DNA from: Aulosira sp. ZfuVER01 | GTDB lineage: Bacteria > Cyanobacteriota > Cyanobacteriia > Cyanobacteriales > Nostocaceae | Direction of reading: 5' to 3' | Length of the DNA: 64,000 nucleotides | NCBI GenBank assembly: GCA_034530615.2 | Contig: JAVRCV020000016.1 | Location: 1-64,000 of the forward strand | Part shown: positions 1-64,000 of the stretch, one piece after another | How the letters are laid out: each line of letters begins with the position of its first letter | Numbering within the stretch: the first letter of the stretch is position 1 | Position numbers and translations under genes: made by a program | Notes under the pieces: generated by a model | The model's input: only the letters and a program-made list of their open reading frames with translations | Told to the model about the DNA's origin: nothing | Databases searched by the model: none

Positions 1-3000
1 CCCAACTGGCGGAGGCGATAGTTTTGCCGTCTGGGGAGAAGCTGACGCTAGAAACAATGCTGGTATGCCCTTTGAAGGTTTTTAGTGCTATGTCTCTTAC
101 CCCATATACCGCTTGCCGCAACGCCACTATAACTTGAGTTTTGGCGTCTGGTTCTACCCAAAATTTGGGTATTCGTTGCAGTTTTCCTACTGCCTTTAAA
201 CTGTCAATTAAAGCATCTGTATCTTGTTCTGAGGCAAACAAGGCTTCGCTAGAGGAACTGAGAACGTTAATTTGGGCATTGATATTAGCAATAAATGATT
301 GCACACCAAATACTGCTGCTACAACTGCTAATGTAGCCAAGCCCAAGCCTGCTATGTAAGCTTCACGCAATCGTCGGTTTAAAACTTGATTGAGTCTCGC
401 TTCTACTAATTTGCGCTGTTGTTTTTCTTGTTCTAACTCTGCAAGTAATTCTGCACCCCTTTGTTGGCGAATAAAAGCCACAAGATAATCATGAACTAGC
501 TGATAGCGGTCAGATGGCGATTGGGGAATTAAATATACAATTCCTGATGTTACTAAAATCTCTAACACTAAATTTAATTTATCTGCTTCGGCTGCTAATG
601 ATGCGGCTAACTCTGCTTTAGTTTTCAAAGGGCGAGTATTATTTTCATCTGTAAGCAAATACAAAACTAACTGGGCAGCACGTTCATTTTCTATGCCACA
701 GTCTTTAACTATCGCATCTAAAAATCGCTCAACTAGTTTATCTTTCGGCCCATTTTGCTGATATTGCTCTAGTGTTGTGATATTTTCTGTTTGTAGTTGT
801 GCCCCTACCACTTGCAACTCAATGGGGCGTACTTCCAGGAATTTACCTGCTAAATCTCTAACTAATTCATCTATGAGTTGTGGCTCTAAATAAAAAGAAC
901 GTTCTGTTAAACTTTGAATAACTAATTTAGCTGCTTCCGGTGCAAAATTACCAAAAGCATAGCGAGTTTGTTTGTTGAGAATATCGTTTTTGGTAACTTC
1001 CAGGTTCGTCAGTTTATCACATTCTAATAAATAATGTAAATAATCTTCTCGTAGTGACAAAATTACTTTTACATAAGGCAAATCAAAACTATCTAAACAA
1101 TGATGTAAAAACTCCCAAAACTTTCTTCGATCAACAGGGTTAGCACAATTAAAGAAAAATTCCTCAAACTGGTCAAATATTAAAACTGTCACCAAATTAA
1201 GCTCTACATTTTGCCGCAATTGCTGAATAATTTCTGCTTCTCCCTTTGCTACTTGTGAGATGGAGTTCTTCAATAAATTCCCCAACTCTTCCAACCAATC
1301 GGTGTAAACCTGCACCACCACAGGCAAAATATTCCGCCCTTCAAATACAGTAATTTTATGCAATGCTGGTACTAAACCTGCTGTCAATAAAGAACTTTTA
1401 CCTACACCTGAAGGTCCATGAATCACAATTAATTTGTGGTCATCGCGGCTAATGCGTTCAATTAATTTATCAACATCATATTTGCGACCAGAAGCAACAA
1501 TTTCTTGAGCAATAGTGCCATCTTTAGACTCTGCCCCTAATCTGCTATTGTATAATTCACCTGAACTCAATGCTACTAAAGCCGGATGAATTACCTGTCG
1601 TTGAGATTGTAAGCGACCTGCACCAATAAAAGCGCGTAAACCATATTGCTGTTCAATAGAACTTTGTTCTTGTTTTAGATGAAAAGCAGTTAAATATTGA
1701 TGCTGTTCAAAGTAGAATGTTCTTAATTCTTCTAATATCCGAATATATAGTTTAGGATTATATTCTGGCTTACATTCTTCTTTAGCAATTTCTAGATTGT
1801 TGAGTGCTTCTTGTAGATAACCAAGATGGCGTTTACTTTGAGCTAGTAATAAAAAATACCAACTCATATAATATTGAATAGCCCAATTATTGTCTTGGCT
1901 GGAAGTTTGGGAAATTTTGTGGATGGCTATTTCTGCATATTCCTTGGCTTGTTTCCATTGCGATTTAGCTAGTGCTACTTCAGCTAAGGCAGCATAAGCA
2001 TTAGCTAATCTAATAGGATGGTAATATTTTGTGTGTAATTCAACAGCTTTTTTGGCAATGTTTTCTAACTTTTCCCATTGCCCTAACTGTTGCAAAACTT
2101 CTGCTAAGACGTTGATAAAATTAGCTGCTAGATCGGGACGATTTGCTTGTTGCAATCTCTTAATACAGCGCTGATAATAATTCCGGGCACAGCGACAGGC
2201 TTTGTCATATTCTGCGCGATGTAAAATTGCGTATCTGCGCCACCATAAACCAAGATGGAATAGTATACAGGCTTGCTTTTCTAAATTTCTTTGAATTAAA
2301 GCTGCTGATTCTTGATTGTGACTTTCATCAATAAATTGCTGCCACAAAAATGCTAAACTTTGCCCATATAGTCGGCGCGATTCCTCCATTTTATTTTTCG
2401 CATAAGCATCACGCCCTAACATAAATTGCTGGCTAGCGGTTATTTCTGGTTGTTCGCATCCACGCTGTTTTAATTCCTGTAATGCTGACTCAATTTCAAA
2501 GCGTTTACCTGCACCCATTGCTAAGTTAAGTGCAGCATTATCAAGAAATTGATCTGCTCCAGCAGCTAAGATTTTGGTGAATATTTCCTCCGCTTCTTGG
2601 TGGAGGAAATTGAATAATTCCTGAGATGCGATCGCAAACCGAATTGGTACAGCAGCATAAGTATAAAAATCTGGTGCTAACTTGATCAGTTTTTGCAGCA
2701 CTAAATCGTTAATCCACAACACTAAAGGAAAGGGAAAATCATGCAGAAAATCATCCCGCAAGCGATTAATCGAAACCAGAAAATCATCTAAATTACGAAC
2801 TGATTCTAAGCCAAATATCATGACAGCATTTGGTTGCGTATTGCCAATTGCATCTGTCATGATTGAATAAAGATTGCCTGATGAATTTTGCAGGTTAATT
2901 GCTAAAATATCTAACCCAGAACGCTCTCGTACTTGAGCTAATATCTGTTCTTGTATACCTCCATAATTGCAGCGCACTAAAATTAGCGAAAATCGGCCTT

Positions 3001-3085
3001 GGGCATTTACAATTGCTCTAATGAGAGTAGTAAGCGATCGCTCATTTTGGGTAGTTACATCATCGGGGTTTATTGGCTCACTCAT
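1..3085 (-). CDS. Large STAND (nSTAND1-like) NTPase with TPR-like region, TM helix and C-terminal WD40 repeats; runs off the window start and is absent from the ORF track
   Basis: ATG at 3085 overlaps the upstream TGA (ATGA). Reads MSEPINPDDVTTQNERSL...; Walker A IVIHGPSGVGKSSL (~1385-1430), Walker B VLIFDQFEEFF (~1155-1190), WD40 [24 protein letters not shown] at ~1-75. Confidence 0.85.
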   Translation of the reverse strand, partial: MSEPINPDDVTTQNERSLTTLIRAIVNAQGRFSLILVRCNYGGIQEQILAQVRERSGLDILAINLQNSSGNLYSIMTDAIGNTQPNAVMIFGLESVRNLDDFLVSINRLRDDFLHDFPFPLVLWINDLVLQKLIKLAPDFYTYAAVPIRFAIASQELFNFLHQEAEEIFTKILAAGADQFLDNAALNLAMGAGKRFEIESALQELKQRGCEQPEITASQQFMLGRDAYAKNKMEESRRLYGQSLAFLWQQFIDESHNQESAALIQRNLEKQACILFHLGLWWRRYAILHRAEYDKACRCARNYYQRCIKRLQQANRPDLAANFINVLAEVLQQLGQWEKLENIAKKAVELHTKYYHPIRLANAYAALAEVALAKSQWKQAKEYAEIAIHKISQTSSQDNNWAIQYYMSWYFLLLAQSKRHLGYLQEALNNLEIAKEECKPEYNPKLYIRILEELRTFYFEQHQYLTAFHLKQEQSSIEQQYGLRAFIGAGRLQSQRQVIHPALVALSSGELYNSRLGAESKDGTIAQEIVASGRKYDVDKLIERISRDDHKLIVIHGPSGVGKSSLLTAGLVPALHKITVFEGRNILPVVVQVYTDWLEELGNLLKNSISQVAKGEAEIIQQLRQNVELNLVTVLIFDQFEEFFFNCANPVDRRKFWEFLHHCLDSFDLPYVKVILSLREDYLHYLLECDKLTNLEVTKNDILNKQTRYAFGNFAPEAAKLVIQSLTERSFYLEPQLIDELVRDLAGKFLEVRPIELQVVGAQLQTENITTLEQYQQNGPKDKLVERFLDAIVKDCGIENERAAQLVLYLLTDENNTRPLKTKAELAASLAAEADKLNLVLEILVTSGIVYLIPQSPSDRYQLVHDYLVAFIRQQRGAELLAELEQEKQQRKLVEARLNQVLNRRLREAYIAGLGLATLAVVAAVFGVQSFIANINAQINVLSSSSEALFASEQDTDALIDSLKAVGKLQRIPKFWVEPDAKTQVIVALRQAVYGVRDIALKTFKGHTSIVSSVSFSPDGKTIASASW

Positions 3086-4398
3086 AGCTGAAATTGCTTT
3101 GCTTCCGCTAATACAGGATTTATCCCAAACCAACGCCCTTGGTGATCCTGATATTCAAAGACAAACAAACTGCGTAATAAAGTTTGATAGTTAACTTCAC
3201 CACTAACGCTTTGTTTCTGCACTACTAACCGCAGTGCATCCCACTCATCATCTGTAATCGCTAATACTAGCCCTTCGCGGTATTCGCGGATAGCATTTTC
3301 TAGAGAGTCCCGCGATAAAGGTGGGTCTTCTACTTGAAGACAGCTGTAGAGTATTCCTAACAAGTTCCGCACATGACCGCCACTAATGCGGCATAATCGG
3401 TTTAAAGTTTCGGGTGTATCAAATATTTCTGTAATCAAAGCTAACCTACTGTCAGCATTCACCCCAGGAAAAGCCCTAGCTAATACCATCTGTCGCAAAA
3501 GTGCCAATCCTTCCTCATAGTCTCTTCCATCCCGCAACTGCACAGGCACCATTGGTAAAACCTTGGGAGCCATACCTCCCCCCAAACGATTTTTCAGCGC
3601 CTCAATTTCATTGGAGAACATCAACACCAAAGGAATGGTGTAAACTACATGGCAATTGAGTTTGCGTAACTGCTCACCGCGATCCACAAACAAATATTCA
3701 GGTTGCGATCGCTCTGTGGTTTTGGCTCGCGGATCTACCCGATCCAAGTTATCAATAATTACCACCAGCCCATTTTTACCCTTAGCTTTGAGTTCCTGGG
3801 TGGCACGTTCGAGAACTTCTTGGTTAATTGAGTCTAAAATACTATTGGTGCGAGGTTCCAAGTATTGCCTTAAGCGACTTCTCAGCTTCGGACTATCTTT
3901 AGTTTTAGCGGTAATTTTGGCAATTTTTAGCGGCAAAGAAAGCTCTGCTTCTGCTTTTAACTCTATTGGTGTTTGCAAAAAATCGATGACTTCGTTCAGC
4001 AACCCGGTAAAGTAACCGGGTCGAATTTTGATATTCACAGCTTCTAAACTTTCACTCACCTGCCGCGCGATCGCTAGCATAATATCTGTGACATCCACAT
4101 CAGCCATATCTAAATCCTGAGTGGACTCAAAATAAACTACATGAAAATTTTGCTGTTTTAACTCCGCTTCCAGCCGCCGCAATTCCGTAGACTTGCCACA
4201 ACCAATATGCCCAGTAAACAATTGGCAAGTAGGCTTATTTGGTGCAAGGCGAGTAATCGTCCGCCCTAATGCTTCAATTACCTTGCCACCCCGCACAGAA
4301 GCAAAATCAATATAATATTGCCTTTCCTCAGGATTTTCTAAGACCAAAGTCTTACTGGGATTGCAACTGTCAAAGAATCTTTGTAAATCTAGTTTCAT
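3082..4398 (-). CDS. P-loop ATPase (AAA/KAP-like), partner of the downstream STAND-WD40 gene
   Basis: Walker A FTGHIGCGKST, Walker B VVIIDNLDR; start moved to MKLDLQRFF because the upstream extension is repeat-derived. Confidence 0.85.
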   Translation of the reverse strand: MKLDLQRFFDSCNPSKTLVLENPEERQYYIDFASVRGGKVIEALGRTITRLAPNKPTCQLFTGHIGCGKSTELRRLEAELKQQNFHVVYFESTQDLDMADVDVTDIMLAIARQVSESLEAVNIKIRPGYFTGLLNEVIDFLQTPIELKAEAELSLPLKIAKITAKTKDSPKLRSRLRQYLEPRTNSILDSINQEVLERATQELKAKGKNGLVVIIDNLDRVDPRAKTTERSQPEYLFVDRGEQLRKLNCHVVYTIPLVLMFSNEIEALKNRLGGGMAPKVLPMVPVQLRDGRDYEEGLALLRQMVLARAFPGVNADSRLALITEIFDTPETLNRLCRISGGHVRNLLGILYSCLQVEDPPLSRDSLENAIREYREGLVLAITDDEWDALRLVVQKQSVSGEVNYQTLLRSLFVFEYQDHQGRWFGINPVLAEAKQFQL

Positions 4399-4411
4399 AG
4401 AAAGTCTTCTG

Positions 4412-4770
4412 ACTTGGGGAATGGGGCATGGGGCATTGGGCATGGGAGTATCTACACCCTGCGGGTTCTGCTTCGCAGTAAGGCTTCTCTTCGAGACGCT
4501 ACGCGAAGGCTCAGGGCAAGTGCGCATGGGGCATTGGGATTCTTGATCGTGCCCAACGCCCGTGAAATCCCATACTCTTTGACGGGTAGGACGAGCTTAA
4601 AGATTAATCTAATATGTCCGTAAAATTAACAGCTATTTTTTCAGCATTTGTACAGAAAAATAACAGACTAGCGCAGGGTGTAGATACTCCCATGCCCAAT
4701 GCCCCATGCCCAATGCCCCCTGCCCAATGCCCCATGCCCAATGCCCCATGCCCAATGCCCCATGCCCATA
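4412..4770. repeat. STRR-type heptamer tandem repeats (TGCCCCA/TGCCCAA) with a 40-bp inverted repeat pair (4424-4463 / 4672-4711)
   Basis: Repeats directly visible in the sequence. Confidence 0.85.
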
Positions 4771-4854
4771 CTTCCGATTTCTTAACGAAAAGCAAAACAC
4801 TTATGAGTAATTTGGAGTACAGAATAGTTTTCAGGCACTTATGTATTACAAATC

Positions 4855-6825
4855 ATGTCACAGCCGACAATAGAATCAATCCTACAAGAAACACGTTTGT
4901 TTCCACCGTCTGCGGAATTCTCCCAAAACGCCCACATCAAAAGTCTGGAAGATTACCAACGTCTTTACGACAAAGCCAAAGCCGATCCGCAAAAATTTTG
5001 GGCAGAATTAGCCGAAACTGAATTGCATTGGTTCCAAAAATGGGACACAGTGCTAGATTGGCAACCACCTTTTGCAAAATGGTTTGTCGGCGGTAAAACT
5101 AATATTTCCTACAATTGCTTAGATAGACATCTCACGACTTGGCGTAAGAATAAAGCCGCACTCATTTGGGAAGGTGAACCGGGTGATTCCCGAACTCTTA
5201 CTTATGCCCAACTACATCGGGAAGTGTGCCAGTTTGCCAATGTGCTGAAACTACTGGGAATCCAAAAAGGCGATCGCGTTGGTATTTATATGCCAATGAT
5301 TCCCGAAGCGGCGATCGCTATGTTAGCCTGTGCGAGAATTGGCGCACCTCACAGTGTAGTATTTGGTGGTTTTAGTGCGGAAGCTTTGCGCGATCGCTTA
5401 ATCGATGCTGAGGCAAAATTGGTAATCACTGCTGATGGTGGTTGGCGTAAAGATGCGATCGTTCCTCTTAAAGTACAAGTTGACAAAGCTTTAGCGAATA
5501 ACGCTGTCCCCAATGTGAAAAATGTGCTTGTAGTAGAACGTACAAAGCAACAAACTCACATGGAACCAGGACGCGACCATTGGTGGCACGATCTCCAAAA
5601 AGGTGTGTCAGCCGATTGTCCCGCCGAACCAATGGATAGCGAAGATTTGCTGTTTATTCTCTACACTTCTGGTAGTACTGGCAAACCCAAGGGTGTGGTG
5701 CATACAACGGCTGGGTATAACTTATTTACCCACATGACCACAAAATGGATCTTCGATTTGCAAGATACAGATGTATATTGGTGTACTGCCGATGTCGGTT
5801 GGATTACAGGGCATAGCTACATTGTTTACGGCCCGCTTTCCAACGGTGCAACAACGCTAATGTATGAAGGTGCGCCCCGTGCTTCTAATCCTGGCTGTTT
5901 TTGGGATGTGATTGAAAAATACGGTGTCAATATTTTTTATACTGCACCTACAGCAATTCGCGCATTTATTAAAATGGGCGAACACCTTCCCAAATCCCGC
6001 ATTTTGTCTTCCTTGCGGTTGCTGGGAACCGTAGGCGAACCAATTAACCCAGAAGCTTGGATGTGGTATCACAAAGTAATTGGTGGTGAACGCTGTCCAA
6101 TTGTTGATACCTGGTGGCAAACGGAAACTGGCGGGATCATGATTACACCGCTACCAGGCGCAATCTCCACCAAACCCGGTTCCGCAACGCTTCCCTTCCC
6201 TGGCATTCTCGCAGATATCGTAGATTTGGAAGGCAATACTGTACCTGACAACGAAGGTGGTTATTTAGCAGTACGTCATCCTTGGCCGGGAATGATGCGC
6301 ACAGTTTACGGCGATCCCGAACGCTTCCGCCGTACTTACTGGGAACATATACCCCCGAAAGATGGTAAGTATACTTATTTTGCTGGTGATGGGGCGAGAA
6401 AGGATGAAGATGGTTACTTCTGGGTAATGGGACGAGTAGATGACGTACTGAATGTATCAGGTCATCGCTTGGGGACAATGGAAGTAGAATCAGCCTTGGT
6501 ATCTCATCCGGCGGTTGCAGAAGCTGCGGTTGTAGGTAAACCAGATGAACTCAAAGGTGAGGAAGTAGTTGCTTTTGTAACTTTAGAAGGTACTTACCAA
6601 GCCAGTGAAGATTTGAGTAAAGAACTCAAGCAGCACGTTGTCAAAGAAATTGGTGCGATCGCTCGTCCTGGTGAAATTCGCTTTACAGACGCTCTGCCAA
6701 AAACGCGATCGGGTAAAATCATGCGGCGGTTGCTGCGAAATCTCGCGGCTGGACAAGAAGTAGCTGGCGATACCTCAACTTTAGAAGACCGCAGTGTATT
6801 AGATAAACTCCGAGAAGGAGCGTAA
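4855..6825 (+). CDS. acs: Acetyl-CoA synthetase
   Basis: [14 protein letters not shown]-binding motif, [21 protein letters not shown]. Confidence 0.97.
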
Positions 6826-6904
6826 ATGAGTCAAAAGTCAAAGTATAAATAAAAACTGACTTTTGACTGTGGAACATTTGACACATCATTGCTAGTCAAG
6901 GGTA

Positions 6905-6941
6905 ATTGAGGTGCGTATGCGATCGGCTAACGCACCTCAAT
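6905..6941. terminator. Stem-loop downstream of acs
   Basis: attgaggtgcgt ... acgcacctcaat inverted repeat. Confidence 0.5.
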
Positions 6942-6981
6942 TTATCATAGGGATCAGAACACTCTTGAAGGATTGAGGACA

Positions 6982-7689
6982 ATGAAGCTGAACAACCAAA
7001 TTAAATCAGTATTTGTTCAACCTCTTAGTTACATAACACTGAGTATGATAACTACAATTTTCATCTCACCATCAGTGTTAGCAGTAACTACACAAGATTC
7101 TTTACATTCTTCTAAATCTTCTACAGACAAATTTACTGAACTACAAAGTTTTAGCAGTAAAGAGCAAAAACTAGCACAGGTTGAAGACTCAGTTTTACAA
7201 GAGCGATCGCAATTTATTCAACAAGCCAACGCTTTATACAGCCAAGGCAATTTCAAGGGTGCAGAGGAAACTTTACGCAAATTTCTCAAAAGATTCCCCG
7301 AAGACGCTTTTGGACACTTCCAACTCGGAAATGTACTGTTTCGGCAAAAGAGGCCGGACGAAGCAATTAGTTCCTACCAAGAAGCCATTCGCCTCAAACC
7401 AAAATATGCTCTAGCTTACAATTCGATCGGGATTGTTTACGCCAGCCAAAGTCAGTGGGATAACGCAATGGTTGAATATCGCAAAGCGTTGGAAATTAAT
7501 TCTGATTATGCTGATGCGTTGACTAATTTAGCACTGGCACTGTGGCAAACAAATAAAAAGGATGAGGCTTTAGCTTCTCTGACAAAGGCTTTAAATATCT
7601 TTAAATCACAAAACAGAAACGAAAAAGCTTATCAAGTTGAACAAATCTTGCAAAAAATCAAAAATTCCGATAGTCCTGGGGTTTCATAA
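6982..7689 (+). CDS. Secreted TPR-repeat protein
   Basis: Hydrophobic N-terminal signal; TPR helices (AYNSIGIVYASQ, ALTNLALAL). Confidence 0.85.
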   Translation: MKLNNQIKSVFVQPLSYITLSMITTIFISPSVLAVTTQDSLHSSKSSTDKFTELQSFSSKEQKLAQVEDSVLQERSQFIQQANALYSQGNFKGAEETLRKFLKRFPEDAFGHFQLGNVLFRQKRPDEAISSYQEAIRLKPKYALAYNSIGIVYASQSQWDNAMVEYRKALEINSDYADALTNLALALWQTNKKDEALASLTKALNIFKSQNRNEKAYQVEQILQKIKNSDSPGVS

Positions 7690-7825
7690 CAATCAAATTA
7701 ATTCTCTGATGGGGCTTTGACTTGAGGGCATCAGATTGGTTTGTAGAAGTTGCAGAAAAGCGCTGGATTCAGGTTATACCAATTTAAAAAAGAAAGCGAA
7801 ATATGGGTAGGGGCACGACAATGTT

Positions 7826-8841
7826 CATTGGTGTCAACTTAAGAAGATTTTGCCCAAATTTGTTGGGTGTAAGCGTCAATCTCACGATGGCGCTTACGCC
7901 TGGCTTTGACTAATCCAAAGAGCTTTTGACGTTCCATAAGATCGGGAACAGCATCACTGGCATCACCACGGATAACAGCTTGAGAAAAATGGTATAAACC
8001 ACGAAAGATCATTTCTGTAGAAATTCGGTCTAGTGGGTGATTCAATGCGATGCCAAAGGCAAGCCGCTTCGCGTCTACGCCACATCAATACATAATTGAT
8101 TGAGAACAGCATAAAAAATCCAAGTAGCTAGAATTTGGATGTGTACGCCATTGGTATCGCCCACCCAGATATCAGCCAATCCCAAAAGCCTTTTTGTTAG
8201 CAAAAATGCATCTTCAACGCGCCAACGTCTTCGATATAATTCACAGACTTGCTGTGCAAATAATATTTGAGGGTCGAGTACATTTGTCAGATAGTAATCA
8301 ATATCGTTCGGTTAAGACATCTCTTCATTGAGGCAGCAGAGGGGCAGAGGAGCAGACGAGAGAGCTTGCAGTAAGATTTTTCCTTCTCCTCTGCGCCCCT
8401 GCACCCCTGCTCCCTTGCCTGCCTTGACGAACAAATTTCTTATCCGAACCGTATTGAGAGAGTAATACCAAGTTTTATCATTAGCTCTGCTGTTAGCCGT
8501 GTACCAGACTGTGACTGGATTGTGAGTGAATGCTGTCACCACCATCATTACTGGCAATCTTAGTATCCGCAATGCCTGCGGCGGGCTGCGCCTACGCAAT
8601 TTTTTCTTGTCTTTGCCCTCACACAACTTGAGTGGCTTGAAGCTGCCTGGTGAGAGCAATGAATATAGTTGCTTGTCGATTTCCTCTATCGGCGGGGAAG
8701 GTACATGCTTTTGCTGCCGCAGATCCGGGGTTCCTTTTCGCGCTGGACGTTTTCTACTCATGATGTATCACTCAGAACATCTTGATTGATGTTCTGAGTG
8801 ATACATCTTATGGTTCCTTTTTGCTTAAGTTGACACCAATG
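7826..8841 (-). mobile_element. Internally deleted IS4-family element with transposase pseudogene fragments and nested small repeats
   Basis: Perfect 18-bp TIRs cattggtgtcaacttaag (7826-7843) / cttaagttgacaccaatg (8824-8841); fragments MSRKRPARKG..., ELYRRRWRVEDAFLLTKRLLG, ISTEMIFRGLYHF. Confidence 0.85.
8298..8458. repeat. MITE-like element nested in the IS4 remnant
   Basis: Imperfect TIRs tcaatatcgttcggttaaga / tcttatccgaaccgtattga; a similar end occurs at ~21722. Confidence 0.6.
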
Positions 8842-9357
8842 AGCAATGCTGTGCCCTATTATGCATTGCATCCAAACGAGAACCGCTATATTTTTGTACG
8901 CCACTAATCTCTCCTAAGGCAATCCCAAACTTTTTTAGGCTATGCCCCATACCTCATTCAAATTAGAAACTTGCTCTATATTCAGTGCCAAGTTTTTCTG
9001 TCTTCAATCTTCTGCCAGATTTGCAAGACACATACCACAAATATGGTTAATATAGTTTAAAAATGTTGAATCTACTGGATTTAACAGTTTTTCTTAACTA
9101 ATTAGCGCTTTGATTGCAACAGTTAGCATCTGCCACAAGAGCTATATTTTTCGGCTCTAGTAGCTTTGAGCCATTGAAGATGGTGCTGATATCTCAGGGT
9201 TTAAGAATACTTTACATCTCAGTTCCCAAAAACCAGTCTTTTAACTCATGACTGTGTATTCCCAATAGGCATTTGTCAATATGTTGAGTAACATAATCGA
9301 CATACTATTACTTCAGAGTATAAAAATTTATTCTATCTTTACAGGAGTGCTGTCAAG

Positions 9358-11439
9358 GTGATTTCCCCTATTGTGTTTCCTAAAGATCGTCAGTCTGATA
9401 TTCTCGCAACAACGGTATTTACTAAGAGCGATCGCCTTTATTCTTACCCAGAATTCGGACTGAATACAGTTTTTCGTGCCTCCGTATTATCTTTGAGCGT
9501 TAGTATCAGTCTCGGTCTGTTGACTTTACTGGGCACAAGCTGCGGCAGTGCCTTTGCGCAAGTGCCTCCTGTAGGTGAAAAACAACTTTCTCAGGTTAAT
9601 GTGTTGTTTGTCAACCCTGGTATCGGAGAAGACAAAGAAGGCAATGGTGGTGAACGCACTCCTTTCAAAACAATTACCCAAGCATTACAAAAAGCTACGC
9701 CTAATACCGTAATTACACTTACTACAGGTACTTACAGTAGCGAAACAGGAGAGGTATTTCCCTTAATGCTCAGACAGGGGATTTCAATTCAAGGGGAGGC
9801 TAGCAATCAAGGCAAGGGGATTACGATTCGAGGCGGTGGTGAATACCTCAGTCGCAGTTTTGGTGGTCAAAACGTCACCATTGTCGGGGCAAACCAAGCA
9901 GGTTTAACGGGAGTCACAGTGACAAACCCCAATCCGCGCGGTTATGGTTTGTGGATTGAATCTAGCAATCTAGTAATTTCACAAAATACATTTACTGGCA
10001 ATACCCAAGATGGGGTGCTTGTGACTGGCAATGCCACACCAACTATTAGCCAGAATAACTTTTACCGTAATGGAGCCAATGGGATTACAATCGCTGGTAC
10101 TTCCCAAGCCCAGGTACGGGAAAATGTCTTTCAAGAAACTGGCTTTGGCATTAATATTGCTCAAAATGCCGCACCAGCTATTTTCAACAATCAAATTCAA
10201 AACAATAGATCTGGGATTATCGTACAAGCCAACGCCCACCCAATTTTGCGGAATAACATTATTGAGGGTAGTAAAGAAGATGGTATGGTAGCGATCGCCC
10301 AAGCTCTGCCAGATTTGGGTAATAATTCGGAACCTGGTGGTAATCAATTTCGCAACAATGCTCGCTACGACATTAACGCCAGTGCTGCTAAACAAGTAAT
10401 TGCTGCTATTGGTAACACTCTGACCAACAATCGCATCGTCGGTAAGGTAGATGTTAAAGTTGCGACAACGCTCGTAGCCCGGAATATTCAACCTGCGACG
10501 GGTGGGCCTCAAGATGTACCTACTAATGGTGAAATCATCTTCTCAGCTCCAGGACTCGCTGAAACACCTAACAGGCTAAACATACCAGCTGCCGACAACA
10601 GCAATTCTCGTAATAACCTGAGCATTGGCAAATTGAATCCCCAACTATTGCCACTGCTACCAGCCAATACATCACGTCCGGTTCCCAAATTCAATGCACC
10701 GCAACCCACCCCTACAGTCAACTCTCCAGTTCCCGGCTTTCCAGTTCCCAGCAGCTTGACAGGTAGAGAAACACCACTCAATCCTCCAGTTTCTCCAACA
10801 GCAAGTATGCCTCCTGTAGCTGGGAATTCCGCTGATACACCCCAGTTAAATTACGTGCAGGTGAATACAAATGCCATTGAGTTTGCCCCACCCCAACCTC
10901 CAAGCAATTCTGTAGTCAGGCCACCAGCATCGAGAGCCAGGAGTAAAAAGCAGTCATCACCAAGGCGACAAGCACCTCCTGTGGGTAACTCAAATCTTTT
11001 ACCCGTTCCCAATTCCAATATCCCAATGGGCAATACTCGGAATATGCGGAAAGTACCAGTACCAGAAGGTTATCCCACTGGGAATTATGGCGGTTCATTG
11101 CCCAATAATGTAGCTCCTGCTGCTTCACTTCCCTATGGTGTGACAACAGCTCCAATGAATGCCGATTCATTACCCCCTAATGCCGTTCCGATGGGTAGCA
11201 ATCCAACACAGTATGGAGCTATCAGCCCGATGGGTGTACGTTACCGCGTATTAGTAGAAGTGGCAACTGAAAGGGATCAAGAGTTAGTTCGATACCTTGC
11301 CCCTGGCGCTTTTCCCACAGTCTCGCAGGGACGAAACTTCATGCAAGTGGGAGTATTTAGCAGTCGCTCTAATGCTGAGGGCATGATGAACACGCTCAAT
11401 AGCAACGGTTTAAGAGCCATCTTTGAAGTGTTGAATTGA
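9358..11439 (+). CDS. DUF1565-type right-handed beta-helix protein with Pro-rich linker and SPOR-like C-terminus
   Basis: LFVNP..G..PFKTITQAL, GTYSSETGEVFPL, parallel beta-helix repeats, C-terminal QVGVFSSRSNA; start codon uncertain. Confidence 0.8.
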   Translation: MISPIVFPKDRQSDILATTVFTKSDRLYSYPEFGLNTVFRASVLSLSVSISLGLLTLLGTSCGSAFAQVPPVGEKQLSQVNVLFVNPGIGEDKEGNGGERTPFKTITQALQKATPNTVITLTTGTYSSETGEVFPLMLRQGISIQGEASNQGKGITIRGGGEYLSRSFGGQNVTIVGANQAGLTGVTVTNPNPRGYGLWIESSNLVISQNTFTGNTQDGVLVTGNATPTISQNNFYRNGANGITIAGTSQAQVRENVFQETGFGINIAQNAAPAIFNNQIQNNRSGIIVQANAHPILRNNIIEGSKEDGMVAIAQALPDLGNNSEPGGNQFRNNARYDINASAAKQVIAAIGNTLTNNRIVGKVDVKVATTLVARNIQPATGGPQDVPTNGEIIFSAPGLAETPNRLNIPAADNSNSRNNLSIGKLNPQLLPLLPANTSRPVPKFNAPQPTPTVNSPVPGFPVPSSLTGRETPLNPPVSPTASMPPVAGNSADTPQLNYVQVNTNAIEFAPPQPPSNSVVRPPASRARSKKQSSPRRQAPPVGNSNLLPVPNSNIPMGNTRNMRKVPVPEGYPTGNYGGSLPNNVAPAASLPYGVTTAPMNADSLPPNAVPMGSNPTQYGAISPMGVRYRVLVEVATERDQELVRYLAPGAFPTVSQGRNFMQVGVFSSRSNAEGMMNTLNSNGLRAIFEVLN

Positions 11440-11564
11440 TTGAAGTGAAGGGGCAGTCCTGATGAAAAAAGGACAAGGGGGATGAGGGAGTGTGGGAGAG
11501 GGTGGGAAGAAATTAAGAAAATGGTGCAGGGGGCAGGGGATAAATAATTAATGACTATTGCCCA

Positions 11565-11640
11565 ATGACGGCAGTTGCTACAATGGGGGGAACCCCCGCA
11601 AAGCACTGCCTCCCCAATGCCCCATGCCCCATGCCCCATA
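11565..11640. repeat. Small dispersed palindromic repeat plus STRR heptamers; related copies at ~33176, ~37712, ~63678
   Basis: ggcagttgctacaatggggggaacccccgcaaagcactgcctccc hairpin. Confidence 0.75.
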
Positions 11641-11654
11641 ACAGATGACAAAAT

Positions 11655-12452
11655 CTAAAATCTGACCAATTCCTGAATCTGTCCTGGGTTTAATTCCTGT
11701 ACATTACTTAAGACTACTGCTGCTCCTGCTTTTTTTAGTGTTTCAGCATAAGCATCACGACGCGCTGCTGTTTCTTGCACGTGGGGTGGTAAAACGCCTA
11801 CACCAATCCAATTGCGGTGTGGATGCAAATTGCGTGCTTTCTCAACTGTATACATATCCGCTACCGTATCTCCCACGTACAAGACAGTCGGTAAATTCTC
11901 ACACCCATTCTCGAGGATTTGCACAGTAGCGAAAAGTCCTGTGGGGTCTGGTTTACCTGGCGCATCCTCCATCGCAATTAAGACGGGAGATTGTAAGCCT
12001 AGGCGTTTTTCTAAAATATAGTTAGCAGAACCACGAGTTGCACCGCTGAAAAATCCCCAGGCAATTGCAGCTTGTGTCAATTGTTCTAAGTAGCTAGGTT
12101 GTAATAATAAGGGTTCATCACAGATATACCCGGTGAAATTTTCGGGATCTGTACCTCGGTAACGGGATTGAAAAAAAGCAACAATGTTGTTGTAGTCAAG
12201 TTGCAGTTGCTCGCGGGGCTGTCCTTGAGATTGAAAGTAACGGTAAATTAATTCTTGGGAGGCTTCCCAATCATTATTCCAGACGCCTTCAGACTTCAGT
12301 TGGTCAATATCTAATGGTGTAGGACGATAGGCTTGATTGGTAAAATACTCAACGGTATCTGCGATCGCCCGACGATAGGAACCACTAACATCACGAATCA
12401 CGCCGTCAATATCAAAAACTGCGATCGCTTTTGGTGAAAGTTGTTTTGTCAT
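11655..12452 (-). CDS. HAD-superfamily hydrolase (TIGR01548-type)
   Basis: FDIDGV motif I, GKPDP, YVGDTVAD motif IV. Confidence 0.9.
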   Translation of the reverse strand: MTKQLSPKAIAVFDIDGVIRDVSGSYRRAIADTVEYFTNQAYRPTPLDIDQLKSEGVWNNDWEASQELIYRYFQSQGQPREQLQLDYNNIVAFFQSRYRGTDPENFTGYICDEPLLLQPSYLEQLTQAAIAWGFFSGATRGSANYILEKRLGLQSPVLIAMEDAPGKPDPTGLFATVQILENGCENLPTVLYVGDTVADMYTVEKARNLHPHRNWIGVGVLPPHVQETAARRDAYAETLKKAGAAVVLSNVQELNPGQIQELVRF

Positions 12453-12595
12453 AGGATGGGATGGGGCATTGGGCATTGGGAATTATACCCCATGCCCCAT
12501 TCCCAATAACTGTTTAGCCATCTGGCAAGGTATTGCGTTAAAATAAGCGATCGCTGACTTAGTAAGTAATGCTTGGATATTCCCCGGAGGTTTGA

Positions 12596-12895
12596 TTGAC
12601 CAAGTTTATTTTAAAAATTCTTTGGTTAGACGAGAACGTTGCTCTTGCTGTAGATCAAGTTGTAGGTAAAGGCACAAGTCCTTTAACCAAGTACTTCTTC
12701 TGGCCCAGAAACGATGCTTGGGAAGAGTTAAAGAAGGAATTGGAGTCTAAACACTGGATTAGCGATTTGGATCGGGTTGAGTTACTCAATAAAGCCACAG
12801 AAGTAATTAACTACTGGCAAGAGGAAGGCAGAAACCGTCCAATGGCAGAAGCGCAGTTGAAATTTCCTGAAGTTGCCTTTACAGGTAGCGCCTGA
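12596..12895 (+). CDS. ycf65: 30S ribosomal protein PSRP-3 (Ycf65)
   Basis: [14 protein letters not shown]...[19 protein letters not shown]. Confidence 0.92.
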
Positions 12896-12905
12896 AATTT
12901 CTCAA

Positions 12906-14699
12906 TTAGTCTCCCTGCTGTTTTACAAGTTGCCACAATTTGATGGTCTTGTCCCTGCTGCCACTAGCAATAAGTTGTGCATCAGGGTTTACAGCAATCG
13001 TAGATACAGAGTCTGCATGACCTGAGAGAGTAGCAATTTCTTCTGCTGTGCTAACTTTCCAAAGTTTAACAGTGCGATCGCGACTAGCACTAATTAGCAT
13101 TGTGCCATCAGCCGTGAACGTCACTGCTACAACTGACCAAGAATGGCCTAACAGTGTGGTAATTACCTGACCAGTGTTTACCTCCCATAATTTAATCGTG
13201 TTATCGTCGCTACCCGTCGCCAAAATTGTTCCATCGGGACTAAAAGCGATCGTTAAAACCGCCCATGCATGACCTGAAAAGGTGCCTAACAAGCTGCAAT
13301 TTGGGCGGTTTTTAAATTCTCCTGTAGTAGGTAGTTGCCATAGGCAAATCGTGCGATCAAAACTAGCACTGGCTAAAAGTTGTCCTTGAGGGCTAAATGC
13401 CACTGAACTCACCTGTAATTGATGTCCAGTGAGGGTACAAATTTCTTTGCCAGTATTCACATCCCAGAGTTTGACTGTCTTATCCCAACTACCACTAGCG
13501 AGAATCTGCCCATCAGGACTGAAAGCTACTGATTTGACGGCGTGTGAGTGTCCAACTAAGGTGCAGATTTCTTGGAATTGATTGAGATCCCACAATTTGA
13601 TAGTGTTATCGTCGCTAGCCGTTGCCAATATCTTGCCATCAGGACTGTAGGCTACTGATTTTACTGCTTGAGAATGTCCTGATAAGGTAGCTAAGACTTT
13701 TTGAGTATTTAAATCCCACAATCTGATGATTTTGTCATCACCACTAGCTAATGTTTTGCCATCAGGGCTAAAGCTAACAGAGTTTATCCCAGCAGATATA
13801 CTAGGAAGTCCGCTTAAGGTATGTATGCATTGCCACAGAGGGGTGGAGAATTTTGCACCACCGATGGACACTGATGTAGAGGACCTCTGGGCGGCTTCCC
13901 GTAGGGTAGGCCGATGTATGGGTGTGTCTGCAATCCCCATTGCCAGTATGACTTCATCGGCTGATTGAAAGCGTTGGCTGATGGACTTTTGCAGCAGTTT
14001 GTTGAGGATTTGTTTGAGGCGATCGCTTACTTTAGTACTCAGATAATCTTGCCAAACCCAGCAATCACTAGCAACATCATATAAATCAAAGGGCGGAATT
14101 TGGGTTAGTAGGTGAATACAAGTTACTCCTAAACTGTAAAGATCGCTAGCAAAAACTGCTTTTCCCGTTACTTGTTCTGGTGCAATATATTCTGGGCTAC
14201 CGATGCAGTCTTTACTTATAAATTGGTCAATTCCAGTAACAAGTTGAGCCGCAGCATAATCAACTAAGGCTAAGTCTCCAGTTGCTGTGCGGATAAGATT
14301 TTCTGGTTTAATATCGCGGTGGATAATATTGCGATCGTGAATAATTTTCAAAACTGGCAATATATCTGCTAAAAGTTGCCAAATTTGATTTTCACTAACA
14401 GCGCCTTCTTCTTCTAGTATGGTTGCTAAATTACTGCCTGCGATAAACTCCTGTACTAAGTAAAAGTGTTGTTCATCCTGGAAGTGTGCCAGTAAAGCCG
14501 GAATTTGAGGATGCTGGCCTAGTAGCTTTAGCTGTTGTGCTTTTTCTACAAAACTTTCTGGTGTTTGATTTTGGCGGGATAATTGTTGAATAACACAAGG
14601 AACTGGGGGAAATTGATTCTCATCTACAGCAAGGTAGCTTTTGCAGAATCCCCCTTTACCAATTAGCTTAAGTAAACGATAACGGTCTTGTATTAGCAA
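12906..14699 (-). CDS. Ser/Thr protein kinase with C-terminal WD40 repeats
   Basis: [19 protein letters not shown]; seven GH...WD-type repeats; the VAIK and DFG positions look degenerate (CVIQQ, DYA). Confidence 0.9.
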
Positions 14700-14907
14700 A
14701 ATTTTCCTGCCAGAGTTATCAGCCAGATTAGATCTAACATAAATTTAGTAATACTAATTCGATATAACAGTAGCTTTATTACGTCCTCATCTTTGTGGTA
14801 GTTCCTGTTTAATCCTCCCAATAGGGGCAGTTTAAGGGAGGTAAATCATGAACACCACACCCAGAAAATCAAAATTCTCTCAGATCAAAGCCAAACAGAA
14901 CTGAACA

Positions 14908-15543
14908 ATGGTGACTACACCAACACCCGCAGAAATAAGAGTCTTACTTGAGAACATCAGCTGGCAGACATTCAAAACTATGCTGGCTGAGATGGGTTCA
15001 GAACGCAAAAATAGACTTGCTTATGACAGTGGCACAATAGAAATTATGACTCCACTCATGCCGCACGAAAACTCAAACCGCCTCATTGAAGTTTTTGTTG
15101 GTGTACTGTGCGAAGAGTTGGGATTGGAGATTAAAAGGGCTGGATCTCTGACATTAACGCGGGATGATTTAGAACGCGGAGGAGAGCCTGATAGCAGCTA
15201 CTACATTCAAAATGAGTTTTTAGTTAGAAGTAAAGAAAATATAGACTTGGCATTCGATCCACCCCCAGACCTTGTGCTAGAGGTCGAATACTCCAGATCT
15301 AAAATAGATAAGTTACAACTTTATGCTGCGATGGGAATTCCCGAATTTTGGCGCTACAACGGCAGTGTGTTGCGGATTTACAGACTGGAAGGTGGGCAAT
15401 ATTTAGAAGTCCAAGTTAGCCCTACTTTTACACCTGTAGCAGTCAAGGAAATACCTCGATTTATTCAAGAGAGTAAACAGAATGGAGAAATCTCTACAAC
15501 CCGTGCTTTCCGCACTTGGGTTAAGGCGCAAGTTTCTTACTAG
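14908..15543 (+). CDS. Uma2 family (PD-(D/E)XK-like) endonuclease-fold protein
   Basis: EPDSSYY, PPPDLVLEVE, YAAMGIPEFW. Confidence 0.9.
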   Translation: MVTTPTPAEIRVLLENISWQTFKTMLAEMGSERKNRLAYDSGTIEIMTPLMPHENSNRLIEVFVGVLCEELGLEIKRAGSLTLTRDDLERGGEPDSSYYIQNEFLVRSKENIDLAFDPPPDLVLEVEYSRSKIDKLQLYAAMGIPEFWRYNGSVLRIYRLEGGQYLEVQVSPTFTPVAVKEIPRFIQESKQNGEISTTRAFRTWVKAQVSY

Positions 15544-15545
15544 TA

Positions 15546-15582
15546 TCAGCACTTTAGTACTTTTTGATTACTAAAGTGCTGA
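15546..15582. terminator. Putative bidirectional terminator between convergent genes
   Basis: Perfect 14-bp stem tcagcactttagta / tactaaagtgctga. Confidence 0.65.
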
Positions 15583-15612
15583 CTACCTACAACCTAATCA
15601 ATTCTTTTGATG

Positions 15613-17709
15613 TTACTTATCTACAGGAAAATCAACAACTATGGGCGGAATAGTGCTTTGTCCATTTGGTTGGGTTTTTACGACTGGTTGCGGATGCAGT
15701 GGTGTTGGTGTGACTTCACCTTGCTTGGTATTTTGATTCCACAAAATCATTGATAGTAGCCCATCGACTAAACCGTTGGTACTGCCATTGCTACCACTAA
15801 CAAGGATATCTGGAATTAGGCGGACATTGCGATCGCCAATAATTTGCATCAGCTGCATAGCTGTATAACCTTGAGGCCCCAAAGCTTCCACACCAGTGCG
15901 GTAGGTTTCAGCTTTGGCATTACCTGTGGCTCGAATACCTTCCGCTTCAGCCATTGCTCGGAGTTTTGTACCTTCAGCTTCACCATTCGCTTGTTTAATT
16001 TGGGCCTGGGCCTTCAAGTCAGCAATATGGACACTCTGCTCTGATTTCACCATTTCTTGCTGAATATCAGCCAGTGCTGTTTCCCGAACGAGTTGTTGGC
16101 GTTGGGTTTGCGCTGCTTGTTGCACTTCATAGGTCTTGCGCTGTTCTTCGGCAATTTTCCGGTCTGTCTGTGTCTGCATGAGAGTTGCCGGTGGCTGAAT
16201 ATCACCAATTAGGGTGTCTATTGCTTGCACATCGTAAGCCCGGATTGCTATTTTGATATACTCGGCAGCTTCGGCTTGACGCTCACTTCTAGCAGTTAGA
16301 AAGTCTAGGACAGTACAGTTTTGGGCAGAGTTACGGAAATAGTTACCGATAGTTGGTTCTAATACATGGTCTACTAAATTTTGCATGGAACCAACGCGAG
16401 AGATCACCTTCGGCGCATCCAAAGCACCGACGTGGATAATTTGCGCTACTTCTAAATCAAAAGCAAACCCATCACGCGATCGCACTGTCAGAGAGGCTAA
16501 TTTAGCATCATAGCTGTGGCGTTCGGTACGACCTGACCAGTTTAAAACAATGTTGGTCGTTGGCACCAATTCAATCTTCATGATGCGGGAATTGAGTGGG
16601 TGCTTACCAGGATAAAGTGGTTCTACCCACACACCTTTATGTCCCTGATTCACCAAATTACCGTGAGTGAAGGCTGCACCACTCACATCTTCTTGGGCTT
16701 TACCTACGAAAGAAATTACTACACCTACATAGCCAATGGGAATTTCGGTCATTGGCACTTGTTCAACCTGAACAAACCAAGGATTCAAGTTCCAAGAACC
16801 AGAAAGCAATATTTGCTCTTGCAAGCCTCTGCGTCCACCAGCATCAATGAATTTTTGTCCGTTCTGGAAGTTGTCGTGTCCCACAAAAGTCGGGCCAGCA
16901 ATTTCACCACCGGGAATTGGTAGCCCATCTAGAGTAGTCACAATGCCAACTTTATCAGATGGCAGGCTGTATACTCGCAACTGTTCTGGATTCATGCCAT
17001 GAGCAGAGGCGTTCGATGCCAAGATCACTTTAAACAAAGCGGTATTGATGCGGTAAGTACCAGCGGTCAAAAAACCCATTTGACGGCCTTTTTCTCCACC
17101 TTGGGTGAGGAATTTCCGGGCATCTTGAAAGTTATCACAATCGACAATTTTACCGAGGATGCGTTCTGGAGGGTTGGAAGCACCATCTGCTGCGACAATC
17201 AAGGCAATTTCACCTTGAGGTACAACTACTACCGACTCTTTGCGAACTGAGTATTGCCAAGGCCAATAACCCCAATGCCAACCAGGAGCTAGGGTATCCG
17301 CTTGCAAACCTGCTTCGCCATTAAGTGCAATTAAACGCCCAGCCGGAAGTCCACGACCGGACATGGTAAACTTTCTGACGACAATACCAACTTCTCGTTC
17401 ACCAATTACCACCAAGCCGCCAAAGAACAGAGGGACAAATATTACCACACCGCCCAAAAGAACAATTGGAATTAGCGCTCCCCCAGGTAACATTTGCATT
17501 GCCTGGTATTGAGTACTAGTGGTTGGCAACTGGGCAATGACTGGTTTTGGTTGTACAGGTTTGACTGAGACTGAGGTGATTTCGTTTTTTGTAAGTGTTT
17601 TTACTGTTATTGCATTAGCATTATTGGCATAATTAACACTACCAGCTATTGCTAATGATGCTAGAACAGATCCAGCAATCTTACCAAAGGAAGATTTAAA
17701 CTTATTCAT
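15613..17709 (-). CDS. SPFH/flotillin family membrane protein
   Basis: TM segment, repeated GxxG-Q..L.PG modules, band-7 domain (VRSRDGF), AEAE coiled coil. Confidence 0.88.
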   Translation of the reverse strand: MNKFKSSFGKIAGSVLASLAIAGSVNYANNANAITVKTLTKNEITSVSVKPVQPKPVIAQLPTTSTQYQAMQMLPGGALIPIVLLGGVVIFVPLFFGGLVVIGEREVGIVVRKFTMSGRGLPAGRLIALNGEAGLQADTLAPGWHWGYWPWQYSVRKESVVVVPQGEIALIVAADGASNPPERILGKIVDCDNFQDARKFLTQGGEKGRQMGFLTAGTYRINTALFKVILASNASAHGMNPEQLRVYSLPSDKVGIVTTLDGLPIPGGEIAGPTFVGHDNFQNGQKFIDAGGRRGLQEQILLSGSWNLNPWFVQVEQVPMTEIPIGYVGVVISFVGKAQEDVSGAAFTHGNLVNQGHKGVWVEPLYPGKHPLNSRIMKIELVPTTNIVLNWSGRTERHSYDAKLASLTVRSRDGFAFDLEVAQIIHVGALDAPKVISRVGSMQNLVDHVLEPTIGNYFRNSAQNCTVLDFLTARSERQAEAAEYIKIAIRAYDVQAIDTLIGDIQPPATLMQTQTDRKIAEEQRKTYEVQQAAQTQRQQLVRETALADIQQEMVKSEQSVHIADLKAQAQIKQANGEAEGTKLRAMAEAEGIRATGNAKAETYRTGVEALGPQGYTAMQLMQIIGDRNVRLIPDILVSGSNGSTNGLVDGLLSMILWNQNTKQGEVTPTPLHPQPVVKTQPNGQSTIPPIVVDFPVDK

Positions 17710-17816
17710 AATGTGTGCCCTTCTGGGCAACTAATTATCTAAAGTATCACTTCATTTGGGGGATGCCAGATTTCTTAAACTTGGTGTAATTTTTTTAGAA
17801 AATAAATATACATTTA

Positions 17817-17839
17817 AGGGTGGACAAATAGCCCACCCT
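17817..17839 (-). terminator. Stem-loop after atpC
   Basis: agggtgg ... ccaccct. Confidence 0.5.
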
Positions 17840-17865
17840 CAAAATTTAAAATCCAGAGTAAAATT

Positions 17866-18279
17866 TTAGACCAAACCGCCAGCAGCTTGAAACCGAGCGC
17901 GAGCGCGTTTGAAGGCTTGAGTTGCCTGGATTTGAGCTTGGCGATCGCCTGCTGTTACCTGATTTAGCTTTGTTTGGGCTTCGCTGTAAGCAGTACGAGC
18001 TTCTTCTAGGTCAATAGCACTGCCACGTTCAGCACCATTCACCAAAATGGTGACTTCATTTTCTTCAACTTCGGCAAAGCCACCCAAAAGGGCGATCGCT
18101 TGCCAATCTTGATTTTTGCTGGCACGTACTCGCATGACACCTGTATCTAAGGCAGTCAACAGCGGTGCGTGTCCACTCAGGATACCTAGCTGACCAGTGG
18201 TGCTGGGTAGAACTACTTCTTCAGCTTCGGCATCCCACACAGTTTTATCTGGGGAAATTACACGAACGGTTAATGTCAT
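17866..18279 (-). CDS. atpC: ATP synthase F1 epsilon subunit
   Basis: [16 protein letters not shown]; follows the beta-subunit gene. Confidence 0.97.
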
Positions 18280-18353
18280 AAGTTGTCAAAAGTCAAGGGT
18301 CAAGGGTCAAGAGTCAATAATTGGACATTGGACTCTTGACTTTGGACTAATTT

Positions 18354-19829
<1,476 letters not shown>

Positions 19830-20283
19830 TCAGATAGGGTCGTAGACGACATAAGATGAAGTAATGTCACTTTTCAGATTAACACTGAACGACCCCATTC
19901 TCCGCCATAAATTGATTCTTAAGACTGGGGTCTGGGGATCAAAATTAGGCTAGCTGGTAAAATTCTTCTGAGATGCAAATTCCACAAACTACTTTATCTT
20001 GCAACTGTAGACACAGCAGTTATTAAAATAGTTGAAAGTATATATTTATACTTTAAATTTTATTTGCTGTTACTTGTGATGCCTGCATCGTGAGCTAGTA
20101 CCAACAGCACCAAAAGCCAATAATACCTTATAGCTATTTACTGCATAGAACCCTGATTAAGATGGTTCTTCTGTACAAACAAACTATGCAAAAACTTCTG
20201 AATATCCTTAAGATAAAGGTAGTTATATCCAACTGTGTTCAGTTGACTCGCTTCATCCTCACACCTCGACCGAGCGATCGCTT

Positions 20284-21102
20284 ATGAATTTTTCGTCAGC
20301 GCGACAATATTTTTACCAGGAGATTCAACAGCCTGACGAGCATATCGACCTGGTGAAGGCTGCTTTATATATTGCACAGGAAGAATATCCTCACCTTGAC
20401 TCTGAAGAATACCTTAATGCCTTCGAGACAATGGCAATGGAAGTACAAGAACGCCTGCCTGACTCACGATATCCGCTGCGGGTGATTCAAAGTATAAATC
20501 AGTATTTATATGATGACTTGGGATTTGCGGGCAATAAAGCAGACTACTACGATCCGCGCAACAGCTTTTTAAATGATGTGATTGACCGACGGCTGGGCAT
20601 TCCCATTACCTTAGCACTAGTGTATCTGGAGGTGTCCCGACGGCTTGATTTTCCAATGGTGGGGATAGGAATGCCCGGACATTTCTTGATCCGCCCAGAT
20701 GTTTCCGATATGGAAATTTTCGTGGATGCATTCCATCGCGGTGAAGTGTTATTTGCCCAAGATTGCGAAGAACGGCTATCTCAAATGTTTCAGCAACCTG
20801 TGCAGTTACAGCCAGAATTTTTAGCCCCAGTCAGCCATCGACAATTTTTGGCACGGATGCTCACAAATTTGAAATTTATTTACCTCAAAAAGCAAGAGTT
20901 AGAAAAAAGTTTAGCGGCGGTTGAACGAATTTTACTGTTGTTTCCAGGTGTGAGTTTGGAATTACGCGATCGCGGTCTGATTTACTATCAACTGGGTTAC
21001 TATCCCCAAGCTGCTGACGACTTGCAAACTTATCTAGCCAAAGTTCCTGACGCTGAGGATTCAGTTGCAATTCGACGGTTGCTGACTGAGTTGGGAAGGT
21101 GA
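20284..21102 (+). CDS. SirB1 family protein (transglutaminase-like core plus TPR)
   Basis: YYDPRNSFLNDVIDRRLGIPITL, GMPGHFL, RDRGLIY. Confidence 0.9.
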   Translation: MNFSSARQYFYQEIQQPDEHIDLVKAALYIAQEEYPHLDSEEYLNAFETMAMEVQERLPDSRYPLRVIQSINQYLYDDLGFAGNKADYYDPRNSFLNDVIDRRLGIPITLALVYLEVSRRLDFPMVGIGMPGHFLIRPDVSDMEIFVDAFHRGEVLFAQDCEERLSQMFQQPVQLQPEFLAPVSHRQFLARMLTNLKFIYLKKQELEKSLAAVERILLLFPGVSLELRDRGLIYYQLGYYPQAADDLQTYLAKVPDAEDSVAIRRLLTELGR

Positions 21103-21104
21103 GG

Positions 21105-21212
21105 GAGATGAGGGAGTGTGGGGAGTGTGGGGAGTGTGGGGAGTGTGGGGAGTGTGGGGGGACAAGGGGGAGAAATGCCCAATGACAAATGACAAATGAC
21201 AAATGACCAATA
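21105..21212. repeat. Tandem 9-mer (GGGGAGTGT) and 7-mer (AATGACA) repeats between convergent genes
   Basis: Directly visible. Confidence 0.85.
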
Positions 21213-21213
21213 A

Positions 21214-21663
21214 CTAAATTTGTTGTAAACTTTCTGCCACTCGTTTGAGGCGGAGCAATTGAGCTTGCATATCATCTTTTGTCCAAGACGCGGCAAAAGT
21301 ATTAAAGCCCCAACTTACTAGGGGGTTGGGAATATCGAACTCAAAACGGTTTAATAAATTCGTTCCCTTAGATATAGGTTGACATTCCCAGCGATCGCGT
21401 CCTTGAAAAAATCCTTTGAATCCCCAAACAACTAAACCCGGTTGCCGTTCTACGACAACAGTGTTCAAGGTAGGTTGAATGATGGGAATTTGGATGATAA
21501 AGCGACTTTGGCTCCCAATATCCGTACTCCAGACTTTGCCCACAGGTTCGCAACGTAAAACTGGGTTAAGCCATCGGTGCATCAGAGTTAAATCGGTAAT
21601 ACAATGCTCTACTACCGTGGCTGGAGCATTAATTTGAATTGATTGTTCCAATACTTGCGACAT
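21214..21663 (-). CDS. SRPBCC/START-fold protein
   Basis: EQSIQINAP...HRWLNP, C-terminal helix QLLRLKRVAE. Confidence 0.85.
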   Translation of the reverse strand: MSQVLEQSIQINAPATVVEHCITDLTLMHRWLNPVLRCEPVGKVWSTDIGSQSRFIIQIPIIQPTLNTVVVERQPGLVVWGFKGFFQGRDRWECQPISKGTNLLNRFEFDIPNPLVSWGFNTFAASWTKDDMQAQLLRLKRVAESLQQI

Positions 21664-22128
21664 TCTACATTTTTGACGCGGCTGCTGCACTTAGAGTAAC
21701 TCAAAATCGACTGTTCATAGCTCAATACAGTTCAGATAAGAATAATTAACCACCGATAACGCCAATAACGCCGATAAATCAAGATGTTTAATCATGATTT
21801 TTGCGAAGCTAGGTATACCTCGAAGAGCCTTCTTTCCTATTGTCCTAACGTTCGGAAACGCTTTCAGCAAGCGGGTTCAGCAGTTGCTCATGGGGGCAAA
21901 CCCCCTGCGTACCCGTCACTGCTTCACATATTGCCTACACCAGGAATTACCGCCTCGAGGATTTAGTTAAAAATTACTCATGATACGAATGTCATATATG
22001 TTTTTACTGGTAAATTGTTAAGCAAAATGCTCGTAAACTTACGGGGATATCGGATTGTGGATCGCAATCCACGCCAGAAGTAACTTAAGTGTTCTGGCTT
22101 AACAATTAACTCTTAATTCCGAAAAACC

Positions 22129-23781
22129 ATGAACGCAACTTGGCTAGGAATAACCCAGGTAATAGAAATTGGTTTGTCGATGAGGGTGCAGCCATTGTTG
22201 GCACAATCACCAAGCCTACCACCAGAATCACCAGCCGTAAGGACGGGAACTACAGATCTGCAAGGTATTTTTGACCAAATAATTCTATTTACACCCCGCT
22301 TGCTAGGAGCAGCGGTAATTTTGTTAATTGGTTGGCTACTTGCTAAGTTTGTTTCACTAGCAACACGAAAAGTTCTTAATCGTACAAACATAGATAACCG
22401 CATTGCTTCAGGAGTAACTGGTCGAGAGGATTTTCCTCAGGTGGAGCAGTTAATCTCCGGCTTAGTCTTTTGGATTATTATCCTGTTGACAGCGGTAGCT
22501 GTATTACAAGCTCTAAATCTGGAAGTAGCTTCTCGACCACTCAATAATTTTGTCGATCAGCTTGTAGGTTTTTTACCAAAGTTGGTTGGTGCGGCAATTC
22601 TCTTGGGTGTTGCTTGGCTATTAGCTACTATTGTCAAGATTGTTACGGTACGCGGACTCCAAATTTTAAGGTTGGATGAGCGTTTGAACGAAGAAACACA
22701 GGATGGGACACCGGGAGTATCTCAGTTATCTCTCAGTGAAACCATCGGCAATGCCTTGTATTGGTTCATTTTTTTACTATTTCTTGTCCCCGTTCTGGAT
22801 ACTCTGGGGCTAAGGGAGGCATTACAACCAGTAAAAGCTCTGATTACAGAGATTCTGTCAATTCTGCCGAATATTTTAGCAGCAACTTTAATTGGTTCTG
22901 TCGGCTGGTTTATAGCGAATATCGTCCGGCGAGTTGTCACTAACTTGTTACATGCAACCGGAATTGACCATTTAGGTAGTCGGTTTGGTATCTCTCCCAG
23001 TACGGGGGTACAACCGCTGTCGAATATTCTCGGCACGCTGGTCTATATTTTGATTTTGATTCCAGTAGCGATCGCCACGCTCAATGCTTTAAAAATTGAG
23101 GCGATTTCTGTCCCCGCGATCGCAATGCTGCAACAGATTCTCAATGCCTTACCTGCAATCTTTACAGCCTTAGCAATTCTGATTATTGGCTATTTTGTGG
23201 GGCGGTTTGTTTCGGATTTAGTTACTAGTATCCTCACTAGTTTGGGGTTCAACAATATTTTTGCTGTACTCGGTCTGCCATCACCGAGACAAACAGCTGT
23301 ATACACAGAAGCAGGCGCACCAGTATCTACCCCAACCCGTACACCATCAGAAATTGTCGGTATTATTGCCTTCGTTGGCATTATGCTGTTTGCGACAGTT
23401 GCAGCAGTAAATATCCTCAATATTGCTGCACTAACAGCCTTGATATCCGGCATTTTGATTATATTCGGGCGGATTCTTGCCGGATTAGTAGTGTTTGGAA
23501 TTGGTTTGTTCTTGGCAAATCTAGCTTTTAGCATCATTGCCAGTTCTGAGAATACTCAAGCACGGATTTTAGGACAAGTAGCGCGGATTGCCATCATTAC
23601 CTTAGTATCAGCAATGGCACTGCGGCAAATTGGCGTAGCCAGCGATATTGTGAATTTAGCATTCGGACTTTTAATTGGTGCGATCGCCGTGGCAATTGCC
23701 CTAGCTTTTGGCCTTGGTGGACGCGATATTGCCCGCGAACAAGTTCGAGAGTGGCTCGATTCTTTTAAAAGTAAGGGGTAA
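22129..23781 (+). CDS. Multi-pass membrane protein with conserved TM-helix repeats (mechanosensitive-channel associated, CmpX-like)
   Basis: Repeated 'P.L.GA..IL.IGW..A' units; ends ALAFGLGGRD. Confidence 0.85.
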   Translation: MNATWLGITQVIEIGLSMRVQPLLAQSPSLPPESPAVRTGTTDLQGIFDQIILFTPRLLGAAVILLIGWLLAKFVSLATRKVLNRTNIDNRIASGVTGREDFPQVEQLISGLVFWIIILLTAVAVLQALNLEVASRPLNNFVDQLVGFLPKLVGAAILLGVAWLLATIVKIVTVRGLQILRLDERLNEETQDGTPGVSQLSLSETIGNALYWFIFLLFLVPVLDTLGLREALQPVKALITEILSILPNILAATLIGSVGWFIANIVRRVVTNLLHATGIDHLGSRFGISPSTGVQPLSNILGTLVYILILIPVAIATLNALKIEAISVPAIAMLQQILNALPAIFTALAILIIGYFVGRFVSDLVTSILTSLGFNNIFAVLGLPSPRQTAVYTEAGAPVSTPTRTPSEIVGIIAFVGIMLFATVAAVNILNIAALTALISGILIIFGRILAGLVVFGIGLFLANLAFSIIASSENTQARILGQVARIAIITLVSAMALRQIGVASDIVNLAFGLLIGAIAVAIALAFGLGGRDIAREQVREWLDSFKSKG

Positions 23782-23861
23782 AAAGTAAATAGGGCATGGG
23801 GCATGGGGCATTTTATCTTCGGTTGCTTCCCCTGCTTTCTTGCCCTCGTTGTCCTCCATCA

Positions 23862-25010
23862 CTAATCTTCTTTTTGTACTGCATCATCAATCGGACGTTC
23901 TGCATGAATATCTGAATTATCTGTTTCCCTAGGATCATCTAATCCAGGAGAGTGAGAAACTATCACCAACTCAGACTCTTTTTGATGGCTATGCCCCCAT
24001 TCATCTAAAACATCTTTAATTAAAACTTCTTGCAACCAAATCTTCGCAACCACAGTCAGTGGTAACGCCAAAAATAATCCTAAAAAACCAAAGAAAGTCA
24101 CGAAAAATAGTTGAGAAATTAACGTCACGGCTGGTAGTAAAGAAACTTGATGAGCCATGACGACTGGTGTAATAAAATTACTTTCCGCCTGCTGAATGAA
24201 AAAGTAGAGAATCAACACAGCAACAGCTTTCCAAGGAGCATCCAAAAGTGCGATCGCCATTGCTGGAACTACACTCATTGTCGGGCCTAGGTTGGGAATC
24301 AAGTTTAAAAATCCTGCTAAAACACCTAAAGCCAATGCCGCCTTTACGCCTAAAAGCGATAAGCCAATTACACTCATCAGTCCGACTACACCCATAGCGA
24401 TGAGCGCGCCTATTACCCATCCTCCTAATGAAGTTTCGCACTTATCTAAAATCCCATCTACTCGCCGCCGATAAAATGAGGGGAAAAGGCGGACAAATAC
24501 TTTACGGTAAGCTTGGGGATTGGCCAATAACATTCCTGTTAAAACCAGCACCAGTAAAATTTTGAGGACAGCTTCTAACGATCCAGAGACAAAGGCAAAA
24601 GAGTTTCCCACTACTCGATTGATGAATGGCTGTGCTTGTTTGATCAGACTGTCTAGATCTGGAATATAAGGTACTAGCTGATCGGGAACCTGTGTTTTTA
24701 AGACGTTAACCCAACTATTGAAGCGTTCAAAACCTTGGGGAACTCGATAGGTAAGTTCATGGAACTGCGCTGCAAAAGGCGGCACAATCAGCCAGAAAAA
24801 ACCTACAATCAAGGCAAAAAAGATACCAACCGAGAGAATGACGGCGAAACCACGTCTGATTCCCCAGCGTTGGAACCATCGCGCTAGGCGATTTAAGGTT
24901 GAAGCTAATACAATTGCGGCAAACATTAGCAACAATACTTCTTTTATTTGCCACAAAATGTATAAAGAAAGAACTATGGCGATTAAGCCGATCCATTGAC
25001 CTAGGTTCAC
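23862..25010 (-). CDS. AI-2E family transporter
   Basis: LNLIPNLGP, QQAESNFITP, GFLGLFLALP; GTG start inferred. Confidence 0.9.
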   Translation of the reverse strand: MNLGQWIGLIAIVLSLYILWQIKEVLLLMFAAIVLASTLNRLARWFQRWGIRRGFAVILSVGIFFALIVGFFWLIVPPFAAQFHELTYRVPQGFERFNSWVNVLKTQVPDQLVPYIPDLDSLIKQAQPFINRVVGNSFAFVSGSLEAVLKILLVLVLTGMLLANPQAYRKVFVRLFPSFYRRRVDGILDKCETSLGGWVIGALIAMGVVGLMSVIGLSLLGVKAALALGVLAGFLNLIPNLGPTMSVVPAMAIALLDAPWKAVAVLILYFFIQQAESNFITPVVMAHQVSLLPAVTLISQLFFVTFFGFLGLFLALPLTVVAKIWLQEVLIKDVLDEWGHSHQKESELVIVSHSPGLDDPRETDNSDIHAERPIDDAVQKED

Positions 25011-25102
25011 AGGCTGACTCCCAGCAGTTGGCAAGCTACATTATGCTTGATAATGCAGCTAGGTTAGCTGATTGTAGCAACTTCCGCCTATGGGATTATC
25101 AG

Positions 25103-25294
25103 CTAATTTTGCTTTTGTGCTTGCAATCGCCAAAAGAGCGCGATCGCCATAATGATAGCTGGCGATAGCACCATAGCTAGGGCAACTCCATCTGTCCCCG
25201 GAATCATCAGACTCGGTGCTGCGTACTTAATCAAGAGCGACAGCGTAATCGAGAGTAGAAAGACTTTCACAATCAATCCCAGCTTATTTTCCAT
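25103..25294 (-). CDS. Small two-TM hypothetical protein
   Basis: MENKLGLIVKVFLLS...; two hydrophobic helices. Confidence 0.65.
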   Translation of the reverse strand: MENKLGLIVKVFLLSITLSLLIKYAAPSLMIPGTDGVALAMVLSPAIIMAIALFWRLQAQKQN

Positions 25295-25652
25295 AAAAGT
25301 TCGGCAATACGCATTGTTCTGTGGGGTATACACGAATTTGGTCTACGCCATCTAGTTTCTAGAATAGACCTAACAGATACAAAACTTTGCAATTCACGTT
25401 CCGCACTTGCAACTGTCACTCAGCAATTCCTTAAGCGCATTGGTATGTAACAGTTTTAGGTATGTCTGGTTGAGTTGCTGCATCTCAAGTACGTTCAAGC
25501 GATCAGTGCTGGGGTGTTTGATGGCATGGCATTGCTTTATGTAGTTTATTTGCTTTGCTACTAAGTTGAAAAAGTAGTCATTAATCATTTGCTAAAAACC
25601 AGCGACAAATGACTAATGACTAATGAAAAAATTAAATTGAGGGTACATCAAA

Positions 25653-27590
25653 ATGCCTGTTGAAACTAATAACAAAAATCAAATGAAACCTTCTAGGTGG
25701 CGGCAGTTTGGTGGCAGCTTTTTGATATTACTAACTTTCTTATTGCTGCTTAACTTAATTGTGCCTAGTTTTTTTGGGACACGATTACCGCAAGTTCCTT
25801 ATAGTGATTTTATTGTTCAGGTACAAGCGGGTAAAGTCGAACGAGCGATGGTAGGAGGCGATCGCATTGAGTATGTTGTCAAAACTCAAACCCCCGATGG
25901 CAAACCTGCTGAACAAGTATTAACTACTACACCAGTGGCTTTGGATCTCGATTTACCCAAGATTCTCCGCGAGAATAATGTTGAGTTTGCTGCACCAGCA
26001 CCAAATCAAAATGGCTGGCTAGGCACTCTAGTTAGTTGGGTGGCTCCACCATTAATTTTCTTTGGAATTTGGGGCTTTTTAATGAATCGCCAAGGAGGCG
26101 GCCCAGCAGCGTTGACGGTAGGTAAAAGCAAGGCGCGGATCTCTTCTGATGGCAGCACGGGTGTAAAATTTACTGATGTGGCTGGTGTCGATGAAGCCAA
26201 AGTTGAATTAGAAGAAATTGTTGATTTCTTGAAAAATGCTGACAAATACACCCGCTTAGGAGCGAAAATTCCTAAAGGTGCATTGTTGGTAGGGCCTCCC
26301 GGAACAGGTAAGACATTGTTAGCCAGAGCGATCGCAGGTGAAGCTGGAGTTCCTTTCTTCAGTATTTCTGGTTCTGAATTTATCGAACTGTTCGTTGGTG
26401 TCGGTGCTGCACGTGTCCGTGATTTATTTGAACAAGCTAAAAAACAAGCTCCCTGTATCGTCTTTATCGATGAGTTAGATGCACTGGGTAAATCTCGCGG
26501 TGGTGCTGGTGGATTTGTGGGTGGTAATGATGAACGAGAACAAACCCTCAACCAGTTACTCACCGAAATGGATGGCTTTGATGCCAATACAGGCGTAATT
26601 ATTATCGCCGCCACTAACCGTCCCGAAGTCCTAGACCCTGCTTTGCGTCGTCCCGGACGCTTTGACCGTCAAATTGTGGTCGATCGCCCTGATAAAATCG
26701 GTCGGGAAGCTATTCTCAAAGTTCATGCGAGAAACGTCAAATTAGCTGATGATGTAAATTTAGCTACCATTGCTATTCGCACACCTGGGTTTGCTGGAGC
26801 AGATTTAGCCAACCTGGTGAACGAAGCCGCACTGCTAGCAGCTCGGCAAAATCGGCAAGCAGTCATCATGGCAGATTTCAACGAAGCAATTGAGCGCTTG
26901 GTGGCTGGCTTAGAAAAACGCTCTCGCGTGTTAAATGAAACTGAGAAGAAGACCGTAGCTTATCACGAAGTTGGTCACGCCATCATAGGTGCTCTAATGC
27001 CTGGTGCTGGTAAAGTTGAAAAAATCTCCGTTGTGCCTCGTGGTGTCGGTGCATTGGGTTATACCATCCAAATGCCAGAAGAAGACCGCTTTTTGATGGT
27101 GGAAGACGAAATTCGCGGACGGATTGCAACTTTATTGGGTGGACGTTCGGCGGAAGAAGTTGTCTTTGGTAAGGTATCTACTGGTGCATCTGACGATATC
27201 CAAAAAGCTACAGATTTGGCAGAACGTGCGATCACCATCTATGGCATGAGCGATAAACTAGGGCCAGTAGCATTTGAGAAGATTCAACAGCAATTTATCG
27301 AAGGCTATGGTAATCCCCGCCGTTCTATTAGTCCTCAAGTTGCAGAGGAAATTGACCGCGAGGTGAAGCAAACCCTAGATAATGCTCACCACATTGCTTT
27401 GAGTATTCTGCAACATAACCGGGCATTGTTGGAAGAGACGGCTCAACAACTGTTGCAGGATGAAATTTTAGAAGGTGTATCATTGCGGGAACGTCTCCAG
27501 CAAGCCGCAGCACCAGAGGAATTAAGTGAATGGTTGCGGACGGGTAAGTTGTCGGAAGATAGACCTTTGTTGCAGACACTGTTGGTGTAA
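25653..27590 (+). CDS. ftsH: ATP-dependent zinc metalloprotease FtsH (FtsH4-type)
   Basis: Two TMs, [22 protein letters not shown] zinc motif. Confidence 0.96.
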
Positions 27591-27607
27591 AGATTTGAGA
27601 TTGAATT

Positions 27608-27646
27608 AAAAAAGCGATCGCTGTTTGAGAAGGCGATCGCTTTTTT
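27608..27646 (+). terminator. Rho-independent terminator whose stem is built from two HIP1 sites
   Basis: aaaaaagcgatcgc ... gcgatcgctttttt. Confidence 0.8.
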
Positions 27647-27871
27647 GTAGGTGTAAGAAACAGTAAGCGATTAGACTTCCATAAAATTCATTCACGCCAT
27701 GATGTGTTACAGAAAACTACACATACATTGTAGTTATCCACAAGTAATATATATTTTTTTGACCACTGGTTATGGCAACCTCAAGAAATTATGCCGCTTG
27801 AAACGTATAAAACTGCACTCAGGCAGATTGGAGAAAATTTTTATAAAATAAATTAACAGTCAAATATAAAC

Positions 27872-28231
27872 TTGGTAAAGAAAATGAAACTCTCTTTTAA
27901 AGATATTCAATTTATTATTGAAGCAATTGACAACTTAATCAAACTATATGAATCACAGCTAAATGATGAAAACATAGATAAAGATGATTTATCGGATATT
28001 GGTAATGATTGTATGTTTTTAGAGACACTTCGTGTAGATTTAGAAAATCATCTACAGCAATTGTTAGCACAAAATCAAAATCATCAAAATACTGTACAAG
28101 CAGATTTAATCAATGTACCTACACAGGATTTAAAGCAATCTGTTGTGCAATTACCAATTAGTCAACGTTTGGTTTTAGTAGATGCGATTACTGAATCAAT
28201 TAGACAAGAATTGTCCTTGAGTCCAAGGTAA
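27872..28231 (+). CDS. Hypothetical protein
   Basis: 119-aa ORF; C-terminus LPISQRLVLVDAITESI resembles small helical addiction-module-like segments. Confidence 0.6.
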   Translation: MVKKMKLSFKDIQFIIEAIDNLIKLYESQLNDENIDKDDLSDIGNDCMFLETLRVDLENHLQQLLAQNQNHQNTVQADLINVPTQDLKQSVVQLPISQRLVLVDAITESIRQELSLSPR

Positions 28232-28278
28232 GGCGATCGCAACTCGATACAATAACAGTAATCTAGAACAGTTGGTAT

Positions 28279-28839
28279 ATGACGATAGCAGCACCTCTGA
28301 CTCTGAGCGAATTTCTCAAACTTCCAGAAACCAAGCCAGCTAGTGAATTTATTCATGGTCGCATTTACCAAAAACCTATACCTCAAGGTAAACACTCGCG
28401 TCTGCAATTCAAATTTTGTGATGCTGTTAATCAAGTTGCAGAAACGCCACAAATTGCTTTAGCTTTTCCAGAATTGCGCTGTACATTTGGTGGACGTTCG
28501 ATTATTCCCGATGCTAGCGTGTTTCTTTAGGAGAGAATTCCCTTTGAAGCAGATGGTGAAGTACCCAATACATTTGAAATTTATCCTGATTGGACGGTGG
28601 AAATTCTTTCACCTGAGCAAAAAGCGACTAAAGTTATTAGCAATATTTTGCACTGCCTAAAATATGGTACTCAACTAGGATGGTTAATTGACCCAGATGA
28701 GCGATTAATTTTGGCATTTATTCCCGCGCAGGAACCTTTAGAGTTAACTGGTAATGAATCTCTACCCATACCTAAATTTTTAACAATTGATTTGACCGTT
28801 GAACAAGTTTTTGGTTGGCTGAAAGTTAGCCGGAATTAG
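28279..28839 (+). pseudogene. Uma2 family pseudogene with an internal nonsense codon
   Basis: Two in-frame ORFs separated by TAG at 28528-28530 (VFL*ERIP, probably TGG>TAG); PDWTVEILSP downstream. Confidence 0.85.
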
Positions 28840-28893
28840 TTAATCCTCCAGTCACTATTTTCTTCGTCTCTGCGTTTCTGCATGAAGCATTCC

Positions 28894-29733
28894 TCAGAGA
28901 ATATTCTGATTTTTCGTTTTCACTCGCTGATATAACTCCTCCATCGTTTCAATAAAAGAGTTATCCTTCCGCCAAAAAGCTGGAAAATCTCCCTGCTTTT
29001 TCACAAGAATTGCCGATACCCCACTTTGATTAGCTACTTCAATTGTTTGTGGTAATCGCTTTGTACCTAACCAAAATTCCCTAACGCTTGGTTTCTGTGC
29101 AATAGATTGCTTTTCTAATTTTGTATACAACGATGTAGATAATTCTAAAGGAATTTCTTTCGTATTCAGTTCTTCCGATAGCGCTTTACCCAAATTTGAC
29201 TCAGCCAGCTTTGCTTGCAGTTCTGTTTTAGTTAATCCCCTTAGTTCAAACAATAAAAATGGATTCTCATCTAACTGCGACGCTACTAAATAATAAACTC
29301 CAGCAATATGCTTACAAGGATTGGCATAATCGGGACAGGAACATCTAGTTTTAAAATCCTTGCTGCTTTGAGGTAATAAATGTAGTCCTAAGTCAGCAAA
29401 CGTATCTTCTATATTTTCTGGTACTTCGTTAAGTAGTAACCGTGAAACAATACTCGCTTTTGAGGAAAGCTTTTGAATCACTTCGCTCCAGCGAGTTTTG
29501 GCAATGGGTGTAATTTCAATTGAAATACTATAAAGTGGAACCGTATAAACACCAAAGTAGGGATTAATTGAACCTTGAACTTGAGCAGTAATTTCATTTT
29601 TATCAACTTCAAAATTTAAAACTTTCCCACCACGAGCATAAGAACGCCCACGTTTGAGTCGGTTATCATCGGTAAATTGTTCTAATGCTTGAATAAAGCG
29701 ATCGCCCCACCAAGTTCGGCTAAATTTAGTCAT
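28894..29733 (-). CDS. SWIM zinc finger protein
   Basis: CSCPDYANPCKH; RLKRGRSYAR. Confidence 0.92.
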   Translation of the reverse strand: MTKFSRTWWGDRFIQALEQFTDDNRLKRGRSYARGGKVLNFEVDKNEITAQVQGSINPYFGVYTVPLYSISIEITPIAKTRWSEVIQKLSSKASIVSRLLLNEVPENIEDTFADLGLHLLPQSSKDFKTRCSCPDYANPCKHIAGVYYLVASQLDENPFLLFELRGLTKTELQAKLAESNLGKALSEELNTKEIPLELSTSLYTKLEKQSIAQKPSVREFWLGTKRLPQTIEVANQSGVSAILVKKQGDFPAFWRKDNSFIETMEELYQRVKTKNQNIL

Positions 29734-29738
29734 AATAT

Positions 29739-32700
29739 TTACTCCAAAATTGCGCTTTTATTTAAGGCGATGAGTTGTTTAAAGGCTTCGTTATCTAATT
29801 CTGTAAGCCAAGATTCATCACTCCCCACAACAGCAGCCGAGAGTTTTTTCTTATCTTCAATCATTTGGTCAATTTTTTCTTCTAGTGTGCCAATCGCCAC
29901 AAATTTATGTACAAAGACGTTCTTTTTTTGACCAATCCGAAAAGCGCGATCTGTTGCTTGATTCTCAACTGCTGGGTTCCACCATCTATCAAAATGAAAT
30001 ACATGGTTTGCTTTCGTGAGGGTAATCCCGACACCGCCTGCTTTGAGTGAAAGGATAAATACAGATGGTTCTGTATCGGAGTCTTGAAATTCCGTAATCA
30101 TCTGTTCCCGACGTTTGCGGTTTGTACCACCATGTAGATAGTAAGTATTGCAGTGTAGGTTGTGCTTGAGATGTTTTTCGATATTTTCGCAAACTTCGGT
30201 AAACTGGCTGAATATGAGTAAACTTTCGCCTTCGGAAATGGCTTCTTCTACCATTTCAGCTAATCGGCTAAGTTTGTGCGATCGCTCAGGAGAAAATTCG
30301 CTATTATCTTGTAAAAACTGAGCAGGATGGTTACAAATTTGCTTCAATTTCATCAAGGTAGAAAGAATTAAACCCTTACGTTGAATCCCTTCAGCCTTTT
30401 GCAATTGTTCCTCAACATCTTTCACCACGACTTCGTAAAGTGATGCTTGTTCTTTAGTCAGGTTGGTGTAGAGTATTTGCTCAACTTTGTCAGGTAAATC
30501 ATTAATGATAGATTGATCGGTTTTCACCCGACGTAAAATTAAAGGTTCGACTAATTTCTTTAGGGTAACTGATTTGACGCGATCGTTATCTTTCTGAATC
30601 GGAACCTCAAAGGATTTGCGAAACTGTGCTTCTTTACCCAAATAACCAGGATTGAGAAAATTAAAAATTGACCATAAATCCAGCAGGCGGTTTTCAACAG
30701 GAGTTCCCGTTAAAGCTAGTCGGTGTTTGGCGGAGAGTTTGAGAATGGCTTTGGTTTGCGCTGCTTTGGGATTTTTGATATTTTGCGCCTCATCTAAGAC
30801 AAGACGTTGCCATTCAACGCTGTTGAGTAGCTTCTCATCTTTGCGAGCTAGGGTAAAGGAAGTAATGACAACATCGTGCTGGAGACAAGCGGCTTTGAAG
30901 TCTGCGGAGTTTTGCGTGCGATCGCTCCCATGATGCACCATACTTTTTAAATGAGGCGCAAACTTGGCAATTTCCTTTTGCCAATTCCCCACAACAGAAG
31001 TAGGCGCAATTAATAACGTAGGTAACAGAGATGCAGAGAGACATATCCCCGCGTCCCCGCGTCCTGATGTCTCCGCGTCACCCCTCCTCCCCCTCACCGC
31101 GTCTTCATAAGCCTCCCTCTCCTGAACCAACCTAGCTATCACCTGCACAGACTTACCTAAACCCATATCGTCTGCAAGACAGCCATTTAATCCCAATTTC
31201 TCTAAATATTGCAGCCAAGAAACCCCACGCTTTTGGTACTCGCGTAAATTACCTTGCAGATTTAATTGTTCGGAAATTGGTTCTAGCTGGGTTTTATCTT
31301 GCAGCTTCGCCATCATTTCCGATAAAACTTCATCGTGTTCAATTTCCCACTCGTCCCCAGCTTCCGCACTGCGTTGCAGAAATTCCAGCAAATTCATCTC
31401 TGGCTGTTCATCGCCGTGAGATTGCCAAAATTCCAACAATTGCTGCATTTTATTACGGTCTAATTCCATCCATTGACCGCGAAAATGCACTAAAGGAGCC
31501 TTAGCATTAATTAATTGTTCCCATTCTTGAGGTGTGACAACTTGCTCACCAATTGCCAACTCATATTCATACTGTACCAGCGAATTTAAACCAAAATAGC
31601 TTTTGCTTTCACCCTTTGTGGGCGCTAATTTTTTACCTGATGCTTTCAGGCGAATTTTGGCACGACGGCGACCTGCGGGAGTGTACCAAGCAGGTACAAT
31701 GACTTTAAAACCTGCGTCTTCCAGCACCCAAGCACTGTCTTGGAGAAAGCCAAACGCCTCTTCTAAAGTTAGTTGCATTCCCGTAGGCTGATCCGTTTCC
31801 AACCCCTGCCATAATTTGGGATACATCCGCGCTGCATAACCTAAATTCAGTAGCAAATGAGTTTCAAAGTCCTTACCAAATTGTTTATGTACTCCCGCTT
31901 TAGCTGTTTTATTCATACTCCAATAATCTGACAAATCCAGCTTCAGCGAAGGGTCTTTTTTACTGGCTACTAAAAATTGCATTTGCCAATTATCTATTTC
32001 TTCAGCAGCAGGAGAATGCAATTGAAAACATAGATGAAAAATAGAATCAGCTTGAGTGCGGGTAATTTTAGTTTTCCATGCCAACCATTGCTGATATTCT
32101 TCTAAAGCAGTCTTTGTTATTAATGGGTTATGTCGATGGGGGTAAAAAGAATATTCAACGAGAGAATCTGCAATTTGTTTATCAAACGCGGCTGTTGAGG
32201 GTGTATGACTGACTATATTTGTGAGGATAGTCTCAGAAAAGTGACGTAATAATGTTTCTCTATCATAAAACTCAATGCTATCGCCAGATGTTGCCGCACC
32301 TGCCACACAAATCAGCGGCATATAATCAATATACTTTTTAATATTTTCTTCGTAGGCAACAGAGATAATTTCCCAAGTCGCGTAAATTTCAAATGGTTTT
32401 GCAGTTGATGACTTGCCTTTCTTCTTAGTTTTTTCTGCTTCTAACTCTCTATATTTCAGCGCTGGAATATATTGGTCTTTAAGGATTACTTGCTTAAAAG
32501 CTTGGGTGTAGTGATACCAAAACAACAAATCCGAACCGAGTTGAACTTCATCTGCGTTGTGCAATGCTAAAAAATGGATATCATTGAGAAGTTTGATAAC
32601 GTTATTTACTTTTTCCGTCTTGGCAGATATGACCGTTTCATAACAATCCACCTGCCAATATTGGAAACCCTCATATTCTTCCGGAACTTCCACTTCTAGA

Positions 32701-32984
32701 TACTTGATTAATTCTGGTGAAGGTAAGGGTTGATTATTGGCAGTTGGTAGTGCAAAGTATTTAGGTAATATGCGTTGACTTAATTGATTAGCTGTTTCTT
32801 TCAACCCTAAAGCTTGCGTTAAAAAAGCAATTAATTCAGCTTTTGCTAAATGTCCAGGATGAATATTTTGCTGATTAGCACGACTTTTTTTGACTATTGG
32901 GGTTTCTATCCACAAATAAAAAGACCCTGGCTGAATAAAGTCAGATGCCGCGTTTGGTATCCAGGTTCCATGAATAACTTTCAT
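29739..32984 (-). CDS. SNF2-family helicase/ATPase
   Basis: LADDMGLGKS, LDEAQ, TGTPVEN, QATDRAFRIGQ. Confidence 0.95.
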   Translation of the reverse strand: MKVIHGTWIPNAASDFIQPGSFYLWIETPIVKKSRANQQNIHPGHLAKAELIAFLTQALGLKETANQLSQRILPKYFALPTANNQPLPSPELIKYLEVEVPEEYEGFQYWQVDCYETVISAKTEKVNNVIKLLNDIHFLALHNADEVQLGSDLLFWYHYTQAFKQVILKDQYIPALKYRELEAEKTKKKGKSSTAKPFEIYATWEIISVAYEENIKKYIDYMPLICVAGAATSGDSIEFYDRETLLRHFSETILTNIVSHTPSTAAFDKQIADSLVEYSFYPHRHNPLITKTALEEYQQWLAWKTKITRTQADSIFHLCFQLHSPAAEEIDNWQMQFLVASKKDPSLKLDLSDYWSMNKTAKAGVHKQFGKDFETHLLLNLGYAARMYPKLWQGLETDQPTGMQLTLEEAFGFLQDSAWVLEDAGFKVIVPAWYTPAGRRRAKIRLKASGKKLAPTKGESKSYFGLNSLVQYEYELAIGEQVVTPQEWEQLINAKAPLVHFRGQWMELDRNKMQQLLEFWQSHGDEQPEMNLLEFLQRSAEAGDEWEIEHDEVLSEMMAKLQDKTQLEPISEQLNLQGNLREYQKRGVSWLQYLEKLGLNGCLADDMGLGKSVQVIARLVQEREAYEDAVRGRRGDAETSGRGDAGICLSASLLPTLLIAPTSVVGNWQKEIAKFAPHLKSMVHHGSDRTQNSADFKAACLQHDVVITSFTLARKDEKLLNSVEWQRLVLDEAQNIKNPKAAQTKAILKLSAKHRLALTGTPVENRLLDLWSIFNFLNPGYLGKEAQFRKSFEVPIQKDNDRVKSVTLKKLVEPLILRRVKTDQSIINDLPDKVEQILYTNLTKEQASLYEVVVKDVEEQLQKAEGIQRKGLILSTLMKLKQICNHPAQFLQDNSEFSPERSHKLSRLAEMVEEAISEGESLLIFSQFTEVCENIEKHLKHNLHCNTYYLHGGTNRKRREQMITEFQDSDTEPSVFILSLKAGGVGITLTKANHVFHFDRWWNPAVENQATDRAFRIGQKKNVFVHKFVAIGTLEEKIDQMIEDKKKLSAAVVGSDESWLTELDNEAFKQLIALNKSAILE

Positions 32985-33111
32985 AGTTGTGATGCTCTGG
33001 ATTGTCTAGTAATTCAAGCTGGTTAAAATTACTCTACCAAAGTACGGTGATACATTATAAGAATCCGATTTGATTATTGAAAAAATCTCCGTCGTTTTAG
33101 GGTGGGTATTG

Positions 33112-33352
33112 CATACGTGTCAACTTAATGCCAATTTCATGTGAAGTTGCATATATTTAGATCCCCCTAAATCCATGCCACTTGCTACAACGGGGGGAAC
33201 CCCCGCAACGCAGTGGCTCCCCTTCAAAAGGGGGACTTTGAGAGATTTATTCCGGTTTACCCTTTTTAAGGGGGAATTTGATTCTTTTCCCCCCTTTTTT
33301 AAGGGGGGCTAGGGGGGATCGAATTCTATGCAGCTTAATAAAGAATTGGTAT
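33112..33352. repeat. Nested MITE/small-repeat cluster: IS4-type TIR end at 33112-33129 interrupted by a second element
   Basis: catacgtgtcaacttaat; imperfect IRs atgccaatttcatgtgaagttgcata / tatgcagcttaataaagaattggtat; internal GC hairpins. Confidence 0.6.
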
Positions 33353-33598
33353 TAATGCCAAACCCATAGCCCGACTGGGAATGAATTAAGAGTCTAATTA
33401 GCAAAAGTCATCTCTAAATATCCCTCAAAATTTTGAGTCTACTTCAGTAGACTTGAACTATTAGCCTTGAAATTCATTCCCGTGATATGAAAGCCAGCAA
33501 ATAACCCTGATTTCTCACGAGATTTTTTTCTCCTTGTCTACAGCCGTAGGGACGGGTTAAGCCAGATAGTCGTAAATTACGAGAGCACATCTGTGAAC

Positions 33599-33793
33599 CA
33601 GTGGTGTCAACTTAACGTGAAACCCTCTTGGTTGCAAGGTTTCGCCCTCTCCCCCAGCCCCTCTCCCGCAGGGAGAAGGGAGCAAGAGATTTAGTTCTCC
33701 TTCTCCTGGGGGAGAAGGGGTTAGGGGATGAGGGCGCGAGGTATTTGTACAACGCCCGCCCTATATAGCTTTTAGCTTAAGTTGACACATATG
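33599..33793. mobile_element. 195-bp MITE with IS4-type 18-bp TIRs (Nezha-like)
   Basis: TIRs cagtggtgtcaacttaac / cttaagttgacacatatg; 10-bp flanking direct repeat atctgtgaac / atttgtgaac. Confidence 0.85.
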
Positions 33794-33849
33794 ATTTGTG
33801 AACCCGCCCCTACTTTTTGTGAGAAATGCGGGATAGAGGGATCTAAACA

Positions 33850-35907
33850 TTACCTGAGATGAGCAGTGCCAGAATTAGCAAAATGGTCGAGGAGTTCGCG
33901 GTGCAGAAAGCGGTAACGCCCACCAACACGCAAGAGTAAGCGCCGTTCAACACAGTAGTTGAGGAATTGGGCAAGATTCCAGGGGATATCACCACTTTGC
34001 CAAAGAACGAGGCGCAGAGAAAAGTGCTGTACACAAGCAAGCCCACCACCTAACCAAAAGCCGAAAAACAGAGCCATAAATAGCCCTGGTAGCAAATATT
34101 GGGGAGAGTTGCGTAATAAAATTCCTGGTAAATCTAGCCAGTCATGCTTTTCTACTAGTCTACGAGCCACTGGAGTCGCCATCATCACAATTACGCCAAG
34201 GGGATAACTCAAGGCTGTTGTCCATAGCATACTCTGTAATGAGTTCCAGATGCCTTGGTTGGGCTGCGATCGCACTTTTAATTCTTCCTTCAGCCCTCTA
34301 ATCAGCCCGAAAATCAGCCCTCCAATCAGCCCTCCAATCAGCCCGAAAATCAGTCCTCCAATCAGTCCTCCAATCAGCCCGACAATCAGTCCTCCAATCA
34401 GTCCTCCACTCAGCCCGACAATCAGCCCCTCGCGGAAACCTGCTAAAAATTTTCGTATTGCGTAGCGAGATATGGAAATTTGAAATGCTTCTACAAGTTC
34501 AATCTTATTTAGCCCGAAAATCAGCCCGAAAATCAGCCCCAAAATCAGCCCCAAAATCAGCCCGAAAATCAGCCCGAAAATCAGCCCGGAAATCAGCCCC
34601 AAAATCAGCCCGACAATCAGCCCGACAATCAGCCCCAAAATCAGCCCGTAAATCAGCCGATAGCGTCGCTGTAAATGTTTAGACTCAATCCAAGTCGGCT
34701 GCATTTGCTCAATTAGCAATTCTACTGTGTTGTTATCTTGCAACCGCTTTGCTATCCAACTTAAAGTGTGGCGGGTTTGCTGCCAACCGGGTTCTGCTGC
34801 CACTGTTTTATACGCCCATTTCCCTTCTTCCTTGTTTTGGCGGCGTTCTTGCTCACGGGTATCTCTCGACAACTGGCGGTCAATATACTTTTCTAATAAA
34901 TCTGCTTTGTTGCTAATTGGCTGCTGGGGATCATACACATCGACTACCAGCTTAATGAACAACGGTACACGCAACAAACCCGGCTCGTTCTCTGAAGTCG
35001 GTTCTAGCAAATTGATTAAATTTGGATTTCTCTCAATCACTGACCATAATTCTGAACTGTTCAAGCTATAGAGATAATCTTGAATTTGGGAGTCAGATAA
35101 AGGTTGGAGACACACCGCACCTCTAAGGTTGTTTAGCTTCTGGTTGACAGCCTCAAATTCTTTGATCCGACAGCAAACTACAACATGGGGATAATGACGG
35201 GCAAATTCATTAAGCTTGATGGTACATTTCTTTTGCCTTTCTAGCCCCAATTCATCTAACCCATCCAACAAAGGTAATAACACCCGTTGTTCTAGCCAAC
35301 CCTCATAAATTTTATATTTGGGTTCTCCTCCGTGTAGTTCATAAAGTTGCTCAATTAACCATTGCTCAATGCTTTGGTTATCATCCTGCCAAGTCGAAAG
35401 CTCAAATAAAACAGGGATGACAGTTTTGGGATTTTGCCGCGCCCCCCACACCAACTGCTCGGCTAAACCCAACAGTGCTGTAGTTTTCCCTGCTCCTGGC
35501 GCACCTAAAATTAGCAGTTTGCCGTTAATATCATCTCTTTCAAATATCTCAATTAGCAGTTTATTGGCATCTATAGTTCCATAATCTTGACCATTAATCT
35601 GCAAACTTCGACTTACCCAAGATAACTGTTCAGCATAAGAGACACTCATGGCAATTCGCTGCTTACCCAAGGTATCAGTCAAGCGTTGACGAATATCCGG
35701 TAACTGTTTTTCTTTGAGCAACCGTTGTCCCCATTCCCAATTAACTTGCGGTGGCTGTGGGTTGCTAAACATCCGCAAGATAATGTTATTGATTGTGACT
35801 TGGTTAGCTTGACTATTTTGAAAACTAACTGCGTCCCGGCTGGCCTGTGTCTGCTGAACTTCACTATTTTGCAGTGAACTATCGCCAATATCTTGATTTT
35901 GCTCCAT
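33850..35907 (-). CDS. NACHT-domain NTPase with C-terminal Gly-Leu-Ile-rich membrane region
   Basis: Walker A GAPGAGKT, Walker B LLPLLDGLDE, (GLIx)n tracts, terminal GGRYRFLH. Confidence 0.92.
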   Translation of the reverse strand: MEQNQDIGDSSLQNSEVQQTQASRDAVSFQNSQANQVTINNIILRMFSNPQPPQVNWEWGQRLLKEKQLPDIRQRLTDTLGKQRIAMSVSYAEQLSWVSRSLQINGQDYGTIDANKLLIEIFERDDINGKLLILGAPGAGKTTALLGLAEQLVWGARQNPKTVIPVLFELSTWQDDNQSIEQWLIEQLYELHGGEPKYKIYEGWLEQRVLLPLLDGLDELGLERQKKCTIKLNEFARHYPHVVVCCRIKEFEAVNQKLNNLRGAVCLQPLSDSQIQDYLYSLNSSELWSVIERNPNLINLLEPTSENEPGLLRVPLFIKLVVDVYDPQQPISNKADLLEKYIDRQLSRDTREQERRQNKEEGKWAYKTVAAEPGWQQTRHTLSWIAKRLQDNNTVELLIEQMQPTWIESKHLQRRYRLIYGLILGLIVGLIVGLILGLISGLIFGLIFGLILGLILGLIFGLIFGLNKIELVEAFQISISRYAIRKFLAGFREGLIVGLSGGLIGGLIVGLIGGLIGGLIFGLIGGLIGGLIFGLIRGLKEELKVRSQPNQGIWNSLQSMLWTTALSYPLGVIVMMATPVARRLVEKHDWLDLPGILLRNSPQYLLPGLFMALFFGFWLGGGLACVQHFSLRLVLWQSGDIPWNLAQFLNYCVERRLLLRVGGRYRFLHRELLDHFANSGTAHLR
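34299..34657. repeat. Two coding 12-bp tandem arrays (~34299-34428 and ~34511-34657)
   Basis: Units such as AATCAGCCCGAA encoding F/L/V/G-G-L-I on the minus strand. Confidence 0.9.
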
Positions 35908-35929
35908 TACCCATAATCAATAAGAATCT

Positions 35930-36373
35930 CTACATTCCAATGAGTTTTGCCGCTACTCCTAACCAGGGAGTAATAGCTTGAAAAACTTCCTGTCCTGTTT
36001 GCCACAAGCTTTTTCCGGCTTCTGTGGTTTCTTTCATCGTTTTGAGAGTCTCATTGACTTGTTTGAGATTCTGCCCTACCAAATCTTTGTTCGGTTCTTC
36101 CTTGTTGACTTCGCGCTTGGCGGGGCGTAAATAGTCCAGTAGTTCATCTTTTTCATCTGGAGTTAGTGAAGCAGCTTTAATGGCTGTTTCCAAATTCTCC
36201 AATTGCTTAACTACATCGGTGTTAGTGATTTGCTGCTGTGTGTCTAGTTTGCTCGATTGACTTTGCTGAAGATCGCGTCCTGCCTGTCCTTGTTGAATCG
36301 CACTCCCAGTTAAATTTACACCACTAATACTTTGAGATTGGCTTGGTTGTTCTGGTTGTTTTTTACCAAACAT
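35930..36373 (-). CDS. Small protein with Q/S-rich N-terminal motif and helical C-terminal domain, directly upstream of the NACHT gene
   Basis: 147 aa; 22-bp gap to NACHT gene on the same strand. Confidence 0.8.
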   Translation of the reverse strand: MFGKKQPEQPSQSQSISGVNLTGSAIQQGQAGRDLQQSQSSKLDTQQQITNTDVVKQLENLETAIKAASLTPDEKDELLDYLRPAKREVNKEEPNKDLVGQNLKQVNETLKTMKETTEAGKSLWQTGQEVFQAITPWLGVAAKLIGM

Positions 36374-36546
36374 AGCTTTTTTGTTAGTTTTGCTCTTATA
36401 TATAGTTCTGCAATTTCTGGATCTACTGCAAAATTGCTATTCATCCAGTTCAGTAATGGTATCAATATTAACAATTCAAAATTCAAAATTAAAGACATTT
36501 AGGAGAATTTCAAGACTTGTGTATACACCGTAGCCCGGTGGGAGAG

Positions 36547-37704
36547 CAGGGCTGTTTCATTCCACAAGGGCAAGAAGTTTGTCAATATCATGAGAGAGAA
36601 ATCTTTGAGCAATTGTGATGGAAGTATGACCATTTCGGCGCAGTATGTTGAGAGCGATCGCTCTCAAAATGGAAAGATTTGCGGGAGCGTTGCCAAGACG
36701 GATTGTGGAATTATCTTCTTTGAAAACAACATCTTTTACCCAATGGAGGGAATTTTCGATACCCCAGTGACCGCGAATACAGAGAGCGAACTCCTTCGCT
36801 GTACAAATCAAACTGCTAATGTAACAAACAATTTCATGATATTTCTTACCTTTTCTTGTGCCAGTTCTTTCGACCCTGACTAAAGATTGTATTCCAGTCC
36901 ATGCCGGGTCAATTCCATTGACATCATGGAAAACTTCGACAATACGTGTTGTAAATCTATCTCTAGTTCTTTCTGACTCAACTAAACGAGAAGTTGGTTT
37001 TTTGGTGGCGGCAATGCCTTGAATATGGCTATGTAGTTTGGGCTGATTCTCTTTAACAGCAATGACATAATCATTGCCACTTTCTATAATTATTTGGCAA
37101 GTTTTTTTTGACAATGTAAGGAATCAAAGCTCAAAACCACACCTTCTAGACCCAATGCTGTGACTAGCTCTTGTACAACTTGGATTTCGCTTTTGAGTTG
37201 GTTCTCAAATTTCTCCATCCCGATAACCAGCCCTTTTTTGCCAGCGAATACTGATACTATGCTCACAAAATTCTGATGAGATGAACTATAGTTTTGCACT
37301 GTACCCTTAATACTTTTACCGTCTATTGCACACCATTCCGATACTTCTAAATCCACATATTTCTTTGCCCACTCATTAAATTTTTGAGCCAGTTTCTCGA
37401 AATCCACTCCCATGACTACACGTCGGATTGTCGAATATGAGGGAACTCCATGTTTTTGAATTCCAAATATTTCTATGAGCGCCAAACGATGCCGTTTGAC
37501 AAAATCCCCCCATGCACGATACCCGACATATCCACTCATGGTGCCCATTATTACAAATAGCAACACTAGCCAAAGTTGATGTCTTCGACCATCTGTCGTT
37601 CTCAAATCTTCAACCTGCTGTAGTTGTTCAATCAAATTTGCACCCATGATTTTTTCCCCTCAACACTTGCAATTTTACTTGTTTTAGGGAATGAAACAGC
37701 CCTG
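36547..37704 (-). mobile_element. ISAs1-family insertion sequence; transposase split into 37090-37647 and 36557-37114
   Basis: Perfect 17-bp TIRs cagggctgtttcattcc / ggaatgaaacagccctg; AIDGK, DSLHCQ, VKENQ, IRGHWGIENSLHWVKDV. Confidence 0.93.
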
Positions 37705-37821
37705 CTTATTAAGGGGAGCCACTGCGTTGCGGGGGTTCCCCCCGTTGTAGCAAGTGGCGTGGATTTAGGGGGATCAAATATCTTGAGCAACAAAGCCTTT
37801 CACCTTAAGTTGACACCAATG
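37705..37821. repeat. Half-MITE: small palindromic repeat ending in an IS4-type TIR
   Basis: cttaagttgacaccaatg at 37804-37821 is identical to the IS4 TIR at 8824-8841. Confidence 0.75.
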
Positions 37822-37909
37822 CCTCTACTATATGCAGGCGACGGAATTTTTGAGACCGATGAACACAGGGTAATATAAATTATCCTCAGCAGTATTGAGG
37901 TAAAGCCAA

Positions 37910-38095
37910 ATGGTTTTGACTCCTCAACAATTAGAAGCCATGATGCCTGACGCTAGTCAGCTACTAAGCGATGAGCCAGAAATGGAAAGTTCTCTGCATT
38001 ACGCCCAGCTATTATTACTCGTCACCTGTTTAGAATGGCTTTGGCGCGATTCGCCTGACGGCGATAGCTCCGCTTCACGCAATGATTACTTTCTA
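37910..38095 (+). pseudogene. Truncated Uma2-family gene (N-terminus only) with a small repeat inserted
   Basis: SDEPEMESSLH...LEWLWRD[insert]RNDYF, then runs into the convergent gene. Confidence 0.7.
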
Positions 38096-38106
38096 CGAAT
38101 TACGAA

Positions 38107-39780
38107 TTATGATGATTTCAACTTAAATTCATCAAACTTAACTACTTCAGAATCCGGCTTGCGGGTATCAAAGCGGTAGCTGCTAACTTTACCTGTCTCA
38201 GTATCAAAAATACTAAAAACTGTGATGTCATTACTCGCAATATAAGGCATAGGTTGACCATCTTCCCTTAATAATGGAGCAATTGTTGGTACTACAGGTT
38301 CTAAACCATTAGGATCGCCCAATACAACATATTCTTCTTGATACCCAATCGGAACTTCTCGCTTTCTATCACCCCAAGCTGCACCATAAGAGTTACCAAC
38401 ATTAGATGTTTCTAAAAAGTGCATTCCACTATAACTAACGAAGCGATTCCATAAATGAGAATGACCATATAAAACAAATTGCACATCAGCCTTCTCTAGT
38501 AAGGGTATAACATCGCGGATAATATAATCAGCATTTTTAGGATATTCGTAACGCACGGCTTTGATGTTACCAGTACTATCTCGTTCAATTATCTGAACTG
38601 GATCTGTATAAGCTGGGACAATGTTATCACCCAAAGTATGAGGTGGATGATGAAACATCACAACTTTGTATTTTGCCTGTTTAAATTCATCACTATTAAG
38701 TTCTTTTTCTAGCCAATTGTACTGCTGGCTACCTTTGGTAATTGGTTCATAAATTAACTGTCCATAACCCCAATTTTCAGAATTATTTAAATCTTGTGCT
38801 ACTTCCTGATATCTACCTCTATATGGTGCATCCAATTTAGGAGTGCGCCACATATTTGTAATATATAGCACGACCAAACGTACATCACCAAAGTTAACTG
38901 CATAATATCTTTTTCCACCTTCTTTACTTTTTGGTAAGGTGAAAATTTCTTCGTAGGTATCAGTATTAAAAGAATTATCTTTCAGTGATTTACCGCTATA
39001 TAATTTTTGGGCAACTGTACGGGGAATCGTATCATTAAATTCATCATCTAAGCTTGCAGTTCTGGCGAACCTTCCCATCACCTCATGATTGCCAATGCAA
39101 GGAAATATTGGTGCGTGTTGAATTATTTGTCCGCCAGTATAGGATGTCTGCACGCCGTTGTGATTCATTTCATAGTTAGCGCGACCTTGTAAAGCGGGAA
39201 AAAACGCACCACCGCGATTATCATCAAACCATTCAGAAGCGCGATCGCTCACATTAACTAAATCGCCAGCAAACCACACTGCATCAACTCGTCCTACTGT
39301 CTCTACCACTTTTTGCAGATTTGCTGCTGTCATCGGTTTAAGTTGATGGTCTGAGGTGAGTAAAATTTTCAGTGGTGTCCCTGGTTTGGGGTTAGGTGCG
39401 AGGGTAAAAATATCGCTGCTAACACTCTCGCCATCTTCTCGCACACTTTTTATCCGATAATTCACCCGTACACCAGGAGTTAACCCAGTTACCTCAGCTT
39501 CATGTCGCCAAATGTCACGCATAACAGGTTGTTGATACACCTGTCCATTTTCGGTTTGGGTTCCAACACGCGATCGCTGGTCTTCCCGTGTGCGACTGAG
39601 TTTAATTGTACTTGCCCAAGCAGTCTGATTGAGATTTTCCCCATAATTGGCTATATGTTTACTACCTGCAAATTCTGTAAACCAAACTACTCGCACTGAG
39701 GTTTCAGTTGGCAGTTGCAAAAATGGATCGGTCAGCAATTTGGGTGCTGAGGTCATAATTGTTTGCCCAGATGAACGCAC
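38107..39780 (-). CDS. Metallophosphoesterase (purple acid phosphatase-like) with N-terminal FN3-like domain
   Basis: SDHQ, AGDLV, GNHE, GHSH motifs; true start is probably further upstream. Confidence 0.9.
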   Translation of the reverse strand: MRSSGQTIMTSAPKLLTDPFLQLPTETSVRVVWFTEFAGSKHIANYGENLNQTAWASTIKLSRTREDQRSRVGTQTENGQVYQQPVMRDIWRHEAEVTGLTPGVRVNYRIKSVREDGESVSSDIFTLAPNPKPGTPLKILLTSDHQLKPMTAANLQKVVETVGRVDAVWFAGDLVNVSDRASEWFDDNRGGAFFPALQGRANYEMNHNGVQTSYTGGQIIQHAPIFPCIGNHEVMGRFARTASLDDEFNDTIPRTVAQKLYSGKSLKDNSFNTDTYEEIFTLPKSKEGGKRYYAVNFGDVRLVVLYITNMWRTPKLDAPYRGRYQEVAQDLNNSENWGYGQLIYEPITKGSQQYNWLEKELNSDEFKQAKYKVVMFHHPPHTLGDNIVPAYTDPVQIIERDSTGNIKAVRYEYPKNADYIIRDVIPLLEKADVQFVLYGHSHLWNRFVSYSGMHFLETSNVGNSYGAAWGDRKREVPIGYQEEYVVLGDPNGLEPVVPTIAPLLREDGQPMPYIASNDITVFSIFDTETGKVSSYRFDTRKPDSEVVKFDEFKLKSS

Positions 39781-40150
39781 GTTTACCAGCGTAATGCATA
39801 TAGTCAGCAGAAATACAAGGACTAAGAGTAATTTCCGGTTATTTAGACCTTTAGTTATAGCAACTTTAGGGAGGGTTTTCCTGCCACTGGGGCTCGGCTT
39901 TACTCTCTAATAGAGTAATTTTTAACCCTCCTAGATATTTATACTTCGATAAAGCAATTGGTTACTTCCTCTAACTCACTTCACAATTGGCTATATCCTT
40001 ACTTTTGCAGCATTCTTAATATCTTCGACTGCGGGTAAATTTGGCTAAAAATTTTTGATATCCTCTGACCTTTTGTAATACTTCCCCACTAAGCTGAATA
40101 GATGGGGATTGTTTTATTGGGTTCCTATTTGTTATTTGCCTGTTCTCTGA

Positions 40151-41092
40151 TTAACTTATATGATAACGGCTCTTACCAAATGCCTTTGCCTGATACATTG
40201 CAGTATCTGCTTTACGCAAAATTTCTTCGGGTGATTTATCATCTGCTGTGATTATTGATATACCAATGCTCACCGAACAAGATATTTGCTGACCGTTCAA
40301 TACAAAAGATTGTTTGAGTGCAGCAATAACTTGATTGGCTATACGAGCTGCACAACGAAAATCTTTGATATCTTCTAATAAAATTACAAATTCATCTCCA
40401 CCCAGCCGTGCAATAAAATCTCCCCATCGTAATGTAGACTTTAGCCTCTGGCTAATTTCAATCAAAAGTTTATCTCCAGTATCATGACCAAAATTGTCAT
40501 TGATTGCCTTAAATCCATCCAAATCTAGAAACAAAATAGAGGAAAAATAGTTGGCATAATACTGTTGACATTCCAGCACGTAATCCAATTGCTGCATAAA
40601 GTAAGCTCGATTTGGTAAACCTGTGAGAGGATCGTGCATCGCAATCCGGCGTAATTCTTCTTCAAGTTGTTTGCGATCTGTGATGTCACGAATGATATTA
40701 AGCAAATAAGTTTTTTTTTGCCATTCTAAAAGCTTGACTGATAATAACCCAGTCCGTTTTTCACCATTTTTCAGACAAAATTCAATTTCTAAATTTTGAA
40801 TATCTTCCTGCGTAGTTAAGCTTTTCTGAATTTGTGAATACCCTTCAAGGGTAAATCCCATATCTAATAATGTAATCGGGTAGCCAATAACATTCTCTCT
40901 ACTATAGCCAGTTACCTTTAAGAATGTTTTATTAATTTCTACACAATATCCTTTGCCTAATGTAGTTATTAAAATTAAATCAGGAAAATAATCAATAACT
41001 TTTAAAAAGGTATCTTGGGAATATTCATTTGTTATTTGATTTGCTTTTAAATCAAATATACCAGCTTTGCAACTAGTATTCCTAGGTTTCAT
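40151..41092 (-). CDS. PAS-GGDEF diguanylate cyclase
   Basis: PAS/PAC (DITDRK), DPLTGLPNR, DLDGFK, RLGGDEF intact. Confidence 0.93.
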   Translation of the reverse strand: MKPRNTSCKAGIFDLKANQITNEYSQDTFLKVIDYFPDLILITTLGKGYCVEINKTFLKVTGYSRENVIGYPITLLDMGFTLEGYSQIQKSLTTQEDIQNLEIEFCLKNGEKRTGLLSVKLLEWQKKTYLLNIIRDITDRKQLEEELRRIAMHDPLTGLPNRAYFMQQLDYVLECQQYYANYFSSILFLDLDGFKAINDNFGHDTGDKLLIEISQRLKSTLRWGDFIARLGGDEFVILLEDIKDFRCAARIANQVIAALKQSFVLNGQQISCSVSIGISIITADDKSPEEILRKADTAMYQAKAFGKSRYHIS

Positions 41093-41187
41093 ATGTTAAA
41101 TATATGTTATTAACAGATAATCATAATGTTTTTAATCGTTATTCACTAAAAGTATTAGTTATTCTTAAGCTATTCCGAATTAAAGGT

Positions 41188-43413
41188 CTAAAGAAACATC
41201 GGAATTGGATTAAGCTGAAATTCTGTTAATTCTGTTGTTAACCAACCCATATTTACAGGTACATCGTATAATCGACCTGGAGCAAACTGCGCCCAAAAGT
41301 GTCGCAGACCAGGAACAACAACTTTCACAACATCCATACCAATATCTGGACGTGTTTGATCGAGAACAAAAATTTCTAGCCCCTGTTTAGCAGCTAAATC
41401 AACACAAGCCAGAACATCATCTCGCAAGTCATGAGTGTGGTAATCAGGATAGTCTGCAAATACTTTAGGAACTATATTGGCATCAGGAGTTAGGTAAGCT
41501 TGGTTTGCTAATGTCGCATTTTTGCACCAGTTTTGCATATCTTGACGAGTAAATTTAGCTGGTGAATGAGGATTTCCTCCATTGGAAAGAAATATCATTT
41601 GGTTCATTTCAGTAACAGCACGCAATATAGCAACTTTGGGGTTGAAGTGAGTTCCAAACCCAAAGAGAATATCTTCTGACTGTTGATTTAAGCGCCGGGA
41701 AATTGCTGCAAATGTGGGAATATTTAAATCGGTAGTAAGGTCTAATACCCAAAAATCACGACCAATAAATGTATAGTATGTTTTTAATTTATGCAGATAA
41801 GGTTCATCAAAGCTGTCCAGATCTACAGCAGGTTTATGTAAACGGTTGTACCACCAGATTGCTACTGCATCCCGTTCTACCAACTCCATAAATCCTTGAA
41901 GAATAGCTTCTTCTTTAGTAGTTCCCGCCGCAGTTCCATTGGTGTCTGCATAACAAAAGCAGTGACCTTCAGGTAAGGGATAGCCATAATAACAATATGC
42001 TGTTGGCAGATACTTGAATTGTTGTTGGGTAAGCGACCAGATGGGAGTCCATTCAATTTCTTGGCTTTCATCAAAGGGATCGGGTATCCATTGAATTATC
42101 TGGTGCTGCTGATTCCAAGTTTGGCGATCGCGGTATTGATTTGCGCTATAGTGCATGAATTCATAGGGATGAATTGCCGATTGTTTGAGATTGGCATAAC
42201 TAGCTTTTATCCTTGTTTCTTCTCCGGTAAAGGTTCCTGAATAGCGCTCAATTGCTTCTCCCAAAGCACTCATTTTTGCTTGAGCTGCTGTTTTTCCTTT
42301 ACCAAAGCTTTTATTGTGTAAATCCTCTAATTGTCTACCTTCCCTAGGAAAACTATGCTCGACAACATAAGCGTGAATCAGCTCGTTCTGCTGGAAGGGT
42401 TGAAATAAACTTTTGATGACTCCTGTAATCGGGCTAATATGATGTTCGTAATTTTGAAAAGCTTTTTCTGGTAAGTAACTGCGAAAACCGCTATCAGCAC
42501 TCAATTGCTTTGGCTGGCTATTCAACACCAATGGTTGCGGTTCCCGTTGACTTATGGTGAGTTCGCCACAACAATGACATTGCGGACGACGAACTAAGGT
42601 ATGGCGTTGCAGGTTGAGATTGATCAGATCGAAAGTGAGTAAAGTTCCTTCTAGAGGATGCTGTTTAGGGTTACTTAACCATTTAGCAATTTCAGTCGCT
42701 GCGAGATTTAACCCAGTTTGTACAGTTGAAGCTAAAGCAGCACGAGACACAGGAAACGGATTTAAGGTTTGCTTTTGCTCTTGTAGAAAAGACTCAACCT
42801 CACGATTCATTTTTAAACGTTGTGCTAAACATTCCCAACACCCTGTATAAGCAGGCCGAAAGATGGGGCCAATCCAAATCACACCTCCCACTGGTTTAAC
42901 TAGTAGCCAAGAACGCCTCTCTTGTAAAGCTTCTCGGTTAAATATTGCCAAACCAGGTTGAAGATAATCATCTGTAAGCACAACAGCAAACTTACCAGAA
43001 TCACTAATGGGAATGTTGAGGGATTCTAAGATGGCAGTTAATGGCTCAGATTTGACACTACCAAAAGTAGTGATACAAACTTTAGCTTCTTGGAGAGTTT
43101 GAGTTACAAGGTTAGCATCTCTATTGAGCAGTCCCCAAAAAGCCGATTCCGCAAGTGGGGTGTTATCGGCGTTAGTGATGTATCCTTTGCGTTCCAGCTG
43201 CTCTAAAGCATATATAGTTTCATCCGCCGAAGCTTGTCCTTGCAGCTGTTGAGCAATTTCCTCTACTGTGTAAAGCCCATTGAGTAGAGGTGCTAGTAGG
43301 CAGTATAAACGCCCACTTAAGATAAAATGCCCCTTCTCACTCAATAAAAATACCGTTCTCGGAGGCGATACCTCAACATGAAAGTACTCTTTGAACTTCG
43401 GCTGAATGAGCAT
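41188..43413 (-). CDS. Fused TOMM leader-binding/E1-like plus YcaO cyclodehydratase
   Basis: N-terminal RRE-like region, GCWECL, RRPQC, GKG...EAIERYS, DTNGTAAG..EEAILQGFMELVERDA, C-terminal PIP. Confidence 0.93.
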   Translation of the reverse strand: MLIQPKFKEYFHVEVSPPRTVFLLSEKGHFILSGRLYCLLAPLLNGLYTVEEIAQQLQGQASADETIYALEQLERKGYITNADNTPLAESAFWGLLNRDANLVTQTLQEAKVCITTFGSVKSEPLTAILESLNIPISDSGKFAVVLTDDYLQPGLAIFNREALQERRSWLLVKPVGGVIWIGPIFRPAYTGCWECLAQRLKMNREVESFLQEQKQTLNPFPVSRAALASTVQTGLNLAATEIAKWLSNPKQHPLEGTLLTFDLINLNLQRHTLVRRPQCHCCGELTISQREPQPLVLNSQPKQLSADSGFRSYLPEKAFQNYEHHISPITGVIKSLFQPFQQNELIHAYVVEHSFPREGRQLEDLHNKSFGKGKTAAQAKMSALGEAIERYSGTFTGEETRIKASYANLKQSAIHPYEFMHYSANQYRDRQTWNQQHQIIQWIPDPFDESQEIEWTPIWSLTQQQFKYLPTAYCYYGYPLPEGHCFCYADTNGTAAGTTKEEAILQGFMELVERDAVAIWWYNRLHKPAVDLDSFDEPYLHKLKTYYTFIGRDFWVLDLTTDLNIPTFAAISRRLNQQSEDILFGFGTHFNPKVAILRAVTEMNQMIFLSNGGNPHSPAKFTRQDMQNWCKNATLANQAYLTPDANIVPKVFADYPDYHTHDLRDDVLACVDLAAKQGLEIFVLDQTRPDIGMDVVKVVVPGLRHFWAQFAPGRLYDVPVNMGWLTTELTEFQLNPIPMFL

Positions 43414-43517
43414 AATTTTGGTAGTTAAATATAGATGCAGTCAACCCCTTAGGGAAATTCAAAATTCACAATTCAAAATCTAAAATGCAGTAAATGTTTT
43501 TCTGTAATCAAGATGAT

Positions 43518-44048
43518 TTATTGAGGATTTAGCAGAAGTTGTTGTTTCATCTCACTAATTTCGAGACTAAGATTATTAATTTGGGTATCTTGTGCTTGCA
43601 ACTTTTGGTAAAGTGCTTGAATTGCGGCTAAAGCTACACCATTAGCATCTACAGCTTCGATAAAGCGATCGCTTTCACCAACGTTGAAAGTAGCCGCAAA
43701 GTCTTGTGCCATTGGGCCAATATGGCGAATTGCTTCATCTTGGTTTTTATACTTCCAGGTGGTGATGGGTAAACTGGCAATTCCCTGAAGAATGGTGTGG
43801 ACATCGACCTCAGCAACTTCTTCTTTGACATTGCGATCGCTCATGAAGCGAATTGATCCATTAGGGTCTAGATACATATTTGGGTTATCTTGTAGCCCTG
43901 GAGCATTTAATGTTGCGCTATTTCCTGGAACTTCCTGGTTTCCAAGATTAATGTAGCCAGTACCACCAACACAACTTGCTAACTCATCATCCGATAATTC
44001 TTCAATTAGGCTTGCCGTGGTTAAATGTTCTTGGTGATTAGTGTACAT
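43518..44048 (-). CDS. Precursor A: double-glycine leader, 40-aa core, peptidase S74-like chaperone domain and coiled coil
   Basis: IEELSDDELASCVGG leader; SDRNVK...WKYK...HIGPMAQD S74-type motifs. Confidence 0.85.
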   Translation of the reverse strand: MYTNHQEHLTTASLIEELSDDELASCVGGTGYINLGNQEVPGNSATLNAPGLQDNPNMYLDPNGSIRFMSDRNVKEEVAEVDVHTILQGIASLPITTWKYKNQDEAIRHIGPMAQDFAATFNVGESDRFIEAVDANGVALAAIQALYQKLQAQDTQINNLSLEISEMKQQLLLNPQ

Positions 44049-44231
44049 AAATTTGATGGGAATTTAATTAAATTTGATTTTTACAATAACTGAACCAATT
44101 TGTTTGTGAGGTAGATGTACTTTTTATCTAACTTTCACAAATTGGCACAGATTTAAAAGCGAGCTATGGTGATTGAGCGAAAACTAAAGTTTAGTTTTTA
44201 TTTAAAATCAGATAACTACTAAAACTTGAGT

Positions 44232-44786
44232 TTATTTCTCAATTAATTGTTGTTTTAGCTCGAGTAACTGTGTTTGCAGTTCATTGATTTGGGAGTCTTT
44301 CTGTTGCATCACTTGGTAAAGTGCTTGAATTGCAGCTAAAGCTACACCATTAGCATCTACAGCTTCGATAAAGCGATCGCTTTCACCAATGTTGAAAGTA
44401 GCCGCAAAGTCTTGTGCCATTGGGCCAATATGGCGAATTGTTTCATTCTGGTTTTTATACTTCCAGGTGGTGATGGGTAAATTCGCAATTCCCTGAAGAA
44501 TGGCGTGGACATCAACCTCAGCCACTTCTTCTTTGACATTGCGATCGCTCAGGAAGCGGGCTGAACCATTAGGATTGTACCTGACTCCTATAGCAGTGAT
44601 ATCAGTAATGACATTGGCAGATACATCCCCCAAAAATGGCAATTCAACTAGTGGGACTTGTGCGACTGCTTGTTCGCCAACACTTAGCTGAATATCACAG
44701 CCACCAACACAAGTGGCTAATTCTTCATCGCTCAGATCCTCAATCAGGCTTTCTTTAGGGGTCAAGTTGTTAGAATTCATGTGCAT
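44232..44786 (-). CDS. Precursor B: double-glycine leader, 50-aa core, peptidase S74-like chaperone domain and coiled coil
   Basis: IEDLSDEELATCVGG leader; SDRNVK...WKYK...HIGPMAQD. Confidence 0.85.
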   Translation of the reverse strand: MHMNSNNLTPKESLIEDLSDEELATCVGGCDIQLSVGEQAVAQVPLVELPFLGDVSANVITDITAIGVRYNPNGSARFLSDRNVKEEVAEVDVHAILQGIANLPITTWKYKNQNETIRHIGPMAQDFAATFNIGESDRFIEAVDANGVALAAIQALYQVMQQKDSQINELQTQLLELKQQLIEK

Positions 44787-45339
44787 AGATTTAACCAGTA
44801 ATGTGTAGAGTAACTTGCAGCAAAAACTTACTAGCTTTATCTCTCAGTTAAAAATCTGAGAAGACATATAACCAGTAGTTGAGCCTTAATATTCGGGACA
44901 AGATATTCACTTATACTGATAATTTTTTGTTCAGATTGCATCCTCTCCTAATCAATAGATTGTCATTTAATCACATTGTTGGCGGAAACTGCCTCAATGT
45001 AAATTCCCTATTGTAAAGTCAACTTTATAAAAGATATGGTAAAAGGACGTGAATAGAAATTTGCGTGCTTTATCCAGGCTTTAAAAATAATTACGTAGGT
45101 TTTCTAATTTCTCAAAGTAAATTAATTCAGACTGAAAGCTATAGCAACGAATTTACTAGAATTACGTTTATATATCCACAGTTGTAAATATCTGGGTATT
45201 CTTTAAAACAACTTTATTTTTTAAAGTAATTTAAAATTTTTACTCAGTAAGAATACGGTTTTATCAATTAGATAAGTTTATGCAATCTCTAACATTTTTT
45301 TGGCAATCTATCTCCTAGGTAAAGTTTTTTTCTGGTTAT

Positions 45340-48009
45340 CTAATGTGTATGGCAACTAGCAGAGTTCAGTCCAGAAGTATGAGGTGTGATGACTGATGCT
45401 TGTGCTGTTAACAATACTTCTCCCTGAGGGCTAACTACAAGCCCCTGAGCTTCTAAAATCTCATCAGAGGTAGGCGATGGTAGAGTTGCAGAATTAACGG
45501 CTATTTGAGAGCGATCGCTACTTACAGAAATTGGAACTGTTTGGATATCTTCCAAAATTGTTTCACTACCCAACACTACCTCTGGATTTTGTGGTAAACC
45601 ACCTCGTCCAGTAACAATGAAACGGCTGTATTCTTCTGGATTATACTGTCCACAACCTTGAGAAATTAATGTCGAAGCATCATTTGGCTGAACTGGTAAA
45701 ACAGCAATGCCTTTACTTGGATCGACAGCCAGAGTTTTAATTTCTACAGCGCCATTTAATCCAAACTGAGAGCTAGCTGTAATATCACTTTCAAGAGTAA
45801 GTTCAGGACGAAATTCAATACCAAATATTCCTTGAGTTGTAATTTGTACATTACCACCGCGACCTTGAATTGCATTAGCTGTAATATCACTATTTTCAGC
45901 GGCAGCTAATAAATTTGAACTAATATTTATATCACCACCATTTCCATTACCACCTGTAGCATCAGTAGTGATTTTGCTGCCATTGCGCATTAAGAGAATA
46001 TCTTTAATATGTAATGATATATTACCTCCTTCGCCTGATTTGGTTGTTGCTTGAATTCCTCCTGAATCCTGTTGAATATTTCCTGCATTATCAAGGAGTA
46101 TTGAATTAGCTTGAACATTAATATTTCCACCTTTACCTAAGCCTTCGTTATCAACACTTAACCTAGCACCATCCCGTACTAATAATTCCCCCGTAGAAAT
46201 TTCTAAGTTGCCAGCGTTATTAATATTATTACTATTTAAAACACTTGCAGATAAACTACTAAAGGTAGGAATTAAGCGAGTTGAATCTAATGGGTCTTCC
46301 CTGAGAGGGCCTTGCCCTAATAACAGAACAGATTCAGTTGCATTGATACTTAGTATTCCTCCCTTACCAAAACCGAGAGTTTCAACAGCAATATTACCTC
46401 CATCCTGGACTGTTAATTGCTTGGTATTAATTGTGATATTACCTGCATTACCTTTACTATCTGGATTTGTGCCACTGAAAATCCCACCGGGAATTTGATA
46501 AATAGGTGAAACGCCTCTGACATTAACAGAATCGGTAGCATTAATAATCATGTTGCCACTATTTCCCTCTGCTAAAATAGCAATACCAGCAAAAATTTGT
46601 GCCCCATCATTAATAATTAATTCCTTTGTGTTAACTATTAAATCTCCAGCTTGTCCCTTACCTTGTTGAACTGCTGTAAACAAACCACTTACCAATAAAT
46701 CAGAAGGTGAGACTCCGATTAATTCCACACTCTTACCAGCATTGACTGTCAAGTTTCCACCTTTCGCATCTGCGAAAGTTGCAGCCGATATTTGCGCTCC
46801 GTTTTGGATCAATAATTGCCCCGTATTTACAGTTAAATTTCCACCGATACCACTACCATAAGTATCTGTTAATAACCCAGTAAATAAAGAACCTTCTGCT
46901 GAATCAACACCGCTTAATTCAATCGTATCCACAGCATTAATGGTTAAATCTCCTCCTTTTCCTGAGGAAGCAGGTAAGGTGGCGGTAGATATGTGAGCTT
47001 CACCTTCAACCTGAAGTTTGTCAGTATTGATTGTGATTCCTAAACTGTTTCCACTACCACTATTTTCAGCAAATAACCCACTATTAAAAGTTCCAGTCAT
47101 GCTGTTGCTTGATACAATCACGGCATCTGAAGCGTTTAATATGAGATTCGCTCCTGAAATAGCACCTAATGTTCTTGATGATACACGGGAGTTCTCAATT
47201 GTTATCTGCTTTCCTGTAAGTTGGATACTACCACCTCCATCACCACTGGTTGTGACCATAGCATTCTTGGTAAGTAATACATTAGCTCTAGCCAAATCGC
47301 TAGGAAAATTTAGTTGGAACTGACTCCCTGTTGATGACAGTCCAACTATACCTGCACCCGCTACTCCACCTAGTTCAATGCGGCCGCTATTTGCACTCAA
47401 CTGACCGCCATTCATAGTTACTTCACCACCGATGAGCGCCAGTGTTTGGTTTGTCGGTACTGCGAGATTGGCTCCCTGTAAATTAATGGCGGCTGAGTTA
47501 CTACCATACTGTAATCCTATGGGAACATTTATACTCAATAAAGGCGGAGTTCCATCTAAAGATGTATTAAACTCTTTACCATCAGCAAACTTTAAACTGT
47601 TGGCGGTAGTGGCGAAAAATGAGCCACCAATATTTAATTTGGCATTAGGACCAAAGATAATTCCATTGGGATTAATTAAGAATAAATTGGCATTGCCAAT
47701 AGTATTAATTTTGCCGTCGATATAGGAAGGTAAAGTCCCAGTGACTCGACTAATAATGTTTTGAATAAATGCAGGATTATTAAAATTGGCAGCACCACCA
47801 GTGGGTACAGAAAATTGACTAAAGCTATGATAAAGATTACCTCCTACTTGGCTACCACCTGTAATCACGAAATTGAGATTATCAGGAGAATCAACATTTG
47901 TAGGGAGAGTAGCATCTGCCGCGATCGCCTGGGCATCACAGGGTTTGACAAAAGCTAGATTGCAAATAGTAAATAATCCAGAAATACTGATAATATGTTG
48001 CCAATTCAT
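45340..48009 (-). CDS. Filamentous haemagglutinin family (TPS-domain) beta-helix exoprotein
   Basis: Signal peptide, NLYHSFSQFSV, NIISRVTG, LFLINPNGIIFG, GG.I.I repeats, FIVTGRGGLP. Confidence 0.92.
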   Translation of the reverse strand: MNWQHIISISGLFTICNLAFVKPCDAQAIAADATLPTNVDSPDNLNFVITGGSQVGGNLYHSFSQFSVPTGGAANFNNPAFIQNIISRVTGTLPSYIDGKINTIGNANLFLINPNGIIFGPNAKLNIGGSFFATTANSLKFADGKEFNTSLDGTPPLLSINVPIGLQYGSNSAAINLQGANLAVPTNQTLALIGGEVTMNGGQLSANSGRIELGGVAGAGIVGLSSTGSQFQLNFPSDLARANVLLTKNAMVTTSGDGGGSIQLTGKQITIENSRVSSRTLGAISGANLILNASDAVIVSSNSMTGTFNSGLFAENSGSGNSLGITINTDKLQVEGEAHISTATLPASSGKGGDLTINAVDTIELSGVDSAEGSLFTGLLTDTYGSGIGGNLTVNTGQLLIQNGAQISAATFADAKGGNLTVNAGKSVELIGVSPSDLLVSGLFTAVQQGKGQAGDLIVNTKELIINDGAQIFAGIAILAEGNSGNMIINATDSVNVRGVSPIYQIPGGIFSGTNPDSKGNAGNITINTKQLTVQDGGNIAVETLGFGKGGILSINATESVLLLGQGPLREDPLDSTRLIPTFSSLSASVLNSNNINNAGNLEISTGELLVRDGARLSVDNEGLGKGGNINVQANSILLDNAGNIQQDSGGIQATTKSGEGGNISLHIKDILLMRNGSKITTDATGGNGNGGDINISSNLLAAAENSDITANAIQGRGGNVQITTQGIFGIEFRPELTLESDITASSQFGLNGAVEIKTLAVDPSKGIAVLPVQPNDASTLISQGCGQYNPEEYSRFIVTGRGGLPQNPEVVLGSETILEDIQTVPISVSSDRSQIAVNSATLPSPTSDEILEAQGLVVSPQGEVLLTAQASVITPHTSGLNSASCHTH

Positions 48010-48199
48010 ATAGTTAAAAGTACCTAACTTTGGCGATTTGTCTCTCTCTCAGTATTCCCTGAATAGCTGCCAGTATTACTAATTTATCTTGCTAAACTTC
48101 GTTTAAATTGAGAAATAGAGTTGTTCAAAAGAGAACGGGGAACAACTCACAAAACTCAATCGAGAAAAAACTATAGATTTCAAAGTAGATGCGGTTGAA

Positions 48200-50344
48200 T
48201 TAGCAATTTAAGAAAAACAGAGGGTTTGCAGGTTGAGCTTGCAAATCCTTAAAACATCCTTGGGTAATTAATTGCCCTTCATTCAGGACAACAATCCAAT
48301 TTGCGTGTTGAATTACCTGGGGTCGATGACTAATGAGAATTGTAGTTTTACCAGCGCGATCGCTCAATAATTGATCTAGTAAGTACAATTCACTAGCTGG
48401 ATCTAAAGCACCAGTCGATTCATCCATCAGCAAAATTGGCGGATTGCAGACAATAGCTCTAGCTATGGCTAGACGCTGACGCTGACCTCCTGAGATATTT
48501 GCACCAAATTCACCTAAAACAGTTTGATACTTATCAGGTAGCCGACTAATAAATTCATCTGCACCTGTTAGTTTGCAAGCTTGAACAATAGATTCAAAGT
48601 TGACATAAGGAGCAGTTAAACGGAAATTTTCAATAATTGAACGGCTCCAAAAATGGGCTTCTTGAGGAATTAGCACAATTTGTTGACGCAGTGAATCAAG
48701 AGATATATCTTGCAAATTGTAATCACCTATCCGGATATTGCCAGATTGTAGTGGGTAAAATCCAGTAATTAGTTTTGCCAACGTGCTTTTACCGCAGCCT
48801 GATTGACCAACTAAAGCAACTATCTTACCTCCAGGAATTGTTAGTGAAAAATCTTTCAGGAGGTCAACTCTGCCTGTATGGTGAAAATTGAGATTAATAC
48901 AGACAATATCAGAATTAGAAGAAAATTTTACCCAAGGCTTTTGTTCGTCTCCTTGATTTTCTGGAGTTACATCCAGCACCTCTGTTACTCGCTGAATCGA
49001 ATTTCTAGCTTGCACAAGCCCATTAGCAAAACCAATTACTGTACTAATAAAGCCAAGAAAATTATTATTCATGCTGCTAAAAGCTAGCAATTGTCCAATA
49101 GTGATTTCTCTAGCGATCGCTAGGCTGCTACCAAACCACAAAAGGAGAATGCTGCTAATTGCAAACACTAGCCCAGAAAAAATATTATTAATAGCAGAAA
49201 TCTGCATTGTTTTAAACGCCAAATTGGCAACTCGTCCAAACTGACTCTGAAATTCTTCCCATAATTGCGGAGCAGCCATTAGGCTTTTAAATGTTATCGC
49301 TCCTTTGAAAGTTTCAACTAAAATTCCTTGATTTTCTGCCTCTAACACTAATAAAGTCTGCGTTTTTTGTTGCAGAATTGGTAAAAAAATGAATGTTGAT
49401 ATTGTCATCAACACAGCAAAAACGAGAGCAAGTAAGGTCAGCTTACCGCTATAAAAAAACATGAGTCCTAAGGATACCAGCGCGATAAAAAACTGACTAG
49501 GTAGTCCAATGATTGACTGGGAAACTAGTTGATTAATTTCTTGAATATCTCGCAGCCGCGTAATAATTTCACCACTCCGATGAGATTCATAGTATGTTAG
49601 AGGTAAGCGAAGAATTTGTCGACCAAATTCTAATACCAGTCCTAACTGAAGTCTTTGAGAAAAATGAGTAATCAGATTAGACTGAACAAGTCTAAGGCTA
49701 CTGCTCAAAAAATTCATCACAATAGCTGCCAATACAACATTTGCTAGCAGCTTAGTATCTCCACGAACTAAGACATCATCGGTAAGAATTTGTAGTAGAA
49801 AAGGAGAAATCAGAGATAGCATTCCCACAAAAATATTGATGAGAAATGCTTCGCCTAAGATGGCGCGATAATTCCAGACTGGCTGGATAAAGCGCCGAAA
49901 ATTGTGAATGCGATCGCTCTCTTGGGCAAAAAAGCGAACACTATCTGGTTCTAAAATCAGCATGAGCCGATTTGCCCAACCCTCCATTAGCTCATCCTTC
50001 AGCAGATAACGAATACCAACCGCCGGATCGGCAATGACATACTTCTTACCCCGACAACCATACAAAACTACCCAGTGATAACCTTGCCAGTGAATAATTG
50101 CAGGTAGGGCAATTTCTTGTAATTTATCTAAGATTTCTGGCGCGACTCTGACTCCTCTAGCATTAAACCCTAAGACTTCTGCGCCACGTTTTAACCCTAA
50201 GAGAGAAGTGCCTAGTTGTCCGGTTCCTACAGCTTCTCGGACACGGTTAAGGCTAAAAATGCGTCCGTAATGTTTGGCGATTGTAGCTAGACAAGCTGCT
50301 CCGCAATCTTCTTCACTATGCTGACGAATGAGTTGATAAGGCAT
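48200..50344 (-). CDS. Peptidase-containing ABC transporter (C39 peptidase, TMD, NBD)
   Basis: QHSEEDCGAACL (catalytic Cys), HWVV, ADPA; GQSGCGKS, ISGGQRQR, LLMDE. Confidence 0.95.
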   Translation of the reverse strand: MPYQLIRQHSEEDCGAACLATIAKHYGRIFSLNRVREAVGTGQLGTSLLGLKRGAEVLGFNARGVRVAPEILDKLQEIALPAIIHWQGYHWVVLYGCRGKKYVIADPAVGIRYLLKDELMEGWANRLMLILEPDSVRFFAQESDRIHNFRRFIQPVWNYRAILGEAFLINIFVGMLSLISPFLLQILTDDVLVRGDTKLLANVVLAAIVMNFLSSSLRLVQSNLITHFSQRLQLGLVLEFGRQILRLPLTYYESHRSGEIITRLRDIQEINQLVSQSIIGLPSQFFIALVSLGLMFFYSGKLTLLALVFAVLMTISTFIFLPILQQKTQTLLVLEAENQGILVETFKGAITFKSLMAAPQLWEEFQSQFGRVANLAFKTMQISAINNIFSGLVFAISSILLLWFGSSLAIAREITIGQLLAFSSMNNNFLGFISTVIGFANGLVQARNSIQRVTEVLDVTPENQGDEQKPWVKFSSNSDIVCINLNFHHTGRVDLLKDFSLTIPGGKIVALVGQSGCGKSTLAKLITGFYPLQSGNIRIGDYNLQDISLDSLRQQIVLIPQEAHFWSRSIIENFRLTAPYVNFESIVQACKLTGADEFISRLPDKYQTVLGEFGANISGGQRQRLAIARAIVCNPPILLMDESTGALDPASELYLLDQLLSDRAGKTTILISHRPQVIQHANWIVVLNEGQLITQGCFKDLQAQPANPLFFLNC

Positions 50345-50639
50345 AGAGTGTCATTCACGCGAGCAGAGAATTTTGGCTGTCGTTCCCTTCTCAGGTGATA
50401 TCCGAATTGTGCAAGCTGCTAGGATTAATCTCATAAAAAATCAGTCTGTGAACCAGGAAGATATCATTGCTTATATTGATAATTCCCAGATCCAAACTTA
50501 AAAAGTCAGTCATCACACTTGTTTGTTCATCTATGACCAGGATAAATTTTTATCAAATCTAACTGACCTACGACAACTGTTACCCCGATCGTGCTTACAT
50601 TTGAGCTTGTAAAATGGTTAATTTTTAGCGAAAATTTCT

Positions 50640-50971
50640 ATGACTGAATCATCCGATCTGCAACCCAATAGACTTGACAGAATTGAGTAAATTCTATTAC
50701 TTACCACGACCGCATTAGGTGATATAGCAAGACAGCAGCAGGTAAATACTAACGCCATAGCCCAAGTTACTGCGCGTCTCGCTCAGTTAACCCTCAAGAT
50801 GGACAATCTTACGGAGTCTGTAGGGTCTTTAAATAAAGATGTTGTCTTACTTATTACTTCACTCAAGTGATTCAAAATGCCAAGACTGACCGCGAAACCT
50901 TCCAGGCAGAGATTCGCCGCATTTGGAAATATCTATTGCAACGTGGCGGTTATGGCAGAGGCGGAGAATGA
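50640..50971 (+). pseudogene. Degraded small coiled-coil gene
   Basis: MTESSDLQPNRLDRIE*ILL... with an internal stop and a frameshift before DRETFQAEIRRIWKYLLQ. Confidence 0.55.
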
Positions 50972-51073
50972 GGTTCCCGAAATGCGATCGCATTGGCTGG
51001 ATTGCCTAAAAAATCAACTATGTTTGGTGCAAAATTGGTATGTTTTTGTAAGTTTGAGTCAAATCGTCAAATG

Positions 51074-51108
51074 AAAAAATCCGCTAATCTTATTTCCAGA
51101 CTAGCGGA
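51074..51108 (-). terminator. Terminator after tRNA-Pro
   Basis: TCCGCTAGTCT...AGATTAGCGGA followed by a T run on the minus strand. Confidence 0.7.
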
Positions 51109-51124
51109 ATAGGGATTTTATCAA

Positions 51125-51198
51125 TCGGAGCGGCGGGATTTGAACCCACGACCTCCACTACCCCAAAGTGGCGCGCTACCAAGCTGCGCTACGCCCCG
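51125..51198 (-). tRNA. trnP: tRNA-Pro (GGG), CCA not encoded
   Basis: CGGGGCG acceptor, anticodon arm CCACT-TTGGGGT-AGTGG, GGTTCAAATCC T-arm. Confidence 0.96.
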
Positions 51199-51248
51199 GT
51201 CAGAATTACTATATTAGCAATAAGTTTGAGGAAAATCAAGGAGTAAAT

Positions 51249-51614
51249 TCAAAAAACTTTGAGCATCCCAGCAGCTTGCAATAAACTCGGAACAGCAGAA
51301 TCATTCCACCGACCTTCTGCGCATCGCCCTGTATTCAGAATCAAGCGCAGACTGTAGGCATGGGGATAGCCTTCCACTTCCATCCATAATAAATCGCTTT
51401 CTGCTTCACAAGCAATTTTCTCTTCATCCATCAATTCAGTTGCCAGTTGTTTCATTGTGTCTGCTAGCTTGGCGAAGAGACGGCAAAAATCGTTTAATTC
51501 GGCTTCTGTTAATTCGATCGCCCAATCATCTGTACCCAATAAACCTTTAAATTCAGGCGCATTGGGATTCCAGCCGATACGCCAACCAGAGCCGCTTTTG
51601 ACTACACGTTCCAT
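51249..51614 (-). CDS. Conserved cyanobacterial protein (DUF1818-like)
   Basis: GSGWRIGW, DWAIELT..E, ELMDEE. Confidence 0.8.
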   Translation of the reverse strand: MERVVKSGSGWRIGWNPNAPEFKGLLGTDDWAIELTEAELNDFCRLFAKLADTMKQLATELMDEEKIACEAESDLLWMEVEGYPHAYSLRLILNTGRCAEGRWNDSAVPSLLQAAGMLKVF

Positions 51615-51621
51615 AAACTAA

Positions 51622-52164
51622 TTATGGTTGGGGTTGTGCTGGAGAACTCGAATTAAAGATGTTTGTCAATGCTTGCACTAAGGCGTTTCGCTGGTTGCGG
51701 GTAAGCTTGGAAATGGCTGCGCGATCGCCTTCTATGGGATTTTCTCGCAATGTGTCATTCCCTGGATAGGTAATGTCATACATAGTTTCGTTTGCATTCA
51801 GGTAATCAGCCAGAGTTAGCTTCCAATCTAAACGATAACTTGGGGAACGCTCTTTGACGTAAATGTGATATCGGATCAAGCGACTGATTAAGGTACTATT
51901 TTCGGCAACTTTCCCAGTTTCCTTGCTAATATACTTATTTTCTTTAGGTAAATCTGGCAATTTTTGATACACCTGCTGCCAAAGATCGCTAGGACTGATT
52001 CTTTGAGCGATCGCAGGTTGAATACCTATAAAATTTGTATATTTTGAGTTACCTACCCCTGAACCCAAAATAATCAAACTCACCACCATTAAAAGCAGTG
52101 CTGAGTAACGAGTTCTGAGTACTAAAAATTGGAGAATTGACCTAAGTAGAAAATTTTTTTCCAT
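51622..52164 (-). CDS. Conserved cyanobacterial hypothetical exported protein
   Basis: Hydrophobic N-terminus; PKENKY, RLDWKLTLADYL. Confidence 0.75.
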   Translation of the reverse strand: MEKNFLLRSILQFLVLRTRYSALLLMVVSLIILGSGVGNSKYTNFIGIQPAIAQRISPSDLWQQVYQKLPDLPKENKYISKETGKVAENSTLISRLIRYHIYVKERSPSYRLDWKLTLADYLNANETMYDITYPGNDTLRENPIEGDRAAISKLTRNQRNALVQALTNIFNSSSPAQPQP

Positions 52165-52242
52165 AAGTAAATATTTTGAGTTAAAAGTGCGCTGCGACTA
52201 CTTTTGTACTCAGCAATCAGCACTTTCAACTCAGCACTATAT

Positions 52243-52479
52243 TTATACTTCGCCAATAATCTCGGGCTGAGTCAGTTCATCGGACATTTCGATAATTGCC
52301 CGGAGTACTGGTTTCATCATTGCATCTTCCGCACTTTCAAAGTCTTCGTAACGGCGACGCTTGGCACGGTTTGCCACCTGAACCGTAATGCGATACCGAT
52401 TTGAGGCTGCACTAATTAGATCCTCGGCACGGTGCATAATCTGAGACTGAGTTGTCTCGAACTTAGAACGCTTTAGCAT
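52243..52479 (-). CDS. rpoZ: RNA polymerase omega subunit
   Basis: [28 protein letters not shown]. Confidence 0.95.
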
Positions 52480-52637
52480 AGTTAGTGGTTCTTGGGGTCA
52501 TTCCCCAGTTTAGCAGTACTGATAAATCTGCGGCTGTGTACTCAATTGTCAGTAACCTCTCTATTGATAGAGGTTGAGAGCTTTTTAGCATTTTATAAGT
52601 AGGTTGTAACAGTAAGTTAATAAAGACACTTAACCTC

Positions 52638-53066
52638 ATGGCCGATCTTGTGGAAACTGCGATTAATGCAGGAAATTTCACCATTTTGGTGAAGGCTGTT
52701 CAAGCTGTGGGACTCACGGAAGTTCTCAAGCGTCCTGGTTCTTTAACAGTTTTTGCGCCTACTGATGATGCCTTTGCTAAACTGCCAGAGGGAAGTTTAG
52801 ATTCGCTACTGCAAGATATTCCCAAGCTTAAGAAGATTGTGACTTATCATGTAGCCTCTGGGGATGTTAGATCTGATGATTTGATCCAGATTAAGGAAGC
52901 CGAGACTCTTGAGGGGTCAATTTTAGCAATTGAGTCTGCTAATGGTGCAATTAAGGTGAATGATGCCAATGTCATCCAAACTGACATTCTGACTGACAAT
53001 GGCGTGATTCATGTTATTGATACAGTGTTAGTACCTGCATTGGTTGCTGGTGGTACGAGTTCCTGA
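52638..53066 (+). CDS. Fasciclin (FAS1) domain protein
   Basis: TVFAPTDDAF, NGVIHVIDTVL. Confidence 0.93.
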   Translation: MADLVETAINAGNFTILVKAVQAVGLTEVLKRPGSLTVFAPTDDAFAKLPEGSLDSLLQDIPKLKKIVTYHVASGDVRSDDLIQIKEAETLEGSILAIESANGAIKVNDANVIQTDILTDNGVIHVIDTVLVPALVAGGTSS

Positions 53067-53126
53067 TTGGCTAAGGGAATAGCAAGAATCTCAATAAGAC
53101 TAAAAGGAACCGCAGAAGAACACAGC

Positions 53127-53166
53127 GAAAAGTCTGAGCGGAGGCTTCCCCCGCTCAGACTTTTCA
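53127..53166. repeat. GC-rich hairpin repeat between convergent genes
   Basis: gaaaagtctgagcgg ... ccgctcagacttttc. Confidence 0.65.
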
Positions 53167-53304
53167 AGACAGATAAATATCGGTGTTTATCTGCGTTTAT
53201 CTATGGTTTGATATTCAAAAGGATAGTTGTGCCTGATGAATTGATGATGGTGAATTGTGAAACAGCCAATTCCCATTTTGCTGTCAAGATTTTTCAGAAT
53301 TCAA

Positions 53305-54768
53305 TCAGCCAACACCTAAGATACAGCCAACACGAGGGTCAAGCGACAACGAAAGTTGTTGGTTTTCTCCTTCATTGTGCCATTCCACCTCAGCATTGCC
53401 ATATAAAAGTTTGTTAGGTTGAGTACGCAAACTGCTAATAGCAATATTTGCTTTTGCTGATGCTGTACCAGCATTAACAGCAATAATCAATTCCTCAGTT
53501 CCTAAAGTTCTTGCAAAGACGTAAAGTTCCCCTTGAGCATAGAGAACTTGATAATCACCTATACGCAATGATGGGTAACTATGCCGGAGGGCAATTAATT
53601 GGCGGTGAGTTTGGAGTATTTCACGATCCCAGCTAGCTTCTAGGGGAAAGCCACGGCGTGAATCGGGATCTATAGCACCAGGTAAACCAACTTCATCACC
53701 ATAGTAGACGCTAGGGGCACCAGGAAAAGTAAGTAACAATAAGGTGGCTAATTCTACACTAGGTTTATCCCCCCCAGAAATAGTCATTAACCTTGCGGTA
53801 TCATGACTTGCTAGTAAATTTAATTGGGTAAGCTGAATTTCCCAAGGGTACAGTTGTAATACTTCTTGAATTTGGGCAGCATACTCAGCAGCAAATAAAG
53901 GTGGGTAGGGTTTATAGTCGCGGCTTTGCACTTGATCTAAGACTACGCGATCGCCTGCGGCAAAGGCGATGGTTGGCCCAGCAAAGAGATAATTCATCAC
54001 GCCGTCAAATTGAGTTCCATCTAGCCACTCACGAGAATCTCCCCAAACTTCACCGACAATATAAGCTTCAGGATTAATCGCTTTAACGCGATCGCGAAAT
54101 TCTTGCCAAAAACCAGGTGTTTTAATTTCAAAAGGCACATCTAACCGCCAACCGTCAATGCCAAATTTAATCCAATATTCGGCAATTTCCATAATATATT
54201 CCTTAACTTCAGGGTTGCCGTGGTTAAATACTGGCAAAGCGCGATTTCCTCCCCAACCTTCATAGTTAGCAGGGAAATCACCGTTATAGGCTGAAAGGGG
54301 CCAACCTTCCACCTTGAACCAATTCACCCAAGGGGAATGAGGGCCATTTTCTAAAACGTCGTGGAAAAAGAAAAAGCCTCGGCTGGAGTGATTGAAGACT
54401 CCATCCAAAACAACTTTGATATTGCGTTGATGGGCGGCGTCTAGCAATTCCTTAAAAGCTTCGTTGCCTCCCAAGAGTGGATCGACTTGATAATAATCGT
54501 GGGTATGGTAGCGATGATTACTAGCGGATTGAAAAATTGGCGTGAAGTAGACAGCGTTAATCCCTAAATCCTGTATGTAATCCAAACCCTCCATAATGCC
54601 CCATAAATCCCCGCCTTTGTAGCCTTGGAGTGTTGGCATAGCTTCCCAATCCTCCCAACGGGCCTCACGTAAGAGTCGTTTGCGAGGCTGTTTGCTTCTA
54701 GCAAAGCGATCTGGAAAGATTTGGTAGAAAACAGCGTGTTTAACCCAGTCTGGTGTTTGAATTTGCAT
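53305..54768 (-). CDS. GH13 neopullulanase/cyclomaltodextrinase-like glycoside hydrolase
   Basis: YQIFPDRF, DGVFNH, GWRLDV, GEVW, SHD. Confidence 0.93.
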   Translation of the reverse strand: MQIQTPDWVKHAVFYQIFPDRFARSKQPRKRLLREARWEDWEAMPTLQGYKGGDLWGIMEGLDYIQDLGINAVYFTPIFQSASNHRYHTHDYYQVDPLLGGNEAFKELLDAAHQRNIKVVLDGVFNHSSRGFFFFHDVLENGPHSPWVNWFKVEGWPLSAYNGDFPANYEGWGGNRALPVFNHGNPEVKEYIMEIAEYWIKFGIDGWRLDVPFEIKTPGFWQEFRDRVKAINPEAYIVGEVWGDSREWLDGTQFDGVMNYLFAGPTIAFAAGDRVVLDQVQSRDYKPYPPLFAAEYAAQIQEVLQLYPWEIQLTQLNLLASHDTARLMTISGGDKPSVELATLLLLTFPGAPSVYYGDEVGLPGAIDPDSRRGFPLEASWDREILQTHRQLIALRHSYPSLRIGDYQVLYAQGELYVFARTLGTEELIIAVNAGTASAKANIAISSLRTQPNKLLYGNAEVEWHNEGENQQLSLSLDPRVGCILGVG

Positions 54769-55378
54769 AAATTACTTTCTATACCTACAGGAGCGATCGT
54801 TGCAAATAATAGCTTCTTTGTGGTTCTTACTTGTGGTAGATAATTATGCAAATCTCAAATATTGATTGTTACACCCTATCTTCTGGCTGTAAGGAAAATG
54901 TTACTTATAGAAAATGGTTTAACTACTGCATATAATTTCTCCAAATGCTTATCTGTTTAGTAATTGATGAATTAATTAATAATTCTTTATTTTTCTCTAT
55001 TGAACTTTGTCCGTAATAATTGAGGTAGATACTGGAGCAATAAAAAGCATTATCGAAAATAACTTTAGTTACTAATCATAATTAGCAATACCTATGCTTC
55101 ATTGGATTGAAAATTATTATAGGAGCCTGTAATTAGTTAATTTCTCCCTCTAGCAACGGATGAAAGAATAATGCTCTTAGTCACTTCTTGTTTGTTCGCT
55201 GGCTTCTGCCTTGTGTTTTTGGGAAGTTATTTGCACTTTGAGCAAAACTTTAGATAACTATAATCGCAACTAAGAATATAAGCTAAAAAATTACCATTTT
55301 GGTATTTATGCTAAAACAACTAAGATTACTAAAACCAATAGATTTATTTAGGGAATTCACATAGACGTGGAGACAAAT

Positions 55379-57106
55379 ATGAGACCAGAAAAACTTTCTG
55401 CTGGGTTACTTTTGGCATATCAAGACTATCAAAATGAAGGTGAGCAAGCTTTAACAACGCACAAGCGATCGCTTGGTCTAATAGCCTCTAAAAGCGCTGT
55501 CAAGCCAACTAAAAGTATTGTTTTTCTCTACTGCGAACCTGATGCAGACTTGAGTCATTTAGAACAGTATGGAATTCGTGTGAATCAGAACTCCGGGAGT
55601 GTGCGAACGGCTTTCTTACCGTTACAGGCTTTAGATGCTTTATCTGAAGAAGATGTCATCCAGCGGATTAAACCATCCCGCAAACTCCATCTACGCATGG
55701 ATGTTGCACCAGGAAAAGTAAAACTGCCAGATTTTAAAAGCAAAACGGGATTGACTGGGAAGGGAGTCATCATTGGCATTATAGACAGTGGCATTGACCC
55801 CAAGCACCCTGCCTTTGCCGGACGGATTTTACACATTTGGGATCAAACCCTGCCAGGCCCAGGAGTTAAAGAAGGTGACTATGGGGCTGAATTTGCAGGA
55901 GAACAACTTAGTGTTTCTCAAGATACTGAAGGTCATGGCACTCATGTCGCCGGAATTGCTGCTGGTGCAGATGAAAACTATTCAGGAGTAGCACCAGAAG
56001 CAGAATTGGTCATCGTCAAGTCCGATTTACAAGATGCCCATATTGCCGATGCTGTCCGCTATGTTTTTCGCATAGCTGAGGAATTAAAACGACCAGTAGT
56101 GCTAAATATGAGCTTAGGTGGACACGCTGATGCTCATGATGGTAGTGACTCTCTTTCGCGGATTATTGACGCTGAAATTGGGCCAGGAAGGATTGTTTGT
56201 TGTGCAGCTGGTAACGAAGGGAACGACAACATTCACGGTCAAGCAAGCGTACCTGCACAAAAGTCACGCAATATGCGCTTTAATGTGCCTTTGAATCAAG
56301 TAGGCATAGTATGGTTAAACGGTTGGTATGATGGTGACAGCGAGTTAGAAATATCACTGCGCAGTCCCAACGGTTTCGTTACGCCCTTCCAAAAAATCAT
56401 TACTGAGGGAAATCCTACGCAAAATTACCAATTGCCAGATTCGCGGGTAGAAATTGTGACACCAGCCCCAGATAAAGGCAATGGCGACCACAATTTCTTT
56501 GTGCAAATTCGTGGTAATGGCCCTTCGCCAGTTATGGGGGGTATTTGGCAGTTGCGAGTACGTAATACAAGTTCCACTGACACACGCTTGGATGTATGGA
56601 CTCTTGACGATCACTCCTCAGTATTTTTTACAGGTAAAAGTGTTAAAGACTGTATAAAAATCGGCTCACCAGGAGCAGCTAGCAGTGCCATAACAGTTGC
56701 CGCTTATACTACAAAAGTTCAGTACACAGATATTGATAATCAGGTGCGAGACATGGGCTTAGATCTGGATACAATATCCGAGTTCAGTAGTGAAGGGCCA
56801 TTGCGTAATGATGGGCAAAAACCAGATATAGCCGCCCCAGGAGCAATGATTGTTTCTACACTATCTGCAAATGCTAATTGCGATCGCTCAATGATGCTCA
56901 ATTCCAAGTTTGTGGTAATGGCTGGTACAAGTATGGCAACACCATTTGTGACTGGTTTAGTAGCATTGCTACTACAACGCGATCCCAAGCTCGATCCAGC
57001 TACTGTGAAAGATTTGCTACGCAAAAATAGTTCTATCCCTGGTAAACCTCAAGGAACTTTTGATAGCAAATGGGGTTTTGGTGTGATTAATACAGCAAAT
57101 CTGTAA
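55379..57106 (+). CDS. S8 subtilisin-like serine peptidase with inserted beta domain, no obvious signal peptide
   Basis: IIDSG, GHGTHVAG, AAGNEG, GTSMATP. Confidence 0.93.
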   Translation: MRPEKLSAGLLLAYQDYQNEGEQALTTHKRSLGLIASKSAVKPTKSIVFLYCEPDADLSHLEQYGIRVNQNSGSVRTAFLPLQALDALSEEDVIQRIKPSRKLHLRMDVAPGKVKLPDFKSKTGLTGKGVIIGIIDSGIDPKHPAFAGRILHIWDQTLPGPGVKEGDYGAEFAGEQLSVSQDTEGHGTHVAGIAAGADENYSGVAPEAELVIVKSDLQDAHIADAVRYVFRIAEELKRPVVLNMSLGGHADAHDGSDSLSRIIDAEIGPGRIVCCAAGNEGNDNIHGQASVPAQKSRNMRFNVPLNQVGIVWLNGWYDGDSELEISLRSPNGFVTPFQKIITEGNPTQNYQLPDSRVEIVTPAPDKGNGDHNFFVQIRGNGPSPVMGGIWQLRVRNTSSTDTRLDVWTLDDHSSVFFTGKSVKDCIKIGSPGAASSAITVAAYTTKVQYTDIDNQVRDMGLDLDTISEFSSEGPLRNDGQKPDIAAPGAMIVSTLSANANCDRSMMLNSKFVVMAGTSMATPFVTGLVALLLQRDPKLDPATVKDLLRKNSSIPGKPQGTFDSKWGFGVINTANL

Positions 57107-57274
57107 TTAGATTGGGAGACGCGAGAAATTTAAATATTTAAATAGTGGATATCGCGTCTCTTAAATTAAGATTTTTTACTATATTGTAAAGACAATATTA
57201 ACTTCTGAAGCATTATTAAATACTTATTGGTATATCTTAATTGGTATAAATTTTGATAAACTAATAATTCTACA

Positions 57275-57925
57275 ATGATTATTCTTCGTATTCAAGAACT
57301 GATTGCAGGGAAAAATAATCAGATAAGTTTAGAGCAACTTAGTAAACTTTCAAATGTTTCCGTAGAAGAGATTCAGTCATACTCAAATATTGAGAATCCC
57401 ACAGATGAAATTGCGACAAAACTCAGAAAAATAGCAAAGCAACTAAATATATCTGTAGTCGAGTTAGTTGAACCAGTAAACAAACAACAAGCTTTTAAAC
57501 TCAAGATATCTGAAATAGCTAAAAGTAAGGGCTTAACACTTAAAGAATTGAGTGACATTTCCGGTATCCACCCTGCTTTTATTGAATTTTATAGTACACA
57601 GGCTATAAGAGAACAAACATTAGTAGAATCTTTATGCCAGACACACCTTAATCAAATCTGTGAAATATTAGGTTACAATCTAGTAGATTTGCAGGTTCCA
57701 GCCGAGTTGGCAGTTACTAAGCTGCGTTTAGAAGAGATCGTAAGGGAAAGAGGTATTACTTTAGAAAAATTGAGTCTTCTTATGGGATTACCCCATGAAT
57801 TTTTAGAATTTGTTGTTAATCAGCCTGTAAATATTTCTGAATTGTCTTGTGAATTCTGTTGCCAAATATTGGGACAAAATAATTGCGGAAAATGCAATTG
57901 TAATCAGTTAAATAACATAGTTTAA
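57275..57925 (+). CDS. Protein with three tandem Cro/XRE-like HTH repeats and a Cys-rich C-terminus
   Basis: LRIQEL..SLEQLSKLSNV; LKISEI..TLKELSDISGI; LRLEEI..TLEKLSLLMGL; tail CEFCC..CGKCNC. Confidence 0.75.
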   Translation: MIILRIQELIAGKNNQISLEQLSKLSNVSVEEIQSYSNIENPTDEIATKLRKIAKQLNISVVELVEPVNKQQAFKLKISEIAKSKGLTLKELSDISGIHPAFIEFYSTQAIREQTLVESLCQTHLNQICEILGYNLVDLQVPAELAVTKLRLEEIVRERGITLEKLSLLMGLPHEFLEFVVNQPVNISELSCEFCCQILGQNNCGKCNCNQLNNIV

Positions 57926-58130
57926 ATATTTTCTACATATTATTACATACATATTTATTTTAACTTTGTATCAATAGCTCTAAAGCCAAGCCCAAACTAA
58001 AATATTTTTTATGCAAACAAAATTATTGGTAGCCTAAAATATGCTCATAAATTTCCTTTTTTATCTGATTCATAAAATTACAAAAATTGTATTTATTATA
58101 ATGTGTTTATAATTTTAAATATAAAATTTT

Positions 58131-60164
58131 ATGAATAATAGCAATAATATTAAAAATTTTAATTTTACTGCCTGTAGTATAACTAATAAAAATTTTCAAA
58201 ACGCACGGGCAGGACATATTTTACATAAAACTATTTTAATAGTTACTATAGGCATTATTATTTCATTGTTTTGTGGTATATTACCTGTCGTATCGGCAAA
58301 TTCATTGGTAATTATTATAGATAATTTAATAAAAAAACCTAATTTAATTATTTTTATTGTGATAAATATAATTTTATACTTTTACAGCCTTTTTTTTATT
58401 GTTAATAGAGGTTTTAAAGTAATTGCATTTACGTTTATAATTTCACTAATTATCATTGGTACAATTGCTACTAGTTTCCTAAGATACCAAAATAGTAATT
58501 ATATTTCTCAATTGTTAATCCAAACACTTTTTTTGGGATTAAGTATAGTTTTTGCTTGGCTTGGAGTAATTACTACAGCTTTTACTATAACCTTTAATTA
58601 CCTATTTTTGGGAAGGTTAGCAGAAGTTATAACATCTTTTGAAGCTATTATTACAGCTTCAATTTTAGCAGCATGGTCACAAGATATTTCACAATCGATA
58701 TATGCTAAAATTATTATTATATTTATATCAATTATTCTGATAATAATAGGCGCAATTATATCAAGGTTAACATTAAAAAATTCGGGAAATTTCTATTGGA
58801 TTCGTGAGAAAGTTGTGTTTTGGGCTGCAACTGGTGGAACATCTTTTTATGGAGCAGATTTAACAGATGCTTGCTTTGATGGAGCAGATTTAAGACATAC
58901 AGACTTTAGAAAAGCAAATCTTACCCGTGCTAGCTTTAAAGATGTTACTGGTTTAGAATTAGCTAGACTCCAAGGCACTATATTAGAAGATTCTAGAGTT
59001 AGAAAGCTATTAACTACTAAGAATGGTCAAGGTGAAGATTTTACGGAAGCAAATTTGCAAGGTGCAAATTTACAAGGTGCAGATTTAAGAGAAGCAATTT
59101 TAGTTAAAGCTCAAGTATTAGATGCAGATTTTTCGGGCGCATTCCTAACAGATTCCTGTATTCAAAATTGGAATATTAACCATAACACTCGCTTTCAGAA
59201 TGTTGACTGTCAGCGTGTTTACTTAAAGCGTAGTTTACATGGACATTTTTTAGAGCCAAAACCAGATAGTGGAGAATTTAAACCTGGAGAATTTGAAAAA
59301 TGGATTACAGATGTTAGAGATACCATTGACTTGATTTTTCAAAATGGACTTAACTGGAGAGCTTTTGCCTTTTCTTTGACTCAAACTGCTATTAATAATG
59401 AAGGTCTAGGTTTATCTGTTCGCAGTATAGAGAATAAAGGTGATGGTGTCGTTGTTGCTAAAGTTGGTGTTTCTTTAGAAACTAATAAAAATGCTATTCA
59501 CGAAGAAATTACAACTCACTATCATCAAGCAGTACAAGCAATTGAGGCAAAATACGAACTCGTTCTCCAAGCCAAAGAAGGGGAAATACAAAGATTAAAA
59601 ACTTTCCATGATTCGCAGCAAAAATTTATTCAAGGATTAATTACGGGAATTGCTGAAACAAAACGGGAAGTTATTATTAAAGGTGAAGGCAATCGTGTAT
59701 ACATGATGAATCAAGCGGGTGACATTATGGAAAGTAATAATCAAAGTATTCGTGCAGGTGGGGATGTAGATATGTCTAGCGGTAATAAAATTACCGTAGG
59801 CGGAGATGTTACAAATTCCAACCTGACACTGGCAGATGCTAACAGCCAAGTTAGTAACTCAATTCAGCAACTTAGAGATATTAGTACTGAGACTAGCGAC
59901 CAGCTAGCGAAGATTTTAACTACCTTGCAAAAATCTATTACTGATGATTCTGCACTTTCTGATAGTCAAAAGAAAGAGGCATTAGAAGCAGTAGAAACTA
60001 TAGCAGAGGAAGGGAAAAAACCACCTGGGGAAAGAGTGCTTAAACTCTGTTCGTTAGCCGTAAATGCCCTCAAAGGTGTGACATCTGCGATTACAGATAC
60101 CAGTAAACTAGCTGAAGTCTTCAAAACTTATTTGCCTACCATTACCAGCTTACTAGGTCTTTAA
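58131..60164 (+). CDS. Membrane-anchored pentapeptide-repeat protein with C-terminal low-complexity motif and helical domain
   Basis: Multiple TMs, GGTSFYGADLTDACF, A(D/N)LXX repeats. Confidence 0.88.
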   Translation: MNNSNNIKNFNFTACSITNKNFQNARAGHILHKTILIVTIGIIISLFCGILPVVSANSLVIIIDNLIKKPNLIIFIVINIILYFYSLFFIVNRGFKVIAFTFIISLIIIGTIATSFLRYQNSNYISQLLIQTLFLGLSIVFAWLGVITTAFTITFNYLFLGRLAEVITSFEAIITASILAAWSQDISQSIYAKIIIIFISIILIIIGAIISRLTLKNSGNFYWIREKVVFWAATGGTSFYGADLTDACFDGADLRHTDFRKANLTRASFKDVTGLELARLQGTILEDSRVRKLLTTKNGQGEDFTEANLQGANLQGADLREAILVKAQVLDADFSGAFLTDSCIQNWNINHNTRFQNVDCQRVYLKRSLHGHFLEPKPDSGEFKPGEFEKWITDVRDTIDLIFQNGLNWRAFAFSLTQTAINNEGLGLSVRSIENKGDGVVVAKVGVSLETNKNAIHEEITTHYHQAVQAIEAKYELVLQAKEGEIQRLKTFHDSQQKFIQGLITGIAETKREVIIKGEGNRVYMMNQAGDIMESNNQSIRAGGDVDMSSGNKITVGGDVTNSNLTLADANSQVSNSIQQLRDISTETSDQLAKILTTLQKSITDDSALSDSQKKEALEAVETIAEEGKKPPGERVLKLCSLAVNALKGVTSAITDTSKLAEVFKTYLPTITSLLGL

Positions 60165-60180
60165 CCCGAATTTCTCACTC

Positions 60181-61038
60181 ATGCAAACCGATCCAAAACC
60201 TGGGACACTTTACGTTGTTGGCACTCCTATTGGCAATTTGGAAGATATTACCTTTCGGGCGGTGCGAATTTTGCAAACGGTGGATCTGATTGCTGCGGAA
60301 GATACCCGCCACACAGGGAAACTGCTACAACATTTTCAAATTAAAGTTCCTCAGGTGAGCTATCACGAACACAATCGTACCAGCCGAATTCCGGAATTAT
60401 TAGAGCATTTGGCTAATGGTAAGGCAATTGCTTTAGTCAGCGATGCGGGTATGCCGGGAATTTCCGATCCAGGGTATGAACTGGTGAAAGGCTGTGTGGA
60501 AGCGGGAATATCTGTAGTTCCGATTCCTGGTGCGAGTGCTGCAATTACAGCTTTAAGTGCATCTGGATTACCAACGGATCGGTTTGTGTTTGAAGGTTTT
60601 CTCTCAGCCAAAAGCCAACAACGGCGAGAATATTTAGAATCATTGCAAACAGAATCCCGCACTTTAATTTTCTACGAATCGCCTCACCGTTTGCGTGATA
60701 CTTTACAAGACTTAGGAGAAACGTTCGGAAGCGATCGCCAAATTGTCCTCGCTAGGGAACTCACCAAATTTTACGAGGAATTTTGGCGCGGCACAATTGC
60801 CGATGCGATCGCTCACTACAGCCAGCGCGAACCCCAAGGCGAGTATACTCTAGTGATAGCAGGAACTCCAGCCACTCAACCTCAACTCACAGAAGCGGAA
60901 ATCAAAGCCGAACTCGAACAATTAATCCGTCAGGGAATATCGCGATCGCAAGCTAGCCGTCAATTAGCAAAATTCTCTTCCCTACCGCGTCGTCAAATCT
61001 ATCAATTAGCTCTCTCGATTGTGCTTGATTCTGAGTAG
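60181..61038 (+). CDS. rsmI: 16S rRNA (cytidine1402-2'-O)-methyltransferase
   Basis: TPIGNLEDIT, AEDTR, SDAGMPGISDPG, YESPHR, RELTK. Confidence 0.96.
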   Translation: MQTDPKPGTLYVVGTPIGNLEDITFRAVRILQTVDLIAAEDTRHTGKLLQHFQIKVPQVSYHEHNRTSRIPELLEHLANGKAIALVSDAGMPGISDPGYELVKGCVEAGISVVPIPGASAAITALSASGLPTDRFVFEGFLSAKSQQRREYLESLQTESRTLIFYESPHRLRDTLQDLGETFGSDRQIVLARELTKFYEEFWRGTIADAIAHYSQREPQGEYTLVIAGTPATQPQLTEAEIKAELEQLIRQGISRSQASRQLAKFSSLPRRQIYQLALSIVLDSE

Positions 61039-61197
61039 GGATGCGTTATTTGACTTTCTAGGCAATGGCACTAAGCTGTTCCAAAAATATCCATCTCATT
61101 TATTTCAGTATAAATTTTGATACTAATCTAGTATTTACCCTGTAGTATTACTGATTTTTATTAATTATGATTATCTTAAAAAATAAAATCAAAAAAT

Positions 61198-61542
61198 ATG
61201 AGCAGGCTGTTAATTAAACTCATAGGTTTATTCTTACTTTTTCTGGGCTTATACTTTTTTGGACAAAATATCATATTTGCTACTGGTTACTATTCATATT
61301 TTTATCGCAAGATACCTGCAACTGGTTCAGTTTTAGCAATCATGGCTGGCGTGTTGTCATTAATCTTTTTTCGCAGAGAAACTGGTAACTTAGGATGGAT
61401 TTTATTAGGCGTAGGAATAGTTTTAGTTTTCTTAAGCGGCGGAGTTATTTTAAGACCAACTAGTTTGTGGAATTTTTTGGTTGCTTTTACAGCATTAGCA
61501 GCCGGATATAAATTGCTCACACAGGGCAGAATCAACTTTTAA
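61198..61542 (+). CDS. Small four-TM hypothetical membrane protein
   Basis: Hydrophobic 114-aa ORF. Confidence 0.75.
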   Translation: MSRLLIKLIGLFLLFLGLYFFGQNIIFATGYYSYFYRKIPATGSVLAIMAGVLSLIFFRRETGNLGWILLGVGIVLVFLSGGVILRPTSLWNFLVAFTALAAGYKLLTQGRINF

Positions 61543-61801
61543 AATAAAGCTATAAAAGTAGCAAATATTACTTAGCCATACCGTAATATAGTCAGGAAAA
61601 TTTGACGTGCGATCGCCCCCTATTCTCGACTTCCATAGCGATGGCGTTATAGCATAAATATTTGCCACATTTACGAAGTTCCAATAACCTACCTCAACAC
61701 CAAAAATTGCACTTTGTAATAGTTGTTGGGTAGGGGAGTTTTGCTAAGTTAGGGGCTGCTATTACAATGGAAACTGATCGATCATGAGGATACAGTAAGC
61801 A

Positions 61802-61981
61802 ATGACCCAGGTGGTTTTAGGAGAGAACGAAGGAATAGACTCAGCACTGCGTCGGTTTAAACGCCAGGTTTCAAAAGCTGGTATATTAGCTGACGTAAAG
61901 TATCATCGGCACTTTGAAACACCGTTGGAAAAAAAGAAACGTAAGGCAGTGGCAGCTAGACGCAAGAGACGTTTTAAATAA
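61802..61981 (+). CDS. rpsU: 30S ribosomal protein S21 (below the ORF-track size cutoff)
   Basis: [48 protein letters not shown]. Confidence 0.96.
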
Positions 61982-62205
61982 ACCTATTTTGGTGGTAGCG
62001 CTGTTTGAAGACAAGTTCTTAAACAAGCAACAAGACGTTGCCATGATTCTTACAAAAATTAACAAAGATTTACCGCACCCCTGTTAGGGGTGTGAGTTAA
62101 TTCCTTTCCCCAAGTGTGGGGCGTCTCAAATGTCTTAAATATGGTTGGATGGAGTAAGCGATAATCGCTACCCATCAACCAAAATCAGTTTAAAAAACCG
62201 TTTAG

Positions 62206-62847
62206 CTAAGACTCAGAAGTATCGATAGTGCGGCTATTACAACGGTTCATCGCCTTTTCTACTCCTTGTTTGAGGGTGAGTTCTACGCACTCAACCACAA
62301 ATTGAAGTACAAGAGACATCATTTGAGTTTCGCTAGCAGAAAAACGTCCAAGCACATGGGATACAGCCCCAGAATCGTCATTATTTGCTGCACCTTTTGG
62401 TTTACCAATACCGATTCGCAAACGTGGGAAGTTTTGAGAACTCAAATGTGCGATCGCACTTTTCATTCCATTATGCCCCCCAGCAGAACCAGACAAGCGC
62501 AAGCGAGTCTTTCCTAGCGGCAAATCCATCTCATCATAAATTACTAATACCGACTCTGGCGGCAATTTATACCAACTAGTTACTGCCTGTATAGCCTGTC
62601 CTGAGCGATTCATGTAAGTCAACGGCTTGAGCAAGCGGATTTTACCCCCAACTGGCGCAACACCTTCACCGAATTGCCCTTGAAACTTCCGATTTTCTGC
62701 TAAAGGAATTTGCCACGAACGCGAAAGCGCATCAACAGCCGCAAAGCCAATATTATGGCGCGTTTGGTCATATTTAGGCTCTGGATTCCCCAACCCGACA
62801 ATTAGCTGGGGAATCACCAAAGCTGGTTTTGTAACAGCCTCTGTCAT
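62206..62847 (-). CDS. pth: Peptidyl-tRNA hydrolase
   Basis: GLGNP, TRHNIGF, KPLTYMN.SG, GGHNG. Confidence 0.97.
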   Translation of the reverse strand: MTEAVTKPALVIPQLIVGLGNPEPKYDQTRHNIGFAAVDALSRSWQIPLAENRKFQGQFGEGVAPVGGKIRLLKPLTYMNRSGQAIQAVTSWYKLPPESVLVIYDEMDLPLGKTRLRLSGSAGGHNGMKSAIAHLSSQNFPRLRIGIGKPKGAANNDDSGAVSHVLGRFSASETQMMSLVLQFVVECVELTLKQGVEKAMNRCNSRTIDTSES

Positions 62848-62882
62848 TTTGACTCTAGTCAATCGATATGCAGCACTTAACT

Positions 62883-63155
62883 TTAGCCTTTTGGCGAAGA
62901 ACTAGCAGTGTCATGCTCCAATTGTGCTGATTCGATTTGCTTAGGTTCAAGTTCAGCAGTAGTCTTGACAGCTTGTTCTAGTTGTTCGGCTTCTCGCTTA
63001 AACTCGGTTTGAAATTCGTTAGAGGCTTCTTGAAAGCCACGAATTGCTTTACCCAAGCTACGACCAATTTCTGGCAACTTTTTCGGGCCAAAGACTAATA
63101 GTGCCACTACCAAAATTACAGCCATTTCCGGCAGACCAATACCAAATATATTCAT
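62883..63155 (-). CDS. tatA: Twin-arginine translocase TatA/E
   Basis: [18 protein letters not shown]. Confidence 0.95.
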
Positions 63156-63261
63156 GGGTGTTCTCCTATAAATCTACAGAGCAAGCAGGGAAGGAGAATA
63201 CTATCTTCCCATTTATCTATGTTGACTTGTTTTAGATTATTTTTTTCAATATGAAATCTAC

Positions 63262-63284
63262 AAAAAAACCCGGACGATCCGGGT
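63262..63284 (-). terminator. Terminator after psbH
   Basis: ACCCGGATCGTCCGGG followed by T7 on the minus strand. Confidence 0.75.
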
Positions 63285-63325
63285 GTCGCTTCGCTAATTC
63301 TAAAATCTCAATAGCTTTGTATAAG

Positions 63326-63529
63326 TTAACGACCTATACTGCGCCAATCAACAAATACATCCTGGATCAGGATGGTCTTGTTATAGACTTGCAGAATAAT
63401 CAGCAGAAAAACGAAGAATAATAGCATAAAAACAGCCATTACAGGTGTAGTTCCCCAACCCGGAGAAACTTTACCATACTCAGAGTTCAAGGGTCTCAGT
63501 ATATCTCCCAACCTAGTCCTTTGTGCCAT
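63326..63529 (-). CDS. psbH: Photosystem II PsbH
   Basis: [19 protein letters not shown]. Confidence 0.96.
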
Positions 63530-63976
63530 AGTCCCCCTAAGATTACTTGCCAAAGCTTTTTTTTATCTTCTGTAATATTCTTTGACACTCACCTGATAAA
63601 AATCAAGTGATTCTTGGTTCCACGAGGTTGCCTGCTTTAATAGGACGTATCCAACTAAAGTAGAGGCATCTTCTCCACGCCAGTTGCTTCAACGCGGGAA
63701 ACCCGCGCAACGCACTGGCTCCCAAGCATAAATTCCGGCGTGCCCCGCCGTACTCGTACCAATGAGGTTTTGTGTTTGTTTGGTTTCGTAAGCTACTAAA
63801 TCGTGAGATTAGTTTACGTAGTGTTTAGACTGAGAAACACTTTTTGCGTTGCTTACTTATTCTTGATTACATTACAATAACATAATGAAGACTCTTTAAA
63901 ACCTGCTTGCGCCTTTGAGCAGAACACTGAATTGACAGTGTTTTCAGGCAATTTTCATATAACCTATCTTTAAATT

Positions 63977-64000
63977 ATGGAACCAGCAATAGTTCTTACA
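63977..64000 (+). CDS. psbN: Probable start of PsbN (partial at window end)
   Basis: MEPAIVLT, divergent from psbH as in the usual psbH/psbN layout; only 8 codons visible. Confidence 0.6.

Follow-up and report, generated by a model that had tools for sequence, protein, structure and literature searches.

A conserved 23-residue motif shared by a small helical protein and an adjacent membrane-embedded NACHT NTPase in cyanobacteria

In Aulosira sp. ZfuVER01 the gene of a 147-residue protein lies directly upstream of the gene of a membrane-embedded NACHT NTPase, and the N-terminal regions of both products carry the same 23-residue motif, which very probably serves as a coupling device between the two proteins. 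The window, the whole stretch of DNA that was analysed, comprises 64,000 nucleotides of contig JAVRCV020000016.1. Re-derivation of the open reading frames, strand and coordinates bore out the gene spacing of 22 bp given in the original prediction.

35930-36373, minus strand: gene of the small protein, 147 aa, motif followed by a four-helix domain (ORF translation)
35908-35929, no strand: intergenic spacer of 22 bp between the small gene and the NACHT gene
33850-35907, minus strand: gene of the membrane-embedded NACHT NTPase, 685 aa (ORF translation, Pfam, AlphaFold model)
36272-36340, minus strand: shared motif on the small side, residues 12-34, QSQSISGVNLTGSAIQQGQAGRD (shuffle statistics; gapless alignment)
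35833-35901, minus strand: shared motif on the NACHT side, residues 3-25, QNQDIGDSSLQNSEVQQTQASRD (shuffle statistics; gapless alignment)
35767-35832, minus strand: second conserved, beta-prone stretch, NACHT residues 26-47, AVSFQNSQANQVTINNIILRMF (NACHT alignment A3)

Similarity, conservation and co-variation of the motif

The gapless match of residues 12-34 of the small protein with residues 3-25 of the NACHT protein, with 11 of 23 positions identical, was confirmed. Its ungapped BLOSUM62 score is 50, rising to 56 for the best ungapped segment. When the N-termini were shuffled with their composition preserved, the scores were 23.7 ± 4.6 and none of 2000 reached 56; two further shuffle sets gave 26.7 ± 4.7 (0 of 1000 at or above 56) and 27.3 ± 4.7 (0 of 500). 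The similarity is thus significant against composition-shuffled controls, a comparison that had been named beforehand. BLASTP with compositional adjustment returned the N-terminal match at E = 0.002, and all other segments between the two proteins had E values above 2, in agreement with the claim that the remainder of both proteins is unrelated. When a profile HMM of the motif was run over the 8.03-Mb genome, exactly the two ORFs of this pair were matched, with E values of 3e-9 and 8e-6; the third-best match among 124,482 six-frame ORFs had an E value of 1.6.

The small protein belongs to a family of 206 homologues (E ≤ 1e-3), for which all organism names given are cyanobacterial, and it is strongly conserved across cyanobacterial orders (60-96%). 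In 38 of 38 loci from several of these orders (37 related loci and the window) the NTPase carries the motif, its P-loop gene being the next one downstream of the small gene, and in the 37 pairs the small-side and NACHT-side motifs align without gaps. Walker A was found in 35 of the 37 first ORFs downstream of the small gene. This first called ORF starts −4 to 404 bp from the small gene, a range that includes some over- or under-extended ORF starts. No conserved third gene was found at the small gene/NACHT loci compared, and a scan for promoters and terminators gave counts no higher than in shuffles and was uninformative. The subtype of the window is present in 4 of 401 sampled cyanobacterial genomes, weak matches with E values of 1e-6 to 1e-9 not being counted as family members, and the distribution of the pair is that of a patchy, mobile-looking cassette. 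In the same 401 genomes, the weak matches were found for the most part in ORFs of 450-650 aa, and almost all of them belonged to small genomes (families f34 and f42).

On the small side, 20 diverse homologues all have Q12, S13, Q14, Q30 and A31. The two sides differ, for example, at position 8 (V versus S) and at positions 12-13 (GG versus N-S); since each side has conserved residues of its own, a heterotypic docking interface would fit as well. The beta-prone stretch that follows the motif in the NACHT protein is missing or exchanged in some orthologues, one of which lacks 11 residues (L016) while two have another linker (L030, L035).

At position 17, Q stands opposite Q in 18 of the 37 pairs, and L, M, A or I opposite L or M in the other 19. 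This switch tracks one phylogenetic split and may represent a single event. No fine co-variation was detected inside the subtype of the window, where, clade by clade, cognate pairs share as many identities as non-cognate ones (9.72 versus 9.65, p 0.38; 8.42 versus 8.39, p 0.49). In the diverged subfamilies the neighbour begins with the matching motif variant: both partners have QIGGIAGxDLT at locus L082, Q[LM]GQAGRDLTQT at L087 and VQGDNNRAV at L052. The cognate partner ranked first in 9 of 17 diverged pairs, and none of 100,000 permutations gave a sum as high as that of the cognate scores; for the ten pairs of type B the mean score was 59.0 for cognate and 38.3 for non-cognate combinations, again with 0 of 100,000 permutations. 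The sharing and co-variation expected of homologous pairs therefore held for the sharing itself, in 38 of 38 loci, and for co-variation across subfamilies, and failed at the fine scale within the subtype of the window. Together, sharing at every locus and the subfamily permutations give good support to the reading that the motif is conserved, is specific to its pair and couples the small protein with the membrane-embedded NACHT. In the wider helical-domain family, the downstream gene lacks the motif at 7 of 17 genome loci and at 2 of 9 resolved metagenome loci. Tandem pseudo-repeats of the motif are present in some partners, among them the NACHT of L038 and the repeats of type C.

Domain architecture of the two proteins

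35062-35514, minus strand: NACHT NTPase core, residues 132-282 (Pfam PF05729)
33997-34680, minus strand: membrane region of the NACHT protein, residues 410-637 (hydropathy, AlphaFold)
33865-33975, minus strand: C-terminal winged-helix end of the NACHT protein, residues 645-681, ...CVERRLLLRVGGRYRFLHRELLDHFA (near-invariant columns; model)
35933-36226, minus strand: four-helix bundle of the small protein, residues 50-147 (AlphaFold2, 82 sequences)
35933-35992, minus strand: hydrophobic C-terminal end of helix 4 of the small protein, residues 128-147, QEVFQAITPWLGVAAKLIGM (hydropathy, conservation)

The NACHT core was matched by Pfam with an E value of 1.3e-7 and 32.0 bits (cut-off 26.7) and contains both Walker A (GAPGAGKT, G135-T142) and Walker B (LLPLLDGLDE, L210-E219); G135, G140, K141, T142, D215, G216, L217, D218 and E219 are invariant columns in alignment A3. 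That the protein is membrane-embedded, as had been proposed, is supported by hydropathy segments at 415-473, 493-539 and 605-627 and by six long helices in the AlphaFold model (410-440, 442-463, 481-513, 515-543, 552-586 and 590-619). They form three helical hairpins made largely of GLIxGLIx repeats, of a length that varies among orthologues, and the insertion of these six predicted membrane helices precedes the C-terminal winged helix, which is modelled as helix, beta-hairpin and helix. A C-terminal sensor made of WD40, TPR or LRR repeats was not found, the six membrane helices taking its place. The N-terminus is disordered in the model, with pLDDT values of 32-38 over residues 1-53. Among the matches listed, 30 of 120 close NACHT homologues carry the Pfam domain EAD10, and in the three carriers that were scanned it occupies residues 1-99, in the place of the motif and before the same ...VDWDWG... 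continuation. We therefore read this N-terminal position as an adaptor slot. With its membrane helices the protein falls into a NACHT class with transmembrane regions, which likewise has multiple membrane helices inserted in the NACHT module, and its helices have been proposed to sense intramembrane or periplasmic signals; the published description of this class is general in its terms and, to the extent consulted here, mentions neither a partner protein nor a shared motif.

For the small protein, the AlphaFold2 model from 82 sequences shows helices at 51-67, 72-89, 96-116 and 118-145 with a pLDDT of 92-96 over the block, and a disordered motif with values below 50. The sole hydrophobic stretch is at 129-147, with a Kyte-Doolittle value of 1.06. 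Here W137, G139 and A141 are invariant in alignment A1, and the first two of them hardly vary in the wide family. Pfam gave no family for the four-helix domain and no family common to 57 homologues, and NCBIfam gave nothing above its cut-offs; the sub-threshold Pfam matches to CCDC-167 (E 0.011) and the fungal 'Goodbye' domain (E 0.17) were set aside. PDC-M14B, the PADLOC model of a candidate-system protein, matches residues 40-133 with an E value of 3.9e-9, in the C-terminal third of the profile only (positions 169-261 of 267), and the NACHT protein matched no PDC-M14 model at E ≤ 0.01. A Foldseek search of the PDB with the small-protein model gave no match at E ≤ 0.001, the best E value of 0.39 belonging to copper storage proteins and the Avd protein of a diversity-generating retroelement. 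The best VIA match, YicC (Z 11.4, rmsd 3.8, 104 aligned residues), is below the Z of about 13 asked of helical bundles and was rejected; the next matches, with Z from 10.9 to 8, were TTYH, designed bundles and others. A profile of the 57 homologues run against PDB sequences returned only designed or unrelated helical proteins (best E 0.0014). The clusters from the ESM Atlas were cyanobacterial and without a name; one TCAD2 cluster scored 0.88, under the level counted as a lead. The predicted fold is a generic four-helix bundle, and the helical domain is, judged by its sequence, an apparently undescribed cyanobacterial family.

In almost all cases this domain forms the C-terminus, and a Q/N/G-rich stretch usually stands before it. 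Fifty long representatives include fusions with CHAT (7), TIR (3), AbiTii (1) and TRADD-like_N (1), and the partners across subfamilies are NACHT, iSTAND and FGE-sulfatase proteins, the type B NACHT partners being rich in membrane helices too. The original prediction placed the motif at the N-terminus of both partners. This is correct for the pair in the window, but in relatives with a TIR, CHAT or pentapeptide region fused in front the motif is internal; what is invariant on the small side is that the motif always stands directly before the C-terminal four-helix domain. With such partners and fusions, we read the cassette as a conflict system.

Amyloid-like features and comparison with known systems

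The motif is enriched in Q (3.5- to 4.4-fold), in G on the small side (3-fold), in N on the NACHT side (2.1-fold) and also in S, while K (0.05- to 0.29-fold) and L (0.35- to 0.45-fold) are depleted and P is absent; V on the NACHT side and I on the small side are not enriched. This composition is in line with the bias reported for bacterial amyloid motifs of the BASS type, which favours Q, N, G, V and I and disfavours K, P and L. Its core QAGRD is also the core of BASS1 in the supplement of PMC8086366, the likeness being confined to this pentapeptide, since in the printed sequences, compared by eye, the flanking hydrophobic positions are out of register. Among the sequences printed in the supplement for BASS7-10 (a longer sample for BASS9, few examples for the other three) none resembles the motif. 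RHIM, PP and BASS3 are given a common G-phi-Q-phi-G signature, and the BASS1 and BASS3 motifs were shown to make fibrils (10.1101/2020.01.06.895854). The corresponding residues in the window are A-I-Q-Q-G on the small side and V-Q-Q-T on the NACHT side, outside this signature; relatives conform to it with G-V-Q-I-G (L038) and G-V-Q-V-G (L040). The amyloid reading thus comes from resemblance, in the length of 23 residues, the Q/N/G-rich and K/P/L-poor composition, the disorder in monomer models, QAGRD and the G-phi-Q-phi-G of relatives, and amyloid templating by the motif appears plausible on this comparison.

The architecture agrees with that of known NLR/effector motif pairs, as the original prediction had it, with adjacent collinear genes and a motif at the N-terminus of the NTPase. 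A close parallel is found in the Bell/NLR pairs with BASS motifs (10.1101/2020.01.06.895854), which likewise are adjacent collinear genes of multicellular cyanobacteria and are described as sharing a Q/N/G-rich, K/P/L-poor motif of about 25 residues, placed N-terminally in the NACHT or NB-ARC protein and also borne by a small helical partner of about 100 residues. In Bell, however, the motif follows the helical domain and the hydrophobic helix is N-terminal, whereas here the motif precedes the domain and the hydrophobic helix is C-terminal; the helical domain of the present pair moreover has no detectable likeness to named domains in Pfam or among PDB sequences. Since the published BASS screens, as described, covered only the C-termini of effector genes (10.1101/2020.01.06.895854), a motif-first layout could not surface in them. 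In the Bab/Agp system with BASS11 (10.1101/2024.11.07.622273), too, a terminal motif present on both partners links a large sensor to a small helical protein directed to the membrane, and an abortive-infection logic would be common to the two systems, with the role at the present locus predicted by analogy. Its sensor is described as having the arrangement TPR-GreA/B-C-PIN, unlike the membrane NACHT found here, and the order of the motif is reversed. This sensor architecture is reported to be preceded by EAD10 in a Fischerella protein (PMC8195603) and by the amyloid motif BASS11 in E. coli Agp (10.1101/2024.11.07.622273), an alternation that parallels that of EAD10 and the motif in the present NACHT family.

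In the HET-S/NWD2 system of Podospora (PMC9815663, PMC7885112) the N-terminal motif of an NLR likewise matches that of a neighbouring pore-forming helical protein and is unstructured until templated. That system is fungal, with an N-terminal HeLo domain and a two-repeat prion domain at the C-terminus, whereas repeats, if there are any, belong to the NLR partner here (L038). With the effector-associated domains, EAD10 included (PMC7159879, PMC8195603), the pair has in common the principle that a core NTPase bears at its N-terminus the same non-catalytic element as the protein encoded next to it, and the partners described for them also include iSTAND, FGS and NACHT proteins. EADs are folded domains of about 80 residues as against a peptide of 23, and the motif gave no match to Pfam EAD models at E ≤ 1.

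Proposed mechanism and alternatives

We propose that the two genes form an NLR-type conflict cassette for defence or cell death. The NACHT protein would be anchored in the membrane by its three hairpins and, having no effector domain of its own, would present the motif on a disordered tail of about 50 residues, while the upstream gene would supply the presumed effector, a disordered motif followed by a bundle that ends in a hydrophobic stretch. A membrane-associated cue would trigger NTP-dependent oligomerisation of the NACHT protein, as expected from its family, and so cluster the N-terminal motifs. The clustered motifs would then capture that of the small protein, most likely in a shared cross-beta, amyloid-like stack; at this step the pair-specific matching is observed and the cross-beta nature is predicted. 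The helical bundle would finally be remodelled or arrayed, and its hydrophobic C-terminal helix may attack the membrane. We infer the effector role of the bundle, for which fold searches return generic helical bundles. Taken as a whole, with amyloid-like templating and an effector aimed at the membrane, this chain of steps has in our judgement a probability of about 0.5.

A possible though rather doubtful alternative retains the cassette and takes the motif for an ordinary homotypic or heterotypic adaptor, a peptide-sized 'effector-associated domain' that would form a finite beta-sheet on binding, with no amyloid or prion-like propagation. EAD10 in the identical slot of sister NACHTs is consistent with it, as are the homotypic interactions proposed for EADs (PMC7159879, PMC8195603), the side-specific conservation, the missing fine co-variation within the subtype and the strong conservation of the small protein across orders (60-96%). 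Twenty-three residues are, however, short for an autonomous fold and are disordered in both models, the composition, QAGRD and G-phi-Q-phi-G are as in the fibril-forming BASS1 and BASS3 (10.1101/2020.01.06.895854), and the tandem pseudo-repeats of the L038 NACHT and type C partners also tell against it. The occurrence of one TPR-GreA/B-C-PIN architecture with either EAD10 or BASS11, from the two papers compared above, speaks against this alternative too, and by analogy suggests that such N-terminal slots can hold either kind of adaptor.

It is improbable that the small protein is instead a regulator, inhibitor or membrane tether held by the motif, with the glycine-zipper-like GLIxGLIx helices of the NACHT protein doing the killing. 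The membrane repeats do have a small residue at every fourth position, and repeats of this kind form pores; the four-helix domain also stands behind true effectors (TIR, CHAT), where it need not be the toxic part, and the hydrophobic end of the small protein is just about 19 residues long and moderately hydrophobic. Yet the motif-helix unit also pairs with partners that are non-membrane proteins by hydropathy scan, an iSTAND protein (L071) and an FGE-sulfatase protein (L072), so its role cannot depend on a membrane NACHT, and it takes the side on which TIR and CHAT effectors sit. A similarity devoid of function, by low-complexity coincidence or as the leftover of a local duplication, has a negligible probability: both N-termini are Q/S/N-rich and the BLASTP E value of the single pair is only 0.002, but none of 2000 shuffles scored as high as the real pair, the motif is exclusive to this pair in the genome, and its retention in all 38 loci and co-variation across subfamilies refute this explanation.

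Read as a coupled NACHT and small-protein cassette, the locus reveals a conserved family whose layout is reversed, whose helical domain is new and whose receptor is embedded in the membrane, which indicates that the catalogue of BASS1-11 is incomplete. More tentatively, and with the odds against it, motif and four-helix unit would constitute an unrecognised cell-death module found throughout cyanobacteria, a 'mirror-image Bell', amyloid-templated by many sensors through pair-specific variants of motifs that combine QAGRD (BASS1) with G-phi-Q-phi-G (RHIM/PP/BASS3). If true, its sensors would comprise membrane NACHTs, other NACHTs, iSTAND ternary systems and FGE-sulfatase lectin proteins, and the combined motifs would link the BASS1 and RHIM/PP/BASS3 amyloid families. 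The pair of 147 and 685 residues is a compact system for the study of membrane NACHT signalling, the co-varying variants are a natural series for the specificity of templating or docking, and the helical domain offers a handle on further cyanobacterial conflict systems. Amyloid or adaptor signalling from an NLR-like receptor to a neighbouring executioner is a theme common to fungal, animal and bacterial immunity.

The gene pair and its shared N-terminal motif

The two genes are arranged as follows (ORFs and translation):

35930-36373, minus strand: small protein, 147 aa
33850-35907, minus strand: NACHT protein, 685 aa, 22 bp downstream of the small gene

Ungapped alignment of residues 12-34 of the small protein with residues 3-25 of the NACHT protein gave 11/23 identities, and the gapless N-terminal motif claimed in the original prediction for these adjacent genes is therefore correct. 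The best ungapped BLOSUM62 segment between the two N-termini scored 56, whereas composition-preserving N-terminal shuffles scored 23.7 +/- 4.6 and none of 2000 reached 56, so that the similarity is significant against such controls; two wider shuffle framings likewise never attained the observed score (0/1000 and 0/500). BLASTP with compositional adjustment detected the N-terminal match (E 0.002) and no further similarity between the proteins, the remainder being unrelated as had been proposed. The 685-aa protein was confirmed as a NACHT NTPase (Pfam 32.0 bits, cut-off 26.7).

In the AlphaFold2 model of the small protein (82 homologues), residues 1-49 are unstructured (pLDDT below 50) and residues 50-147 form a four-helix bundle, here called the helical domain (block pLDDT 92-96). 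Its only hydrophobic stretch is the end of the last helix, and W137, G139 and A141 are invariant in the alignment of homologues. In the AlphaFold model of the NACHT protein (67 homologues), residues 1-53 are unstructured and are followed by the NTPase core, by six long helices made up largely of GLIxGLIx repeats (410-619) and by a helix, beta-hairpin and helix (645-681) containing the nearly invariant ...RVGGRYRFLHRELLDHFA of the alignment. Since the six helices precede this conserved C-terminal element and hydropathy agrees with the modelled membrane helices, the membrane part is inserted into the NACHT module; both observations support the predicted membrane-embedded NACHT. The protein has no effector domain.

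Around the pair, the window contains:

36557-37647, minus strand: IS-type transposase, probably frameshifted, directly upstream of the small gene, in two overlapping 185-aa ORFs (DDE_Tnp_1_assoc, then DDE_Tnp_1)
28894-32984, minus strand: 1081-aa SNF2-family helicase (DUF3670, SNF2-rel_dom, Helicase_C) and 279-aa SWIM zinc-finger protein, downstream of the NACHT gene
34250-34682, plus strand: two ORFs, almost certainly not genes, whose repeats (SPPISPxI and SARKSAxK) mirror the GLIxGLIx-coding repeats of the NACHT membrane region on the other strand

The helical-domain family and the distribution of the pair

Residues 46-147 of the small protein, searched against 1.84 billion representative proteins, gave 221 matches at E<=1e-3. 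The helical domain ends at most 15 residues from the C-terminus in 147 of the 150 matches listed; of these 150, 100 fall below 200 aa and 50 are longer. Of the 121 matches listed that reach 125 aa or more, 92 have a 30-residue segment of at least 60% Q/N/G/S/T immediately ahead of the domain, and the position of the motif is the stretch directly preceding the helical domain. An N-terminal motif in both partners, as originally predicted, thus holds for the window pair but not as a general rule, since long relatives carry other domains in front.

Table. Content in front of the helical domain in the 50 long proteins listed
Pentapeptide repeats: 18/50
CHAT: 7/50
TIR: 3/50
AbiTii: 1/50
TRADD-like N: 1/50
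Mannosyltransferase (PMT) domain: 1/50
Coiled-coil protein, probably spurious: 1/50
Nothing known: 18/50

No relatives of the helical domain were found in Pfam, NCBIfam or PDB. The sole named match is to PDC-M14B, a PADLOC candidate protein, in its C-terminal part (E 3.9e-9); we found no mention of that name in the literature searched. Judged by these searches, the domain appears to define a wider, undescribed family. Two distant copies lie elsewhere in the same genome. On contig C7 (168498-170552, plus strand), a pentapeptide-repeat protein of 685 aa has a long hydrophobic central part and, at its C-terminus, a motif-plus-helix module (E 4.8e-4), 213 bases before the contig end. On contig C37 (1257-5386, minus strand), a 172-185-aa protein has a C-terminal copy (E 6e-4), and its gene runs into the 5' end of the gene for a Walker-A NTPase of 1195 aa. 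The C37 proteins share another N-terminal motif, ...[ST]IG......FNQxQ... (gapped local score 42, shuffles 26.1 +/- 5.0, reached by 21/2000), and this locus appears to hold another pair of this type.

At E<=1e-3, 206 homologues of the small protein were found; the best 120 of them are 60-96% identical, and every organism name given by the sources is cyanobacterial. From one genome per species, 37 related loci besides the window were gathered; in all 37 the next same-strand gene starts with the motif, so that homologous pairs do share it, and the 74 motifs align over 23 columns with zero gaps. Walker A is present in the first downstream ORF of 35/37; at L019 the contig ends. Two copies are broken, L027 by a stop codon within the NACHT-side motif together with a truncated small gene, and L037 by a frameshift just past the motif. 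No conserved third gene was found beside the pair among the 38 loci, the best true neighbour occurring in 5/38; other ORF clusters (4-11 loci) are, to judge from example coordinates, antisense ORFs within the two genes. Against all six-frame ORFs of the 8.03-Mb genome, the motif profile matched only the two proteins of the pair (E 3e-9 and 8e-6; next best E 1.6). The window's subtype was found in 4 of 401 sampled cyanobacterial genomes, and the pair is a patchy two-gene cassette. Patchy distribution is typical of defence systems. About 90 weak family-profile matches (E 1e-6 to 1e-9), mostly within 450-650 aa ORFs of small cyanobacterial genomes (genome families f34 and f42, 1.6-2.5 Mb), could be either very distant relatives or helical proteins of no relation.

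Motif co-variation and partner genes

Co-variation of the two motifs, the key check of the original prediction, is strong across subfamilies but weak within the window's own subtype. In the latter, both motifs have Q at position 17 in 18 pairs, and 19 pairs combine L/M/A/I on one side with L/M on the other; beyond this position, cognate motifs of the same clade show no excess likeness over non-cognate ones (p 0.38 and 0.49). Across subfamilies, the downstream gene starts with a variant matching the pre-helical one in 10/17 genome loci with a strong match and in 7/9 resolved metagenome loci (18 fetched); the others (7/17 and 2/9) have no motif-matched neighbour or none resolvable. Both partners carry QIGGIAGxDLT at L082, Q[LM]GQAGRDLTQT at L087, GQVGQAG at L085 and VQGDNNRAV at L052. 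Partners are NACHT (L038, L040, L041), iSTAND (L048) or FGE-sulfatase proteins (L047, L052), and the NACHTs of the type B subfamily are likewise full of membrane helices. In a 17-pair score matrix the cognate partner ranks first in 9/17, and the cognate score sum was reached by 0/100,000 permutations, as was that of the ten type B pairs alone (means 59.0 cognate versus 38.3 non-cognate), figures that overstate because related pairs are not independent. The result within type B shows specificity beyond family membership.

Two loci have extended layouts. At L071 (915-5976), the gene after a small motif-plus-helix gene encodes an iSTAND protein (Pfam PF19995), and the next two encode a Walker-A protein of 336 aa and a protein of 827 aa, a layout reminiscent of the 'ternary systems' of Kaur et al. 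At L070 (5986-9621, minus strand), one small gene precedes tandem NACHT genes with a motif copy on each, the first of only 298 aa with two motif pseudo-repeats, the second of 743 aa with membrane helices.

The adaptor slot, possible amyloid templating and known systems

Among the best 120 NACHT-protein homologues listed, 30 carry the Pfam effector-associated domain (EAD) EAD10. In 3/3 scanned carriers it spans residues 1-99, and the sequence after it, ...SESSxVDWDWG..., is the same as that after the motif; EAD10 therefore replaces the motif, and the N-terminal slot of the NACHT protein is an adaptor slot. EADs are by definition small elements on the core NTPase and also on a neighbouring effector protein, according to the text of Kaur et al. 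(PMC7159879, PMC8195603). Cyanobacterial EAD10 genes sit in islands of several EAD10 proteins, such as G260:C4:159047-191523 (10 genes) and G144:C1:2711033-2729405 (6 genes), with lengths of 82-1158 aa. A TPR-GreA/B-C-PIN architecture has EAD10 in front in a Fischerella protein described in PMC8195603; in E. coli Agp, described in 10.1101/2024.11.07.622273, it is preceded by BASS11, a motif shown by experiment to be amyloid. Our juxtaposition of these two papers suggests that one position can be filled either by a folded adaptor or by an amyloid motif.

That the motif couples the small and NACHT proteins we consider very probable (about 0.85-0.9); for amyloid-like templating the odds are roughly even. 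Its length of 23 aa, its disorder in both AlphaFold models and its composition (Q 3.5-4.4x, G 3x or N 2.1x, K 0.05-0.29x, L 0.35-0.45x, P absent) count for templating, and this bias matches that reported for bacterial amyloid signalling motifs (BASS) in 10.1101/2020.01.06.895854. QAGRD, a pentapeptide of the motif, likewise forms the BASS1 core in the PMC8086366 sequence sets (set C01 according to the README), and BASS1 forms ordered fibrils according to 10.1101/2020.01.06.895854; however, the likeness is confined to this pentapeptide. Relatives of the window motif contain G-V-Q-I-G, which fits the RHIM/PP/BASS3 signature given in the same preprint, whereas the window's own copy reads I-Q-Q-G. 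The two motif pseudo-repeats in the L038 partner and the tandem repeat of the type C motif also speak for amyloid, the side-specific conserved residues of the small and NACHT motifs against it. Also against it, no resemblance was seen to the printed sequences of BASS7-10 (a longer sample for BASS9, few examples for BASS7, BASS8 and BASS10).

No published description of the motif-plus-helix family was found in the literature searched on BASS/Bell, NACHT, EADs, cyanobacteria and PDC-M14, a scope that left aside bioRxiv supplementary tables, which may be relevant. According to 10.1101/2020.01.06.895854, published bacterial screens covered only effector-gene C-termini, and the family was missed for that reason. 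The logic of NLR/effector motif pairs is already known, being common to Bell/BASS-NLR pairs, Bab/Agp, HET-S/NWD2 and the EAD principle. Four features set the pair apart from those systems: an order in which the motif leads and the hydrophobic helix closes the small protein, a new helical domain, a motif family absent from the BASS sequences compared, and a NACHT receptor whose module carries inserted membrane helices.
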